A stretch of 64,000 nt of DNA from an uncultured Methanomassiliicoccales archaeon. GTDB lineage: Archaea > Thermoplasmatota > Thermoplasmata > Methanomassiliicoccales > UBA472. A program made the position numbers and the translations under genes. Position 1 is the stretch's first letter. Each line of letters starts with the position of its first letter. This document shows, piece by piece, positions 1 through 64,000 of this stretch. The stretch spans positions 1,952,001-2,016,000 of the forward strand of contig OY968769.1 in assembly GCA_963695345.1 (NCBI GenBank), given 5' to 3'. The notes beneath the pieces are model-generated. The model was not told where the DNA came from, searched no databases, and saw only the letters and a program-made list of their open reading frames with translations.

Positions 1-1492
1 CCAGCGGTCTGTTCCTCAAGGCTCTTTACCGAAGAGGCCAGTTTCGTTTCCTCGATGACATCCTTCCTAAGCTTCTGCAGCCTGACGTCTATGTTCCCGC
101 GCACCTTCCTGTTCTTCTCCAATTCGTCGTCAGCCTGCTGCAGTTGGGAAGTGAGCTCGGCCAGCTGGGACCGCATTTCCGCGATCTCTTTGGTCATAAG
201 CTCCAGCAATGTGGAGTAGTGCTCGGCCAGGGTCCTTTCGCACGTGGGGCATTTGCTGTCCGGACCGATCGATTGGATATCGGACCTCTTCTTTTCCCGG
301 GCTGCAACATCCTTCTGGATCCGTTTGACCTCCCCCCTGAGCCAGTCAGACCTGCGGTTCAAATCGGCGATGCCCTCATCCGCACGCTTGAGATTCTCTT
401 CCGCGGAGGACAGGTGCTTGGACGGCTCCTTGAGTATCGGCCAGTTCCCTCTTCGATCTTGGCAGCCTTTTCCTCCAGCGTTGCCAGTTCCTTTTCCAGC
501 TTGGACCTTCGGGCTCGTTGGTATTCAAGCTCCATGAAGGATGACCGGACCGATTCCATCGAGTCCTTCTGCGCCACCGATCTCAAGAATTGCTGGTTCG
601 TTCCTTCGAGCTCGACCGCCCGGCTGCCTTTCTCCCGGAGCGATTCGATCTCTTTGGCCAGGCGGTCGATCGCTTGCGAGTTCCTTTCCATTCCCGCCCG
701 CAATTCCGCCGCTCTGCGCTGGTGGGATGAGTATTCCCTGATACTTCGTCTCTGCCTGGTCCCATTCACCCTTCACCGCATTCGTGCGCTTGTCCAGGGC
801 CTCAAGGAGCTTTCTCTGTTCCTGGAGTGACGATTCCAGCTGTTGGACCTCGGTCTCCAATATGGACCGTTCTGTCTCGACATTCTTCCTTTTCTCCTGG
901 CCGTTCGCCTCGAAGAGCAGCAGGTTCAGGTTCGCCAGTTCGGTGCGTTTGCCCTTGGCGTCCTTGTCGATCTCGATGACCACATCGTCCAGGACATCGA
1001 TCTCCAGCATGCGCAGGATGGTCTTCTTGCGATCGGCCGGACGGAGCGTGGAAAGAGCGTTCAGGTCCTTCTGCCTGGCGAAGACGGAGATGAAGAACGA
1101 CTTGTAGTCCATGCCCAGCCGGTCGACGATGAGCATCGGTAACGCCCTTGTCGGTCTTGGCTGACAGCGAGCCGTTCACACTGAGCGATGGCATCGGAGA
1201 CGCAGTTCTTGCCCTTGATGCTCCGGAACGCACGATAGTGGTCCGGTCCGAGATCGAACTCCAGTTCGACCGAGCACTCGTCATTGGGCCCGGCGGAAGA
1301 GCTCCTGATCCCTTCCTTTGTGGTACGCACGATCGACGACTCGTTCCCATAGAGCGCCCAGGCGATCGCCTCCACCAGGCTGGACTTGCCGGATCCGTTC
1401 TGGCCGATGATGCCGACGATGCCATCGGGGAACTCCACCCGGGCGTTGCGGAACTTGCGATAGTTCTTCAGCTCGAGGTATCTCAGTTTGAT
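1..1492 (-). CDS. rad50: DNA double-strand break repair ATPase Rad50/SbcC, 3'-partial (runs off window), frameshifted in the read
   Basis: IKLRYLELKNYRKF...GIIGQNGSGKSSLVEAIAWALYG (Walker A); FFISVFARQKDL (Q-loop); coiled coil; zinc hook (SKCPTC in the minus frame near 240-260). Start codon unclear (ATC at 1492). Confidence 0.93.
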
Positions 1493-2607
1493 CCTTCCAG
1501 CCCCCTTTTCAGATACTCGAGGCCCTTTGCCCGCACCTCGTCCTTGCTCACCCTCTCTACTGGATACTGGTCCAGGAATGATGTAGTACTCCGATTCGAG
1601 AGAGTCGATGCTGGCGCTCTTCCATTGCACTGACGAGTTCTCCTGGACCACTTCGAACTTGGGTTCAAAGTGGGTTGCCGATGAGGCTTTCTGGACGATG
1701 CGGTTGAAGTCCACTGCTTTGTACAGCTGCGGATGGTACCCGGTTGACGATGAGCCGGACGATCCGGCCTTCCATGGAAACCGTGTCCAGAACGTTCGAT
1801 ATCTCTTCCATCAGAGAGGCCGCGTCCATGCCCGAGGCGTCGATCGGACCTAGGTCCATCATCTCCCGGCGGCCAGCTTGACGAACCTTCGTTTCTTTGT
1901 GTCCAGATCTATCATCGATGAAACCCTTCGGCCTCGTCCGCCTCGGAGAAGGAAAGACGTTCGATGGACCCTGCGTAGTAGGCGTTGTCGGCAGCACTGG
2001 AATAGTTATGATAGTGGCCCAGGGCGATGTAGTCCATGTCCGTCCGCAGGTATGACGAGGGTACGATGGTCTCGTTGAACTCGCCCATCTTGAATACGTT
2101 CAGTCCAGAGACCCCGGCGTGCAGCGTCTCCACGTTATAGTTGGCATCACCGTCTGGCCGGACCTTGTCCAGCTCCGCGAACAGAGCCTCCCCCTCGTTG
2201 TGCGGCACGGCATGGATGGTGAGGTCATCCTGGACCACCCGTTCGTAGATGCCGCTGTAGACCGCCCGGAGGCCGCGCACATGCTCCAAGATCTTGAAGA
2301 CGCTACCGGTCTCCCGCAGCCTGGGCGTGGAATGGTTGCCGGCGATGACCACGACCGGTATGTCCGCCGCGGTAATGCGGGCCAGGTTGTCCAAGGCCAC
2401 CGATATGGCCCGGTTGGAAGGTCTGACCGAATCGAACAGATCACCGGAATGGATGACCACGTCTGGATGGATCTCGATGGCCTTGTCCGCGAACTCGGCG
2501 AACCGCCGATAGACGTCCATCTCCCGCTGGTTGATGCCAGTCTCGTCATCCACCTTACGGTAGGCGGAGAACCCGATGTGGGTGTCGGAGACGTGAACTA
2601 TCTTCAT
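1483..2607 (-). CDS. mre11: Mre11/SbcD nuclease, frameshifted
   Basis: Metallophosphoesterase motifs SDTHIG, HSGDLFD, IAGNH, YIALGHYH, YAGSIER; directly upstream of rad50. Confidence 0.95.
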
Positions 2608-2628
2608 CCGATTCGTATAACCGGCTTC

Positions 2629-2640
2629 CAGTTAAATACC
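2629..2640 (-). promoter_or_regulatory. Putative TATA box of a leaderless mre11 transcript
   Basis: TATTTAAC on the minus strand about 25 bp upstream of the ATG at 2607. Confidence 0.45.
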
Positions 2641-2678
2641 GTTGCGGAGAGATGGCCGAAAGTGACTACGGTTCGGAA

Positions 2679-4454
2679 TCATGCTTCTGCTCCAGAAGGT
2701 TCTCGCTCAAGCAGATTGGTCATCTTGTCATAGGTGGCCTTGTTGATGTCCCGCAGCCATATGGTGACCATGATCCCTATGACGATCACTGCCACGATCA
2801 GCAGGAACGGGAAGTCCCTGGCCATCGGTGCGATCGGTATCAGCATGAAGAACAGCGATGATGAATGTGAAGATGTAGCCCAGCCTGGTCATGATGTGGA
2901 AGAACATATGCCCGGTGCTGCTCTGGAAACGCCCGGTCTCCACCAGTCCTTTGACCAGGATGATCGACGATGCGTCTCATCCTCCGCATGATGCTGATCA
3001 GCGGCGGAATGATGAGGGCGACCGAAATGATCATGCCCAGCGTGGTAGGCAGCAATCGAAAGTCCAGTGGCGACACCCTGGAGCAGGTATGCCAAACCCA
3101 TAGAAGAGCCCGGCGAACACCTGGATCATCAGGATGATGGTGAAGTCGACGAATATCCAGAAGAGATGTTTGCAGCACCTCCTTCCGGCGATCGGCATGC
3201 GTTGCCATCCAGGACCTGACCTCGGACCGCAGCGCCTCCGTCCTACGTAGCGAAGCGACGATCGAACCGGGAAGGTGGGCTGCCAGGTAATCCACGGTAC
3301 CGGGAGGAGTAGCGGAAGGTGATCGGCAGTACTATCATGGTGATCAAGGCCGCTCCGATGATCGAGGAATAGAAGAACTGGCTGAGGGTCCCGTTATCGA
3401 CCCCGGTCTTCACGATGACGAACGAGAACTCGCCCATCGCCACCATGGCCATGCCGGACATCATCGAGGATCGGGCGTCGGTGTTGGCCACGTAGGTGGC
3501 GGTCGTAACGCTGAATATCTTGCCCACGATGAAGACACGCGGCGATGATGATGGCGGGCAGTATGTTCTGTATCACCAGCCGGGGGTCGATCAGCATGCC
3601 GATGGAGACGAAGAATATCGCCATGAACATCTCCTTGATGGGCATGGTCTTGAGCACGATCTCCTGCTGGGCGGCCGACTGGGAGACGATGATGCCCATG
3701 ACGAACGCGCCGATGGCAACGCTCAGACCGATCTCGGAGGATAGCAAGGCCATGCCGAAGCACAGACCCAGCGAGACCAGCAGCAGCACTTCGCTGGGAT
3801 ACTTCCTCTTGACGTAGTCGATGAGGCGCGGGCACGACAGCGAAGCCCAGCGATCAGGCTCAGTCCTATGAAGAGGACCGCCCCGCCCAGGATGCCGATC
3901 GCCGAGGATAGGCCGGGCGCCTTCCCGGAACCCAGCGGGGACACCATCGCCAGTATGATGACGGCGGCGATGTCCTCCATGATCAGGATGCCGATGATCC
4001 CGCTGGCGTACTGCTTCTGGATGTGGCCCGCGTCCGTCAGCACCTTGACGATGACCGCGGTCGAGGAGATCGACATGACCGCGCCGAGGAAGATCGATTC
4101 GATGCTCGCACCATCCCATCAGCCCATCCCAGAGCGTAGCCGATGGTGATCATGATGACGATCTCTATCGTCCCGGCCACGATGGCGAACAGTCCGGTCT
4201 GGCGCAGCTTCCGGAGGTTGAACTCCAGACCGATGGTGAACATCAGCAGTATGATACCCAGGTTGGCCAGCGAGTTCACCGTGTCGATGTCGGTGATCAG
4301 GTCGAAGGGAAAAAGATAGGGTCCGACCAGGATCCCGGCCGCCAGGTAACCGATGACCACTGGCATCCTCAGCCTTGGTGAACAGGACGGCGGTCAGCCC
4401 GGCCACCGCGAGTATGACCGTAATCTCCATCAGGAAACGGATCTGGACATCCAA
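2679..4454 (-). CDS. CPA2-family cation:proton antiporter (KefB-like) with a hydrophobic C-terminal extension, multiply frameshifted
   Basis: PVVIGYLAAGILVGP, LGIILLMFTIGLEF, SISSTAVIVK, GILIMEDIAAV, GLSVAIGAFVMG, FFVSIGM and MGEFSFVI are spread over successive ORF fragments. Confidence 0.88.
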
Positions 4455-4460
4455 GTCATA

Positions 4461-6026
4461 TCACCGATCAGAAGAAACCTTTGTCCGGGGCCTTTTGCAT
4501 CGCCTCGGGAACGCAGGGCATTCGTCGGTCACGTTGCAGCGCTTGAGATATTCCTCGTACAGATGGACCTTCACCGGGATCGCGAACGGGGTGAACGGCG
4601 AGGCGATCAGCGCCTCGCCTGGCATCAGCATCTGGATCTCGTTCTCCAGCATGGAGATGTCCTGCTTGGCCGAGTTCCGCAGGATGTCCCGGTCCCGCTT
4701 GTCGGCCAGACCGAGGATGAACAAGGGTGTTGAACTGCGAGATGATCTCCTCGTTGATCAGCTTCGGCTGCTGCGAAACGGCGCACAGTCCCGACCTTGA
4801 ACTTCCTTCCCTCACGGGCGATCTGGGCGAAGATGGTCCCCTTGGCCTGGGACAGCACCCGCTGCGCCTCCTCCATGGCGATCAGCACCGGCGGCTGCTT
4901 GTCGAACTTGGCCTTGTCCGAGTACAGCGCCTTGTTCTGCTCGAAGATCGCCCGGGTCGAGCACGGTCGAGATGAGCAGCTCCTCCGCCTCGAACATGTT
5001 GGAGGTGTCGACCAGCACCACCTTGCCGTTCGCAAGGCAGTCGAGCACGTTCTTGGTGATGGACAGCTGCCGGTCGGTGGTGACCAGGTCGAACTGGAAG
5101 ATGCTGTCCAGGCGACGCTTGATGACGTTGACCGTGCCTTCATGGAACTTGTCCTGCAGGTCCTTGACGATGGTCTTGACATCCTTGTCCCGCAAGCTCC
5201 ATCAGCCAGGCGTCCTCGTAATGGTACTGCGCCGTCTGCAGGCATTCCACCTGGGCGCCGGTGAACTCGTAGAGGTTCTTCAGGTCGTCGATCTCGATCT
5301 CCGAGGAACTGACGTGGAGGGTGGTGTACGGTCCGTCCAGCTTCCGCGAACTGAAGACCACCAGGCCTTCCTTGGCCGCGGTGGCGTGGCACAGGCCCTT
5401 CTTGCCCATCTCCCCGCCGTCGTAGTACTCGCCGTGCGGGTCGAAGATCAGGAAACCGTAGCGCCGTTCCCTCATGCATGAGAGGGCCAGCGATTTCATC
5501 AGGTTGCTCTTGCCCATGCCGGTGGTGGCGAAGATGCCGACGTGGTGGGGGAAAGACCGACCCGAGATGCCGACCGGGAAGTCCAGGATCTGGTCTCCGG
5601 AACGCAGGACGGCCGACCTCTATGTCCCCCATCAACGGCCGGAGGAACTCGTAGTCGCCGCCGTCCGCCCTCCTGACCCGGGAGAAATGCTCCGGTATCG
5701 ACTTGACCTTCCGGAACTCATTTCCGGTGAGGTAACCCAGGGGGGAACATGTCCCGGTGCGGTAGATCATGTCGCTCATGTCCTCGGGATCGAACTTCTT
5801 GTTATCCTTGTCCCGCTGCATGGCCGTTCCCGCCTCGCGCACCAGCCAGTCATCGGAATCGGCGTCGGCGCCATACTCGACGTCCATCACCCTGACCATG
5901 TACTTGGTGGCCCCGCCCTTGTCCTCGATGATCAGGAGCTCTCCCGACCTGGACGTTCTCCGAATGTTCGGTCCTGAACCTAAGCTCCATAACGCTGGTT
6001 CCGAACACCCTTCCGATCGCAGCCAT
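4461..6026 (-). CDS. herA: HerA bipolar helicase / FtsK-HerA ATPase, frameshifted
   Basis: HVGIFATTGMGKS (Walker A), IFDPHGEY, IAMEEAQR (Walker B), AREGRKF, SQQP, LMPGEALI. Confidence 0.9.
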
Positions 6027-6187
6027 CTTGAATCCCCGTTCGGTTGATTGCCTACTTCAATTAAACAGTTTACCTCCAGGATGCCGAAAGTGCGATGTCA
6101 TCATGATCGAGAATCACGATATTTCGATATTTTTTGTTGGATATGTATTGCAAAGGTTTATTGTGCCAGTAGCACGTTCCCAAACCA

Positions 6188-7106
6188 ATGCGCCCGGAGT
6201 CCATTTTGCTCGGCAGCGGTGAGGCCAATAGCCGGCCGACGATGCGGGTAATCGGCATCGGGGGAGCCGGGTGCAACACCATTTCCCACATGGGCGACGA
6301 GGGTATCGCGGTCTGCTCGGACAAGAGCCATTCCTCCCTGATTCGCCACAAGCGGATACTCAGGCTGACAGACAATCAGGTGAAGTCGGCCCGCTCGATG
6401 GACCCCAAATATGCGCACACTTTGAACCTGGAGTGGCTGGAAAAGCTCAAGGAGCATGTCGAGCGCCCTGACATCGTCTTCATTTTCGTAGGGTTGGGGG
6501 GTGAGACCGGAAGCTACGTGTCACCCCTGGTCGCATCGATATGCCAGAAGGTGGCCAAGCTGGTCGTGGTGTCCGCCTCGGAGCCCTTCTCGGTGGAGGG
6601 AACGGACCGCCGGACGGCCGCCCAGGAAGGAAGGCAGCGGCTGCAGACCAGCTGTGACATCCCGATCATCTATTCCAACGACCCGTTGCTGCAGATGGCC
6701 CCGAACCTGCCCATCCGCAAGGCGTTCAACGTCATGGACCAGATCATGCTTTCCCCGGTCTACGAGCTCATCGACGTGCTGACCCTGGAGGACATCAAGG
6801 GGGTAAGGGATGATTTCCGGGGTTGCACCAAGGTGCGCCTGGGGGTAGGTTACGGAGGCTCAGGGCTGGAAAGGGTCTCGGTGGCCGTGGAGGACGCCTT
6901 CACATCGCCCTGGTTCGATTCGCCGACCGATATGGCCCGGTCAGCGGTGCTGGTGGTCAATTCCTCTGAGCCGGACCCTTATCTGCTCGAAGAAGTGATG
7001 AAGGACGTATCATCCAGGCTTGCCGCGCGCCAAGATCCGTTATTCTTCCCGGGGCGACCCGGCACTGGAAAGGCGCATCAAGGTCACCGTTCTGGTCGGA
7101 TGGTAG
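6188..7106 (+). CDS. Divergent, short FtsZ/tubulin-family protein (probable frameshift near 7020; reconstructed C-terminus ...IKVTVLVGW*)
   Basis: VIGIGGAGCN (T1 loop), GLGGETGS (variant tubulin signature), PFSVEG, SNDPL, AF...SPW. Confidence 0.85.
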
Positions 7107-7423
7107 TCCTGAACAGTGGTCTTTCTCTTTTGCTCGAGATGATGATCTTTTTCGCTTCCATCTAAAATGTTGCCATGAAGGTCGCCGCGATCACCAACGC
7201 CCATTGAACCGCGCTGATGCGTTGCATAGTCGACCGATCACTTCCTCATCAGATATGCCCTTGTCCCGGTCGGTTCCCCGGCCCCTAAGGGCCTCCCCTT
7301 CGTCGATGGAGTGCCAACTGACCATCTGATATCCCATGTCCCGCGCCCTGGCGATGAATCGCCAGTGTGCTGTTGTATGTCAAGTGAGAAAATTCACCAT
7401 AGGGTTTTTGATGGTCCCGCCCC

Positions 7424-8218
7424 TCATTCCCCTTCAGCGATCTCCTGCGGTGCGCCGGCGAACTTGACCAGAGCATACGCCTCCATGAAGTGCAGTTTCG
7501 AGGGAACGACCAGGTGTGGAGAGGTCCGCCCATGTCCAACGTCCTCATCTTTTCCGGATAGCCGGCGGCGATCTCCTCTGATCGATGAACCGATGCGGGC
7601 AGCGGCACAGATCAGCGAATCAGGGGTGATGAGCTTGCGGCCGAACCGTTTCTCCGCCTCGATGAGCCAGTTCACCCCGTCGATGGAGGTCATATACCGG
7701 TTCTCCTCCTCCCTGATGTCCAGAAGGACCATCGTGTGCAGTCCCCGTTCCTTGTTCTCCAGGATGCGCTCGTACGGGCTGGAAGGGAAATACTCGCCTT
7801 CCACGAAAGGCAGGGTGACCGTCCTCCCGAACTTGTACGGCTGCAGCCCTAGAGAGGAAGGGCAGGCGGTGAATATCGAGACCCCGTGGATCACCTTGGT
7901 CGGGATGTTCGCGTCCACCGCCTGGATGCGCAGGTCCACATGGGTCGTGGCGGCCATGGTGTCCCCGGCGGTGACGAACGCCACCCGCTTCTCCTTGGCG
8001 GCATCGATCACCATCTCCGATTCCTCCACGTCCTTCCTCTTCAGGACCGTGATGTTCTTTCCGATGGCCCTTCCCAGGTCTTCGAGCGAGGCATCGATCA
8101 GCCTCGATGTGTAGAACTCCACGAATATCTGGTCACAGCCTTTCAGTTCCCTGAGGGCGCGGACGCTCATGTCGTCCACTCCGCCCAACCCTAAACCAAC
8201 AAATAGCAATTCGCCCAT
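7424..8218 (-). CDS. dph5: Diphthine synthase, frameshift near the C-terminus
   Basis: MGELLFVGLGL, EFYTS, AGDTMAATTH, GLQPYKFG, GLHTMVLLD. Confidence 0.95.
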   Translation of the reverse strand: MGELLFVGLGLGGVDDMSVRALRELKGCDQIFVEFYTSRLIDASLEDLGRAIGKNITVLKRKDVEESEMVIDAAKEKRVAFVTAGDTMAATTHVDLRIQAVDANIPTKVIHGVSIFTACPSSLGLQPYKFGRTVTLPFVEGEYFPSSPYERILENKERGLHTMVLLDIREEENRYMTSIDGVNWLIEAEKRFGRKLITPDSLICAAARIGSSIRGDRRRLSGKDEDVGHGRTSPHLVVPSKLHFMEAYALVKFAGAPQEIAEGE

Positions 8219-8228
8219 CGACATCACC

Positions 8229-9248
8229 GTGCGCTCTCTATGCGTTCGCGTACCGAAGGGTGAAGGCGAGTCCGTCCGTAAAAAGCTTTTAGACCTGGGC
8301 GTCCTGGATTCGGCGCTCAAGATCATAAGGGAGGGCGATTCGATCCTCTTCCCGGTGCTCGGCGACAATATTCCGGACATCGGTCTCGAGGTCTGTGAGG
8401 AAGAGTTTGACGAGCGCAGGCTAATGGATACTGACTACAAATCGCTGGTCTCCGTGCCGGACGAGCTCAGGCCGCTGCTTCCCACATCATTCGATGTGAT
8501 CGGCGACATCGGGATATTCCGGATGCCGGACGAACTATCGTCATACTCCAAGGAGATCGGGACCGCCCTGCTTTCCGCGTTCCCGCGGCTTCGCACGATC
8601 GCCATGGACAAAGGGGTCAAGGGGGAGTTCCGGGTGCGCGACCTGGAGGTGGTGGCCGGCGATGAGAGGCTGGAGACCATCCACCAGGAGTACGGGATAA
8701 GGCTGCTGGTCGATCCCAGCCGAGTCTATTTCAACCCTCGGCTGGCGGGCGAGCGCCACCGGGTGGCCTCGCTGGTGCGGGAAGGGGAGACGGTGATCGA
8801 CATGTTCTCCGGCATCGGCCCCTTCGCCATCATGATCGCCAAGCAGGCCAGGCCGTTCGTTGTTTTCGGACTGGACATCAATCCGGAATGCATCGAGTAC
8901 ATGAAAAGGAACATCGAGATCAACAAGGTCGCCACCGTGGTCCCGATCGAAGGGGACTCGAAGCAGCTGATATTCGACATACCCTGTGCCGATCGGATAG
9001 TGATGAACCTGCCCCATACCGCCAGGCAGTACTTCCCCGAGGCGCTGACGCGGCTGAACATCGGTGGCACCATACATTTCTATCACATTTGCGAGAGGAA
9101 CGAGATCGATTCGGTCCTGGAACAGATGGTGCTCGAGGCCATGGGCATGGGGGTGTGCGTCGACATCGCGCACAAGGAGGAGCTGAAGACCTACTCGCCG
9201 AGCGCCAGTGTGTTCAGCGCGGATCTATTTCTTCGTGACTGGTGCTAA
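8229..9248 (+). CDS. trm5: tRNA (guanine37-N1)-methyltransferase, Trm5/Met-10+ family
   Basis: SFDVIGDI, ETIHQEYG, VYFNPRLAGER, DMFSGIGPF, DRIVMNLP; probable GTG start. Confidence 0.9.
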   Translation: MRSLCVRVPKGEGESVRKKLLDLGVLDSALKIIREGDSILFPVLGDNIPDIGLEVCEEEFDERRLMDTDYKSLVSVPDELRPLLPTSFDVIGDIGIFRMPDELSSYSKEIGTALLSAFPRLRTIAMDKGVKGEFRVRDLEVVAGDERLETIHQEYGIRLLVDPSRVYFNPRLAGERHRVASLVREGETVIDMFSGIGPFAIMIAKQARPFVVFGLDINPECIEYMKRNIEINKVATVVPIEGDSKQLIFDIPCADRIVMNLPHTARQYFPEALTRLNIGGTIHFYHICERNEIDSVLEQMVLEAMGMGVCVDIAHKEELKTYSPSASVFSADLFLRDWC

Positions 9249-9716
9249 CGTTATCCCTTTCTGGTCCTGGTAATTGCCGCTCCTCTTCTCATAGGTCATC
9301 TCACAACCGGAATGCATCATTTCCAGCACCATCTGCACGAAGCGGCAGCCAATAGGCACCTCCACCGTCTGCGATGAGGCGTTGAACCCAGTGAAGGTGA
9401 GGGTTCCATGGAAGCCAGCGTCTATCTTGCCCAAGCCCACCAGCAGGCCCTTCCTGATCCAGGAGGTCCTGGTCCAGAGCTGGGCGGCGATATCATCGGG
9501 CAGCTCGACATGCTCCATCGTGCTCACGAAGAACATCTTCCCCGAGCCGATGTACACCGTTCCGTCCCGCCGGGTCTCCCCGGAATCGGCCATTCTGATC
9601 TCGGCGATGCGCAGGTCATACCCGTTGGGGGTCAGGCTCGCGTCCGAATAGTCTCTGATCACCAGCTTCCCGTTCTTCATCAACTCGACAATCTCATGGT
9701 CCGGAACGATGCACAT
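9225..9716 (-). CDS. dcd: dCTP deaminase
   Basis: PNGYDLR, RTSWIRKG, GKIDAGFHG, RFVQM, YQDQKG. Confidence 0.9.
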   Translation of the reverse strand: MCIVPDHEIVELMKNGKLVIRDYSDASLTPNGYDLRIAEIRMADSGETRRDGTVYIGSGKMFFVSTMEHVELPDDIAAQLWTRTSWIRKGLLVGLGKIDAGFHGTLTFTGFNASSQTVEVPIGCRFVQMVLEMMHSGCEMTYEKRSGNYQDQKGITLAPVTKK

Positions 9717-9858
9717 GACCACGTTATCCTTCTTCTGGAACATTAGAGTAACGCCTGTTCCTAAACAGAGCTCGTCAATCCATGTGTGGGAATCATTTCG
9801 TAGTCCCGGAAACAAAAGCGAATAGTTATCATATTGAAACCGAAATTCTCCTTCCAGA

Positions 9859-10977
9859 ATGTCATTTTTTACTCATGAGGACAAGGTGAACCCAAAATCA
9901 CTTAGTTCCATTGACCTTCACGACCATGTTGCAATTGTTTATGAGACGCGACAGAGCATGTTCGACCTTCTCGCGGAGCTGTGCAAGATCGGCCTGGAGA
10001 GGAACGAAAAGTGCTTGATTTCGACATATGAGGGGAAAGAGATCGAGACGCACCTCCGGCGGGCCAGGATCGATGTCGATTCAGCCTTGTCATCCGGTTC
10101 CCTGGTCATTCGAGATGTCCCTAAGATATTCCCCAGCGAGGCCAGTTTCGATCCAGGCCGGACCGTCGCTTTGTTCGAGGGCTTGATCAAAGAGGCGTTA
10201 GATCAAGGCTATTCCGGGTTGAGAGTATTCAATTCATCGTATTCTCCATCACCCCTCGAAGACCCTAAGCTCCATCTCGATTACGTCAAGGATATGGGGC
10301 GGGTGATGAGGGATAATAAGGTCGTTCGGATCAGTCTCTATGATCTGGACGATAGAAAGCCCGACATCATCATAAACGCCATTCTATGCCATCCGACGAT
10401 CATCCTGAGAGGGATCGTCTGCAACAATTTTTTCTATATCCCCCCCGAGCAGCTGTTCGGCCCCAAAGGCGGTTCCCCCGAACTGTACCGGCTGCTGGAC
10501 AACCTGATCGATGTCCATCAGAACGAGCTCAGTCTTAAGGAAAGCCACGAAAAGCTGGAAACGACAAATCGTATTCTTCGCGAGGAGATCACCAAGAGGA
10601 AGATGGTCGAATGGGCCCTCTTGTCATCCGAACTGCGTTATCGCAATACCTTGGACTCGATCAACGAGATGGTCGCTGTCATCGACCGGGACTACAAGGT
10701 CACCCTGACGAACAAGGCGATGGAGACCATGGGAGACACGCTGGGGGTCGACTGCCGCTTCGTCGGTAAGCCATTATTCGAGGCTTTCCCGCATCTCTCA
10801 AAAGAGGAAATGGATGAATACGATCATGTGTTCAGGACCGGAGAGAAGATCGTCACTCAACGAGCCTACTCCCATAACGGCCTAATGGTGTGGGCCGAGG
10901 TCAGCAAAGTACCGATGATGGAAGGAGACATAGTTGTCAATGTGACAACGATTGTCCGCAGTTTGCATAAGCAGTAG
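9859..10977 (+). CDS. MEDS-domain + coiled coil + PAS sensory protein
   Basis: DHVAIVYE...GLERNEKC...GYSGLRV...SLYD...CHP...NFFYIPPE (MEDS pattern), then SELRYRNTLDSINEMVAVID...NKAM (PAS). Confidence 0.8.
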   Translation: MSFFTHEDKVNPKSLSSIDLHDHVAIVYETRQSMFDLLAELCKIGLERNEKCLISTYEGKEIETHLRRARIDVDSALSSGSLVIRDVPKIFPSEASFDPGRTVALFEGLIKEALDQGYSGLRVFNSSYSPSPLEDPKLHLDYVKDMGRVMRDNKVVRISLYDLDDRKPDIIINAILCHPTIILRGIVCNNFFYIPPEQLFGPKGGSPELYRLLDNLIDVHQNELSLKESHEKLETTNRILREEITKRKMVEWALLSSELRYRNTLDSINEMVAVIDRDYKVTLTNKAMETMGDTLGVDCRFVGKPLFEAFPHLSKEEMDEYDHVFRTGEKIVTQRAYSHNGLMVWAEVSKVPMMEGDIVVNVTTIVRSLHKQ

Positions 10978-11278
10978 CAATTTTGTCCTGATGAGCGTTA
11001 AAAAAAGAAGGCCCTATTTTCACTATTGATTCTCACGTATCGACGTTAATATACCATGGTGGCGATTATCCAAATGGGATATGGGAGCACTCGATACCAG
11101 TACATTCAAGAGCGGATGCCATAAGGATCGAATTCGACACCACCTCGCTCCCCTCCTCCTCTTTTTAAATTTCAGTTCTTGAGAACAAGGATCTCAACTC
11201 ATTGGAAGCACGAAGGTTCGTAGCGACGATAACGGCGAATTCGGCAATTATTAATATGGTTTAATCGTTCAAGGATTA

Positions 11279-11297
11279 GTTGGATGTATCATCCAAT
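11279..11297. promoter_or_regulatory. Palindromic operator candidate, copy 1 (btuF promoter)
   Basis: GTTGGATGTATCATCCAAT, about 23 bp downstream of TATTAATA (11249-11256); 18 bp identical to the copy upstream of cobT. Confidence 0.8.
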
Positions 11298-11336
11298 TGC
11301 GGCTGTAGGGGCTGCGAATAGGGGGAAAGGATATCT

Positions 11337-12416
11337 ATGGCAAGCAAGAAAGGGGCAATAATCGCTGTAATCGTCGTCATCGCATTGGTGGCCAGTGGAG
11401 CATTCGTCTTCATGGGGATGAACAAGGCCAAGACCAACGAGATAGGCGCAATCACGATCACTGACGCATTGAGCAACAACGTAACCTTGAACTCGACACC
11501 GCTAAGGGTGGTTTCCGCATCACCGAGCACCACTGAGCTGCTCTACGCGATGGGAGTCAACGGATCAATAGTAGGGGTCACCGACTATTGCGACTATCCG
11601 GTCAACGGAACCGGAAAGTCGCCCAAGGATATCTTCGAATCCATAGGCGGTTTCTATTCACCCAGCTATGAGGCCATTGCCGGACTCGATCCGGACATCG
11701 TGCTCTTGGACGCAGGGGTCAAGACGCACAAGGACATGATGACCCAGCTCGCTGCTGTCAATATCAAGTACGTCTCACTGTATCCGGGCAAGAACATCAC
11801 CGAGATCCAGAAGAACATCGTACTTCTCGGGAAGATATTCAGCAAGACGACCACCTCCTCGGCCATAATCAGTGACATGGACTCGAAATTCTCGGCGATC
11901 ACGACCGCGATCGGGAACGTGTCCGCCAAGCCCAGCGTCATGGTCATGGTCGGTTTCAGCCCTGACATCTGGGTCAACGGCGGCAAGACCTTCATCAACG
12001 ACATCATAGTCGCATCCGGCGGGGTCAACGTGTTCGCCAACTCGTCGAGCTATGCCACCATCACCAAGGAAGGCGTGGTGGAGGCCAACCCCGACATAAT
12101 AATCGTCACTTCGTCGATGATACCCGGACTGACACCGCAGCAGGTGCTGGACCAGCTGGCCGCTGACCCGATCCTGGGAGGCCTGGGCGCTGTCCAGAAC
12201 CACAAGGTGTACGTCCTTCAGGACGACGCGGAGGGCTGCTTCCTCCGCTCGGCGACCCGTGTGACCCAGGCTACCCAGGTCCTGGCGGACATACTGTATC
12301 CGACGGTATTCGGCGAGACCATCCCGAACATACTGGGGGACGGCTACAAGGACTACCTCCCGGACAGCTGGGGCACCGGCACGAGCGCGCGGACGACCAT
12401 GACGACGGTCGCGTGA
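11337..12416 (+). CDS. btuF: Corrinoid ABC transporter substrate-binding protein
   Basis: N-terminal membrane anchor; PLRVVSASPSTTELLYAMG, VGVTDYCDYP, FINDIIVASGGVNVF; heads the cobamide salvage operon. Confidence 0.85.
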   Translation: MASKKGAIIAVIVVIALVASGAFVFMGMNKAKTNEIGAITITDALSNNVTLNSTPLRVVSASPSTTELLYAMGVNGSIVGVTDYCDYPVNGTGKSPKDIFESIGGFYSPSYEAIAGLDPDIVLLDAGVKTHKDMMTQLAAVNIKYVSLYPGKNITEIQKNIVLLGKIFSKTTTSSAIISDMDSKFSAITTAIGNVSAKPSVMVMVGFSPDIWVNGGKTFINDIIVASGGVNVFANSSSYATITKEGVVEANPDIIIVTSSMIPGLTPQQVLDQLAADPILGGLGAVQNHKVYVLQDDAEGCFLRSATRVTQATQVLADILYPTVFGETIPNILGDGYKDYLPDSWGTGTSARTTMTTVA

Positions 12417-12420
12417 TCAT

Positions 12421-13465
12421 TTGAACGGTTCTGTGGTCGAGCGGGCCAAATCCAGACTGTTGCTCATAGTGATAGCTGGAAGCATCTCGCTCACCCTGCT
12501 TTTTTTCATCTCATTGAGCATCGGCGCATACCGTATGAGCTTCGAGACCTCCATATCATCCTTCTTCAACCTCGTCTCCAATTTCGGCAACCCTCTGAAC
12601 ATGGACGAGAACATCATCATGAACTCCCGCCTGCCCCGGACCGTCTCCGTCATCGCGGTGGGGATCGGACTTTCCGTCGCCGGAGCGGTCATGCAGGCCA
12701 TAATAAGGAACCCCCTGGTCGACCCTTACATCACCGGGGTATCATCGGGGGCAGCGCTCGGGGTGTCATTGGTCGTGCTGGGCGGGGTCTCGCTCGCCGG
12801 GGTCGGCATGTTCTCCATGCCCATAGCCGCCTTCATCGGAGCCATATGCGCCTTCGGCCTTACCATGGCGCTTGTGCGAGGCCGCGGGAGGCAAACCTAT
12901 CAGCTTCGTCCTGGCCGGTGTCATGATCGGACTGGGACTTTCCTCCTTCACGAACATTCTGGCCGTCCTCAATCCAGATGAGCACAAGAGCGTCCTGTTC
13001 TGGATGTTCGGCTCGTTCCAGTCGGTGACTCCGATGCAGACGCTCATCATACTCATCCCCACGATCACGATCGTCGTCATCATGCTGGTCTTCGCCCGGG
13101 AGATGAACGTCATCCTTCTCGGGGAGGAACAGGCGGGCCAGCTGGGGCTCAATGTCCGTTCGTTCAAATGGACAATGATGATACTGACATCCTGCGTCAC
13201 CGGGATATGTGTGGCCTTCACCGGCGTCATCGCTTTCCTGGGATTGATCGTCCCGCACTCCGCCCGGATGATCGTCGGCAGCGACCACCGTCTCCTCCTT
13301 CCGGCGTCGATCGTCATCGGGGCGAACGTGCTGCTGGCCGCGGACATCGTCGCTCGCTCGGTCATCATGCCCTCGGAGCTGCCCATCGGAGCCATAATAT
13401 CGTTGATAGGGGTCCCGTTCTTCGCGTACCTGCTGATCAGGAGGGGGAAAGAGTATGGAGCCTGA
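12421..13465 (+). CDS. btuC: Corrinoid ABC transporter permease (FecCD family), frameshift near 12870
   Basis: SRLPRT, GAVMQAIIRNPLVDPYITGVSSGA, LGEEQAGQLG, GVIAFLGLIVPH, ELPIG. Confidence 0.9.
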
Positions 13466-14252
13466 GGGTAAGACCATCACCGTCAAGATCAATGGAATAT
13501 CGTTCGGCTATAACGGGAAGAACACCCTGGAAGGGATCGACCTGGAATGCTCCAAAGGGGAGTTCGTCGGATTGATCGGCCCGAACGGCTCAGGGAAGAC
13601 CACATTGCTGCGGTGCATCAACGGCGTCCTGAAACCCAAGGTGGGAACGATCTTCGTCGAGGGGAAGAACATCGACAAGATGAAGATCAAGGAGATAGCC
13701 AGGGTCTGCGCCAACGTCCCGACGGACGCGGCCGAGGACCTGACGCTCACGGTCCACGAGTTCGTTTTCCTGGGTAGGTATCCGTACGTGAGCGGAATGT
13801 GGTGGGAGAGCAAGGACGACGAGGAGATCGTCGACAAGGCCATCTCCACGTTCAAGCTCGAGCACCTGGTGAAACGCCGGCTGAACGAGCTCAGCTCCGG
13901 CGAGCAGGCCCGGGTGCTTCTCGCGAAAGCCGTAGTGCAGCGTCCGCTGGTCATGCTTGTCGACGAACCGTCGGCGCATTTGGACCTGAGATACAAGCTG
14001 GAGGTCATGGAGGAGCTGCACGCCCTCTCCAGGACCGGGATAACTGTGATTTGCGCTTCCCACGACCTGAACCTGATGTCCAAGTTCTGCGACCGGGTGC
14101 TGATGATCGGCCAGGGCAAGATCGTTTCGTTCGGTCTGCCCTCGGAAGTGATGACCGAGCAGAACATCCGTGAGGTCTACGGGGTCGAGGTCCGGGTGTT
14201 CCGCGAGGACGACGAGATATACGCCATTCCAAAGAGGTCGATAAGGCAATGA
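13455..14252 (+). CDS. btuD: Corrinoid ABC transporter ATP-binding protein
   Basis: GPNGSGKTT, LSSGEQAR, LVDEPSAHLD, SHDLN. Confidence 0.92.
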   Translation: MEPEGKTITVKINGISFGYNGKNTLEGIDLECSKGEFVGLIGPNGSGKTTLLRCINGVLKPKVGTIFVEGKNIDKMKIKEIARVCANVPTDAAEDLTLTVHEFVFLGRYPYVSGMWWESKDDEEIVDKAISTFKLEHLVKRRLNELSSGEQARVLLAKAVVQRPLVMLVDEPSAHLDLRYKLEVMEELHALSRTGITVICASHDLNLMSKFCDRVLMIGQGKIVSFGLPSEVMTEQNIREVYGVEVRVFREDDEIYAIPKRSIRQ

Positions 14253-15385
14253 ACATCGAGGAACTGGTCCGCTCGGACCTCCTGAACATAAAACGGCCGA
14301 TACACGGCGGGCTGGGCTGGAAATACCAGGGCGTGGAGGACTTCAGCTCTAACCTGAACCCGCTGGGCCCGCCGCCGCAGGTGCGGGATTACATGCTGGA
14401 GGCGGCCGACAAACTGATCTACTATCCCGACGACAGCGGTTCGGAGCTCAAGGACGCCATCTCCCGGCGCTTCGGCGTCAACCGGGACAACATCATGCTC
14501 GGTGCCGGTTCGGCCGAGCTCATCCGGCTGTTCCCGGACGTCTTCTTCAACAAGGGGGACGGGGTCATCATGCCCCGGCCGACCTTCGCCGAGTACCAGT
14601 TCGCCCTGAAGATGCGGGGTGCCAGCATACACGATTTCCCGCTTTGCGAGATCGACGGGTTCCATTTCGACTTCGCCCGGCTGAACTACATGATCGAGTC
14701 CGGATCGAAGGCTGTCTACATCTGCAACCCGAACAACCCCACCGGCGTGGTGGAAAGCAGGAAGCGCATCGTCGAGATCATCGAGGAGTGCGAAAGGAAG
14801 AACACCATCGTCTTCCTGGACGAGACGCTCCTGGAGCTGGTGGACAACGCCCGCGACCTGACCTGCGTCTCGGAAGCGGAGAGCCATGACAACCTGTTCA
14901 TCATCCGTTCGTTCACCAAGTGCTTCGCCATCCCCGGACTGAGGGTCGGGTACGCCATCGGATCGAAGGACCTGATCCGGCACATGGACAACGCCCGCCT
15001 GGCGTGGAACCTGGGCCAGGTGGAGATGCATGTCGCCGCAAGGCTCTTGGACGATTGCTACGGTCACATCGAGACGGCCGCCCGGCTGATGGCCGAGGAG
15101 AAGCCCTATCTGCTCGATGCCATAAAAAGAACGGAAGTCGTCTCGGCCTCGAGGCCGGACGCGTTCTTCTTCTTCAACCGGGTCAACGGCGGCCTGGACT
15201 CGAAGCAGCTGAAGGAACTGCTCCTCCGTTTCAACGTCCTGGTCCGGGACTGCGGTTCGTTCGGAAGGCCGTTCGAGAAGTTCGCCCGCTTCGCCATCAA
15301 GACCCATGACCGCAACGTTCACCTGGTGGAGGCGTTCAAGCGGACCGCCGAGATCATGGAGAACCTGAAGACCAAGGGTGAATGA
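14249..15385 (+). CDS. cobD: L-threonine-O-3-phosphate decarboxylase (class I/II PLP aminotransferase fold)
   Basis: HGG, DFSSNLNPLG, CNPNNPTG, RSFTKCFAIPGLRVGY, LVRDC; located in the cob operon. Confidence 0.87.
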   Translation: MNIEELVRSDLLNIKRPIHGGLGWKYQGVEDFSSNLNPLGPPPQVRDYMLEAADKLIYYPDDSGSELKDAISRRFGVNRDNIMLGAGSAELIRLFPDVFFNKGDGVIMPRPTFAEYQFALKMRGASIHDFPLCEIDGFHFDFARLNYMIESGSKAVYICNPNNPTGVVESRKRIVEIIEECERKNTIVFLDETLLELVDNARDLTCVSEAESHDNLFIIRSFTKCFAIPGLRVGYAIGSKDLIRHMDNARLAWNLGQVEMHVAARLLDDCYGHIETAARLMAEEKPYLLDAIKRTEVVSASRPDAFFFFNRVNGGLDSKQLKELLLRFNVLVRDCGSFGRPFEKFARFAIKTHDRNVHLVEAFKRTAEIMENLKTKGE

Positions 15386-16392
15386 CATGCTGTCGGACCT
15401 GTACCTATACGGTCTACTCATACTCGTTCTGGCGGTGGTCATCGACCTGCTGCTGGGGGAGCCGCCCGAACGCCGCCCATCCGGTGGTCTGGATAGGCAA
15501 GGTCATCGGGTTCATGGACAGGCACACCAAGAGGACCGGCAGGAAAGGTTCCGAACGGGCGAGGGGTGTGCTGCTGGCCCTGGTGCCGCTGCTGCTGTTC
15601 CCATTCGTGTTCACGCTGCTGCTCTTCCTGCTGCGGGACCTGTTCGGCGCGCTGGTCTGGGCCATCGCCTGCGCGATCCTGCTCAAGACCATGTTCGCCA
15701 TCAACGCCATGGGGAAGCACACCCTGCCGATCCAGAAGGCGCTCGAGCGGGGGGACATGGAAGCGGCCCGCAAGAGCGCTTCAATGATCGTCTCCCGCGA
15801 CGTGAACAAGCTGGACCGGGAGCATATCATCTCGTGCGCGGCCGAGTCGGCGGCGGAGAACACGGTGGACAGCATTTTCTCGCCGTTGTTCTTCTTCGGG
15901 CTGGGCGGCATGCCGCTGATCATCTTCTACCGGGTCTCCAACACGCTGGACGCGATGGTCGGTTACATCGATCAACCGTATACCCACGTCGGCTGGTTCA
16001 GTGCCAAGCTGGACGACTGCACGAACTACATCTGCGCCCGCATTTCGTTGCCGTTCATCCTGCTGGCGCTGATGATCCTGGGCATGGACTGGAGGGGTGC
16101 CTGGAGGGACGCCAAGAAGTACCACAGGGCGACCCTGTCGCCGAACAAGGGCTGGTCCATGTCCGCGTTCGCCGGTGGACTGGGCATACGGTTCGAGAAG
16201 GTGGGGTGGTATGTCATGGGTGACGGACCACTGCCCACCGACCCGAAGGTCATCGGGAACACCGTCAAGGTGATGAAGGTCTCGGCGCTCCTTTTCATCG
16301 CACTGGTGGTGGTGCCGTTGTTCCTGTTCGTCGGGCTCAATGTCCAGATATATATCGAAAACCTATTCTCCGGTTTGTTCGGGTGGTTGTGA
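15378..16392 (+). CDS. cbiB: Adenosylcobinamide-phosphate synthase, frameshift near 15465
   Basis: GEP..HPVVWIG, IVSRD, ESAAENTVD, NTLDAMVGY, AKLDD, SPNKGW. Confidence 0.93.
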
Positions 16393-16394
16393 GC

Positions 16395-17529
16395 ATGGGC
16401 AAGGTGGATGTTACTACAAGATCGAAGAGGTGGGGGAGAACACGGTGCTGGTGGTCCGGCTGCCGCAGCGAGATGAAGGTCCTGAGCACGACCGTGCTGA
16501 ACGGCGGGTTCTCGGTATCGGACACCTCCTCTCCGTCCAGGTCCCCATCCACTATAATGGCACCGACCCGGAGTCGGAGGTAGTGGAGATCTGCGGGAAG
16601 CTGGGGCTCTGCGCCGAGTCGGTCGGTTTCATGACCGCCGTCGACCTGAAGAAGGTCATCACCATAGTCAGCGAGGAGTACAACGGCATCAACGCGACGG
16701 TGGTGGCTACATCCGGCGTGAAGAACGCCGTCTATGCCGGGGAGCTCATGACCGATGCGCTGGTGCGCGGACTGAACGGTCCCGGGACGATCAACATCAT
16801 CGTGGCCCTGGACAGGCCGCTGCACGAGACCGGCATGGCCAACTCCCTGATCACCATCACCGAGGCCAAGACCGCCGCCCTCATGGACACCAAGACCAAG
16901 GGGACCGGTACCACCAGCGACGCCATCGCCATCTGCTGCCCCGAAGGCGACGGGGAGAAGTATGCCGGAACCGCGACGGACGTCGGCATCTGCATGGCCC
17001 GGGCGGTGCGCAAGGCGGTGGCCGCCTCGACGCTCAAGTGGTATGCCACGTCCGGGACCGGTGGACTTCATCAAGCTGCTGGACGACCGGGGCATCACCA
17101 TGGAGGAGATGTGGACCGCGGCCAACAAGCTGGTGTTCCCCAACCCGGACTGGCCGGAGGGATTCCTGAAGGGCAGGTTCGATGGAACGCATGAACCTGC
17201 TGAGGCAGGACATCAACGTCAACGCCATGGTCAAAGGGGCGATTCTCCTGGAGGACGCGGGCAAGGCCCAGGACCTGTATGGCCTCGACAACGGAGTGTT
17301 CGATTCGGACCCGGTCCACCTGTTGGCCGATGAGCTCATGGGGATCGCGCTGGCCGAGTACATCACCGGCACCAAGGGCCTTTTCGAGTACGTTCGCTAC
17401 GACCGCAAGAAGCCCGGCATCCTGGCCGAGCTTGGCCCGTTCCTCGACGATATCGTCGGGGCGCTGATCGGGGCGGTCATGTCCAGGATATACTCAGATC
17501 TACTGGAGGCGGAAGGACGACTACAATAG
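16395..17529 (+). CDS. cbiS: Fused adenosylcobinamide amidohydrolase (CbiZ) / alpha-ribazole phosphatase (CobZ), CbiS-type, frameshifted
   Basis: CbiZ motifs GFMTAV, GTINII, TEAK, TGTTSDA, YAGTAT, followed by CobZ-like DINV, DPVHLLADE, YDRKKPGIL..LGPFLDD. Confidence 0.8.
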
Positions 17530-18320
17530 GCGCGGTCAAAGCGGCATTCTCGATGTTCACGATGATACCGCTGGATGTCGAGGGCGAGGAGGTCGTCGGG
17601 CTGTCGAAACGGTTCTACCTCATCGTGCTGGTGGGAGCATTCTACGGATTGATCGCCGGATCGCTGATGTGGGTCATGTCCCACGTCTTCACGACGCTTG
17701 ACGGCGGGAGTACTGGCATTGCTGGTGGTCCACGGGCTTAACCGTTTCCTGCACTTCGACGGGTTGAGCGACTTCGGCGACGGAATGATCTGCAGCGGTG
17801 ACCAGGAGAAGAAGATGAGGGCGGTCAAGGACTCGCACACCGGCGCCGGCGGCATAGGCTATTCCATCGTCTTCACCGCGCTGAGCATCGTCGCGCTTGG
17901 GCGAGCTGTCACCGCAGCTGGTCTTCTTCGGACCGTTCGTGGCCGAGCTGCTGAACAAGAACGCCATGGTCTTCGCCGCCTCGGCCGGTTCTTCAAGGGA
18001 AGGACTGGGCGGCATATTCGTCAAGAACGCGTCGGCCAAGACCGCCGCCATATCCGCCCTGATATCGCTGGCGTTCATCGTCCCGGTCAGTCTCGCCATC
18101 AACTGGTATTACGGACTGTCGATGTACTGGCTGCCTCCTAATGATGGTGGCGCCGCTGGTCATGAGCTGTCTGGTCGGAACGATCGCGGCCAGGATCGCG
18201 ATGAAAGGGTTCGGCTGCGTCAACGGGGATGTGCTCGGCGCCACCAACGAGTTCTCCCGGCCGTTCGTTCTGCTGACCGTCTCGGCGGTGGTCTGGTGCC
18301 TGGCCACGCTGCACTGGTGA
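17526..18320 (+). CDS. cobS: Cobamide (adenosylcobalamin-5'-phosphate) synthase, frameshifted
   Basis: FSMFTMIP, LHFDGLSDFGDG, KDSHTGAGG, GFGCVNGDVLGATNE; start codon uncertain (ATA). Confidence 0.9.
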
Positions 18321-18920
18321 CGGCCGGCGGCAAGGGCAGCCGCATCAGCGAGCTGGGGGTGGAAAAACCCTTGGTCCTGATCGCTGGCGTGCCCATGATC
18401 GACCGGTTACTGGACGAGCTGGCCAGATCATCGATGATCGACCGGATGTACGTATCGGTAAGTCCCTTGGCCCCGATGACCAGGGAGCATCTCAAAGGGA
18501 TGGATGTGATAGTGATCGATACACCTGGAAATGGATACGTGGCCGATCTGAACGGCTCGATGAACGCCATCGAGGAGGATGCGGTGCTGGTCTGTCCCTC
18601 GGACATGCCGCTGATCACCTCCGCCGGTGTTGACGAGCTCATCGCCACCTATGACGAAAGGGCTCAGCCCTCACTGACCGTGGCACTGCCGCCTACAGGT
18701 CATCGAGTCATTGGGATTGATCGTCACCTATATCGAGGAGATCGACGGCAGGCCGCTGACGTTCTGCGGAGTGAGCGTCGTCGACCGTCTGGAGATGCTG
18801 ACCGGTAACTTTTTGCCAGGCGGTTATTTCGTTACCGAAAAGGAGGAGTTCGCGGTGAACGTCAATACCGTCCACGACCTCCGCCTGGCAGAAAGGATTT
18901 TGGAGGAGAGACCTAAGTAG
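18296..18920 (+). CDS. cobY: Adenosylcobinamide-phosphate guanylyltransferase (archaeal), frameshift near 18700
   Basis: ALVTAGGKGSR, EKPL, TPGNGYVADL, SDMP, NVNT..DL. Confidence 0.88.
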
Positions 18921-18928
18921 TGGTGCGT

Positions 18929-20043
18929 CTAGTGTTTGGCTAGGGCCATGATCTTCTCGTAGTTCTTCTCGATCTCGGCGAACATGCTCTTGCAGGTGAT
19001 CGCCCCGCTGCTTTGGCAGAAAGCGGCGATGGATATCCCGCCGGCGCCTACCCCTTCCTTCACCAGGCCTTTCTCGTAGAACGTAAGCCCTTCGTGCTTC
19101 GTCGTTGTGAAGTCCAGGTTGGCCGCCAGTACCGGCACATGGCCGATCTGCTTCACGATCCCGACCAGGTCCGCGGACTGGTCCTTTATGATCCATCTGG
19201 TAGTCCCCAGCGCGACGTTTTCCAGCGCCTTGGGTTCCATCGCCTTGACGATGGCCAGGACGGCGGCCATCTGTGTTCCGCCCGGCCAGAATGACCGGGA
19301 CCTTCCGCGCCGCCCCGACGATAAGGCCGGCAGCCGCCGGCATCATCGGGTCGCCGACCGCCGCCATTGCCAGCATGGCGTCGTTCTTCATCTGCTCTAT
19401 GGTCGATCTTGATCTGGATATGCCTTCCTTGGCTATGCTGGACTTGAGGGAGTGAGGGTTCTCCGGCAGCGTCGAGCTGACCTTGCCGTCTGCGTTGTAG
19501 CCCAACGCCAGCAGCACTGCCAGGGCGGTCGTCGTTCCGCCTGCGATGCTCTCCCCGACCACCAGATAATCGGAGACCTTGGCCAGGTTCTCACCGGCGA
19601 TGATCGCGTTCTCGATAGACACGCTTTGGGTCCCGGACCGCCGCTCCGGTCTTGATGTCCTCACCGGGATGTCCTTCCAGTTCGAAATAGGGAGCATGGG
19701 GTCTGACCCTGACGCCGCCGTTGGCGGCGTAGAACGGCATTCCCGTCAACCCTATCGCGCTCATGGTGACCAGGGCCGGGGTCGGTATCCCGTTCGGTGT
19801 GACCGGAACGCCATCGATGCACTTGCATCTCCCATAGTAAAGCAGTTCGATGTCGGCGGCCGGGGTGAAATCGGTGATGGCCGGTACGGCACCGGCGGCC
19901 GAGATGCCCGGGATCTTCGCCGTTTCGGTGTTTCCGATGACGCAGATGAAGGTCGGTCTCTTGCCCCAGACCTTCTCCACGAACACCTTCGCCTTCTCCT
20001 CCTCATTGCAGATCAGGATGTCCTCAGGGACTTTGAAGCTCAT
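18929..20043 (-). CDS. cobT: Archaeal nicotinate-nucleotide:lower-ligand phosphoribosyltransferase, frameshifted
   Basis: TETAKIPGISAAG, TPAADIE, PTPALVT, GESIAGGTTTA, GDPM, GTTRW, VKEGVGAGG. Confidence 0.9.
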
Positions 20044-20064
20044 ATCTTGGCACCTCCGAATTGA

Positions 20065-20083
20065 GTTGGATGATACATCCAAC
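20065..20083. promoter_or_regulatory. Palindromic operator candidate, copy 2 (cobT promoter)
   Basis: Minus strand reads GTTGGATGTATCATCCAAC, 15 bp downstream of CGAAAAAG-CATTAAATA (BRE/TATA) and upstream of a GGAGGTG RBS. Confidence 0.8.
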
Positions 20084-20154
20084 GTATGGGGCCAAGACTA
20101 TTTAATGCTTTTTCGAGGCAGAAACGATGGCACGGTTGTGTGCGGACCGCTCGT

Positions 20155-21213
20155 CTAGATGAAAATCCTCGGTAGCAGGTCCCCGAGCTGGATACATTTC
20201 GATTCCTGTTCGCAGAACCTTTTTCCCTCGGCGGAAGTGTCGAGTCTATCGCAAATGGCGTACGGCACCTTCATCACGATATGTTCGCCGGTGACCGACG
20301 AGCAACCATGGTCAACGATGACGGCGATGCGGCAATTGGAGAACGATTTCGCGTTCCGCATGAGCTCCTTGTCCACCGCCTCGAGGAGCTCCACCTTCTC
20401 TCTCGGGGCTCGTTTGTGGGAGATGTCGTCCGTCTCCTCGACGTGCAGGAACACATCCCCGTCCTTGATCATCAAGGCCGCTTCCTTGATGCTCTGTTTG
20501 AACCCCGGTACCCGTTTCGACTTGATGCCTAGGAACGCCGCCACACCCAGAGCGGAAGGGCTCTTTGAGAGGATGGTCATCGACGGTATCTTCCTCCCAT
20601 TCATCCTGGCCTCCTCCGCGAGCTTGCCGAACCCGCCTCCCCATGGCAGCATCGTTATGCCGCCGGTGTGTTCCGCCACGGATTCCGCGAATGTCCCGAA
20701 CTCATAGAGGTCCTCGGGCATCACGTTGGCCGGGCCTGGTGGTTTGGGGAGGTCAAGTATCCGGCTGCTCTCCACCGTCATCACGGCCTTTCCGCCCTGG
20801 TAGAAAAGGATGCTCGGTTTCATCCCAGATATGTGCTTTTTGCTCTTCAGGACCGCCTTCTGCAATTGGATCTCATCCGCGACCGACACTTTGTAATACC
20901 ATTCCACACGGCCATCCACGATCTTGGCCGGCGTCATCCGGTAGGCGATCCGGGAAGCGTCCAGGGGAAGGCCCATCCCGAAAGCCTCGATGACCCCCCG
21001 GGGTACATCGAGAGGCTTGCCGGAGAACAATTGCAGAAGGAAGAAGTGGGTGTATTCCCGGGCGTCAGTGCATCCCAACTCGCCGCTCGACGCAATAGAA
21101 TTGATGAATTTCATGTTGGAAATCTGGAGCGGGGTCTTGTAGTCAAGCGCTGGGACCTTTTCGTCGGTCGCTCCATCGAGCATGATCACAAGCGTCCGCT
21201 TTGAGTTGGACAT
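20155..21213 (-). CDS. ApgM-like (cofactor-independent phosphoglycerate mutase / alkaline-phosphatase superfamily) metalloenzyme, divergent
   Basis: IMLDGATD...KTPLQ, LPWGGG, FLHVEETDDISH, K...LEAVD, VDHG.S...EH...VP metal-binding motifs; the usual nucleophile segment is atypical (EYTH). Confidence 0.75.
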   Translation of the reverse strand: MSNSKRTLVIMLDGATDEKVPALDYKTPLQISNMKFINSIASSGELGCTDAREYTHFFLLQLFSGKPLDVPRGVIEAFGMGLPLDASRIAYRMTPAKIVDGRVEWYYKVSVADEIQLQKAVLKSKKHISGMKPSILFYQGGKAVMTVESSRILDLPKPPGPANVMPEDLYEFGTFAESVAEHTGGITMLPWGGGFGKLAEEARMNGRKIPSMTILSKSPSALGVAAFLGIKSKRVPGFKQSIKEAALMIKDGDVFLHVEETDDISHKRAPREKVELLEAVDKELMRNAKSFSNCRIAVIVDHGCSSVTGEHIVMKVPYAICDRLDTSAEGKRFCEQESKCIQLGDLLPRIFI

Positions 21214-21222
21214 ATCATCCAT
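21205..21222. promoter_or_regulatory. Palindromic operator candidate, copy 3 (overlaps the start of the ApgM-like gene)
   Basis: Plus strand GTTGGACATATCATCCAT matches 15/18 to GTTGGATGTATCATCCAA; flanking TTGAGTTGGA is identical to copy 2. Confidence 0.65.
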
Positions 21223-21287
21223 TAACACAATTCATATCCTTAATCGTTTTGCAGGGCGGTTATCGTGAGATGAATGGGCCAGCATAT

Positions 21288-23473
21288 TCAGTGACCGGAC
21301 AGGGCGATCGCGCACTGCCCGGCCGAGATGCAGCCGTCGCCGTTCGGCAGCTGATCCGGCAGAAGCAGCTCGAACCCTTTGGAGCGGGCGATCTCTCTGG
21401 TCAGCCGGCAGACGGTCGCGTTATAGGATACCCCTCCAGTGATCCCTATGGCGCCAAGGCCTTTGGAATCGGCCTCGAGGCAGGCGATATCGACCAACGA
21501 TTCCAGGATCGCCTTCACGAAGCTCACCGCCAGGTCTTCCTTCCTTCCGTCGGACTCAAACAGCTGGGCGAACAGCGGGATGGTCTGAACCACTCCATTC
21601 TTCACCTCCGCGGCCAGCTCGACGGTCGGTTCTCCCTTCTCCAGCCATCTCTCCAGCTTCATGGCCGGCTCTCCGTCATAGGAACGATACTGGCATATCC
21701 CCAGGTAGCAGGACAGGGCATCCATGACCCTTCCCATGCTGGTGGTCTTCGGGCTTTTGGTCATCAGCTTTCGGAGCAGGGCGGCGTCGACGTCGGTGAA
21801 ATACCCGCCATCCTGTCCCAGAGTCTCCCGGATGGCGAACACCAGCCGCTTGACGTCGTAGACCGCCTTCTCACCGCCGAGCAACGGTATCTCCTGCAGA
21901 TGGCCGACCCTGCGATAGGAGTCGAACCCGGAGTGCAGGACCTCGCCGCCCCATGCGTTGCCATCGTCACCGTAGCCGGTGCCGTCCAGGGTCAGGGCGA
22001 CCGTCTCATCGATGCGGTGGTCCACCATCAGCGCGGCGGCATGGGCCCAATGGTGCTGGACCTCCACGAGCCTGACCCCGGACCCTTCGGCCAGACGCTT
22101 TCCCAGCCGGCGGGTCGAGTATCCGGGATGCAGGTCGATGCCGATCGCCTCGACGGTGTCCGCTCCCAGAAGCCTTCTCTGGTAGGCCAGCCCTGATTCC
22201 AGGAACTCGAGGACGCCGGCAGAGCTGGCATCCCCGATGTACTGGGTGGCGTACAGCTTCTTACCGATCGCCAGCGATCCGGCGATGCTCTCCTGCGCCC
22301 CCAGCCCGATCGCCGTCCCTTCGAAAGGAAAATCGACGGCGACCGGGATGTGTCCTCTCGACTTGCGAATGTAGAACGTGCGGTCATCGAAGCTGCGTAC
22401 CACCGAATCATCGCACCGGTTGACGATCTCCCGATCGTGGAACAGGTAGCAATCGGCCCCCAGCGCAAGGGCGTCCTCGTCGCGCAGGACCATCGGTTCA
22501 CCGGGGACGTTGGCCGAGGTCATTACCAGGGCATCCTCGTCCAGCTCGGAGAACAGGATGTGCTGCATCTCGGTGTACGGCAGGAACACCCCGATGTTAC
22601 CCAGTCCGGGAGCTATCATTTCGGTGACGGCAGAATCCTTCTTGGGCAGCAGCACGATCGGTCGGTGTGTCGATAACAGCAGCTCTTCCTCGTGCCGGTC
22701 CGGTGAAGCGTACCTCCATGGCCGATTCTATGTCCCGGACCATGATGGCGAACGGTTTCTCCCGTCTCCGGTACCACTGCCTCATCCGGGGAAGAGTTGA
22801 GAGGGTGCAGCATAGGTGCATGCCTCCCCAGCCCTTTCGCAACGCCAATAAAACCCTTAACGAGCATCGAGGCGAACGTCGGGATCGGTTCGCCTGGAAC
22901 CGACCTGCCATCGCCATCAAGCAGCCGGAACTTCGGGCCGCACACCGGACATGAGATGGTCTGGTGATGGAACCTTCTGGCCCCCGGGTCTCCGTACTCT
23001 CGGTGGCAATCGGGGCACATCGGGAACTGGTTCATCGAAGTGAGCTCGCGGTCATACGGAAGGTCATTGATGATCGAGAATCGGGCACCACAATCGGTGC
23101 AGTTGGTGAACGGATAGAGATGGCGTCGGTCTGACGGGTCGAACATCTCTTTCTGGCAGTTCTCGCATACCGCGGTGTCGTTCGGGATGCCGACTCCCTT
23201 CTGGCCGCTGGAACTTTTCACGATCTGAAAACCAGTTCCGGCCAGTTCACCGTTGGGCCGGCCCGGGGACATCTCCACGCTGTCCAGCCGTGCCAGTGGA
23301 GGAAGCGTCCTGCGCAGTTCGGATAGGAACAGGTCCGCGTCACCATCGACCTCAATGACGACGTTCGAACCGTTGTTCTGCACATATCCGTCCATTCCCA
23401 GCTGGGTGGCCACCCGATGGACCGTAGGCCGGAAGCCGACCCCCTGGACAATGCCGCGGACAGTTATACGCAT
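21288..23473 (-). CDS. hypF: [NiFe]-hydrogenase maturation carbamoyltransferase, frameshifted near 22700-22850
   Basis: GIVQGVGFRP, CTDCGARF, CPDC..EY, CPVCGP, MTSAN, DLHP.Y, QHHWAH, DGTGYG, PNGDG. Confidence 0.96.
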
Positions 23474-23584
23474 CGATGGATTCGAACATCTGGGAATTAT
23501 TTAACGTATTTGCAAAAAGGTAGCCGCCGACCGGGCAAAGTAATATACTGGTGACACCGATTCCGCAGGTCAAGGGGATCAGAT

Positions 23585-23968
23585 ATGAGCGAAATCAGGG
23601 CCGGGCTGTACTACTCAAAGGATCACGAATGGGTGAAGGTTGAGGGCAGCAATGCCCGGATAGGCATTTCCGATCACGCTCAGCATGAGCTCAACGACCT
23701 GGCATTCATCCAGTTGCCGAAGGTCGGGGACAAGGTGAAGGCCGGGGAGGTGCTCGGTATCGTGGAGAGCGTGAAGAACACGGCCGATGTGATAAGTCCG
23801 GTCGGTGGCACAGTGGTCGATGTCAACTCGCCGCTGGAGGACAATCCCCAGATCATAAACAAGTCCCCATATGAAGATGGGTGGATCGCCATGGTAGAGA
23901 TGGACTCACCGGGCGATGTCCTGAGGCTCCTGGACGCGCCAAGCTACAAGAAGTTCCTCAATGAGTGA
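23585..23968 (+). CDS. gcvH: Glycine cleavage system H protein (lipoyl carrier)
   Basis: YSKDHEW, GISDHAQ, VESVK, INKSPYEDGW. Confidence 0.95.
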   Translation: MSEIRAGLYYSKDHEWVKVEGSNARIGISDHAQHELNDLAFIQLPKVGDKVKAGEVLGIVESVKNTADVISPVGGTVVDVNSPLEDNPQIINKSPYEDGWIAMVEMDSPGDVLRLLDAPSYKKFLNE

Positions 23969-24188
23969 TGGGGATCAGCCCTTTCATCACGAACGCCTCG
24001 TGCAGGTCGGCAATGAAGCCGTGCTCGTCCGCCGCCAATCTCTTCTTCACTTCCTTCCAGACGTCAGGGCAATAGTCCTTGCCGAGCAGTTCTTTGATGG
24101 TCCGGTCCACTTCCTTGCGGTTTTCCGGCGTCAGTTTGACGCCCGCTGCAATGACGACATCGTCCAGGTGCCTGAGATAGCACGACAT
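23958..24188 (-). CDS. Small hypothetical protein
   Basis: MSCYLRHL...CPDVWKEVK; protein-like composition and an upstream TTATA element. Confidence 0.6.
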   Translation of the reverse strand: MSCYLRHLDDVVIAAGVKLTPENRKEVDRTIKELLGKDYCPDVWKEVKKRLAADEHGFIADLHEAFVMKGLIPITH

Positions 24189-24510
24189 GGCGTACAATAT
24201 CCGCCGGGGGTATAATCAACGTTCTCCATCCATTTTCATTCGTAGGAATCCATGCATTATGACAAATCACCCTGGTGCGCCAATGGGTCTTCCACAGATA
24301 CCGATTAATAACTCCTCTTCAATCGATATTGGTATTAATTCGGTCAGTTCACGGACAACAAGTTACGGACTCTACATGGAACAAATGATGAGGACCAGAA
24401 TGGTCAGGAAGGTTATTGGGATCATTTCATCGAAGAGCGTCCGTTCCAAATCGTTATCGGCAGAAACAGGGAACAGTGGCCATTATGGAAGATGGCAGGA
24501 AAGCAGATAG

Positions 24511-26448
24511 ATGTCATTCAAGAGAGTATTGTTGATCAAACCTTCCGGAAGGCACGGCCTTTCCTACGCATTCGACCTGATCCCCACCGGGCTGGAGTAC
24601 ATCGCCGCCTCGTTGGAGGATATCGTTGATAAAGTGGTCATATTGGACCTGGAGATGGGGGGCAGACCTTATCCTGATCTTATTACAGAGGCCTTGAAGG
24701 TCCATAATCCTGACCTGGTCGGTATAACGATGTCAGCGACAGAGCACAGCGAAGGTCTGGAGATCGCCCGAATGGCCAAAGGCCAGGGGGCCGCCACTCT
24801 GATGGGCGGATACCATCCCACGGCGATTCCCGATGAACTGCTATCGCATCGCCAGGTGGACATGGTGGTCCGCGGCGAAGGCGAGATGACCATACGTGAG
24901 CTGGTTCTGAAAGGGGGGCCTCAAGGAGTCAAGGGCGTTTCGTACCGGGAGGACGACAAGATAATCCACAACCCCGACCGGGAGTTCATCGAGGACCTGG
25001 ACAGCCTTCCATTTCCGGCCCGGCATCTGAGAAAGCACACGTACGGAACGAGGTTGATGCGGGACCGCGACTTTGATGTGCTGACCACGTCCCGCGGTTG
25101 CTGGGGCAGGTGCACCTTCTGCTGTGAGCCCACCATGAGCAAGAGCCATCAACGTTACCGTTCACCCGAGAACGTGATGAAGGAGATACTGGAGATCGTC
25201 TCCTTCCATAACAACAAGCCGCTCGCCATCGACATAACCGACCCTCATTTCATGGGCAAGCCGGAGCTGGTGGAGCGCCTCTGCGACCTTCTGGCGCCGC
25301 ACCATCTCGACATCCGCTTCGGGGTCAAGGTGCGGGCCGATTCGGTGGCCAAACATCCCGAGATCGTCAGGAAGATGATCGCGGTCGGGATCGAGGGTTT
25401 CGAAATGGGCATCGAAAGCCCTAACCAGGAGGATATCCGCTCCACAGCGAAGGGGATGAGCATCGACGTACACGTTACGGCGGTTAATAACATCAAGAAA
25501 TATGGAGGCAACGCAGGCGGGACCTTCGTCATCGGCCTTCCTGGTCAGACCGAAGAACAGATCCTGGGTTTCCCGGCCTATGCCAAGAAGATAGGGCTCA
25601 CCAGCACCGCCTACGGCATTGCCACGCCATTTCCCGGAACGAAGTTCCATGAGGACCTGGATGCCCAGGGCCTGATATTCGAGACCGACTGGAACCGCTA
25701 TGACGAGATGCACTCCATATTCCGGTCCGATCACCTCTCCAGCCAACGGACGGAAGAGCTGGCCTCGATCTGCATGGCCCGGTTCTGGACGGTGGACACG
25801 TTCATCGAAAAGGAACGGATGCACACGATAAGGTCCGCATCGAAAAGACCGTTGATAAAGTTCATCGGGGACAAGATGCAGGAGCTGGACTTCTCGCTGA
25901 GGATGGGATCGCAGTTGCAGACCAAGAACCTGGGGAAACACGTCATATCCGTCATCGAGGCGTCAGCCGACCCTGGCGTTGAGAGATACACCAGGGAGGT
26001 GGGCGTGCACAACATCATCGAAATGCCCGTGCTCCTACGGCTGATGGGCGATCAAAAGGTGCAGCTCACGGTAAAGAGCAACGGAGAGGCGGTCACAAGC
26101 TGGATACTCAAGACCGCCCAGAACAAGGTGGAGTACATCCAGGTGATACCAGGAAGGTCGGATCAGAGCACGGTGAACGTGGACCTGGAACTGGATGATT
26201 TCAATTTCAGCAAGAGCGGCAGCGTGAACCTGGTCGAGAGCATCGCCATCCTGGGGAAGATGCTAGCTTCGAACAAGGGGATCAGGAAGCAACCGACGAT
26301 GATCCGATTGATGGTTGCCGGAGGTATGGAGATGGTCGTGGGCTACGTTAGGAGCATGGACCGAAAGGTCTCCGGAAAACGCTCCACCAGCATGCCGAGG
26401 GTTAGTCCATGCGGTCCGTCCTGCGCCGACAGCCCATGGGCAAAATAG
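24511..26448 (+). CDS. Cobalamin-binding radical SAM protein (class B) with an additional C-terminal domain
   Basis: PTGLEYIAA, PDLVGIT, GGYHPT, VRGEGE, LDSLPFPARHL, SRGCWGRCTFC (CX3CX2C), GIES, TPFPGT. Confidence 0.93.
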   Translation: MSFKRVLLIKPSGRHGLSYAFDLIPTGLEYIAASLEDIVDKVVILDLEMGGRPYPDLITEALKVHNPDLVGITMSATEHSEGLEIARMAKGQGAATLMGGYHPTAIPDELLSHRQVDMVVRGEGEMTIRELVLKGGPQGVKGVSYREDDKIIHNPDREFIEDLDSLPFPARHLRKHTYGTRLMRDRDFDVLTTSRGCWGRCTFCCEPTMSKSHQRYRSPENVMKEILEIVSFHNNKPLAIDITDPHFMGKPELVERLCDLLAPHHLDIRFGVKVRADSVAKHPEIVRKMIAVGIEGFEMGIESPNQEDIRSTAKGMSIDVHVTAVNNIKKYGGNAGGTFVIGLPGQTEEQILGFPAYAKKIGLTSTAYGIATPFPGTKFHEDLDAQGLIFETDWNRYDEMHSIFRSDHLSSQRTEELASICMARFWTVDTFIEKERMHTIRSASKRPLIKFIGDKMQELDFSLRMGSQLQTKNLGKHVISVIEASADPGVERYTREVGVHNIIEMPVLLRLMGDQKVQLTVKSNGEAVTSWILKTAQNKVEYIQVIPGRSDQSTVNVDLELDDFNFSKSGSVNLVESIAILGKMLASNKGIRKQPTMIRLMVAGGMEMVVGYVRSMDRKVSGKRSTSMPRVSPCGPSCADSPWAK

Positions 26449-26466
26449 GAAAGGATAAGGCGGGGC

Positions 26467-27252
26467 TCAGGCCCCTGCCTCTTTCAAGATATCGGCGCAC
26501 TTGCACTTCTTACGCAGCTCCGGTATCTTCGGCAATACGTTCTTGAGCAGAAGCTGCACCTTGTCCATGTTGTCGGCCATGGTCTTGAGGATGGACTTGG
26601 TGTCGACCGGCTCGTCAGCCCACACATCGAAATCGGTGATCATGGCCAGGCTGGTGTAGCACATTTCCATCTCCCTTGCGAGCTGGCATTCCGGGACGAC
26701 GGTCATGCCGATGATGTCGGCGAAGGCCCGGTACATCGTGCTCTCCGCCCTGGTGGAGAACCGGGGACCTTCGACGCATACGTACGTCCCACCGGCATGG
26801 ACCGGGATCTTGGCCTTTTTTGCCGCCTTGACGAACAGGTCGTTCATCTCCGGACAGAACGGGTCGGCCATGCTGACATGGACCGTCTTTCCCTCATCGA
26901 AGAAGGTGTACTCCCTGGTCTTGGTGAAATCTATGAACTGGTCCACCACTACGATCTCTCCCGGCTTGAAATCTTCCTGGAGCGATCCGACCGCACAGGG
27001 GGACACGATCCTTTCCACCCCCAGCTGCTTCATGGCCCAGACGTTGGCCCGGTAGTTCACCTTGTGCGGTGGGTATACATGCCCCTTTCCATGCCGGGGC
27101 AGGAAAGCCACCTCCACGCCGTATAGGTCGCCGATGAGGATCTCGTCGGAGGTCGCCCCATACGGTGTGAAAGGTCTCACCGTCTCCTTGAGCTTGAACA
27201 TCTTGGGGTCATAGACCCCGGTGCCGCCGATGATACCGATCTTGGCCTGCAT
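26467..27252 (-). CDS. mtnP: S-methyl-5'-thioadenosine phosphorylase
   Basis: IGIIGGTG, PRHG, NYRAN, EGPRFSTRAES, GMT, TDFD. Confidence 0.93.
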   Translation of the reverse strand: MQAKIGIIGGTGVYDPKMFKLKETVRPFTPYGATSDEILIGDLYGVEVAFLPRHGKGHVYPPHKVNYRANVWAMKQLGVERIVSPCAVGSLQEDFKPGEIVVVDQFIDFTKTREYTFFDEGKTVHVSMADPFCPEMNDLFVKAAKKAKIPVHAGGTYVCVEGPRFSTRAESTMYRAFADIIGMTVVPECQLAREMEMCYTSLAMITDFDVWADEPVDTKSILKTMADNMDKVQLLLKNVLPKIPELRKKCKCADILKEAGA

Positions 27253-27409
27253 AGTGATCGGAACCTGGAACGGTTTTTCGGATAAAGAACCGTCGGCCTC
27301 CCAGGTCAATTAACGATTGTCTATTCAGGACAATTTATCTTTCGTTTTTCCGGAAAGGAATACGAAAGACTTATTTTGAGTCAGTTGCACTGTTGCCTTT
27401 GGATATAAT

Positions 27410-27943
27410 ATGGGACCGAAGGCTGAAGTGAATCCAATTTGGGCGTGCAGGGCGTTTCCGGCATTCCCTGTCGTGCTCGTGGCCGTGGGGGATGGTCAAG
27501 AGGGCGGGGAAAGGAACGTCATGACCGTGGCTTTGGTCCATATGTTCTCTTTCAATCCGCCAGTCCTCGGAGTGGGCGTTTCGCCATCGAGGCATACCTA
27601 CTCCCTCATGGAAAAGTATCCCGATTTCTCCATCAACATTCCCTGCAAGGAGCTTGTGGAAGAGGTCCTTTACTGTGGCCAGAAGTCCGGGAGGGAAGTG
27701 GACAAGTTCGAGGAGTGCGGGCTCGGATGCAGGAAGGGAAACAAGATCGACTCCCCGATTCTGGACGAATGCATGGTCAACCTGGAACTGAGGAAGACGC
27801 AGAAGGTGGAAGCGGGGGACCATGTTTGGTTCCTGGGCGAGGTGGTCCACGCGGAGATGGAATCCTGCGCCGACAGGGACCGGGCGCTGCTGTATTGGTC
27901 TGGCGAGTTCCGGTTGATAGGCGACGTGATAAGACGCCGTTGA
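27410..27943 (+). CDS. Flavin reductase-like (flavoredoxin) protein
   Basis: PVVLV, NVMT, PP, FSINIP, CGQKSGREVDKF, GDHVWFLGEV. Confidence 0.88.
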   Translation: MGPKAEVNPIWACRAFPAFPVVLVAVGDGQEGGERNVMTVALVHMFSFNPPVLGVGVSPSRHTYSLMEKYPDFSINIPCKELVEEVLYCGQKSGREVDKFEECGLGCRKGNKIDSPILDECMVNLELRKTQKVEAGDHVWFLGEVVHAEMESCADRDRALLYWSGEFRLIGDVIRRR

Positions 27944-28004
27944 TGTCGGACTCTTCCAAAGATATTTAGCGTGACTCATTCAATCATTGTCCTCGGTGAG
28001 AACA

Positions 28005-28548
28005 ATGGGATCTTTTCAGGACGACAAGATAGACACTGACAATATGACCTCGGTCCAGCTGCTGCCGCCCGCCCCAGTGGTATTGGTGGCCGTGGGGGAC
28101 AAGGAAGGCAAGGAGAGGAACATCATCTCCGTGGGCATGTTCAACCTTTTCTCACAGAAACCGCCTCTGATCGGCATCGCGGTGCTAACCTCGAGGCAGT
28201 CGTACAAGCTGCTGGAAGAGTGTCCTGACTTCTCGGTCAACATCCCCGGAAAGGAACTGATCGAACAGGTCGATCCTGTGCGGGACCAAGTCCGGCAAGA
28301 ACATGGACAAGTTCAAGGAGGCGGGTCTGACCGCCATTCCGGGCAAGAGGATCAAGTCCCCCAAGATCGAGGAGTGCCTCATCAACATCGAGGTGAAGAA
28401 GAAGGAGTCGTTCGAGAAGGGCGACCACACATGGTATGTCGGGGAGATCGTCCACACCGACGTGACCAAGGACTATGACCGCTCCAATGCCCTGTTGTTC
28501 TGGGATGGGGAGTTCAGCACCTCTGGTAAGGTCCTTAAGAAGCTTTAA
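28005..28548 (+). CDS. Second flavoredoxin paralogue, frameshift near 28272
   Basis: PAPVVLV, FSVNIP, CGTKSGKNMDKF, GDHTWYVGEI. Confidence 0.87.
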
Positions 28549-28675
28549 CGGACCTGAACCGGTCCAATATTATTTTTTACGAATATATTATTTTGAATTG
28601 CCACTAACCGCCGGACGCGATGCGGTGCTGGCGGAGACCCGTCTGTGGCTCCTTGGAATGATTCGACACTGAAAA

Positions 28676-28708
28676 ATTGTAATTCGGCCCAAGTGACCGG
28701 GTCGAAAA
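28676..28708 (-). terminator. Hairpin plus T-rich tract downstream of pheA
   Basis: TTCGGCCC...GGGTCGAA inverted repeat (28683-28706), followed on the minus strand by ACAATTTTT. Confidence 0.4.
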
Positions 28709-28711
28709 TCG

Positions 28712-29557
28712 CTACTCCGGCGGTTTCGCCCTGGGGAATGAGCCGAACACCTTCACGAACGATGCCTTGCGTACCAGGTCGATAAGGGCCTTGCTGACGC
28801 TGGCATCGTTGACGCTGCCGTCTATGTCCAGATAGAACACGTATTCCCAGGGGCGTTCCTTTCTTGGGCGGGACTCCAGCTTGGTGATGTTCACGCCGTG
28901 CTCGGCGAACGCACCCAGACATTTGTACAGGGCGCCAGGCACGTGTTTGGTGGTGAATGCCAGCGCCGTCTTGTCGCCGCCGCTGTCGACCTTGGGGTCC
29001 TTTTCCAGGACGAAGAACCGGGTACAGTTCTTGTTGCTGTTCTGGATACCTTCCCGGAGGACCTTCATGCCGTAGTAGTCCGCCGCCCTCCTGCTGGCCA
29101 CGGCCGCCTCCTCCAACAGCCCGCGCTGTTTGATCATGAGAACGCTGCCCGCCGTGTCGAAGGAGGGGATCTTCTCCCATTCCGGATGATCGAGCAGGAA
29201 GTTCCTGGACTGGCCCAGCGCCTGCGGGTGGCTGTACACCTTCCGAATGTCATTCAACTCAGCATTCGGCTGGCCGATGAGACAGTGCCTGATAGGCAAC
29301 AGGATCTCGCCGATCACCGTCAGGTCGCTCTCCAGGAGCAGGTCGTTGGCCAGAGTGACGCTTCCCTCGATGCTGTTCTCCACCGGAAGGACGCCATGGG
29401 TGGCCTTTCCCCGGTCGACGGCGTCGAAGAGGTCGGTGAACTCCTGACAGGGCACGGTCTCCACATCATCGCCGAAGTACGAGTAGACCGCGTCCTCGCT
29501 GTAGGCCCCCTTCACTCCCTGGAACGCCACCTTCGCGCCGTCATGCGGTTCACCCAT
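28712..29557 (-). CDS. pheA: Prephenate dehydratase (with ACT domain)
   Basis: VAFQG..GAYSE, PVENSIEG, SHPQALGQ, TRFF, NITKLESRP. Confidence 0.95.
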   Translation of the reverse strand: MGEPHDGAKVAFQGVKGAYSEDAVYSYFGDDVETVPCQEFTDLFDAVDRGKATHGVLPVENSIEGSVTLANDLLLESDLTVIGEILLPIRHCLIGQPNAELNDIRKVYSHPQALGQSRNFLLDHPEWEKIPSFDTAGSVLMIKQRGLLEEAAVASRRAADYYGMKVLREGIQNSNKNCTRFFVLEKDPKVDSGGDKTALAFTTKHVPGALYKCLGAFAEHGVNITKLESRPRKERPWEYVFYLDIDGSVNDASVSKALIDLVRKASFVKVFGSFPRAKPPE

Positions 29558-29559
29558 GC

Positions 29560-30930
29560 TCAGCACCCGAAGAACTCTTTATGGATGGCCTTGGTGGCGA
29601 CTTCCAGGTCGTCCTTCTTGACCGTGAAATGATAGGCTACCAGGGAGGCTCCGGCGGAGATCAGCCCGATGTTGATCCCCTCAGCGGCGACGGCGTTGAA
29701 TGCCCTGGAGGCGACGCCCTCGGGTATATCCGATGCCTTCCCCCACCAGACAAAGCAGGGCGATGTCCTCGGAGGTCTCGATCCGGACGATCCCGGACTG
29801 CTTCTCCGATTCCAGGGCGATCCTGGCCGCACCCAGGTCCTTCCTGTCCACCAGCATGGCGACGCAGGTCAGCGAGGTGGCCACAGACAGTATGTTGACG
29901 TCCGCCTCGTTGAGCCGGCGGCTCAGCTGTGACAGGAATCCAGAACGGTAACCGGTGTCCTCGGCGAAGATCTTGACCATGCCCAGGTTCTTCATGCAGG
30001 AGATCGACTTGATGACCGCCTCGTCCTCCGGCGTGCTCTTGGAGACCGCCGTGCCTGGAAGGTCCGGCCGGTACACGTTCTTGAGCTTGATGACGATGTC
30101 CTTGGCCCGGGCCGGCACCACCGTCATGGGATGCAGGACCTTGGCCCCGAAATAGGCCAGCTCCGCCGCCTCTTCGTACGAGAGCTGGGGTATGGGAATC
30201 GCCTGGGGCACGATCTTCGGATCGACGGACATGAACCCGTCGACATCCTTCCAGATCTCCAGGGTGTCCGCACCGATGGCGTTGGCGATGGCGGCGGCCG
30301 AATAGTCCGAACCGTTGCGGCCGAACACCGTGACCGATCCGTCCGGGGCCTTGCCGAAGAAACCCGTGACCACCGGGACCTGGTGCGATCCGAACATGAT
30401 CAGGATGCGGTCCCTGATGTTCTCCTGGGTCTTTTCCAGGTCGGCGATCGCCGAACCGTAGACACCGTCGGTGATGATGCCCAGCTCGTCCGCGTCCAAC
30501 GGGACCGCGTCCACGCCCTGGTCGCGCAGCATGGCGGAAACGACGATGGCCGAGAGCCTTTCCCCGTAGCACTGGACGAAGTCCTTGGTGCGGGGAGTGA
30601 CCTCTTCCAGATAGGAGATGCCGTAGAGCATCCGCTCCAGTTTGACCAGCTTCCCGTTGATCCGGGCCATGGCGTCCTCCCGCTGACGCCGGTCGGAAAC
30701 GGAGTCGGAGATCAGTCTTGAGATGTATCTCCTTCAGTCTTCTGGATGAAGCCGATGACCTCGTTCTCGCTCTTGGTCTGGGCGATGAACTGGATGAGCG
30801 ATTCGGTGATGCCGCTGACGGCCGAGACGACGATGACCTTGTCCTCCTTCTCCGAGGCGATGATCTCCCCTATGCGGAGCATCGATTCACCGGTGGTGAG
30901 CGAGCTGCCACCGAACTTCATGACCTTCAA
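29560..30930 (-). CDS. lysC: Aspartate kinase, frameshifted
   Basis: KVMKFGGSS, VVSA, GERLS, GRNGSDYSA, DVDG...DP, ELAYFGAKVLHP; two ACT domains. Confidence 0.93.
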
Positions 30931-31586
30931 TACAGGCTCCTCCGCTTCACGATCTCTTCCGGGGTCTCGTAGCAGGCGCGGTGCGCCTCCTCCTCGGTGA
31001 GCCCGGCCGCCCTGGCGATGATCATCGCCGTGTGCTCGTCGATGATATCCCCGGGAGAATGGGTGTCCGTGTCCAGGACCATCTTGGCGCCTACCTGGCG
31101 GGCGATCCGGGCCACGTGGCCGTTGGTCTTGTTGTGCGAAGACCGCGAGGTTATCTCCAGGGCCACGCCGTTCTTCTTGGCCAGTTCCGCCTCCTCCACG
31201 GTGATGAAGCCGGGATGGGCCAGAATATCGATGTCCGGGTTGCTGACCGCGGCCAGGTTGGTGCCCTTTTCCACCGGCTCCGAGATGGTCTCCCCGTGTA
31301 TGACCACGATCTGTGCCCCCCTCTGACGTGCCTTGGAAACGACCATGTCGATCTTCTTGGCCGGGACGTGGGTTATCTCCACGCCGTTGAGCACCTCCAG
31401 GTTCCACTCCTTGGCCAGGGGTATGTCCTTCGACGCCTCGTCCAGCACCCGGTCCAGCGTGGACAGTGCCACATGGTCGGTGAAGGCGATGGCCTTGTGC
31501 CCCCTGACCGCGCATCTCCGTGCAAGCTCTATTGGCAGCAGCTCCCCATCGGAGAGCAGCGTGTGCATGTGCAGATCGATCCTCAT
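30927..31586 (-). CDS. PHP-domain phosphoesterase, candidate histidinol-phosphatase
   Basis: DLHMHT..SDG, TDH, GVEITH, HGET, LAHPG, DTDTH; inside the his operon. Confidence 0.8.
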   Translation of the reverse strand: MRIDLHMHTLLSDGELLPIELARRCAVRGHKAIAFTDHVALSTLDRVLDEASKDIPLAKEWNLEVLNGVEITHVPAKKIDMVVSKARQRGAQIVVIHGETISEPVEKGTNLAAVSNPDIDILAHPGFITVEEAELAKKNGVALEITSRSSHNKTNGHVARIARQVGAKMVLDTDTHSPGDIIDEHTAMIIARAAGLTEEEAHRACYETPEEIVKRRSLY

Positions 31587-32196
31587 TTCTTGTGCCCCCT
31601 GCGTTCCGCCAGCATGCGGTATATGTCGTCCTGGCGGCATGTCCGCCGCTTCCAGCACCACCATCAGGTGGTATATGAGGTCCGAGACCTCCCAGGCGGC
31701 CGCCTTTTGGTCATGGCCCTTGAACGCCAATATGACCTCGCCCGCCTCCTCCACGACCTTTTTCAGCCGCTTGTCCTCATCGGCCAGCAGCTTGCTTGTG
31801 TATGAATCCGGATTCGGTTCCCGCTTGCGCTCGGCGATCGACTCTCTTGAGCTCCGGGATGATGTTCATGGTCCCGGCCAGGTCCCCGTAGAGGACCTCC
31901 TCGAAGCAGGATGCCCGGTCCAGGTGGCAGGCGACCCCTTCCTGCTCCACCCGCACCAACAGGGTGTCGGCGTCGCAGTCGAGCTGCATGGACACGATCT
32001 TCTGCAGGTGGCCCGAGGTCTCGCCCTTCTTCCACAGCTTCTGCCGGGAACGGGACCAGAAATGGGTATAACCGGTGCTGAGCATCAGGTCGTAGGCATC
32101 CTGGTTGGCATAGGCGAGCATGAGCACTTCATTGGTGTAGGCGTCCTGGACAATGACCGGGATCAGCCCTTCCGAATTGAACTTGATATCCGTCAT
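31583..32196 (-). CDS. hisIE: Bifunctional phosphoribosyl-AMP cyclohydrolase / phosphoribosyl-ATP pyrophosphatase, frameshifted
   Basis: [23 protein letters not shown]...SCF; [18 protein letters not shown]. Confidence 0.93.
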
Positions 32197-32947
32197 CTGA
32201 CCGGCACCCCCCGCTTGCGCAGGTACGACTTGACCTGGCCGACGGTGAGCTCGTTGTAATGGAATATCGAGGCCGCCAATGCCGCCTCCGCCTTGGTCTT
32301 GGTCAAGCACTTCGTAGATGTGTTCCACGTTTCCGCAGCCGCCCGAGGCGATGACCGGGATGTTCACGTTCCGGGCCACCGCGTCCGTCAGCTCCAGGTC
32401 GTATCCGTCCTTGGTGCCGTCCGCGTCCATGCTGGTGAGGAGTATCTCCCCCGCCCCCAGCTTCTGCGCCCGCACCGCCCATTCGACGGCGTCCATTCCG
32501 ACGTCCTTCCGACCCCCGTGGGTGTAGACGTTCCAGGAACTGCCCTGTCCTCTTGGCGTCGATGGCCACGACCACGCACTGTGAACCGAAATCCTCGGCG
32601 CACTGGGTGATGATCTCCGGGTTCTGCACGGCGATGGTGTTGATCGATACCTTGTCCGCCCCGGCGTTAAGGGCAGACCGCATGTCCTCCCGGCTGCGGA
32701 CGCCGCCACCCACCGTGAGCGGCACGAAAAGCTGGTTGGCCGTCCTTTCCACGACATCCAGCAGGGTCCTTCGACCTTCGTGCGAGGCGGAGATGTCCAG
32801 GAACACTATCTCGTCCGCTCCCTGCCCCTCATAGCTGGAGGCCATGTCCGGCGGCGAGCCGACACCCTGCAGGTTGAGGAACTTGATGCCCTTGACGACG
32901 TTCCCGTCCTTCACGTCCAGGCAGGGGATTATGCGCTTGGTTAGCAG
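32193..32947 (-). CDS. hisF: Imidazole glycerol phosphate synthase cyclase subunit, frameshifted
   Basis: [54 protein letters not shown]. Confidence 0.95.
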
Positions 32948-32948
32948 C

Positions 32949-33499
32949 TCAACCCCTCCGAACCTTGGGCTTTTCCTTGGTGGACAGGACCGTCCCCCTC
33001 TTCGTCGTCGCCCGCCTCAGGGCGGTTCCCAGCGCCTTGAACGTCGCTTCGACCATGTGGTGATCGTCGAATCCCCTCTTGACTATGACGTGCAACGTGA
33101 TCCCGGACGACATCGCGAACGATCGCAGGAAGTGGTGGTATAGCACGTCCGGGCAGTCTATCTCGGCGTAGGGCCGGTCGACGATGTCCAGGTCGACCTC
33201 CACCAGCGCGTCGTCCATCGGGACCACGGCGGACGCGATCCTTTCCACCGGGGCATCCCCCAGGGCTTCCCGCAACGCCTGCCCGAGCACTATCGCCACA
33301 TCCTCCACCAGGTGGTGGTCGTTGTCCCCGTTGGCGGCGACCTCGATATCGAAAGATGAGTATCTGGCGAAGGTCTCGAGCATATGCCTCAGGAACTGTT
33401 CGTCGCAACGGACCGAGGCTTTTCCGGTCCCGTCGATGTTGAGCGCTATGGATATATCGGTCTCCTTCGTCTGCCTCTCAGCTTCGCCGACCTGGTCAC
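32949..33499 (-). CDS. hisB: Imidazoleglycerol-phosphate dehydratase
   Basis: [32 protein letters not shown]. Confidence 0.93.
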
Positions 33500-33503
33500 C
33501 AAT

Positions 33504-34208
33504 TCACTTCCTCCATACATCTAAAGGATTCAGTTTTCCGGTATAAAGTGCTAATCCGACCACCGCGGACCTGATGCCGATCCTTTCCAGCTCGGCAAGG
33601 TCTTTCATGCCGGTTATGCCGCCGGAGGCGATGACCTCGTGCGGGCACCGGGCCACGAACGATTCGACCTCGTTCACGTTGATGCCTTGCACCTTGCCCT
33701 CCACGTCAACATCGGTGTGCAGGACGGCCGCCAAAGGGATATCCTCGATCTGCCGGAACATGTCCTCGTGGGAGATTCCTGCCGATTCCTGCCACCCTTT
33801 GACGGTGATCTTGCCTGCCTTCACGTCCAGCGCCAGGACGATCTTCTTCGGGTTCCTTTCGGCCAGATGGCGGAGCCATTCCGGTTCCCTGATCGCCTTG
33901 GTCCCCACCACGACCTGTTTTGCGCCGGCGTCCAACAGATACTCGGCCAGTTCGATCGATCTGATGCCTCCCCCGACCTCGACCGGCACATTGCATTCGG
34001 TGATTATCCGCCGGATGCTCTGGACGTTGTTGCCCCTGGCGAAGGCTCCGTCCAGGTCGACCACGTGCAGCATCGGGGCACCTTTCGAGACCCAGTCCTG
34101 GGCCACCTCGACGGGGTTCGGGATCAGCACCTGCTCGGTGCCCGGAACGCCTCCCACCAGCTGGACCACGTTGTGGTCCAGGATGTCGACCGCTGGCATG
34201 ACCATCAT
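33504..34208 (-). CDS. hisA: ProFAR isomerase
   Basis: MPAVDI...VVQL.GG, LHVVDLDGA, EVGGGIRS, TDVDVEG, ASGG. Confidence 0.92.
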   Translation of the reverse strand: MMVMPAVDILDHNVVQLVGGVPGTEQVLIPNPVEVAQDWVSKGAPMLHVVDLDGAFARGNNVQSIRRIITECNVPVEVGGGIRSIELAEYLLDAGAKQVVVGTKAIREPEWLRHLAERNPKKIVLALDVKAGKITVKGWQESAGISHEDMFRQIEDIPLAAVLHTDVDVEGKVQGINVNEVESFVARCPHEVIASGGITGMKDLAELERIGIRSAVVGLALYTGKLNPLDVWRK

Positions 34209-34802
34209 TTGCAGCTCCTCCGCGAACCTGACGAAGTTGCGCAGGAAGGTCAGCCCGTTCGAGGAGCTCTTCTCCGGGTGGAACTGTACGCCGTAGGTGT
34301 TCTCCTTCCGGAACACCGTGGGGATCCTCCCGTAGTAGTCCGTGGTGCCGACGACGACGTCCTCCAGGGCGTTGCCGAAGAACGAATGCGCGAAGTAGAA
34401 GTATGGCGACGTGATCGATTCGAACAGCCGGTCCTGGCATTCTACCGAGTTCCATCCCATGTGGGGCACCCGGTCCGCCTTCAGACGGACGACCCGTCCG
34501 TTGAGGAAGCCCAGTCCGGGACCTTCCCCCTCCTCGCTGCTCTCGAAGAGTATCTGGGAACCGATGCAGATGCCGAGGCACGGTTTTCCATCCTTCAGTT
34601 CCTTCAGGATCTCTGCCCGGTACGGTTGCAGCCTCTCCATGGTCTTGGTGAACGCGCCAACTCCCGGCAGGACGATGCATTCCGCGTCCAGGAGGGCGGA
34701 CATGTCCTTCTCCACATGCACCTCGGCGCCGCAGTTCTCCAACGCCTTATGGATGCTGTGCAGGTTGCCCACGCCGTAGTCGGCGATGCAGAACCTTACC
34801 AT
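34205..34802 (-). CDS. hisH: Imidazole glycerol phosphate synthase glutaminase subunit (read in frame with hisA in this sequence)
   Basis: DYGVGNL, PGVGAF, GICIG, PHMGWN, YFAHS, QFHPEKS. Confidence 0.93.
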
Positions 34803-35850
34803 TCGCTCACGACCTCCCTCAATTTGGCCAGGAGCTCATCGTTCATCTCCCTGGTGCCGATGGTGGTCCGGACACAGTTCTCCAGCCTGCGGTGCTTTCC
34901 GAAGTCCCGGATGAGGACGTCCTTCTGGGCCAGGCGGGCATACCAGCTGGGCCGAGTCCTTGGGTGAGCGGAACAGGATGAAGTTCGCCTCTGATGGGAA
35001 CACGTGGAACCCGAGCGCGCGACAGACCATCGGCCAGGTGTCTGCGTTCCCGGTTCACCGTGTCGACGCTCTGGTGGACGTAGCTCTGGTCCTTGAGCGC
35101 GGCAATGGCCACATGCTCGGACACCCGGTTCAGCGAATAGGGGATCTTGACGGTCTGCATCACGTTGGCCATGGTCCAGGTTGGATGCCATGTACCCTAT
35201 GCGCATGCCGGCCAGACCGTACGCCTTGCTGAAGGTGCGGGTAACGATCAGGTTCTCGTATTTGTCCACGAGCGGCATGAACGATTCGCCGGCGAACTCC
35301 CCGTAGGCCTCATCCACGACGACCGGCCGGTCGCAGCCTTCGACCACCGCCCTGACATCCTCCTGGCGGAACAGGTTCGAGGTCGGGTTGTTGGGGGTGC
35401 AGATGATGACCATCTTGCCCTTTGCCGAATTGATGCCCTCGACATTCAGCTGGAAATCGTCATCGAGGTCGATCTGGGTGACATTTCCCCCGTTGATCTT
35501 GACGAAGAACCCGTGCAATGAATAGGCCGGGTAGGCGGTGATGACCGTCTCCCCCGGCTCCATGAACGTCTTGAACAGAATGTCCAGCATCTCGTCGGAA
35601 CCGTTGCCTACCACGAAGTTGTCCCGCTGCAGGCCATAGAAATCGGCCAGTTCCTCGCGCAGTCCATCGGAATAGGTGGACGGATACTGGTCCAGGTTCA
35701 TATCGGCGCATTCCATGATGGCCCTCTTGGCGGCCGGGTTGCATCCGTGGCGGGTTGGTGCTGGTGTCCATGCGGAGCTTGCCCTCGACCTTGGGATTAT
35801 AGTAGGTGGTCATTCCCCGGGCTGTGCTGCCTGATCCATTCATTATTCAT
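34796..35850 (-). CDS. hisC: Histidinol-phosphate aminotransferase, frameshifted
   Basis: GNGSDE, PNNPT, DEAY.EF, RTFSKAYGLAGMRIGY, PSEANF. Confidence 0.93.
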
Positions 35851-36718
35851 GCCATCGCCTCAGGGTACCATTCTGTCGATGGGCGTGATCAGTATGCCGG
35901 AAGCGCCCAGCCTCTTCAGCCGGATGATGGCGTCATAGACCTGGTCCTTGCTCGATGACCACATGAACGGCTACCACATCTTCCCGGCCGGCGATGTTCA
36001 TGACCGTGGGGCCGGCAATTCCGGGGAAGTATTTCCGCACCTCGTCCAGCGCGACGGTTGGCACGTCGGCCATGAGGTACTTCTTGTTCTCCGCGTCCAT
36101 GACGCTCCTCATCGCTGCGACGAGCTCGTCGATCTCCTCCCGCCTGTGCTTGTATGACTCGATGTTGGCGATGACCACTGCCTGCGAGTTGGTGATGACC
36201 GCGATCTCCTTCAGGTGGTTCTGCCTCAGGGTCGATCCGCTGGAGACCAGGTCGGAAATGACGTCGGCCACCCCCAGGTGCGGGGTTACCTCAGCCGCTC
36301 CCGATATCTTGGTGATCTCGACCTGTTTCCCCAACCGCTCGAAGTACTTCTGGGTCAGGTAGGGGAAGGAGGTGGCCACGACCGTTCCGTCCTTGATGTC
36401 GTCCACGCTGTCGAAACCCGATCCCTCGGGCGCGGCGATGGAAAGCCGGCAGTGCCCGAAGTCCAGCTCATAGACCGTCTTGACATCGACGCCCGACTCC
36501 AATACCAGGTCCTTTCCGGTCACTCCGATGTCCACCGCTCCCTTATGCACAAAACGCACGATGTCCGAGGCCCGCAGGAACATTACAGAAAGGTTCCTTA
36601 CGTTCGTGTAGAGCTTCCTCTCATCCGCCCCATCTATCTCCAGACCTGCATGGTTCAGTATCTGGACGGTCCGCTCGCTCAGCCTTCCCTTGTTGGGTAT
36701 GGCGAACTTAAGTGTCAA
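35847..36718 (-). CDS. hisG: ATP phosphoribosyltransferase, long form, frameshift near the C-terminus
   Basis: AIPNKGRL, R.SDI, G.TGKD, GAAEV.P, DLVSSGSTL..N.L; C-terminal regulatory domain. Confidence 0.95.
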
Positions 36719-36811
36719 GTGCTCACCGTGTCAGTGTGGTCAACGATAATACATTACTTCAACCTTTTGCGCATTGACCAGTAGTTCCGGCGGCAAAGTG
36801 TCCGGGGCTCG

Positions 36812-37231
36812 CTATTGGGTCCGATTCTCTAGAGGGGCACCGCAGGAAATACATCTATGGGTGGTCGGGGCGTTCAGCATCCCGCAATAGTCGCACTTGC
36901 CATGCTCGACCCAATGGTTCCTGAGCCGTTCGATGCGGTTCCTCTCCTTCCTGGTGATTCCCTTGCCGATCATGACAAAGACCACGGCGACCAGGACCAG
37001 AACGAAGCTGACCACCAGGAAACCGGATTCCGCCATCAGGCCAGGGAGCAGGAAGCCGAAAGCGAAAAAGCCCAACATCCCGGCCAGGCCATAGAAGAGC
37101 ATCGCTATGGCCTTGGCGTTCGAGTTCGGGTCGTCATAGATCTGGGGCACACCGGACAGGTCGCTGCCGCAGTTCGGGCAGAGCTTGGTCCCTGGCTTGG
37201 ACTCGGTCTCGCAGGCGGGGCATTTGGTCAT
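36812..37231 (-). CDS. Zinc-ribbon membrane protein
   Basis: CPAC...CPNCG, two transmembrane helices, C-terminal CDYCG...CISCGAP. Confidence 0.75.
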   Translation of the reverse strand: MTKCPACETESKPGTKLCPNCGSDLSGVPQIYDDPNSNAKAIAMLFYGLAGMLGFFAFGFLLPGLMAESGFLVVSFVLVLVAVVFVMIGKGITRKERNRIERLRNHWVEHGKCDYCGMLNAPTTHRCISCGAPLENRTQ

Positions 37232-37359
37232 GAATGGCTGAGAAAACCAGGTCTTTCTTTATGATTCTTTTCAGAAAAAACACGATTTGCGAGATTTAGT
37301 GGACCATGTTTCACTCCCCCTGGAACACCACGATGTTCGGTCTCGGTGGGCTTATGGAT

Positions 37360-38100
37360 TCACGGTGGTCCGTTTGGCAATACTATCCGGGACGCACGTG
37401 TGAACGTGCCCCGGGCCGGGACCATCCTGGGGAGGCATCCCTTCAAGGCGATCTTGTCTCCTACGATCGCCGCGCAACCTATCACATCCTTCAGGTCTGC
37501 GACCTTCTCCACGGCTATCTTCATTTCTTCATCCACGTCCGAGGTGACCAGATTGCCCAACATGCTGGCGCAGGCATCTGCCAGGGTAACGTTGTCCGAG
37601 ATCACCATGGCCGCGTCGGCCACCCCGAAGGAGATCGAAGGGCCGACGGTGGCGGACGAGGTGCATATCCCGATGATGTGGTCGACCGGGTCGAACCGGA
37701 ACGCCAATTCGCTGAACCTCGATCTTCCCGCGTATATGCCGATGTCGACCTCCCGGTCTAGGATCATGGCTATGTCCCCGCCGTTGTCGACCAGGGCATG
37801 GGTCGAACCGGCCGCGACCATCTCCTCCAGCGCGGCCTCCGCCACCGCCCCCGCCACCGCGGCCATGGGGCCGACGTTCGCGGCTCGGGCCGCATCGCAC
37901 ATCCGCCGGATCAGGGGAGGTGCGGTGGTTTCTTCATGGTATGGCTCCAGGGTGCTGCGGAAGAAAGGGTCGTCGGCGATGAACCGTTCCAGTAGGGCGC
38001 GGGACTCGAAGATCGAATGCTTGGCCACCGGGACGAACCGTTCGTCCGCGACGATGGTGACGGCGGTCTCCCGGATCTCGAAGTGCTCCCTCACGATCAT
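37360..38100 (-). CDS. ApbE-like UPF0280 protein (sulfide assimilation, MA1715-like)
   Basis: VGPMAAVAGAVA, VDNGGDI, ICTSSATVGPSISFG.AD...ADA.A...GN. Confidence 0.85.
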   Translation of the reverse strand: MIVREHFEIRETAVTIVADERFVPVAKHSIFESRALLERFIADDPFFRSTLEPYHEETTAPPLIRRMCDAARAANVGPMAAVAGAVAEAALEEMVAAGSTHALVDNGGDIAMILDREVDIGIYAGRSRFSELAFRFDPVDHIIGICTSSATVGPSISFGVADAAMVISDNVTLADACASMLGNLVTSDVDEEMKIAVEKVADLKDVIGCAAIVGDKIALKGCLPRMVPARGTFTRASRIVLPNGPP

Positions 38101-38502
38101 ATCTTGAAGGCTATGGCGCCAGGCGGGCAGGCGTCGATGCAGGTCCCGCACGCGATGCACTTTTCCGGAAGGTAGGAGACCATCTTAGTGGCCGGGTCCA
38201 TGCACATGGCCTCGACCGGGCAGATGCTGATGCACATCCCGCAGTGGGTGCACCGGTCCTCGTCCTTTTTTATGTAGGCCTTCAGTTCACGGACCTCGAC
38301 CCTGCTCTGCTTGAGGTATTCGACCGACCTCTTGATCATGTCAGGCTTGCCCTGCATCTCGATCAGCATCTTTCCGCCTACGTCGTTGACCTCGGCCCTG
38401 AGGATATTGATCTGGAGGTCGTAGTCCTTGACCATGCGATAGGTGATAGGCTCGTTCACCAGGTCCGGGGTGAAACTGAGCTGGAACTTCCTTTTTGGCC
38501 AT
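38097..38502 (-). CDS. NIL-domain 2[4Fe-4S] ferredoxin (MA1822-like), frameshift near the N-terminus
   Basis: EPITY...NILRA (NIL); CTHCGMCISICP and CIACGTCIDACP. Confidence 0.88.
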
Positions 38503-39669
38503 TATACCACGTCCTCCCTGGACATGACCTCGAGGGGTTTCTGGACCCTCTCCTTGGGCAATCGGCGCCACTGGCTGGGTCAGTGTGAACTCTCCCTCCT
38601 CGATCCATTTCTTGAGGCGTCCGGCGACTATCCGCGCCTTGTAGTAGCTGGACAGCGAGGAGGTCTTAACCCGCTTGCCGTGGAGCTCGATGCAGCCGGA
38701 GCGCAGATCGGAGTAGTTGATCTCCTTGATCGGTTTGCGGTTGCGCGACTGGACCGCGTAGTCGAGCAGCGGCGCGAAGATCTGGTCATCCCTGATGGAA
38801 ACACACCTCATCATCTCCTCGTCGAGTATTGGGATGGGAACGCCGATGCCCAGGCCGAGCGAGAGCCCGTACTTCTGGAAGTTCAGGGCGGTGACGAACT
38901 CGGTGGACATGCCCCTCAGGTCTCCCACCAGGGCGAGGGACCTGGCCGCGCCCACCGGGACGCCGTTCTTGGTGGCCGTGGTGGTCTTGTACTGGGTGCC
39001 TTCCCAGGCGACATACCCGACCCCTCCGCCCAGGAATATCCGGGTGCCGATGCCGATGGTCCGCATCTGGGGGTCGTTCAGCAGCGGCGACAGCTGGCCG
39101 GCCGACGAATAGGTCACGTTACCGTAGTGCGGCAGGAGCTTTCCCATGTACGTGTAGAGCGTCTTGTCCGAACTGTTGGTGGCCAGGCCGTAGTTCTGAT
39201 AGGCGTTGCGGGGATTATACAGGTAGGCCTGGTTTATGGTCTTCAGCGAGATGTAGGTGTCGATGTCCTTCCGCGGGTAGCAGTCGGAACAGTACGAGCT
39301 GGCCTTGAGATGTATGGCCTTTCCGGCCACAAGCTCCTCGATGACATGGGCGCCGCCATAGCCCATGTCCTCGTCGTTGCGCAGCTCGGTGGCCCCGATG
39401 TAGGCATCCACCGCGGCCAGGCCGCCGTACGCGGACACGCCGTTCAAGGAGATGTGCTGCATCTTGATCGGCGGTTCCGAATGGCCGAAGTTGAGGAACG
39501 CACCCGAAGAGCACATCGCCCCGAACGTGCCGGTGGTGACCACATCGACCTCCTCGGTGGCCTTCTCGATGCCCTTGCTCTCTATGAGCCCGAGCACCTC
39601 CTCGGCGGTCATCACCACCGCATCCTTAGCCTCGATCTTGCAATTGATCTCCTCGTACGTTCGTTTCAC
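38502..39669 (-). CDS. L-aspartate semialdehyde sulfurtransferase (DUF39, MA1821-like homocysteine biosynthesis enzyme)
   Basis: VDVVTTGTFGAMCSSGA, GLAAVD.YIGAT, YGGAHVIE, NPRNAYQNY, TYMG, SPLLNDP, GIGVPIP. Confidence 0.9.
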
Positions 39670-39678
39670 GGTTTCGCC

Positions 39679-40743
39679 TCACAACAGCTTCTTTGCCTTG
39701 GCCAGTTCCGCGTTTAGCACCGAACCGCCGGCCCCGCCGCGGATGGTGTTGTGTGACAGTACCCACATCTTGGTGTACTTGCCGCTCTGCCTCACCCTTC
39801 CGACGGTCACCGCCATGCCCCTCGCCCTGGCCGGTTCACCGGCGTAGACATCGACGATGGGCTGGGGCCGGTCCTCCTCCTGCCTGACGATGATCGGCTG
39901 CTTGGGCGCCGTGGGCAGCTCCAGTTTCTGCGGGTCCGAACGGTAATCGTTCAGCAGTGTGGTGATCTCCTCGACCGTTGGCGACTTTCCCATGATCATC
40001 GCCGCCGATTCCGTGTGGCCGTCAATGACCGGGACGCGGGCGCACGAGGCCACCATGTCAAAGACGGCATCCTTGATCCCGCCCTTGGGTGAGATCACGC
40101 CGAGCATCTTGAAGATCTCCCCTTCCATCTTCTCTTCCTCGTTCTTGATGTAAGGGACGATGTTCCCCAGGATGTCCAGTGACGGGACTCCGGGATAACC
40201 GGCGCCGCTGACCGCCTGATAGGTGGATACGCAGAGGAAGCGCAGCCCATACTCCTCATGGATCGCCGCCATCGGGATGGCCAATCCAGTGGTGGAGCAG
40301 TTGGCGTTTGTTACGATGTAGCCGCCATTCTTGAAGGATTTCTGCGCTTTGACCAGCTTGAGATGCTCTGGGTTCACTTCCGGGATCAGCAGGGGCACGT
40401 CCGCCCTCATCCGGTGTGAGGCGGCGTTGGAGAAGACCGCGACCGAACCGTCGGCCAGGCTCTGCTCGCAGTCCTTGGCGATATCGGTGGGCAGACCGGA
40501 GAAGGCCACTCGGCACCTGGATGCGATGGTCTTGACATCCAGCTGCTCGATCTTCCTTTCCAGCGTCTCCTCCTTGAACGGATAGTCCTTGATCCGCAGG
40601 ACCTGTTTCAGTTTCTTCCCTTCCGACCGCTCCGAGGCGTACAAACCCTGGATCTCGAAATAAGGATGGTCTTCCAGCAGCTGGATGAACCTCTGACCGA
40701 TGTTGCCCGTCGCTCCCAGCACCGCTACCTGTATCTTGGCCAA
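39679..40743 (-). CDS. asd: Aspartate-semialdehyde dehydrogenase
   Basis: VLGATGNIGQ, PEVN, NANCST, QAVSGAG, RVPVIDGH, HNTIRGGAG. Confidence 0.96.
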   Translation of the reverse strand: MAKIQVAVLGATGNIGQRFIQLLEDHPYFEIQGLYASERSEGKKLKQVLRIKDYPFKEETLERKIEQLDVKTIASRCRVAFSGLPTDIAKDCEQSLADGSVAVFSNAASHRMRADVPLLIPEVNPEHLKLVKAQKSFKNGGYIVTNANCSTTGLAIPMAAIHEEYGLRFLCVSTYQAVSGAGYPGVPSLDILGNIVPYIKNEEEKMEGEIFKMLGVISPKGGIKDAVFDMVASCARVPVIDGHTESAAMIMGKSPTVEEITTLLNDYRSDPQKLELPTAPKQPIIVRQEEDRPQPIVDVYAGEPARARGMAVTVGRVRQSGKYTKMWVLSHNTIRGGAGGSVLNAELAKAKKLL

Positions 40744-40744
40744 T

Positions 40745-41815
40745 TCAATCCTCTCCGAAGTATTCCTTTCCTTCCTGCATAATCTCGACGAACCTCTTGC
40801 TCTCCCTGTCCATGGCCGACGCCTCGATCTCCCCGACCGATTCGAGGAACAGATCCAGGCAGTGCTTGCTATGGGGATTGAGGTGCTGAATGTCATAGTA
40901 GAGGTCCGGGCTCTCGTTGGCCACCCTCTTGGATGTGGTGGCCTGGCTCCGGAAGGTGGTGGACGATATCTGGTCCAGCTTCCCGTAGTCCACTCCCGAC
41001 CTCGCCAAAGTCCGGAAGAAGGCGATGTTCGCCGCATGGGACAATCCCAGCACATAGGATATCAGCTCGTCGTGCTCCTCGACCGGCATGCGGGTCATCC
41101 TGGCGCCGGTCCCTTCGAAGAGCTCTTCCGCCTTCTCCATTGCCTTGTCGGAGCCGCAATCGCATATCACGATGTTCCTGCCGTACACCGAGCCCTCCGG
41201 TCCGAACATCGGGTGGATGGAACCGACATCGAATCCTTCCCCGGTCGCCGCCCTCATGGTCGGTATGATCGAGTCCTTGACCGATGTGATGTCCAGGACG
41301 ATCCCCTTGGGCTTCATCGCCAGGACATCCTCCAGTATCTGTTTGGTCGAGGAGATCGGAACACAGATTATGATCATATCCGCCCCCTTCACTCCATCTC
41401 TCAGACCGATCGTCGAGCGCTCCTTCTTTTCCGGCCTGGTATCGCACACGTTCACCTTGTGCCCCCTGCCAGTGAGGTATCTGACGAACCACTGGCCCAT
41501 CTTCCCGGTCCCGATGACCAGTATGTCGTGGGGCCGGCCCGGGCGGGGCATCCTTCCTTGGGCGTCCACCGATTCGCGGATCAATAGGGTGGCGATCTCC
41601 TTGGCCGCGGCCTCGCTGATGCCGACGCTCTCCGCCCTTTCCAGGTATCTCTCGATGACCTGCTCCTCGACCCTTTCGTTCCTGACCGGAAGACCCTTTC
41701 GGACCTTCTCGCTTCCCATGTAAAGGGCCGCCTTCATCCTCTTCTCTATGAGGTCCAGGATCTGATTGTCCAGTTCTTCGATCTTCCACCTAATGCCGTC
41801 CACGCTGTCAGTCAA
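40745..41815 (-). CDS. tyrA: Chorismate mutase / prephenate dehydrogenase fusion
   Basis: N-terminal IRWKIEELDNQILDLIEKR (CM type II); GTGKMGQW, DITSVK, HPMFGP, EEHD. Confidence 0.9.
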   Translation of the reverse strand: MTDSVDGIRWKIEELDNQILDLIEKRMKAALYMGSEKVRKGLPVRNERVEEQVIERYLERAESVGISEAAAKEIATLLIRESVDAQGRMPRPGRPHDILVIGTGKMGQWFVRYLTGRGHKVNVCDTRPEKKERSTIGLRDGVKGADMIIICVPISSTKQILEDVLAMKPKGIVLDITSVKDSIIPTMRAATGEGFDVGSIHPMFGPEGSVYGRNIVICDCGSDKAMEKAEELFEGTGARMTRMPVEEHDELISYVLGLSHAANIAFFRTLARSGVDYGKLDQISSTTFRSQATTSKRVANESPDLYYDIQHLNPHSKHCLDLFLESVGEIEASAMDRESKRFVEIMQEGKEYFGED

Positions 41816-42888
41816 CGAAACCACCTCTCACGCATAGATCCGCCAATACCAGGGCGGTCACGGCCTCGACCACGATGACCGCTCTGGGCACGATACAGGG
41901 GTCGTGCCTCCCTTCGACCTTGAGGCCTGTCTCTTCCATCGTCGTCCGGTCGACGCTGCGCTGCTCCCTGGCGATGGAAGCGGTAGGCTTGAACGCCACT
42001 CGTAATGTTGATCGGCATGCCGTTCGAGATGCCTCCCAGCACGCCTCCGGAATCGTTCTTCGCGGTGCGCAGGCGTCCGTCGACCACAACGAACGGGTCG
42101 TTGTGTTCGGACCCGCGCATACAGGCCGCCCGGAAGCCGGCCCCGAACTCGATGCCTTTGACCGCCGGGATGGCGAACATCATCTTGGATATCTCTCCCT
42201 CCACCGTGTCGAAGAAAGGCTCGCCCAGTCCGACCGGGACCCCATCGCAGATGCAAGCCGACCACACCGCCGACGCTGTCATGGTCCTCGCACGCCTCCA
42301 GGATCTCGTTCCGCATAGGTCCGGCGATCTCTTCGCTGGCCGCCCGAACATCGTTCCCCTTGGACGCCGGGATATGATCTCTTGAAAGGAATGTTCCTTG
42401 ACGTCGACCACTCTGCCGATGCTCTGGGTATACGCCGCGATCTCGATGCCAAGGTCGGACAGGAGGGCCCGGGCGATGGCGCCGGCGGCCACCAGCGGCG
42501 CCGTCATCCGGCCGGAGAACTGACCGCCCCCGCGGATGTCCACGCAGCTCCCGTACTTCGACACCTGGGTCATGTCCGCATGGCCCGGCCGGGGCACGTC
42601 CTTGAACCGTCTGTACTTGTCGCTGTCCCGGTCCTCATTGCGGATGAAGATGGTGATGGGGGTCCCGGTCGCCCGGCCATCCCTGATGCCGGAGACGATC
42701 TCGACGACGTCCGCCTCCTTTCTCGGCGTACCAATTCCATCCGATGGCCGGCGCAGGTCGACCTCCCTCTGCACCGCCCCGATGTCGACCGCCAGTCCCG
42801 GCGGTATTCCGTCGAGTACGCAACCTATCGCTTCGCCGTGGGACGAGCCGAACAATGTGACCCTGAACGTGTGACCAATGGTGTTCAT
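41808..42888 (-). CDS. aroC: Chorismate synthase, frameshifted
   Basis: GSSHG, RPGHAD, GGGQFSGR, IPAVKGIEFG, GG..GGISNG, FKPT.SI, GRHDPC. Confidence 0.95.
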
Positions 42889-44155
42889 CACTGTACCTCC
42901 ATTTTTGCCCCGAGCGATACCATGTCGCGTACGAAACCGGGATAGGATATCTTGAAGCAATCGCCATCGCCTATGGAAGTCTCGCCTTCCGCCACCAGGG
43001 CCGCGACCGCCGCCGCCATCAGTATGCGGTGATCGGCCATCGGTTCCACGGCTGCGCCCTTAAGCTGGCACAGTCCCGCGTATCTGGCAGCCGTCCTGTC
43101 TCTCCTCTATCTCGGCGCCCATGTCCTTGAGGAAATTGACGGTGGCGGCGATCCGGTCGCTCTCCTTGTAGCGCACATGCTCCGCGTTGAAGATGGTGGT
43201 CACGCCGCTCGCCTGGGTCGCCACTACGGCGACGATGGGGAACAGGTCCGGGGCATCCGCCAGGTCGATCTCGGTTCCGTGAAGCGGCGCCGAGCTGACG
43301 GTTATGGCGTCCTCCCTTTGGGTCACAGAAGCACCGAACCGCCCGAGTATTTCGACGAAGCTCCGGTCCCCCTGACGGTCCTTGGGGTTCAGGTTGGTGA
43401 CCGTAGCCCTCCCCGCCAGCGCTCCCGCCGCCAGTGGGAAGGCGGCGGAGGAGAAATCTCCCGGGACGATATAGTCCTGGGCCTGGTAGCTCTGCCCGCC
43501 CGGGACATGGAATGAACCGTCCGACTCGGAGCATTCCGCCCCGAAGCGGGACATCATGTCCATGGTGATCTCGACATAGGGTCGGGACTTGAGCTCGGTG
43601 GTGATATGGATGTCGGTGTCGACCTCCTTCAGGGGAGATGACATGAGCAGGGATGAGATGAACTGGGAACTGATATCGCCCGGGATGTGCGTCTCGCTTC
43701 CCGTGTTGGGCCCCCTTACGATCAGCGGGGCCAGCCCATTGCCTCTGGATGAATGGCACTCCACTCCCAGCTCGCGCAGCGCTGAGATGAGCGGTTGCAT
43801 CGGCCGGCGCCTTATGGACTCGTCCCCGGTGAGAACGGTATGGCAGGGCAGGAGCGACGCGATCCCGGCCACGATCCGGATGGTGGTGCCGGAGTTTTCG
43901 GCGTTGATGACGTCGTCAGGGCAGGTCAGGTCGCCCCCTTCGATGATGCACCGTTCCCCCTCGAAACTGACCACGCCCCCCAGTTTCCTGACCGCGTTGA
44001 GGGTGGCCAGCGTATCTCCTCCCAAGCAGCACGTTGTCAAGCCGGGAGGTACCGTTCCCGAGCAGGGCCAGCATCATCGCTCGGTGCGTATAGCTCTTGG
44101 ACGGGGAGGCGGATAGCGTCCCCTCGATCTCCGACCGACTTACCAGTAATCTCAT
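42888..44155 (-). CDS. aroA: EPSP synthase, frameshifted
   Basis: PSKSYTHRA, ENSGTT.R, RRPM, SSQF.S, PGDFSSA, KESDR, DHR. Confidence 0.95.
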
Positions 44156-45012
44156 GCGTTCGCACCGTTGAATATGTCGGTTATTATGAACTCTTTGGTG
44201 GATTTTATGTCAGATAGGAATTTTTCGAGCTTCTCGGAATCGACCAGGATCGCCGTTGCCGGGCCGGTACCGGACAGACCTGCCGATCTCGCGCCCAGCT
44301 CGAGTGCCCTGAAGGACTATGTCCTGGTCTACGCCTCAGGGCCGATGCGTAGCAAATGCCATTGAGCTTCATGGCTCCGAGATAGTCCCCTTCCATCGCC
44401 ATCTGGAAGGCTATCTCGGCCACGTCCGCCACTGCCGATATGCGGGCCCGGGGCAGGCCCGACTTCCTGGTCTGGAAAGGCGGGACATGGATGACCACCT
44501 TCAGATCGGGGTCCATCGGCTCCCGCCTGATCAGTTCGTTCTTCCGATTGTCAGTGACCACCGCCCCGCCCAGCCAGGCGGCGCAGGCGTCATCGAAGGC
44601 CCCGGTGATCGACACCTCGGCGTCGATGGCACACTTGGTGCCCAGGCGTATCGCGTACAACGGTTCGATGCTCTCATCCAACGCGTCCAACGTGGCCATG
44701 ATCACCGCGTTGGCCGCCGCGCTGCTGCTCTTCAGTCCCCGGGACACCGGGATCTGCGACCTGGTGACGATCTTCGCCCCCAAGATTCTCGCCTGGCATC
44801 AGCTTGTCCACCACCGATCGAAAGCAGTTCTCCACCAATCTCGTCGGTTCTCCCGTGAAACCTTCGATGGTCACCTCCACCTCGGGCGACTCATGTATGG
44901 TGACCTCGGCCCATGTCTTCAGATCGATGCCGAACGCCGCTCCCTTGCCGGTGGCGATGGCGTTGACGATGGTGGCCGCCCCGTGGGACACTCCTTTCCC
45001 GACGCGGTTCAT
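44152..45012 (-). CDS. aroK: Archaeal GHMP-family shikimate kinase, frameshifted
   Basis: GAATIVNAIATGKG, IP..RGLKSSSA, ITGAFDDA, SGTGPA. Confidence 0.92.
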
Positions 45013-46469
45013 GGGAGGGCCTCCCTGAAGGCCTGCTCCATCACCTCGTATGTTGGAGCCTTGCCCGTCCACAGCTCGAAGGCCTTCAGGGCCTGGTAGA
45101 TCAGCATGTCCTTGCCCGATACGGCATTGGCGCCCTTCTCCGTGGCCACCTCCATAAGCTTGGTCACCGATGGATTGTAGATGGTGTCGAGGACCAGCAT
45201 GTCCTTCTTGATGATCTCGGCGGGCAGGGGGAGCTCGTTCGGGAATCCTTTCATTCCGACCGGCGTGCAGTTGACCACTGCGGCATAATGTCCCTTCGTC
45301 AGGGAATCGAACTCCACCGCGGTGACGTTGTCGAACTTGTCCGCCAGCGAGGCGGCCTTGGTGCTGGTGCGGTTCGTTATCCTGACCTTCGCTCCCGCCT
45401 CACTGAGGTAAGCGCAGACCGCCTTGGATGCGCCTCCCGCGCCCACCACCAGGACCTCCTTGTCCCGGGCATCGAAGTTGGCCAGCTCGAAGGTCTTGGC
45501 CACTCCGTAGAGGTCGGTGTTGCTCCCTATGAGCGTTCCCTTGTCATTGATGATGGTGTTGACCGCGCCCACCTTTATGGCATGCAGGTCCAGACGGTCG
45601 AGCAGCGATATGACCGATTCCTTGTGCGGAATGGTGACGTTCATCCCCCTCATGTCCAGGTCGAGCATCAGCCCGGTGACCTTTTCCAGTTCCACCGGTG
45701 CCGCCGGGAGCTTGAAGTACATGCCGGGAAGGCGGAGCGCCCGGAACGCCGCGTTGTGCATGGCCGGGGATACCGTGTGCTCAAGGGGATATCCGGTTAT
45801 CCCGGTGACGATGGCCTTGTTCCCCAGCCATTTCATCGTCGCCAGGTCGATCTGCCCCGGTGCCGCTTCCTTGCCCGGCTCGAGGGAAACATAGGTCAGG
45901 CTGGCGCCGAAACGGTTGGCGCAAACCCGGGTTATGCTGCCCATCGCGCCCATCCCGATCAGCGCGAACTTCCTCTCCGCCAGCGAGTACAACTTGCCCG
46001 CAGACACCAGGGAGGCCACGTCGGTGATGGTCTCGGCCTTGTAGACCACCTTGGGGGTATCTCCCTTGGCCCCATTGGCGACCAGACGGTCCACCACGGT
46101 CATGAGACGGGGGCTGGCGTCAAAGATATGCGAGGACACGATGATCCGGATGCCGTCCAGGTCCCGGTGGTGAAGGAGCGGGAAATCCTCCTCCACATCG
46201 ATGAAGTCAAATGCGCCGTTGTATGCTTTGACCAGGAACCTCAGTTTATGCTCCTCGCTGCCCTTGTACCTGCCCCCCTGGGCGACGGAGCGGAGAGTGG
46301 CTATCTTCGGTATCTGGAACTCCTTGAAACGGGAGAAATCCTTGGGGAGCTGGGCAAAATGGTCGAACCTGACCTCTATCAGGTCGGCTCCCAGGCCGAC
46401 GGCCCTGCGCGACGCATCTATGGCCTCGTCCAGACCGGTCTCGACGATAGAAACGCAGTGTTGCATCAT
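45009..46469 (-). CDS. Fused type I 3-dehydroquinate dehydratase / shikimate dehydrogenase (AroD-AroE)
   Basis: ADLIEVRFD, TLR...QGG, SSH, MG..G..TR, APGQ; then G.P..H..SP.MHN, NVTIPHK, GAVNT, NTD, GAGG. Confidence 0.92.
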   Translation of the reverse strand: MMQHCVSIVETGLDEAIDASRRAVGLGADLIEVRFDHFAQLPKDFSRFKEFQIPKIATLRSVAQGGRYKGSEEHKLRFLVKAYNGAFDFIDVEEDFPLLHHRDLDGIRIIVSSHIFDASPRLMTVVDRLVANGAKGDTPKVVYKAETITDVASLVSAGKLYSLAERKFALIGMGAMGSITRVCANRFGASLTYVSLEPGKEAAPGQIDLATMKWLGNKAIVTGITGYPLEHTVSPAMHNAAFRALRLPGMYFKLPAAPVELEKVTGLMLDLDMRGMNVTIPHKESVISLLDRLDLHAIKVGAVNTIINDKGTLIGSNTDLYGVAKTFELANFDARDKEVLVVGAGGASKAVCAYLSEAGAKVRITNRTSTKAASLADKFDNVTAVEFDSLTKGHYAAVVNCTPVGMKGFPNELPLPAEIIKKDMLVLDTIYNPSVTKLMEVATEKGANAVSGKDMLIYQALKAFELWTGKAPTYEVMEQAFREALP

Positions 46470-47503
46470 CTCTCCGTTATGGTCTCTTTGATGGCATGTC
46501 CGAAATGCCTTCCGCCCTGTTCCAGGCGAACCAGGACCTCTTGGCCCGGCTTCAACTCCGAGATCGACACTGGCCCGGTCGGCGTGCACAGGCGGATGGT
46601 CTCCGCGTTCTGCAGGATGGTGGTGAACCTCCTGCCCTCGGTCTCGACCTCCAGGAGGAGCAGGGGCCGAACCTCGATCTTGGAGCGTCCGACCACGACC
46701 GAGCGGCTGTTGCCCTCGGTATCGACCGCCATGACCTCCTCGCCGCTGTTCACCTCCGAAAGGTATTTGGTCTTGCCGTCGGAGGTGAGCACGTAGGCGT
46801 GGACCGCCCCAGCGTTCACGCGGAACGGTCTGGCCGCCACATACTCGCTCTCCATCGCTTCCGATTGGATCAGGAAAAGACAGTTCGACTGGGAACCGAC
46901 CAGCATGCCCTCCCCGATCCGGAGCAACGAACAGGTGTCAAGACAGACCCGGTCCCCGACGTTGACCGGCGCTATGCGGGTGACCTTCACCGCTTTGAGG
47001 GATATCTTCGGCCTTTCGGCCTGCGTAAGCTCCTTGAAGTCCTTGATCGTCGAGGCATCCTTCGGTTCGATGACGATCCCGTCGACGCCGACCTCCAAGG
47101 TCTTCGAGAACACCATGGCCTCTTCCGGAGTGGCCGCACCCGCTAGGATCCTGGTCTTGGACTTCTGGAACTCGGCGATCAGGTTCTCCAGGGGGATGAT
47201 CTTCCAATCATTGGCGGCGATCAGCACGTTGGCCACCTTGCCCTTCAAAGCCGAGGCCTTGGCCAGGTCCTCCGGGTGGTCGATGGTCACCATGGCTCCT
47301 ATCCTTTCACCCTCGAGGAACAGGTCGCTGCCGTTCACCTCGATGGCCTCGAAACGGCCCAGGCGCTTCAGCTCCTTGTCCTCTGCCTTGATCATTATCG
47401 TGGAATACCCGGACTCGAGGGCGGTCGATACGATCTTCTTCCGCTCCTCATATGAACCGAGGTGGTCAGACCTGACCCAGACGGTCTTGCCCTTTTCGCT
47501 CAT
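46466..47503 (-). CDS. 3-dehydroquinate synthase II (AroB')
   Basis: WKIIPLENLIA, LEVGVDG, GDRVCLDTCS, RPFRVNAG.VH, LQNAET, GRHFG. Confidence 0.93.
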   Translation of the reverse strand: MSEKGKTVWVRSDHLGSYEERKKIVSTALESGYSTIMIKAEDKELKRLGRFEAIEVNGSDLFLEGERIGAMVTIDHPEDLAKASALKGKVANVLIAANDWKIIPLENLIAEFQKSKTRILAGAATPEEAMVFSKTLEVGVDGIVIEPKDASTIKDFKELTQAERPKISLKAVKVTRIAPVNVGDRVCLDTCSLLRIGEGMLVGSQSNCLFLIQSEAMESEYVAARPFRVNAGAVHAYVLTSDGKTKYLSEVNSGEEVMAVDTEGNSRSVVVGRSKIEVRPLLLLEVETEGRRFTTILQNAETIRLCTPTGPVSISELKPGQEVLVRLEQGGRHFGHAIKETITER

Positions 47504-47509
47504 CTGGAA

Positions 47510-48301
47510 TCACTTCAACAGCTTGATGGCTTCCTCTACTTCCAGGTCCTCGATGACGATGGCGGAGATCGCCTTTGTGATCCCGGTCACGTTGCGGTGC
47601 TGGAAGATGTTCCTGCCGATCGAGACGCCCTTGCCGCCGGCGTCGACCGAGTCGCGCACCATCTGCAACAGCTTCTCATCCGAGTCGATCTTCGGGCCGC
47701 CTGCGATGACGACCGGCGCCAATGCGCCCCTTACCAGCTCGCGGAAGGAATCGATGTCCCCGGTGTAGTTGGTCTTGACGATATCGGCTCCCATCTCTGC
47801 CGCCGCTCGCGCACAGAGCTTGAGTTTGTCTATGTCATAGGCATCGGCGGCGTCCTTGCCCCGCGGGTAGATCATGCACAGGAGCGGAACGCCCCATTCG
47901 GTGCAGCTTCGGCTCACCTGGCCGAAATCGGACAGCATCTGGTCGTCCCAATCGTTGCCCAGGTTGACATGGATCGAGCATGCGTCCGCCCCCATCTTCA
48001 GCGTCTCCTCGACGGTCGTGACGAGGACCTTCTTGCTCGGGTTCGGACTGAGGTTAGTGGAAGCTGAAAGGTGAACGATGAGTCCGATGTCTCGCCCAAA
48101 GGACCGGTGGCTGTACGGGGGAATGCCTTTGTGCAACACTATGGCGGTCGCCCCTCCCTGTGACACCTTGTCTATCGTGGACTTCATGTCCAGCAGTCCT
48201 TCCATGGGTCCCATCGATATGCCGTGGTCCAACGGGACGATTACGGCGCGGCCGGTCGACCGGTCCATGATGCGCTCCATCCTTACGCTCTTGCCAAGCA
48301 C
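47510..48301 (-). CDS. 2-amino-3,7-dideoxy-D-threo-hept-6-ulosonate (ADH) synthase (AroA')
   Basis: PLDHG...GP, HKG, HLSAST, YPRG, GADIVKT.Y, AGG, GRNIFQ; adjacent to AroB'. Confidence 0.9.
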   Translation of the reverse strand: MLGKSVRMERIMDRSTGRAVIVPLDHGISMGPMEGLLDMKSTIDKVSQGGATAIVLHKGIPPYSHRSFGRDIGLIVHLSASTNLSPNPSKKVLVTTVEETLKMGADACSIHVNLGNDWDDQMLSDFGQVSRSCTEWGVPLLCMIYPRGKDAADAYDIDKLKLCARAAAEMGADIVKTNYTGDIDSFRELVRGALAPVVIAGGPKIDSDEKLLQMVRDSVDAGGKGVSIGRNIFQHRNVTGITKAISAIVIEDLEVEEAIKLLK

Positions 48302-48520
48302 TGTATCACCCTTTTCCGTGTCAATGTCTAGCATGCTTATGTAAGTTTCGCCATTTACGATGGTTCGAACTGCACTTCATGGCCATACCATCTCTGGTCG
48401 ACATTGAACGGATCCACCTCATCATTGGTTCTTCCTTGCTTATACATTTCCACGGAAGTACGCTGTTCAAAGAGGTCCAATGATAACCAATATTATACAG
48501 TAGGTGATTGTCGTGAGCAT

Positions 48521-49021
48521 ATGTGGAAGCAGATCGCGAACTACTTTGGCCGTTACCCATCGCAGGCGAAGGTGGCAAAGCTGCTGTTGGAAAATGGTAT
48601 GAGGGTGAGCGAAGGCCGGATCTACTGCGGGGACGTAGAGGTGGCGGACGTCGCACTGGGCCGAGCGGCGGGGGTGGACCGTCGGATTGTCCGTTCCGCC
48701 ATCGAGACCATCGAGTCCAGCCCGGAGCTGTCGAAGGTGTTCGCCGCGTTGAGGCCGACCTTGCTCCTCAGGGATGTGGCGCCGGTCATGGGCTGGTCGG
48801 CGATTGAGATAATCCCCAGCAATGCCACCACCACCGGGATCGTCGCCGACGTCACCACGGTCATTTCCAATGCGGGCATCAGCATCAGGCAGGTGCTGGT
48901 CGGCGACCCCGACCTTAGCATCGAGCCAAAATTGTACGTTATCACGCAGAGCCCGGTGCCCTCAGAGCTGATTCCAAGTCTCAAGGCTTGCCGGGGCGTA
49001 AAATCGATCGTCATTTACTGA
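48521..49021 (+). CDS. Predicted regulator of amino-acid metabolism with ACT domain (COG2150-like)
   Basis: F..YPSQ.KVA..LL..G, HTH-like LGRAAGVDRRIV, C-terminal ACT (GIVADV...ISIRQ...DP). Confidence 0.8.
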   Translation: MWKQIANYFGRYPSQAKVAKLLLENGMRVSEGRIYCGDVEVADVALGRAAGVDRRIVRSAIETIESSPELSKVFAALRPTLLLRDVAPVMGWSAIEIIPSNATTTGIVADVTTVISNAGISIRQVLVGDPDLSIEPKLYVITQSPVPSELIPSLKACRGVKSIVIY

Positions 49022-49026
49022 TCACC

Positions 49027-49929
49027 ATGGTAACCGTCAAAAATGGCTCTCCCGCTCCCTACATCGGAGTGGCCGTCGCTGTCCTCAGCGTATCCTTTGC
49101 CTCGATTTTCATACGCTGGAGCGACTCGCCGCCGGTGGTCATAGCGGCATACCGGATGCTCTTCGCCTCGATCATGCTGCTTCCATTCGCGATCATTCAC
49201 CGGGAGGCGCAATTCCAGCTGCTGGACCGGAAGACGATATCATGGCTGCTGGTCATCGGGTTGATATTGGCATTGCACTTCGCCACCTGGATCACGTCGC
49301 TGGGAATGACATCGGTGGCCAGCTCCACCATTCTGGTCACCGCTCACCCCTTGCTTGTCGGGGCGGTCTCCATTCTACTGTTCAAGGAATCCGGAAAATG
49401 GACCGCGATCGGAGTGGCCATCGGATTCTCCGGCGTCGTCTTCATCTCGTTGTTCTCCCTGCAGGACGGCTCCTGGGACGGTAACCTTCTGGCCCTGATC
49501 GGCGGAGTGTTCGCCGGCATTTATATCCTGGCCGGTCGGGTCCTGAGGAAGAAGGTGAATCTGATCGCCTACGCCTTCATCATCTATCTGACCGCGGCCG
49601 CATTCCTGTTCTTGGCCTGTGTTGTTCTTGGCCAACCGATATGGCCCTACCCGGTCGAGGAGTTCATCCTCTTCCTTCTATTGGCCGGTGTCTCGACCAT
49701 ACTCGGCCATACCCTCTATAACTGGTCCTTGAAGTATGTGACCGCCCCCTTGGTCAGCTCATCTCTGCTGGGGGAACCGATCCTAGCTTCGGTGCTGGCT
49801 ATATTCCTGCTTTCCGAGCTTCCTTCCCCCTACATCTTTGTCGGCGGAGCATTGATCCTCGCCGGCGTGCTGTTCGTGCTCTACGACGAGCTGTCGACCC
49901 GCAGGGTCCGGGATGTTGGTAGGGACTGA
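49027..49929 (+). CDS. EamA/DMT-family transporter
   Basis: About 10 transmembrane helices; SIFIR, YR, SL..TSVA.S, GHTLYNWSL, GEPILA. Confidence 0.9.
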   Translation: MVTVKNGSPAPYIGVAVAVLSVSFASIFIRWSDSPPVVIAAYRMLFASIMLLPFAIIHREAQFQLLDRKTISWLLVIGLILALHFATWITSLGMTSVASSTILVTAHPLLVGAVSILLFKESGKWTAIGVAIGFSGVVFISLFSLQDGSWDGNLLALIGGVFAGIYILAGRVLRKKVNLIAYAFIIYLTAAAFLFLACVVLGQPIWPYPVEEFILFLLLAGVSTILGHTLYNWSLKYVTAPLVSSSLLGEPILASVLAIFLLSELPSPYIFVGGALILAGVLFVLYDELSTRRVRDVGRD

Positions 49930-50127
49930 AATCTGGGCTGGGGACCGATCTCATCACCATACCGGACGCTGACAGATGCATGGTCCAAGGATCATGAAAA
50001 ACTAAAAAACTCTGCTGAGAGAGGCCGGGGACCTTTCTCTTGGAAGTGTTGCGTTTCGATCAGGAGGTCGATTCGAAGGCATTTTTGAACGTCTCCAAAG
50101 TTGAGCCTCCCGATCAATTGAAGCTCA

Positions 50128-50487
50128 TTACTGTGCGACCAGCCAATCCATCGCCTCTCCTCTTGAAGGGAAGGAGGCGATATTGCGGCGGGTCTGCATC
50201 GAGACAACGTTCTGCAGGACGGTCTTTGCGCCCTCTACTCCGACCACCGCTGACGCCTTTACATAAGGCGTGTTCTTGGCGGCAAATTCCTTTATTGCCG
50301 CCCCCGTCTCCTGATTGTAAGCGGCTTTGGTGGCATCAGTCATGATGAGAGCGCTGTTTGCTGGCAGTTTCGAAATCTTCGCCTGCGCTTCCTTGAGCGC
50401 GACAACAAGTTGCTCGGTGGTGCTATTCGACAGATCAACCAAGACTATGCTTTTTCCCTTGTATGACACCATTTCGAAGGATTTCAT
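50128..50487 (-). CDS. Small hypothetical protein, possibly SpoIIAA/STAS-like fold
   Basis: 119-aa ORF ending F.S..EA.DWL; alternating beta/alpha pattern. Confidence 0.6.
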   Translation of the reverse strand: MKSFEMVSYKGKSIVLVDLSNSTTEQLVVALKEAQAKISKLPANSALIMTDATKAAYNQETGAAIKEFAAKNTPYVKASAVVGVEGAKTVLQNVVSMQTRRNIASFPSRGEAMDWLVAQ

Positions 50488-50617
50488 GTAATTCCAACCG
50501 GCGACCGATGGTTCGCCTTTCCTTCTATTACGAATCTTCGTTTAATGACTTCGCCGTCGATGACGGCATTTGATATTAGTGATTCGAACTGCCCATCGAC
50601 GGGACAATGGCACGATC

Positions 50618-53826
<3,209 letters not shown>

Positions 53827-53830
<4 letters not shown>

Positions 53831-54910
53831 TTCCTGACCTCCATCATCTTGCCGAACTCGTCGAACAGGAACCCGGTGTCCCTCGGTCCGGGGCACGCCT
53901 CCGGATGGTATTGGGCGGAGAAGATCGGAAGTTCCGTGTGCCTCATGCCCTCCACGGTGCCATCGTTGACGTTGGTCTGTTCGACCACCAGGCCGCTGCC
54001 GTCGATCGACTCCGGGTCGACCGCGTATCCGTGGTTCTGTGAGGTGATGAACACCCGGTTGCGGTACTTCACCGGCTGGTTCGCGCCGCGGTGACCGAAC
54101 TTCATCTTGTAGGTGGAGCCGCCGAACGCCAGCCCGAGCAGCTGGTTTCCCATGCAGATGCCCATTATCGGGTAGTCGTCCTTGATATCCCGTATGGTCT
54201 GGATGGTCGTGCTCTTCAGTTCCGGATGGGAGGGGTCCCCCGGTCCGTTGGAGATCATCACACCGTCGATGTGATGGTCGCGGAAGAACTTCTTCGGCGT
54301 GTCATAGGGAAGTTGGTAGACGTTGAACCGCTTGTGCAGCTCCCGAACAATGTTGGCTTTGACGCCGCAGTCGAACAGGGCGACGGTCTTGGCCGCATCC
54401 GCGTTCTTATGAAAAATGACCTCCTTCGTGCTGGCCAATCCGACCAGGTTGTCGTCCGATGGGTAGGCCATGGTGCGCAGCTTCTTGACGACCTCTTCCG
54501 GGTCCTCATCGTATACGATGGCACCGCGGAGCGTACCCCTCTCCCTGTATCTTGATAATTATCGACCGGGTGTCGAGGTCGGATATCCCAGGGACGTTCT
54601 CGTTCTTGAGATAGGAGCCTAAGGTCTTCCCTCCGTACATTTCGGACGGTTCGGTACTGTTCTGCCTGACCGCGAATCCTCGGACCTGTACCTTTCCCGA
54701 TTCAACATCATGGGGGTTGACCCCGTAGTTGCCGATAAGTGGATAGGACATTATCAGGATCTGTCCCATGTAGGAAGGGTCGGTCAAGCTTTCCTGATAT
54801 CCGGTCATTCCGGTGTTGAAAACGACCTCGCCAAAAGCGGTCTTACCGGAACCAAAACCAGTGCCTTCCATTACCGTTCCATCTTCGAGTACAAGGAAGC
54901 ACTTTGCCAT
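53827..54910 (-). CDS. carA: Carbamoyl-phosphate synthase small subunit, frameshift near 54540
   Basis: GEVVFNTGMTGYQE, SNGPGDP, GICMG, FGHRG.N, QYHPE. Confidence 0.96.
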
Positions 54911-55118
54911 TAAGAATCGATGGTATAGTTAGGGGGTACTTAACTTTTTTTGAGCCATCCCCTACATATGGCAGAGGAGTTTGTCCATCGTTGGACATAA
55001 CGCTGCAAATGGCTGCTGCCTGATGCATGCGGTTATGGAATGGTGAGTAAAGGCGATATTTCGGGAATGGTGAGCAAACAATTATTACAAAGTTTACTGA
55101 CTAGGAGCGGAGGGGAAT

Positions 55119-55760
55119 TTGGCAGATAGATGCATGATTTGTGGCAGTGGCGGTGTGTTCGCGAATTTCTACCAATGTGGACTGTGCGGGGGCAAGATCT
55201 GCTTCTATCATCCAGAACAGCTCAAGGATTGCCAAATCAATCTTCGACCAGAACTGGTCTCTTACATCTACGCCTATGATCAAGGATCAGCGGAGGGATT
55301 AGCCTTACGTAGAAAATTGAGCTCCACCGGCAACAGCAGTTTTGCCTTCGTCTGCCTGCATTGCAGATCCTGGGTAAATGGATGGAGCAAGGCCCAATAT
55401 GAGAACGAGAAGTTTATCGAACGTCAAAGATCGATCGACCTTGCCAAGAAATTCGAGATGGCGGGCCGATATGAGGATGCGGCCAGGCAATACGAGAGCG
55501 CTGATATGTGGAAAGAGGCGGGCGAAGTACGCCGCCAGAGCAATACCACGATTGTGAAGAATGTGTCCGTCAACCTGAACGAACTAATGGCAGATCTGAG
55601 AAGGGGAGGTCTTGCCCTGAACTATAAATGCCATAACTGTGGTGGCACGCTCACAATAGATGGAAAAGCTGCCCAGACAAACATGGCATTCTGTCCTTAT
55701 TGTGGGTCGAAGATTGATACAGAAACCTTGGCTAGTCTCCTCAAGACCGCGCTGGGATGA
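55119..55760 (+). CDS. Multi-zinc-finger hypothetical protein
   Basis: CMIC...CGLC...C..H, CLHC, a helical repeat, CHNCG...CPYCG. Confidence 0.72.
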   Translation: MADRCMICGSGGVFANFYQCGLCGGKICFYHPEQLKDCQINLRPELVSYIYAYDQGSAEGLALRRKLSSTGNSSFAFVCLHCRSWVNGWSKAQYENEKFIERQRSIDLAKKFEMAGRYEDAARQYESADMWKEAGEVRRQSNTTIVKNVSVNLNELMADLRRGGLALNYKCHNCGGTLTIDGKAAQTNMAFCPYCGSKIDTETLASLLKTALG

Positions 55761-55833
55761 TATAGTCAAGGGTTTGAATCCCATTGTTCCTCTGCCCAAT
55801 GCTATAATATTGTTTGATCCTTAACTGGAACAG

Positions 55834-56886
55834 ATGCGCGTTCTCCATCAGGACCGGTTCAAGGGAGAGATCAAGGTGCAGATCGATGCGCCGGACGATC
55901 TTTGGCACCTCTACAACATCATTCAGATAGGAGACATCCTGGTCGCCTCCACCTACCGGCGCGATGAATCGGCCAAGGTCGACAAGGTCAGGGCGGAGCG
56001 TTCGGACAAGAAACGGATGGTCCTGGGCGTCAAGGTGGAGAAGATGGAGTTCCATGAGTTCGACATACGGTTAAGGGTTACCGGCGTCATCGTGGAAGGG
56101 GAACAGGACATCGGCTCCTACCACACCCTCAACCTCGAGGAGGGGGAGCAGGTCGCAATAGTCAAAACGGAATGGAAACCCTCCCAACTGGAACGGGTCC
56201 GCAGATCCGTGGAGGATTCAAGGAAACCGACAATCGTGTTCGTCGCCCTGGAGAACGATGAGGCGGTCATCGCGGTGATGAGGCAGGCCGGCATCCAGCG
56301 GGTGGCGGAGATAACCGGTCCGTCTGGCGGCAAGATGTACGAGCAGAAACCGTCCAACGAATACTACACCGAGGTGCTGGCGAAGCTCAAGCAGGTGGCG
56401 GTGGGCGGCGTTCCGGTGGTCATACTGGGGCCGGGTTTCGCCAAGGAGACGTTGCTCGAACTGGGCAAGGAGAAGGAACCGGAGATATTCGAGAAATCGT
56501 TCGTCTATCATACCGGCCAAGCCGGGATGACCGGCATCCATGAGCTGATGAAGCGAGGTCTTGGGAGCGAGGTGCTGAAGGACTCGCGCGTTGCCCAGGA
56601 GGTCAATCTGGTGGAGAAGGTGCTCGAGGAGATCGCTAAGGACGGGCCGGTGGCATATGGACCGAAGGAGGTCCGCCAGGCGGTGGAGGCAGGGGCGGTC
56701 GAGACCCTCCTGATCGTCGACAAAGTCGTACGTGACAAGGACTACGAGAGGATGATGAAGGCGGTCGAGGATCAAAGGGGTACGGTCGTGGTCGTCTCGG
56801 AGCATCACGAGGGGGGCAAGAAGCTCGATTCGATCGGCGGCATGGCGGCGCTGCTCCGGTATAGGATCGCCGCACCTTTAGGGTAA
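55834..56886 (+). CDS. pelA: mRNA surveillance protein Pelota (aDom34)
   Basis: DDLWHL, YHTL, GPGF.KE, YG..EV..A...GAV..LL, GG.AALLRY. Confidence 0.95.
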   Translation: MRVLHQDRFKGEIKVQIDAPDDLWHLYNIIQIGDILVASTYRRDESAKVDKVRAERSDKKRMVLGVKVEKMEFHEFDIRLRVTGVIVEGEQDIGSYHTLNLEEGEQVAIVKTEWKPSQLERVRRSVEDSRKPTIVFVALENDEAVIAVMRQAGIQRVAEITGPSGGKMYEQKPSNEYYTEVLAKLKQVAVGGVPVVILGPGFAKETLLELGKEKEPEIFEKSFVYHTGQAGMTGIHELMKRGLGSEVLKDSRVAQEVNLVEKVLEEIAKDGPVAYGPKEVRQAVEAGAVETLLIVDKVVRDKDYERMMKAVEDQRGTVVVVSEHHEGGKKLDSIGGMAALLRYRIAAPLG

Positions 56887-56911
56887 CTACCGAAACGAAG
56901 GCTTTCAGCCC

Positions 56912-58177
56912 TCATTTCACGCCATCGGCGGTTGCCTTCTTCTTTTCCTGCGGTTCATGCGATCTGAAACTGACATAGATCAAGATATCGTAAATTATCT
57001 TGACCCCGCCGGCGATGAAGAACGGGGCGCTGAGAAGGGAATTGTCGCTGAGAAGGAAGCCGGTAAATAGCAGCGCCACCGAGGAACCGACGGTCCTGGC
57101 AACCCCGGTTATACCTGCGGCAGCCGACCTTTCGTCCTCGCACACCACCGCTATCACGTACGCCTGCCTGGTAGGAACGTCCATCTGGGAGATGCTGAAC
57201 CGGAGCAGAAGGATAACCAGCGCCAGGCTGAAATCGGGCATCAATGGTACGAGCATAAGAAGTATGTTCGAGGGAATATGGGTATAGACCATCGTCCTGA
57301 TGAGCCCAATGCGTTTGGCCAACCAGACCGCCGATAGGGCAGATATGCCCGCCAGTATGTTGGCCATGAAGAAAACTGTACCCAAGGTCCCCGGGTCGGT
57401 GCCGAATCGGACAAAGAACCAGTACGCCAGGATGCTCTGGACGATGAATCCCCCTCCGAATGCGTCCATCGAGAACAGCGCGGAGAGCCTGAGCACCATC
57501 TTTTTTGAGCGGTGCAGACCGAATCGCCGCCTGATGCCGTCGGGTTTGACGGTCTTGACCTCCACACGGGAGGAGAGCCCAAGGAACAGTGTGACCAGCA
57601 CAGCACCGAAGATCGCATACCCGATGATGATCGAACGGTAGCTGTCAATGATGCTCATCCCTCCATTCTGCATGACCTGCGCGAACCAGCCGCCGGCCAG
57701 CGTCCCGGAGGCCATGGCGAAGGAGCCAAGCAGGTTGTACCAGGCGAATACCTTCGTCCGCTCTTCCTCGGGAACGATGTGGGAGAGCGAGGCCTGCTCA
57801 ATCGATAGGAATGGTCCGACCTCGTTGCCGGATGGGGAGATAACTCCGATAATTGCCGCCACCAGGATAACGGCGAAGTTATTGGTCAGGGCAAAGACAG
57901 CTCCGGCGAAGAGCATGAGGACGCCCCCGATCATCAGCATCTTCTTCCTGCCGAAGCGATCCGCCCGGGTGGTAATGAGCAGGGAGATGATCGTGTCTCC
58001 CACCAAGGTCAACGCCAGAAGCATTCCGACCTGGATATCGGTTAGTCCTATCTCGACAAGATAAAGCACCAGTACGATGGAAAGGAAACCATAGGCGAAC
58101 AGGCGGACACCTCTGGTCAAGAACAGGAGACCGCCGTCCCTCCCCAACCGTTGGTCTGGAGATTCTTTCGAGTCCAT
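56912..58177 (-). CDS. MFS transporter
   Basis: ADRFGRKK, SPSGNEVGPF, DAFGGG, SQMDVPTRQ; about 12 transmembrane helices. Confidence 0.9.
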   Translation of the reverse strand: MDSKESPDQRLGRDGGLLFLTRGVRLFAYGFLSIVLVLYLVEIGLTDIQVGMLLALTLVGDTIISLLITTRADRFGRKKMLMIGGVLMLFAGAVFALTNNFAVILVAAIIGVISPSGNEVGPFLSIEQASLSHIVPEEERTKVFAWYNLLGSFAMASGTLAGGWFAQVMQNGGMSIIDSYRSIIIGYAIFGAVLVTLFLGLSSRVEVKTVKPDGIRRRFGLHRSKKMVLRLSALFSMDAFGGGFIVQSILAYWFFVRFGTDPGTLGTVFFMANILAGISALSAVWLAKRIGLIRTMVYTHIPSNILLMLVPLMPDFSLALVILLLRFSISQMDVPTRQAYVIAVVCEDERSAAAGITGVARTVGSSVALLFTGFLLSDNSLLSAPFFIAGGVKIIYDILIYVSFRSHEPQEKKKATADGVK

Positions 58178-58377
58178 ATGCATTCCTGGTCTGAGGCCGG
58201 TCCGTTCTATGTATGTGAATTGACTGGGTGATATTAAATGAAAACCCGGCCGACCGCCAAGAGAACTGAAGGGCCTGGTTAGAGCCTTGACAGGAATCAA
58301 TATGCGTTGGCCAATCGGAGGTAATTATCCCATCATAATCCGAAAATCTTTAGTATGCCCCTTTTTATGGAGATAGG

Positions 58378-58567
58378 TCCGCATGACAGCTGGTATCACG
58401 ACAGTACTGTCCCCCAGGGGACTGCAAAAGGCCGGTAGTGTCGTTGATGGGGCGTTCCGAACTTATATCCATCAAACACTGGGGCGCTCGTTCAAACCAC
58501 GGTCATGCCCGTTGCCGGCCGGAAAGGCCGCATCGCCGGATCAGGTCCAGGTAGGAAGGGAAAATAG
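58378..58567 (+). ncRNA. Candidate structured 5' leader of the homocitrate synthase operon
   Basis: Follows BRE/TATA (58341-58355); closing stem 58381-87/58502-08 encloses two hairpins, and a further hairpin lies at 58516-58530. No match to a family I can name. Confidence 0.4.
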
Positions 58568-59746
58568 ATGATGAACAGGGACGAAGTACTTGCCAAATTG
58601 AACCAGCACCAACTAGTAATCTGCGACACCACCTTGAGAGATGGAGAGCAGGCCGCTGGAATAGTCTTCGCTAACCTGGAGAAGATACGCATCGCAAAGC
58701 TCCTGGACGAGGTCGGGGTACAGCAGATAGAGGCAGGCATCCCGGCCATGGGAGGGGACGAGAAGGCAGCGGTCAAGGACATCGCGCACCTCGGGCTGAA
58801 CGCATCCGTGCTGGGATGGAACCGGGCCAACCCGGCCGATATCGCGCATTCCATCGATTGCGACGTCGATTCGGTCGCCATCTCGATGTCGTCGTCGGAT
58901 ATCCACATCGAGCACAAGCTCATGAAGACCAGGGAATGGGTCATTGAGAAGCTGGTCGAATCCATCGAGTACGCCAAGGCGCATGGTCTGTACATATCGG
59001 CCAACGCAGAGGACGCGTCCCGGGCCGACAAGGACTTCATTATCACGTTCGCCAAGGCGGCCAAGGAGGCCGGGGCGGACCGTTTCCGGTATTGCGATAC
59101 CCTGGGAATTCTCGAGCCGCGCCGGACATATGATGAGATCAAGAGGATCATCGAGGAGGCCAAGATCGACGTGGAGATGCATACCCACAACGATTTCGGC
59201 ATGGCCACCGCGAACGCGCTGGCGGGCGTCCAGGCCGGTGCTAAGGTCGTATCCACCACCGTCCTCGGTATCGGCGAGCGCACCGGCAACACTCCCATGG
59301 AGGAGATCGCCATGGTGGGCAAGCACATACTGAAGATGGACACAAATTTCGACACCTCCCGGTTCGTCGAGGTCTCGGGTTATGTGGCCCGTGCGGCCGG
59401 CAGGGACATACCGGCCTGGAAGCCGATCGTGGGCTGCAACTGCTTCGCGCACGAGGCGGGCATCCACACCGACGGGGTCATCAAGTATTTCTCCAACTAC
59501 GAGCCGTACACGCCGGAAGAGGTCGGCCTCACACGCAAGATCATCATCGGCAAGCACTCCGGCCGTCACACCCTGAAGCAGGTGTTGGCGAAGCGCGGGT
59601 ATGAGATCGACGATGATGTCGCCGGCATCCTGCTGGAGCATGTCCGGGCGAACTCGGTCGCCTTGAAGCGCAGCATCACCGAGAACGAGCTTGTCTACAT
59701 CTATCTGGATTACCGGGCTAGCATACCAGGTAACAATGTCGAGTGA
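58568..59746 (+). CDS. aksA: Homocitrate synthase (AksA/NifV-like DRE-TIM, no regulatory domain)
   Basis: DTTLRDGEQ, GWNRA, H.HNDFGMA.AN, GIGERTGN, HEAGIH.DG, GKHSG. Confidence 0.8.
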   Translation: MMNRDEVLAKLNQHQLVICDTTLRDGEQAAGIVFANLEKIRIAKLLDEVGVQQIEAGIPAMGGDEKAAVKDIAHLGLNASVLGWNRANPADIAHSIDCDVDSVAISMSSSDIHIEHKLMKTREWVIEKLVESIEYAKAHGLYISANAEDASRADKDFIITFAKAAKEAGADRFRYCDTLGILEPRRTYDEIKRIIEEAKIDVEMHTHNDFGMATANALAGVQAGAKVVSTTVLGIGERTGNTPMEEIAMVGKHILKMDTNFDTSRFVEVSGYVARAAGRDIPAWKPIVGCNCFAHEAGIHTDGVIKYFSNYEPYTPEEVGLTRKIIIGKHSGRHTLKQVLAKRGYEIDDDVAGILLEHVRANSVALKRSITENELVYIYLDYRASIPGNNVE

Positions 59747-59766
59747 AGATTCAAGGAGCGGTTAAA

Positions 59767-61018
59767 ATGGGCACAATGTCAGAGGAAATCCTTTCAGCGC
59801 ACGTGGGAAAGAAGGTCAAGGCCGGCGACATAGTCGTCGCCCCGGTGGACTTCATGATGTCCCAGGACGGCACGACCGGGCTCACGATCAAAGCGTTCAA
59901 CGACATGGGCGGGAAGAAGATACTGGACCCGTCGAAGTACGCCATCGTCATCGACCACAATGCCCCCTCTCCGTTGGAGGGGGTTTCCAACATCCATAAG
60001 CAGATGAGGGAGTTCGCCTCGAAGTACGGCGCCAAGCTGTACGACGTCGGTGACGGCGTCTGCCACGTCCTGGTCCCGGAATCGGGAAGGGCCTTGCCGG
60101 GGACGATCATAATCGGCGCCGATTCGCACACCTGCACCTACGGCGCGCTGAACTCGTTCGCCACCGGTGTCGGAAGCACCGACATGGCCGCCGCGCTGAT
60201 AAGCGGCAAGATGTGGTTCAAGGTACCGGAAACTATCAAACTGGTCTATAATGGCAAGCTGCAGGACGGAGTCTATTCCAAGGATGTCGCCCTGCATATG
60301 GTCGGTACGCTCACCGCGAACGGCGCCACATACAAGGCGCTCGAGCTCTACGGGGATATCATCGATAACATGTCGGTCGAGGCCAGAATGACAATATCCA
60401 ATCTTGCGGTGGAGACCGGTGCCAAGGTCGGGTTGATGCGCTGCGACAAGAAGACCGATGCCTACCTGAAGGGGAGGGCGGAGGCAAAATACGCCCCGGT
60501 GGTCTGCTTCTGACGACGCTAAGTATGAGCGTGTGGTCGAGGAGGACCTATCCGATATGCCACCGCAGATAGCCTGTCCGCCGGACGTGGACAATGTCGT
60601 ACCGATCAACAAGGTGGAAGGGCTCAAGCTGGACCAGATATTCATCGGCACCTGCACCAACGGTAGGGGCGAGGACCTGGAGATCGCCGCCAAGATACTG
60701 GACGGCAAGCAGGTCTCCAAGAGCCTAAGGCTGCTGGTGGCGCCCGCTTCCAGGGAGATATACCTGAACGCTCTGCACGATGGAACGGTGGAAACGCTGG
60801 TCAAGGCAGGCGCCATCATGATGACCCCATCCTGCGGTCCGTGCGTGGGAACCTGCAATGGCATCCCGTCCGACGCGGAGAATGTTCTCTCGACGGCAAA
60901 CCGCAATTTCAAGGGACGCATGGGCAACATCAAGGCGGACATATACCTCGCGTCACCGGCGACCGCGGCCTATTCCGCCATAAAAGGTTGCATTGCCGAC
61001 CCCAGGGAGGTGCTGTAA
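59767..61018 (+). CDS. aksD: Homoaconitase / isopropylmalate dehydratase large subunit, frameshift near 60505
   Basis: DH..P, GVCH, GADSHTCT.G, GTCTNGR, CGPC.G, NRNF.GR, YLASP. Confidence 0.82.
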
Positions 61019-61520
61019 ATGGAGTAGCCAAGGAAAGGCACACGTCTTCGGTAAGAACATCAACACCGACTACATCATTGCCGGCAAGTACAAGTTCAAG
61101 AGCCTGGACATGAAGGATTTGTCGACGCACCTGATGGAGGACCTGCGCCCCGGTTTCTACAAGGAGATCGAGCAGGGCGACTTCATCGTGGCCGGGGAGA
61201 ACTTCGGCATGGGTTCCAGCCGCGAACAGGCTCCATTGGTGATACAGGCGGCCGGATGCTCGGCGGTCATCGCCAAGTCGTTCGCCAGGATTTTTTACCG
61301 CAACTGCATCAACGTGGGATTGCCGCTGATCGAGTGCGACACCTCCGGGATCGAGGAGGGCGACGTCCTGAAGGTCGATCTGGAGAAAGGCATCGTCCAT
61401 AATCTGACCAAGGGCAAGGAGATCAAGACGACCCCGTTACCGAAGGTCATGGTCAAGATCCTCAGCGAGGGCGGTCTGGCCGAGCATTTCAAGAAACACG
61501 GCGGGTTCAACCTGGATTGA
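61019..61520 (+). CDS. aksE: Homoaconitase / isopropylmalate dehydratase small subunit, indel near the start
   Basis: [32 protein letters not shown]. Confidence 0.82.
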
Positions 61521-61603
61521 AAACTCTAAAACCTATGTCGGGCAGAGCAATGATGTCTCTGCCAGATATTTCATTTTATACGCTGGGAAGAATCCGAATC
61601 AGG

Positions 61604-62080
61604 TTAGGGTTGGATGAGTGATATGAACTCTTCAACCTTTTTCTGCCAGCCTTCCTCCAAGGGTCCCTTCAGACCGGTCACCAGCACCTTTCCTTCAGCG
61701 ACCTTCTGCAAACCTTTGGACTGTAGCAGCTCGTTCATAATCGGTATGATGCGCTGCCACTTGGCCATTTCTTCTTCGGTGGGCATCTGGCCGGTCTTCT
61801 TGTTCGGCTGGGGGGCCCCCTGGGTGGTCAATATGGCATATTTGGTCCCGGAAGGCAGGTTGATCTTTTTCAGGAAACGGCGGACGCTCCCGATGGGTTT
61901 CCCTATCCTCCCCGGTGAGCTGAATACGTACAGATCGGCTGCTGCTAGCTCTTTCGGTCTAACGTCCCTGATGTGATGAATGTTCACGGTGGATCCCTTC
62001 GCTTCCATGAGTTTCTTGAACTCCGCAGCAACGATCTCACCGTTTCCGTATTTCGACGCGTGATAGTACTCGATCTTCAT
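61604..62080 (-). CDS. Flavodoxin-like protein
   Basis: YHASKYGNG, DLYVFSSP, GLKGPLEEG. Confidence 0.8.
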   Translation of the reverse strand: MKIEYYHASKYGNGEIVAAEFKKLMEAKGSTVNIHHIRDVRPKELAAADLYVFSSPGRIGKPIGSVRRFLKKINLPSGTKYAILTTQGAPQPNKKTGQMPTEEEMAKWQRIIPIMNELLQSKGLQKVAEGKVLVTGLKGPLEEGWQKKVEEFISLIQP

Positions 62081-62256
62081 CGCAAACCCCCACTAATATA
62101 TGATGTGCTCTGATATTAATTGTTAGCCCTTTGCGCTACATCTTCGAGACCTCAACACAAGAAATGACCGATGGTTCATCGATGTCCATTCTACATGGTC
62201 TAATGTGATGTCCCAATGAAATTATTCCGGCAATGGAACGGAACAAGCGACCAATG

Positions 62257-63270
62257 TCACTCCTTCTTGTTCATCGCTCCGTTAATGGCGATCTCGGCGA
62301 TGTCCATGGAGTACATGGTGGTCCTGATTATCGAATCTATGACATTGGTCGCGACGACCGCGGTCTTGTTGGATGGCAAACGAATCTCCGTGCTCAACTT
62401 CTCCAAGCTTGCCACCAGGGCATTTCCCGCATCGATCGCCGCATTCGCCGCTCCGATATCCTTGAGGAAGAACGCTTCGATCGACCGATCAAGGACCTCC
62501 ATTGATCTGGCTGACAATGCCAATATGGAATCCAGGTCCTCCATCTTGACTTTTGCCTCTGTAGCGATCACCGCGTTCTTTGCGATCTTTTCGGCATGAT
62601 CGCCAATACGCTCGACCCCCCTGGCCACCAGCATGAGGTTCATTCCTTCGTAGATATCAACGCCAATACGTTCCCCGAGCTTGCGATCCTTGATGATGAG
62701 GTTATACTGCTTCACTGCCATCCAGTATAGACGGTCTACATCGGCGTCACGATCGACGATGTCATGCGCCATCTCTACGTCTCGGTCCCTGAGGGCTTCC
62801 ATGGCGTCCTTGTGCATCGAGCTTACGATCAGATGCATCCTACGGACGCACTTTTCCTGTGGCAGTTCCACCGGGTCGGAAAGGTCGTGCATCACCACAC
62901 TGTTACTTGTCTCCTCGATCACCTCCGGCCCGATGACCAGCCTAGCGAAGTCCTTGATCGCATGTTTTATGTCGTGGTCGATGCGGTCTTTGGACCGGAC
63001 CTCAATGATATTGAATCCGGCAAGATAAGCGCCGATGAGTTTTCTTGTCAGATGTTCTTCCGATTCTTCTTTCTCAATGCGGATCGTCCGCCTTGCAGGT
63101 TCCTTCTTCCTGTCACTCCGGGGATCGACCGACACCGTCCCGTCCGGCATCACCTGCATGCTTACCGAATCCCCAGCCTTGAGCCCTTGTGAGATGATCC
63201 AGTCCTTCGGCAATGAGACCGTCATGGTCGAGGCCCCGGTCTTCTGAATCCTACGTATGTCCACTGACAT
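62257..63270 (-). CDS. phoU: Archaeal phosphate uptake regulator (AbrB-like N-terminus + PhoU domains)
   Basis: RRIQKTGASTMTVSLPKDW, YLAGF, D.DVDRLY, ERIGDHA..IA, DIAE. Confidence 0.92.
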   Translation of the reverse strand: MSVDIRRIQKTGASTMTVSLPKDWIISQGLKAGDSVSMQVMPDGTVSVDPRSDRKKEPARRTIRIEKEESEEHLTRKLIGAYLAGFNIIEVRSKDRIDHDIKHAIKDFARLVIGPEVIEETSNSVVMHDLSDPVELPQEKCVRRMHLIVSSMHKDAMEALRDRDVEMAHDIVDRDADVDRLYWMAVKQYNLIIKDRKLGERIGVDIYEGMNLMLVARGVERIGDHAEKIAKNAVIATEAKVKMEDLDSILALSARSMEVLDRSIEAFFLKDIGAANAAIDAGNALVASLEKLSTEIRLPSNKTAVVATNVIDSIIRTTMYSMDIAEIAINGAMNKKE

Positions 63271-63289
63271 TCACCTCTTCTACCCTTAG

Positions 63290-63390
63290 TATGTAATATC
63301 AAGGTATTGTATTTACAATATATACTATACTTACATGAATATATACAAATTATGTGAATATGTTCTATTTCGATTATCCATATAAACTCG
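63290..63390. promoter_or_regulatory. AT-rich divergent phoU/pstS promoter region with repeats
   Basis: Palindrome TATTGTA-TT-TACAATA (63305-63320); AATATATAC at 63317 and 63338; TATAAA at 63381. Confidence 0.6.
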
Positions 63391-63546
63391 ACCTCACTGT
63401 GTTGAAATGACAGATGATGCCGGAACGGAGAACAAGAGATCATCGGCGGACTTGTGCGGTGGCCTATCCATTGTCGAGGCTTGATGTAAGTCCAAGAGGT
63501 CCATATTCTCCGATCCGTGCGGATATCTGCGAACACGGTGATACAA

Positions 63547-64000
63547 ATGGAAAAGAAGAACATGTACCTGGCCATTGCTGTCGTGGCCATCATAATTATC
63601 GCCGGGGTCGGTTTTGCGTTGTTGAACAACAACAATTCAACTGCTCCGGCATCGACGGTGACGATCAAACAGAAGGGGTCGGACACCATGCTTGAATTGA
63701 GCCAACTTTGGTCTGAGGCCTACCACGAGAACAACACAAATGTTAACGTGGATGTTTCCGGAGGTGGGAGCGGAGTAGGTATCCAGGCATTGATGGATAA
63801 CAGGGTCGACATCGCTCAGTCCTCCAGGGCCATGACCGCTTCTGAAAAAGAGAACATGACGGCATCGGGCAGAACTCCTCTCGAGATATCGGTCGCTGTC
63901 GACGGTATCGCCATCATCCTCAACAGTGCGAACGGCGTGACGTCCCTGACCATGAACCAGCTGAAGGGCCTGTACAACGGGTCGATCACCAACTGGAACC
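63547..64000 (+). CDS. pstS: Phosphate ABC transporter substrate-binding protein, 3'-partial
   Basis: Membrane anchor, then KGSDT, GGGSG.G, DIAQSSR, VAVDG, ITNW. Confidence 0.93.
   Translation, partial: MEKKNMYLAIAVVAIIIIAGVGFALLNNNNSTAPASTVTIKQKGSDTMLELSQLWSEAYHENNTNVNVDVSGGGSGVGIQALMDNRVDIAQSSRAMTASEKENMTASGRTPLEISVAVDGIAIILNSANGVTSLTMNQLKGLYNGSITNWN

What the first reader, a model, noticed from the sequence alone, without database searches (positions are those of the whole stretch)
11279..21222. Shared palindrome at three promoters defines a candidate protein-regulated cobamide regulon
Seen: GTTGGATGTATCATCCAA occurs identically at 11279 (before btuF) and at 20066-20083 on the minus strand (before cobT). 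A 15/18 variant at 21205-21222 overlaps the start of the ApgM-like gene and shares the flanking TCCAACTCAA with the cobT copy. Each copy lies about 15-25 bp downstream of a TATA-like box, i.e. on the predicted transcription start, which is where archaeal repressors usually bind. Known: bacteria control these genes with B12 riboswitches, and no such riboswitch is visible here. Inference: a dimeric transcription factor not encoded in this window represses corrinoid uptake, remodelling and lower-ligand activation. Alternatively the motif acts as a 5' RNA hairpin (6-7 bp stem, 5-nt loop).
Basis: partly seen in the sequence, partly recalled or inferred. Interest (0 to 1): 0.85.

Follow-up and report, generated by a model that had tools for sequence, protein, structure and literature searches.

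The report
Operator of an archaeal vitamin B12 regulon
A 17-base palindrome in front of the vitamin B12 uptake and assembly genes of this methanogen is most likely the docking site of a protein repressor, probably from an uncharacterised family, doing the job that B12 riboswitches do in bacteria.

Summary
TTGGATG-N3-CATCCAA is exact before btuF (11280-11296) and cobT (20066-20082). A 3-mismatch copy lies on the start of the ApgM-like gene (21206-21222).

The genome has 6 exact copies and 8 sites at 28 bits or more. Six of those eight stand before corrin synthesis, cobamide salvage or putative cobamide uptake genes. All sit beside TATA-like boxes.

The exact palindrome occurs in 29 of 41 related Methanomassiliicoccales genomes, against 0 for the reversed control. 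It recurs before btuF and cobT orthologues. No cobalamin riboswitch is found in the window or the genome.

An RNA hairpin is unlikely. Several copies abut the TATA box, and 33 deviating arm pairs among 96 sites include no compensatory change.

New here is a candidate regulator: a 194-aa winged-helix + DUF4443 protein encoded about 444 kb beyond the window's end. Its gene lies directly before an operator-controlled ECF-type uptake operon in Methanomassiliicoccales, in another Thermoplasmata lineage and in Hadesarchaea. In Hadesarchaea the palindrome is usually the genome's only copy.

A paralogue carries a sister palindrome on its own promoter and before mcrB.

Binding, the effector (probably a corrinoid) and repression are all inferred, not shown.

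The parts
11280..11296 (.). Operator O1, TTGGATGTATCATCCAA, before the btuF operon
   Evidence: Exact palindrome. Top score of 35.1 bits in the genome scan. An exact copy stands before the BtuF homologue in G003, G005, G006, G007 and G010; double variant copies stand there in G008, G015 and G021.
11246..11267 (+). TATA-like stretch of the btuF promoter (AATTATTA 11246-11253; TTTAATCG 11260-11267)
   Evidence: Read from the sequence. No transcription start has been mapped.
11337..18808 (+). btuF operon: btuF, btuC (two ORFs, apparent frameshift), btuD, cobD-type aminotransferase, cbiB, cbiZ, PgpA-like (CobZ-type), cobS fragment, cobY-type nucleotidyltransferase
   Evidence: Pfam matches: Peripla_BP_2, FecCD twice (profile 2-128 and 125-311), ABC_tran, Aminotran_1_2, CobD_Cbib, CbiZ, NTP_transf_3; PgpA and CobS. 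That these genes form one transcript is inferred from spacing only.
20066..20082 (.). Operator O2, TTGGATGATACATCCAA on the + strand, before cobT
   Evidence: Exact palindrome, 32.2 bits. Conserved before the CobT homologue in G003, G005, G006, G007 and G010. A 1-mismatch copy stands at the same place in G015 and, beside the ApgM homologue (no CobT hit listed), in G008 and G021.
20099..20106 (-). TATA-like box ATTAAATA of the cobT promoter
   Evidence: Read from the sequence. It ends 16 nt before the operator.
18708..20043 (-). cobT (archaeal type), read as two overlapping ORFs (apparent frameshifts)
   Evidence: ORFs 19591-20082 and 18708-19697. Weak DBI_PRT match in the second. The N-terminus MSFKVPEDIL is conserved after the motif in G002 and G005.
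21206..21222 (.). Weak operator O3 (TTGGACATATCATCCAT on +) over the start of the ApgM-like gene
   Evidence: 3 mismatches. Rank 11 genome-wide at 16.7 bits. Identical in G003 and G006. A better copy, TTGGATGATATGTCCAA, in G005. A related near-palindrome lies within about 70 nt before the first aligned residue of the ApgM homologue in G008, G015 and G021. None found in G010.
20155..21222 (-). ApgM-like metalloenzyme gene, probable regulon member of unknown role
   Evidence: Pfam Metalloenzyme. NCBIfam apgM subfamily at 108 bits, below its cut-off of 320, and 'proposed homoserine kinase' at 59 bits. Adjacent to cobT in G003, G005, G006, G010 and G015; beside the 1-mismatch operator copy in G008 and G021.

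Best explanation
TTGGATG-N3-CATCCAA is the operator of a protein-controlled cobamide (vitamin B12) regulon of Methanomassiliicoccales.

A symmetric dimer of a winged-helix regulator binds it. Every copy lies next to, on both sides of, or just downstream of a TATA box. The bound protein would therefore block TBP/TFB or RNA polymerase and so repress B12 uptake, cobinamide salvage, nucleotide-loop assembly and corrin-ring synthesis when the cofactor is plentiful.

The most likely regulator is the 194-aa wHTH + DUF4443 protein encoded at G000:C1:2459654-2460238, outside the window. Its C-terminal alpha/beta domain would sense the effector, most probably a corrinoid.

Shown here: the motif, its excess over chance, its promoter placement, its conservation before orthologues, the gene content of the regulon, the absence of a riboswitch, and the repeated linkage of the DUF4443 gene with the motif.

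Inferred: binding, dimer state, repression rather than activation, and the effector.
For: 1. Excess over chance. One search gives 4 matches against 0.04 expected. The genome has 6 exact copies. Eight sites score 28 bits or more, followed by a gap down to 20.6.

2. Gene content of the 8 strong sites. They precede btuF, cobT, cbiT (cbiT-cbiL-cbiF-cbiG-cbiH-cbiC-cbiD), sirC-hemA, zf-like+CbiA with cobQ downstream, and PQQ-propeller-DUF4430-CbiQ-CbiO2. The other two precede an AceTr/YaaH-like transporter and a Tdh-like dehydrogenase + GT3 operon.

3. Conservation. The exact motif occurs in 29 of 41 relatives, with the reversed control at 0 of 41. Five 'negative' genomes carry 1-mismatch copies in the same clusters. 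Copies stand before btuF and cobT orthologues in 8 of 9 loci examined. Clustering ORFs in 61 motif loci gave as largest groups BtuF (13 loci), zf-CbiA (12) and secreted proteins (7 and 6), with no recurrent HTH gene.

4. Placement. The operator lies 0-7 nt after a TATA-like 8-mer at five promoters, 16 nt after at cobT, and on both sides of one TATA at cbiT/sirC and in L035/L036.

5. No riboswitch.

6. The regulator candidate.
- It has a wHTH + DUF4443 architecture.
- Its wHTH superposes on the DNA-bound CggR domain at rmsd 1.2 A over 62-63 columns. PH0730 (2p8t) is a full-length match.
- The helix GEGSMRTI is almost invariant in 19 orthologues.
- Its gene ends just before an operator in 13 of 30 loci and in 13 of 67 loci. 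The latter hold no other copy in 10 kb.
- In another Thermoplasmata lineage (G464) the order is TF, then gTTGGATAATACATCCAAc, then PQQ/PKD protein-CbiQ-CbiO2-ECF S component.
- Among relatives of a Hadesarchaea genome, 19 of 31 have TTGGAT-N5-ATCCAA, mostly as one copy, with the control at 0. Of 20 such loci, 16 have the membrane gene right after the motif, 14 have the DUF4443 gene within 1.5 kb and 9 have DUF4430.
- DUF4430 is the C-terminal domain of transcobalamins (PMC4350170, passage read).

7. Sister case. The 321-aa paralogue carries GATGGAT-N5-ATCCATC, which ends 5 nt before its own start codon in 21 of 28 loci. This ties the family to the TGGAT-N5-ATCCA core.

8. Co-distribution. Thermoplasmata families f8-f12 have neither the motif (0 of 42) nor any DUF4443 gene (0 of 33).
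Against: - No binding, expression or transcription-start data exist. No RNA run could be listed.
- All 41 relatives have DUF4443 genes, so presence or absence cannot discriminate within the order.
- In 54 of 67 orthologue loci the regulator gene is not next to a motif. The linkage always involves the same kind of uptake operon, so conserved synteny could explain part of it.
- The 194-aa gene has no operator of its own in G000.
- The candidate has no known B12- or metal-binding domain.
- Two of the eight strong sites precede genes with no known B12 link.
- At the corrinoid-protein gene the site lies upstream of the likely TATA, which does not fit simple occlusion.
- The 321-aa paralogue shares the recognition helix and could bind these sites as well or instead.
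- Cobalt rather than a corrinoid could be the signal; a NiCoT gene is in the regulon of G001.
Confidence: 0.68

Rival explanations
1. The palindrome is the operator of the cobamide regulon, but another regulator binds it. This could be the 321-aa DUF4443+DUF2111 paralogue or an unidentified factor. The 194-aa protein would then be only a syntenic neighbour of the uptake operon.
For: All relatives carry both paralogues. The recognition helices are nearly identical: GEGSMRTI against GEGSIRTI. 54 of 67 orthologue loci have no nearby motif. A Fur-family gene is divergent from zf-CbiA in G012.
Against: The paralogue has its own distinct palindrome, ATGGAT-N5-ATCCAT, on its own promoter in 21 of 28 loci. 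Hadesarchaea loci pair the TTGGAT-type site with a 190-aa stand-alone DUF4443 gene. No other HTH gene recurs in 61 motif loci. The Fur gene was seen in one genome only.
Confidence: 0.17
2. Same operator and regulator, but the signal is cobalt or a corrin precursor rather than a finished cobamide.
For: A NiCoT transporter gene is flanked by two operators in G001. A CobN-like cluster was seen in 4 motif loci; that name is from a reading of the sequence only. The regulator has no recognisable B12-binding domain.
Against: The regulon joins B12 uptake (btuFCD; the DUF4430-ECF operon), salvage (cbiZ, cbiB, cobY, cobS, cobT) and de novo synthesis. That is the content of end-product-controlled B12 riboswitch regulons (established knowledge). 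In Hadesarchaea the only target is a DUF4430/S-component operon, not a metal transporter.
Confidence: 0.1
3. The motif acts as a 7-bp, 3-nt-loop RNA hairpin at the 5' end of the transcripts.
For: The arms are perfectly complementary. At btuF and cobT the motif lies between the TATA box and the start codon, so it could be transcribed.
Against: At five G000 promoters the motif starts 0-7 nt after the TATA-like 8-mer. That is upstream of the expected start about 25 nt downstream (established archaeal promoter geometry). At cbiT/sirC and in L035/L036 two copies flank one TATA. At the only freely varying arm pair, 96 distinct sites give 63 G-C and 33 deviants. There are 0 compensatory pairs; 9 are G-T. 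The arm sequence itself is kept across an order and in Hadesarchaea. No Rfam hit.
Confidence: 0.03

Closest known systems
Bacterial cobalamin riboswitch (RF00174) regulons
   Same: The same set of targets: B12 uptake, salvage, corrin synthesis and cobalt transport, presumably shut off by the end product.
   Different: Here the control element is a 17-bp DNA palindrome at the promoter, not a roughly 190-nt leader RNA. RF00174 finds nothing in the window or the genome.
'CBL-box' for a hypothetical archaeal B12 regulator (Rodionov et al. 2003, J Biol Chem; recalled from the abstract, paper not held)
   Same: The idea of a DNA signal for a protein B12 regulator before archaeal cobalamin genes.
   Different: I could not see its consensus or species. 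No Methanomassiliicoccales genome existed in 2003 (recalled). The present exact motif was not found in 42 other Thermoplasmata genomes of families f8-f12. As far as I recall, no regulator was named there.
CggR/SorC-type winged-helix repressors (PDB 7oyk, 8r3g)
   Same: The N-terminal DNA-binding domain matches by sequence profile (E 2e-7) and by fold (rmsd 1.2 A). Both are metabolite-sensing repressors.
   Different: The effector domain is DUF4443, about 100 aa with a GAD/AspRS-insertion-like fold, not the SorC sugar-phosphate domain. The operator is a single 7-3-7 palindrome.
PH0730 of Pyrococcus horikoshii (PDB 2p8t), a structure without assigned function
   Same: A full-length homologue (E 1e-19, TM 0.70-0.74) with the same GEGSxRT helix.
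   Different: No function, operator or ligand is deposited for it. This report proposes one for the family.
CarH/AerR-type B12-binding regulators of bacteria
   Same: Protein-based sensing of a corrinoid that controls transcription.
   Different: Those use the PF02310 B12-binding domain and mainly act as light sensors (recalled). The candidate here has no such domain.
Archaeal repressors that bind at or just after the TATA box (MDR1, NrpR, TrmB; recalled)
   Same: A palindromic operator overlapping the TATA/BRE or the start site, and repression by occlusion.
   Different: A different protein family, motif and regulon.

Membership tests
Operator of a dimeric transcription factor | Inverted-repeat symmetry with sequence-specific arms | tested here: met
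   7-base arms and a 3-base spacer. The arms are near-invariant in 96 distinct sites while the spacer varies.
Operator of a dimeric transcription factor | More copies than chance, lying in promoters | tested here: met
   0.04 expected against 4 found. Reversed control 0 of 41 genomes. All 8 strong G000 sites lie beside TATA-like boxes.
Operator of a dimeric transcription factor | Conserved before orthologous genes in other genomes | tested here: met
   Found at btuF and cobT promoters in 8 of 9 loci from three genera.
Operator of a dimeric transcription factor | Bound by a protein, with an effect on transcription | not testable with these tools
   Needs EMSA or footprinting and expression data.
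Cobalamin riboswitch (RF00174) | Match to the covariance model | tested here: not met
   No hit in the window or the genome. The control rang in 7 of 14 genomes.
Structured 5' RNA element | Base pairs kept through compensatory changes | tested here: not met
   33 deviating pairs at arm position 7/11, none compensatory. The other arm positions were fixed by my selection pattern and say nothing.
Structured 5' RNA element | Lies inside the transcript at every copy | tested here: inconclusive
   No mapped starts. Five copies begin 0-7 nt after the TATA-like 8-mer, which argues against it.
DUF4443 / PH0730-like winged-helix proteins (the candidate regulator) | N-terminal wHTH plus C-terminal DUF4443 | tested here: met
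   PF14544 at E 1e-31, plus PH0730-like_N and CggR_N. Model pLDDT 89.9. 2p8t and CggR matches.
DUF4443 / PH0730-like winged-helix proteins (the candidate regulator) | Gene linked to the operator in independent lineages | tested here: met
   Methanomassiliicoccales: 13 of 30 and 13 of 67 loci. G464 and G497. Hadesarchaea: 14 of 20 motif loci.
CarH/MerR-type B12-binding regulators | B12-binding domain PF02310 fused to a DNA-binding domain | tested here: not met
   No PF02310 in the candidate and no NCBIfam hit.
Archaeal CBL-box (Rodionov 2003) | Match to the published consensus | not testable with these tools
   Paper not held. The text search for 'CBL-box' found 0 papers.

The most novel reading that the evidence does not exclude
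DUF4443 proteins, whose structure has been known since 2007 as PH0730 with no function, are a family of archaeal ligand-sensing repressors that read TGGAT-N5-ATCCA palindromes.

The 194-aa member is the direct corrinoid sensor that archaea use in place of the B12 riboswitch. Its ancestral target is an ECF-type B12 uptake system (DUF6580-type S component plus a transcobalamin-like DUF4430 protein).

Its DUF2111-fused paralogue controls methyl-coenzyme M reductase (mcrB), the A2 activation component and itself.
Probability: 0.4. Interest if true: 0.9.

Novelty: new variant of a known kind. Interest (0 to 1): 0.8.

Why it matters
How archaea sense and regulate vitamin B12 is largely open, because they lack the riboswitches that do this in bacteria. 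Methanomassiliicoccales are gut and rumen methanogens, and their methyl-reducing metabolism depends on corrinoid proteins.

This finding supplies three things:
- a defined operator;
- a gene list that flags untested candidates (the ApgM-like enzyme, a Tdh-like dehydrogenase + GT3 pair, an AceTr-like transporter, and PQQ-propeller and DUF4430 surface proteins);
- a named, purifiable candidate regulator.

Together they make the question testable by EMSA and ligand titration. The sister palindrome before mcrB would, if confirmed, point to a dedicated regulator of the key methane-forming enzyme.

Tried and rejected
- **Homodimer prediction.** Complex prediction on two copies of the 194-aa protein gave no verdict. 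It counts neither way.
- **RNA evidence.** The look-up of sequencing runs listed no RNA holder. Read laying was therefore not used, and there is no evidence on expression or transcription starts.
- **Hadesarchaea membrane protein.** There was no Pfam hit and no PDB sequence hit. The Atlas gave DUF6580 as a lead only (score 0.93). The AF2 model is poor (pLDDT 63). Foldseek found nothing at E <= 0.001; ECF S components appear only as non-significant rows. The DUF6580/ECF S-component link rests instead on the G464 protein.
- **DUF4430 protein against PDB sequences.** Nothing useful.
- **Other regulators considered and set aside.** The MEDS+PAS gene before btuF has no DNA-binding domain. A Fur-family gene was seen in G012 only. 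Lrp/AsnC-type and CBS-HTH genes lie near two G000 sites but do not recur.
- **Repeat or mobile-element origin.** Rejected. Only the 17-21 bases are shared and the flanks differ.
- **Literature.** 'CBL-box' 0 papers. 'DUF4443' 0. 'DUF6580' 0. For 'Methanomassiliicoccales'+'cobamide' I saw 16 papers as a listing only, none on regulation by title. Three further searches were seen as listings only. I read passages of PMC8123684 and PMC4350170. Any claim that this regulon is not in print rests on these searches of an incomplete library. Supplements were not requested.
- **Correction.** Recounting one search gives 13 of 67.
- **Rows not counted.** In one search I ignored 3-mismatch hits and a 2-mismatch hit in L064, a paralogue-type locus. 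In one search, locus L191 (G012) has two exact copies but none of my ten window proteins except a weak BtuD match.

Full report
**Observation.** The 18-mer is exact at 11279-11296 (+) and 20066-20083 (-), and a 3-mismatch copy lies at 21205-21222. Chance expectation is 0.04 matches, and 0 of 100 shuffles reach the observed 4. The symmetric unit is TTGGATG-N3-CATCCAA. Site 1 precedes btuF (ATG at 11337), site 2 precedes cobT (ATG at 20043, minus strand), and site 3 covers the start of an ApgM-like gene.

The btuF operon continues through these genes:
- btuC, split into two ORFs;
- btuD;
- a CobD-type aminotransferase;
- cbiB and cbiZ;
- a PgpA-like (CobZ-type) gene;
- a cobS fragment;
- a CobY-type nucleotidyltransferase.

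**Whole genome.** The window is C1:1952001-2016000 of a one-contig, 2.56-Mb genome. The exact palindrome occurs 6 times. A matrix built from all collected sites gives 8 sites at 28.0-35.1 bits. The next scores are 20.6, 17.8, 16.7 (site 3, rank 11) and 14.0, and background starts at 11.5 or below.

The eight strong sites precede the following genes:
- btuF;
- cobT;
- cbiT, followed by cbiL, cbiF, cbiG, cbiH, cbiC and cbiD;
- sirC-hemA, divergent from cbiT;
- a zf-like+CbiA gene with cobQ downstream;
- an operon of a secreted PQQ-type propeller, a DUF4430 protein, CbiQ and a double CbiO;
- an AceTr/YaaH-like transporter;
- a Tdh-like Zn-dehydrogenase followed by a TrpD-like glycosyltransferase.

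The 17.8-bit site precedes a stand-alone B12-binding corrinoid protein.

RF00174 finds nothing in the genome, while 7 of 14 control genomes ring. No Rfam family matches in the window.

**Conservation.** Record titles of the nearest loci place the organism in Methanomassiliicoccales. The exact palindrome is present in 29 of 41 relatives including G000, and the reversed control in 0.

In a phylum sample it is in 36 of 401 genomes:
- 27 of 62 in the order, besides G000;
- 0 of 42 in Thermoplasmata families f8-f12;
- 8 of the remaining 296, as single copies;
- the reversed control appears in 2 of 401.

Five genomes without an exact copy have 8-28 copies at up to 2 mismatches (control 0-1). Their 1-mismatch forms, TTGGATR-N3-YATCCAA, cluster together.

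In nine fetched loci, exact copies precede the BtuF and CobT homologues in G003, G005, G006, G007 and G010. In G008, G015 and G021 two variant copies 23 nt apart precede BtuF, and a 1-mismatch copy lies between the CobT and ApgM homologues in G015 and beside the ApgM homologue in G008 and G021. In G012 two exact copies flank genes that my query proteins did not match.

Site 3 varies between genomes:
- identical in G003 and G006;
- closer to consensus in G005;
- a related near-palindrome within about 70 nt before the first aligned residue of the ApgM homologue in G008, G015 and G021;
- not found in G010.

Clustering ORFs from 61 motif loci gave BtuF (13 loci), zf-CbiA (12), secreted proteins (7 and 6), and groups of 4 loci that include the MEDS gene, the dehydrogenase and the GT3 protein. 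No recurrent HTH gene appeared. A NiCoT transporter gene lies between two copies in G001.

**DNA site or RNA hairpin.** In G000 the motif begins 0-7 nt after the best AT-rich 8-mer at five promoters, 16 nt after at cobT, and 12 or 26 nt after at btuF. At cbiT/sirC, and in L035/L036, two copies flank a single TATA. Archaeal transcription starts roughly 25 nt downstream of the TATA box (established knowledge). Many copies would therefore not be transcribed.

Among 96 distinct sites, the one arm pair that my selection pattern left free shows 63 G-C and 33 deviants. None is compensatory and 9 are G-T. The other arm positions were fixed by the selection and carry no information. The arm sequence, not merely its pairing, is conserved. 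I therefore read the motif as a protein operator.

**Candidate regulator.** Directly before the operator of the PQQ-DUF4430-ECF operon lies a 194-aa gene with PH0730-like_N/CggR_N and DUF4443 domains. All 41 relatives have this family, in a form of about 194 aa and one of about 320-350 aa.

- The 194-aa orthologues are 43-91% identical to the G000 protein, with a nearly invariant GEGSMRTI helix.
- A profile matches PH0730 (2p8t, E 1e-19) and the CggR DNA-binding domain (E 2e-7).
- The model (pLDDT 89.9) matches 2p8t. Its wHTH fits DNA-bound CggR at rmsd 1.2 A. Its C-terminal half resembles the AspRS insertion domain.

**Linkage with the operator.** 13 of 30 loci have a copy at up to 2 mismatches after the gene. 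13 of 67 orthologue loci have a copy at up to 1 mismatch lying 600-950 nt from the gene start, and no other copy in about 10 kb.

Outside the order, families f8-f12 lack DUF4443 (0 of 33), while other Thermoplasmata families have one homologue of about 200 aa. In 2 of 5 such genomes, one of the 2-3 core-motif matches lies just after that gene.

In G464 the order is as follows:
1. the regulator gene;
2. gTTGGATAATACATCCAAc;
3. a PQQ/PKD secreted protein;
4. CbiQ;
5. a double CbiO;
6. an S component matching ECF-ribofla_trS, DUF6580 and ECF_trnsprt.

In Hadesarchaea, four genomes each have 1-2 copies of TTGGAT-N5-ATCCAA, and 19 of 31 relatives have a match, with the control at 0. Of 20 motif loci, 16 have a conserved membrane gene immediately after the motif, 14 have the 190-aa DUF4443 gene within 1.5 kb (convergent), and 9 have a DUF4430 gene between them. 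The 4 loci without any of these have odd spacers. DUF4430 is the C-terminal domain of transcobalamins (PMC4350170, passage read).

**Sister system.** The 321-aa paralogue (wHTH + DUF4443 + DUF2111) has GGATGGATTATATATCCATCC just before its start. GATGGAT-N5-ATCCATC is exact in 28 of 41 relatives, with the control at 0.

Of 28 such loci:
- 21 are the divergent promoter of the paralogue and the A2-component gene, where the site ends 5 nt before the paralogue's ATG;
- 4 lie about 110 nt before mcrB;
- 3 matched none of my queries.

McrB is confirmed at 651 bits and the A2 N-half at 356 bits. A third, 1-mismatch site precedes an MtaC-like gene. This is good evidence that the family reads TGGAT-N5-ATCCA cores, with the flanking base (T or A) separating the two regulons.

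**Mechanism and limits.** I propose end-product repression. A corrinoid-loaded dimer occupies the operator and excludes TBP/TFB or RNA polymerase. Binding, stoichiometry, direction of control and the effector are all inferred.

Points against this reading:
- The linkage always involves the same type of uptake operon.
- There is no discrimination by presence or absence within the order.
- The 194-aa gene has no own-promoter site.
- The candidate has no known B12-binding domain.
- Two strong sites stand at genes with no known B12 role.
- The corrinoid-protein site lies upstream of the likely TATA.

**Comparison and novelty.** The system works like a bacterial B12 riboswitch regulon but through a DNA operator. 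It resembles the 'CBL-box' idea of 2003, which I know only from recall. My text searches found no paper with 'CBL-box', 'DUF4443' or 'DUF6580'.

I rate it a new variant of a known kind: a protein-controlled B12 regulon with a defined operator and a first functional lead for DUF4443.

Noticed in passing
G000:C1:2366857-2366875 and 2374684-2374702 (outside the window; L201, L215): A second palindrome, GATGGAT-N5-ATCCATC, marks what looks like a methanogenesis regulon. It sits about 110 nt before mcrB and in the divergent promoter of the A2-component gene and a 321-aa wHTH+DUF4443+DUF2111 gene. A 1-mismatch copy lies before an MtaC-like gene (1848478). It is exact in 28 of 41 relatives. Of 28 loci, 21 are the paralogue's own promoter and 4 are mcrB.
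   Followed up: partly
window 20155-21222 (-): The ApgM-like metalloenzyme next to cobT carries a weak operator. Its NCBIfam hits include 'proposed homoserine kinase' (59 bits). CobD here is a plain 378-aa aminotransferase. The enzyme might therefore be the missing L-threonine kinase of the nucleotide loop; this is speculation.
   Followed up: no
G000:C1:1622435 (L004 4360-5475 and 3232-4350, minus strand): A perfect operator between two TATA-like boxes precedes a Tdh-like Zn-dehydrogenase and a TrpD-like glycosyltransferase. The same pairing with the motif is seen in L019, L035 and L036. Their role in cobamide metabolism is unknown. About 350 nt on the other side of this operator hold no convincing ORF.
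   Followed up: partly
G000:C1:338077 (L002 5121-5774 +): A perfect operator 3 nt after a TATA-like box precedes an AceTr/YaaH-family transporter gene. This is an unexpected member of a B12 regulon.
   Followed up: no
window 12421-13465, 17182-18141, 18708-20082, 21288-23473; also L005 and L001: Many genes are split or shortened: btuC, cobS, cobT, hypF, cbiL, cbiG and cobQ. The one-contig genome scores only 85% complete. This looks like insertion/deletion errors of the assembly rather than true pseudogenes.
   Followed up: no
window 9859-10977 (+): A MEDS+PAS sensor-type gene without a DNA-binding domain lies just before the btuF operator. It keeps this position in G003, G005, G006, G007 and, weakly, G010.
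   Followed up: partly
L025 (G001), L032 (G012), L192-L194 (G021, G015, G008): A NiCoT nickel/cobalt transporter gene lies between two operators in G001. A Fur-family gene is divergent from zf-CbiA in G012. Genus g2 has two operators 23 nt apart before btuF.
   Followed up: partly
L178, L179, L185, L186, L196-L199, L231-L245 (Hadesarchaea); L253 (G464): Outside the order, the same regulator family and palindrome guard a small uptake operon. It holds a DUF6580/ECF-S-like membrane protein, often with a transcobalamin-like DUF4430 protein. In Hadesarchaea the regulator gene follows arginine-pathway-like genes; that reading is from their N-termini only.
   Followed up: partly
G000:C1:2353120 (L006 5209-5847 +): A hybrid site, TTGGATGGTACATCCAT, with one arm of each palindrome type, lies upstream of the likely TATA of a stand-alone corrinoid-protein gene. 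It could be shared by both regulators or act differently.
   Followed up: no
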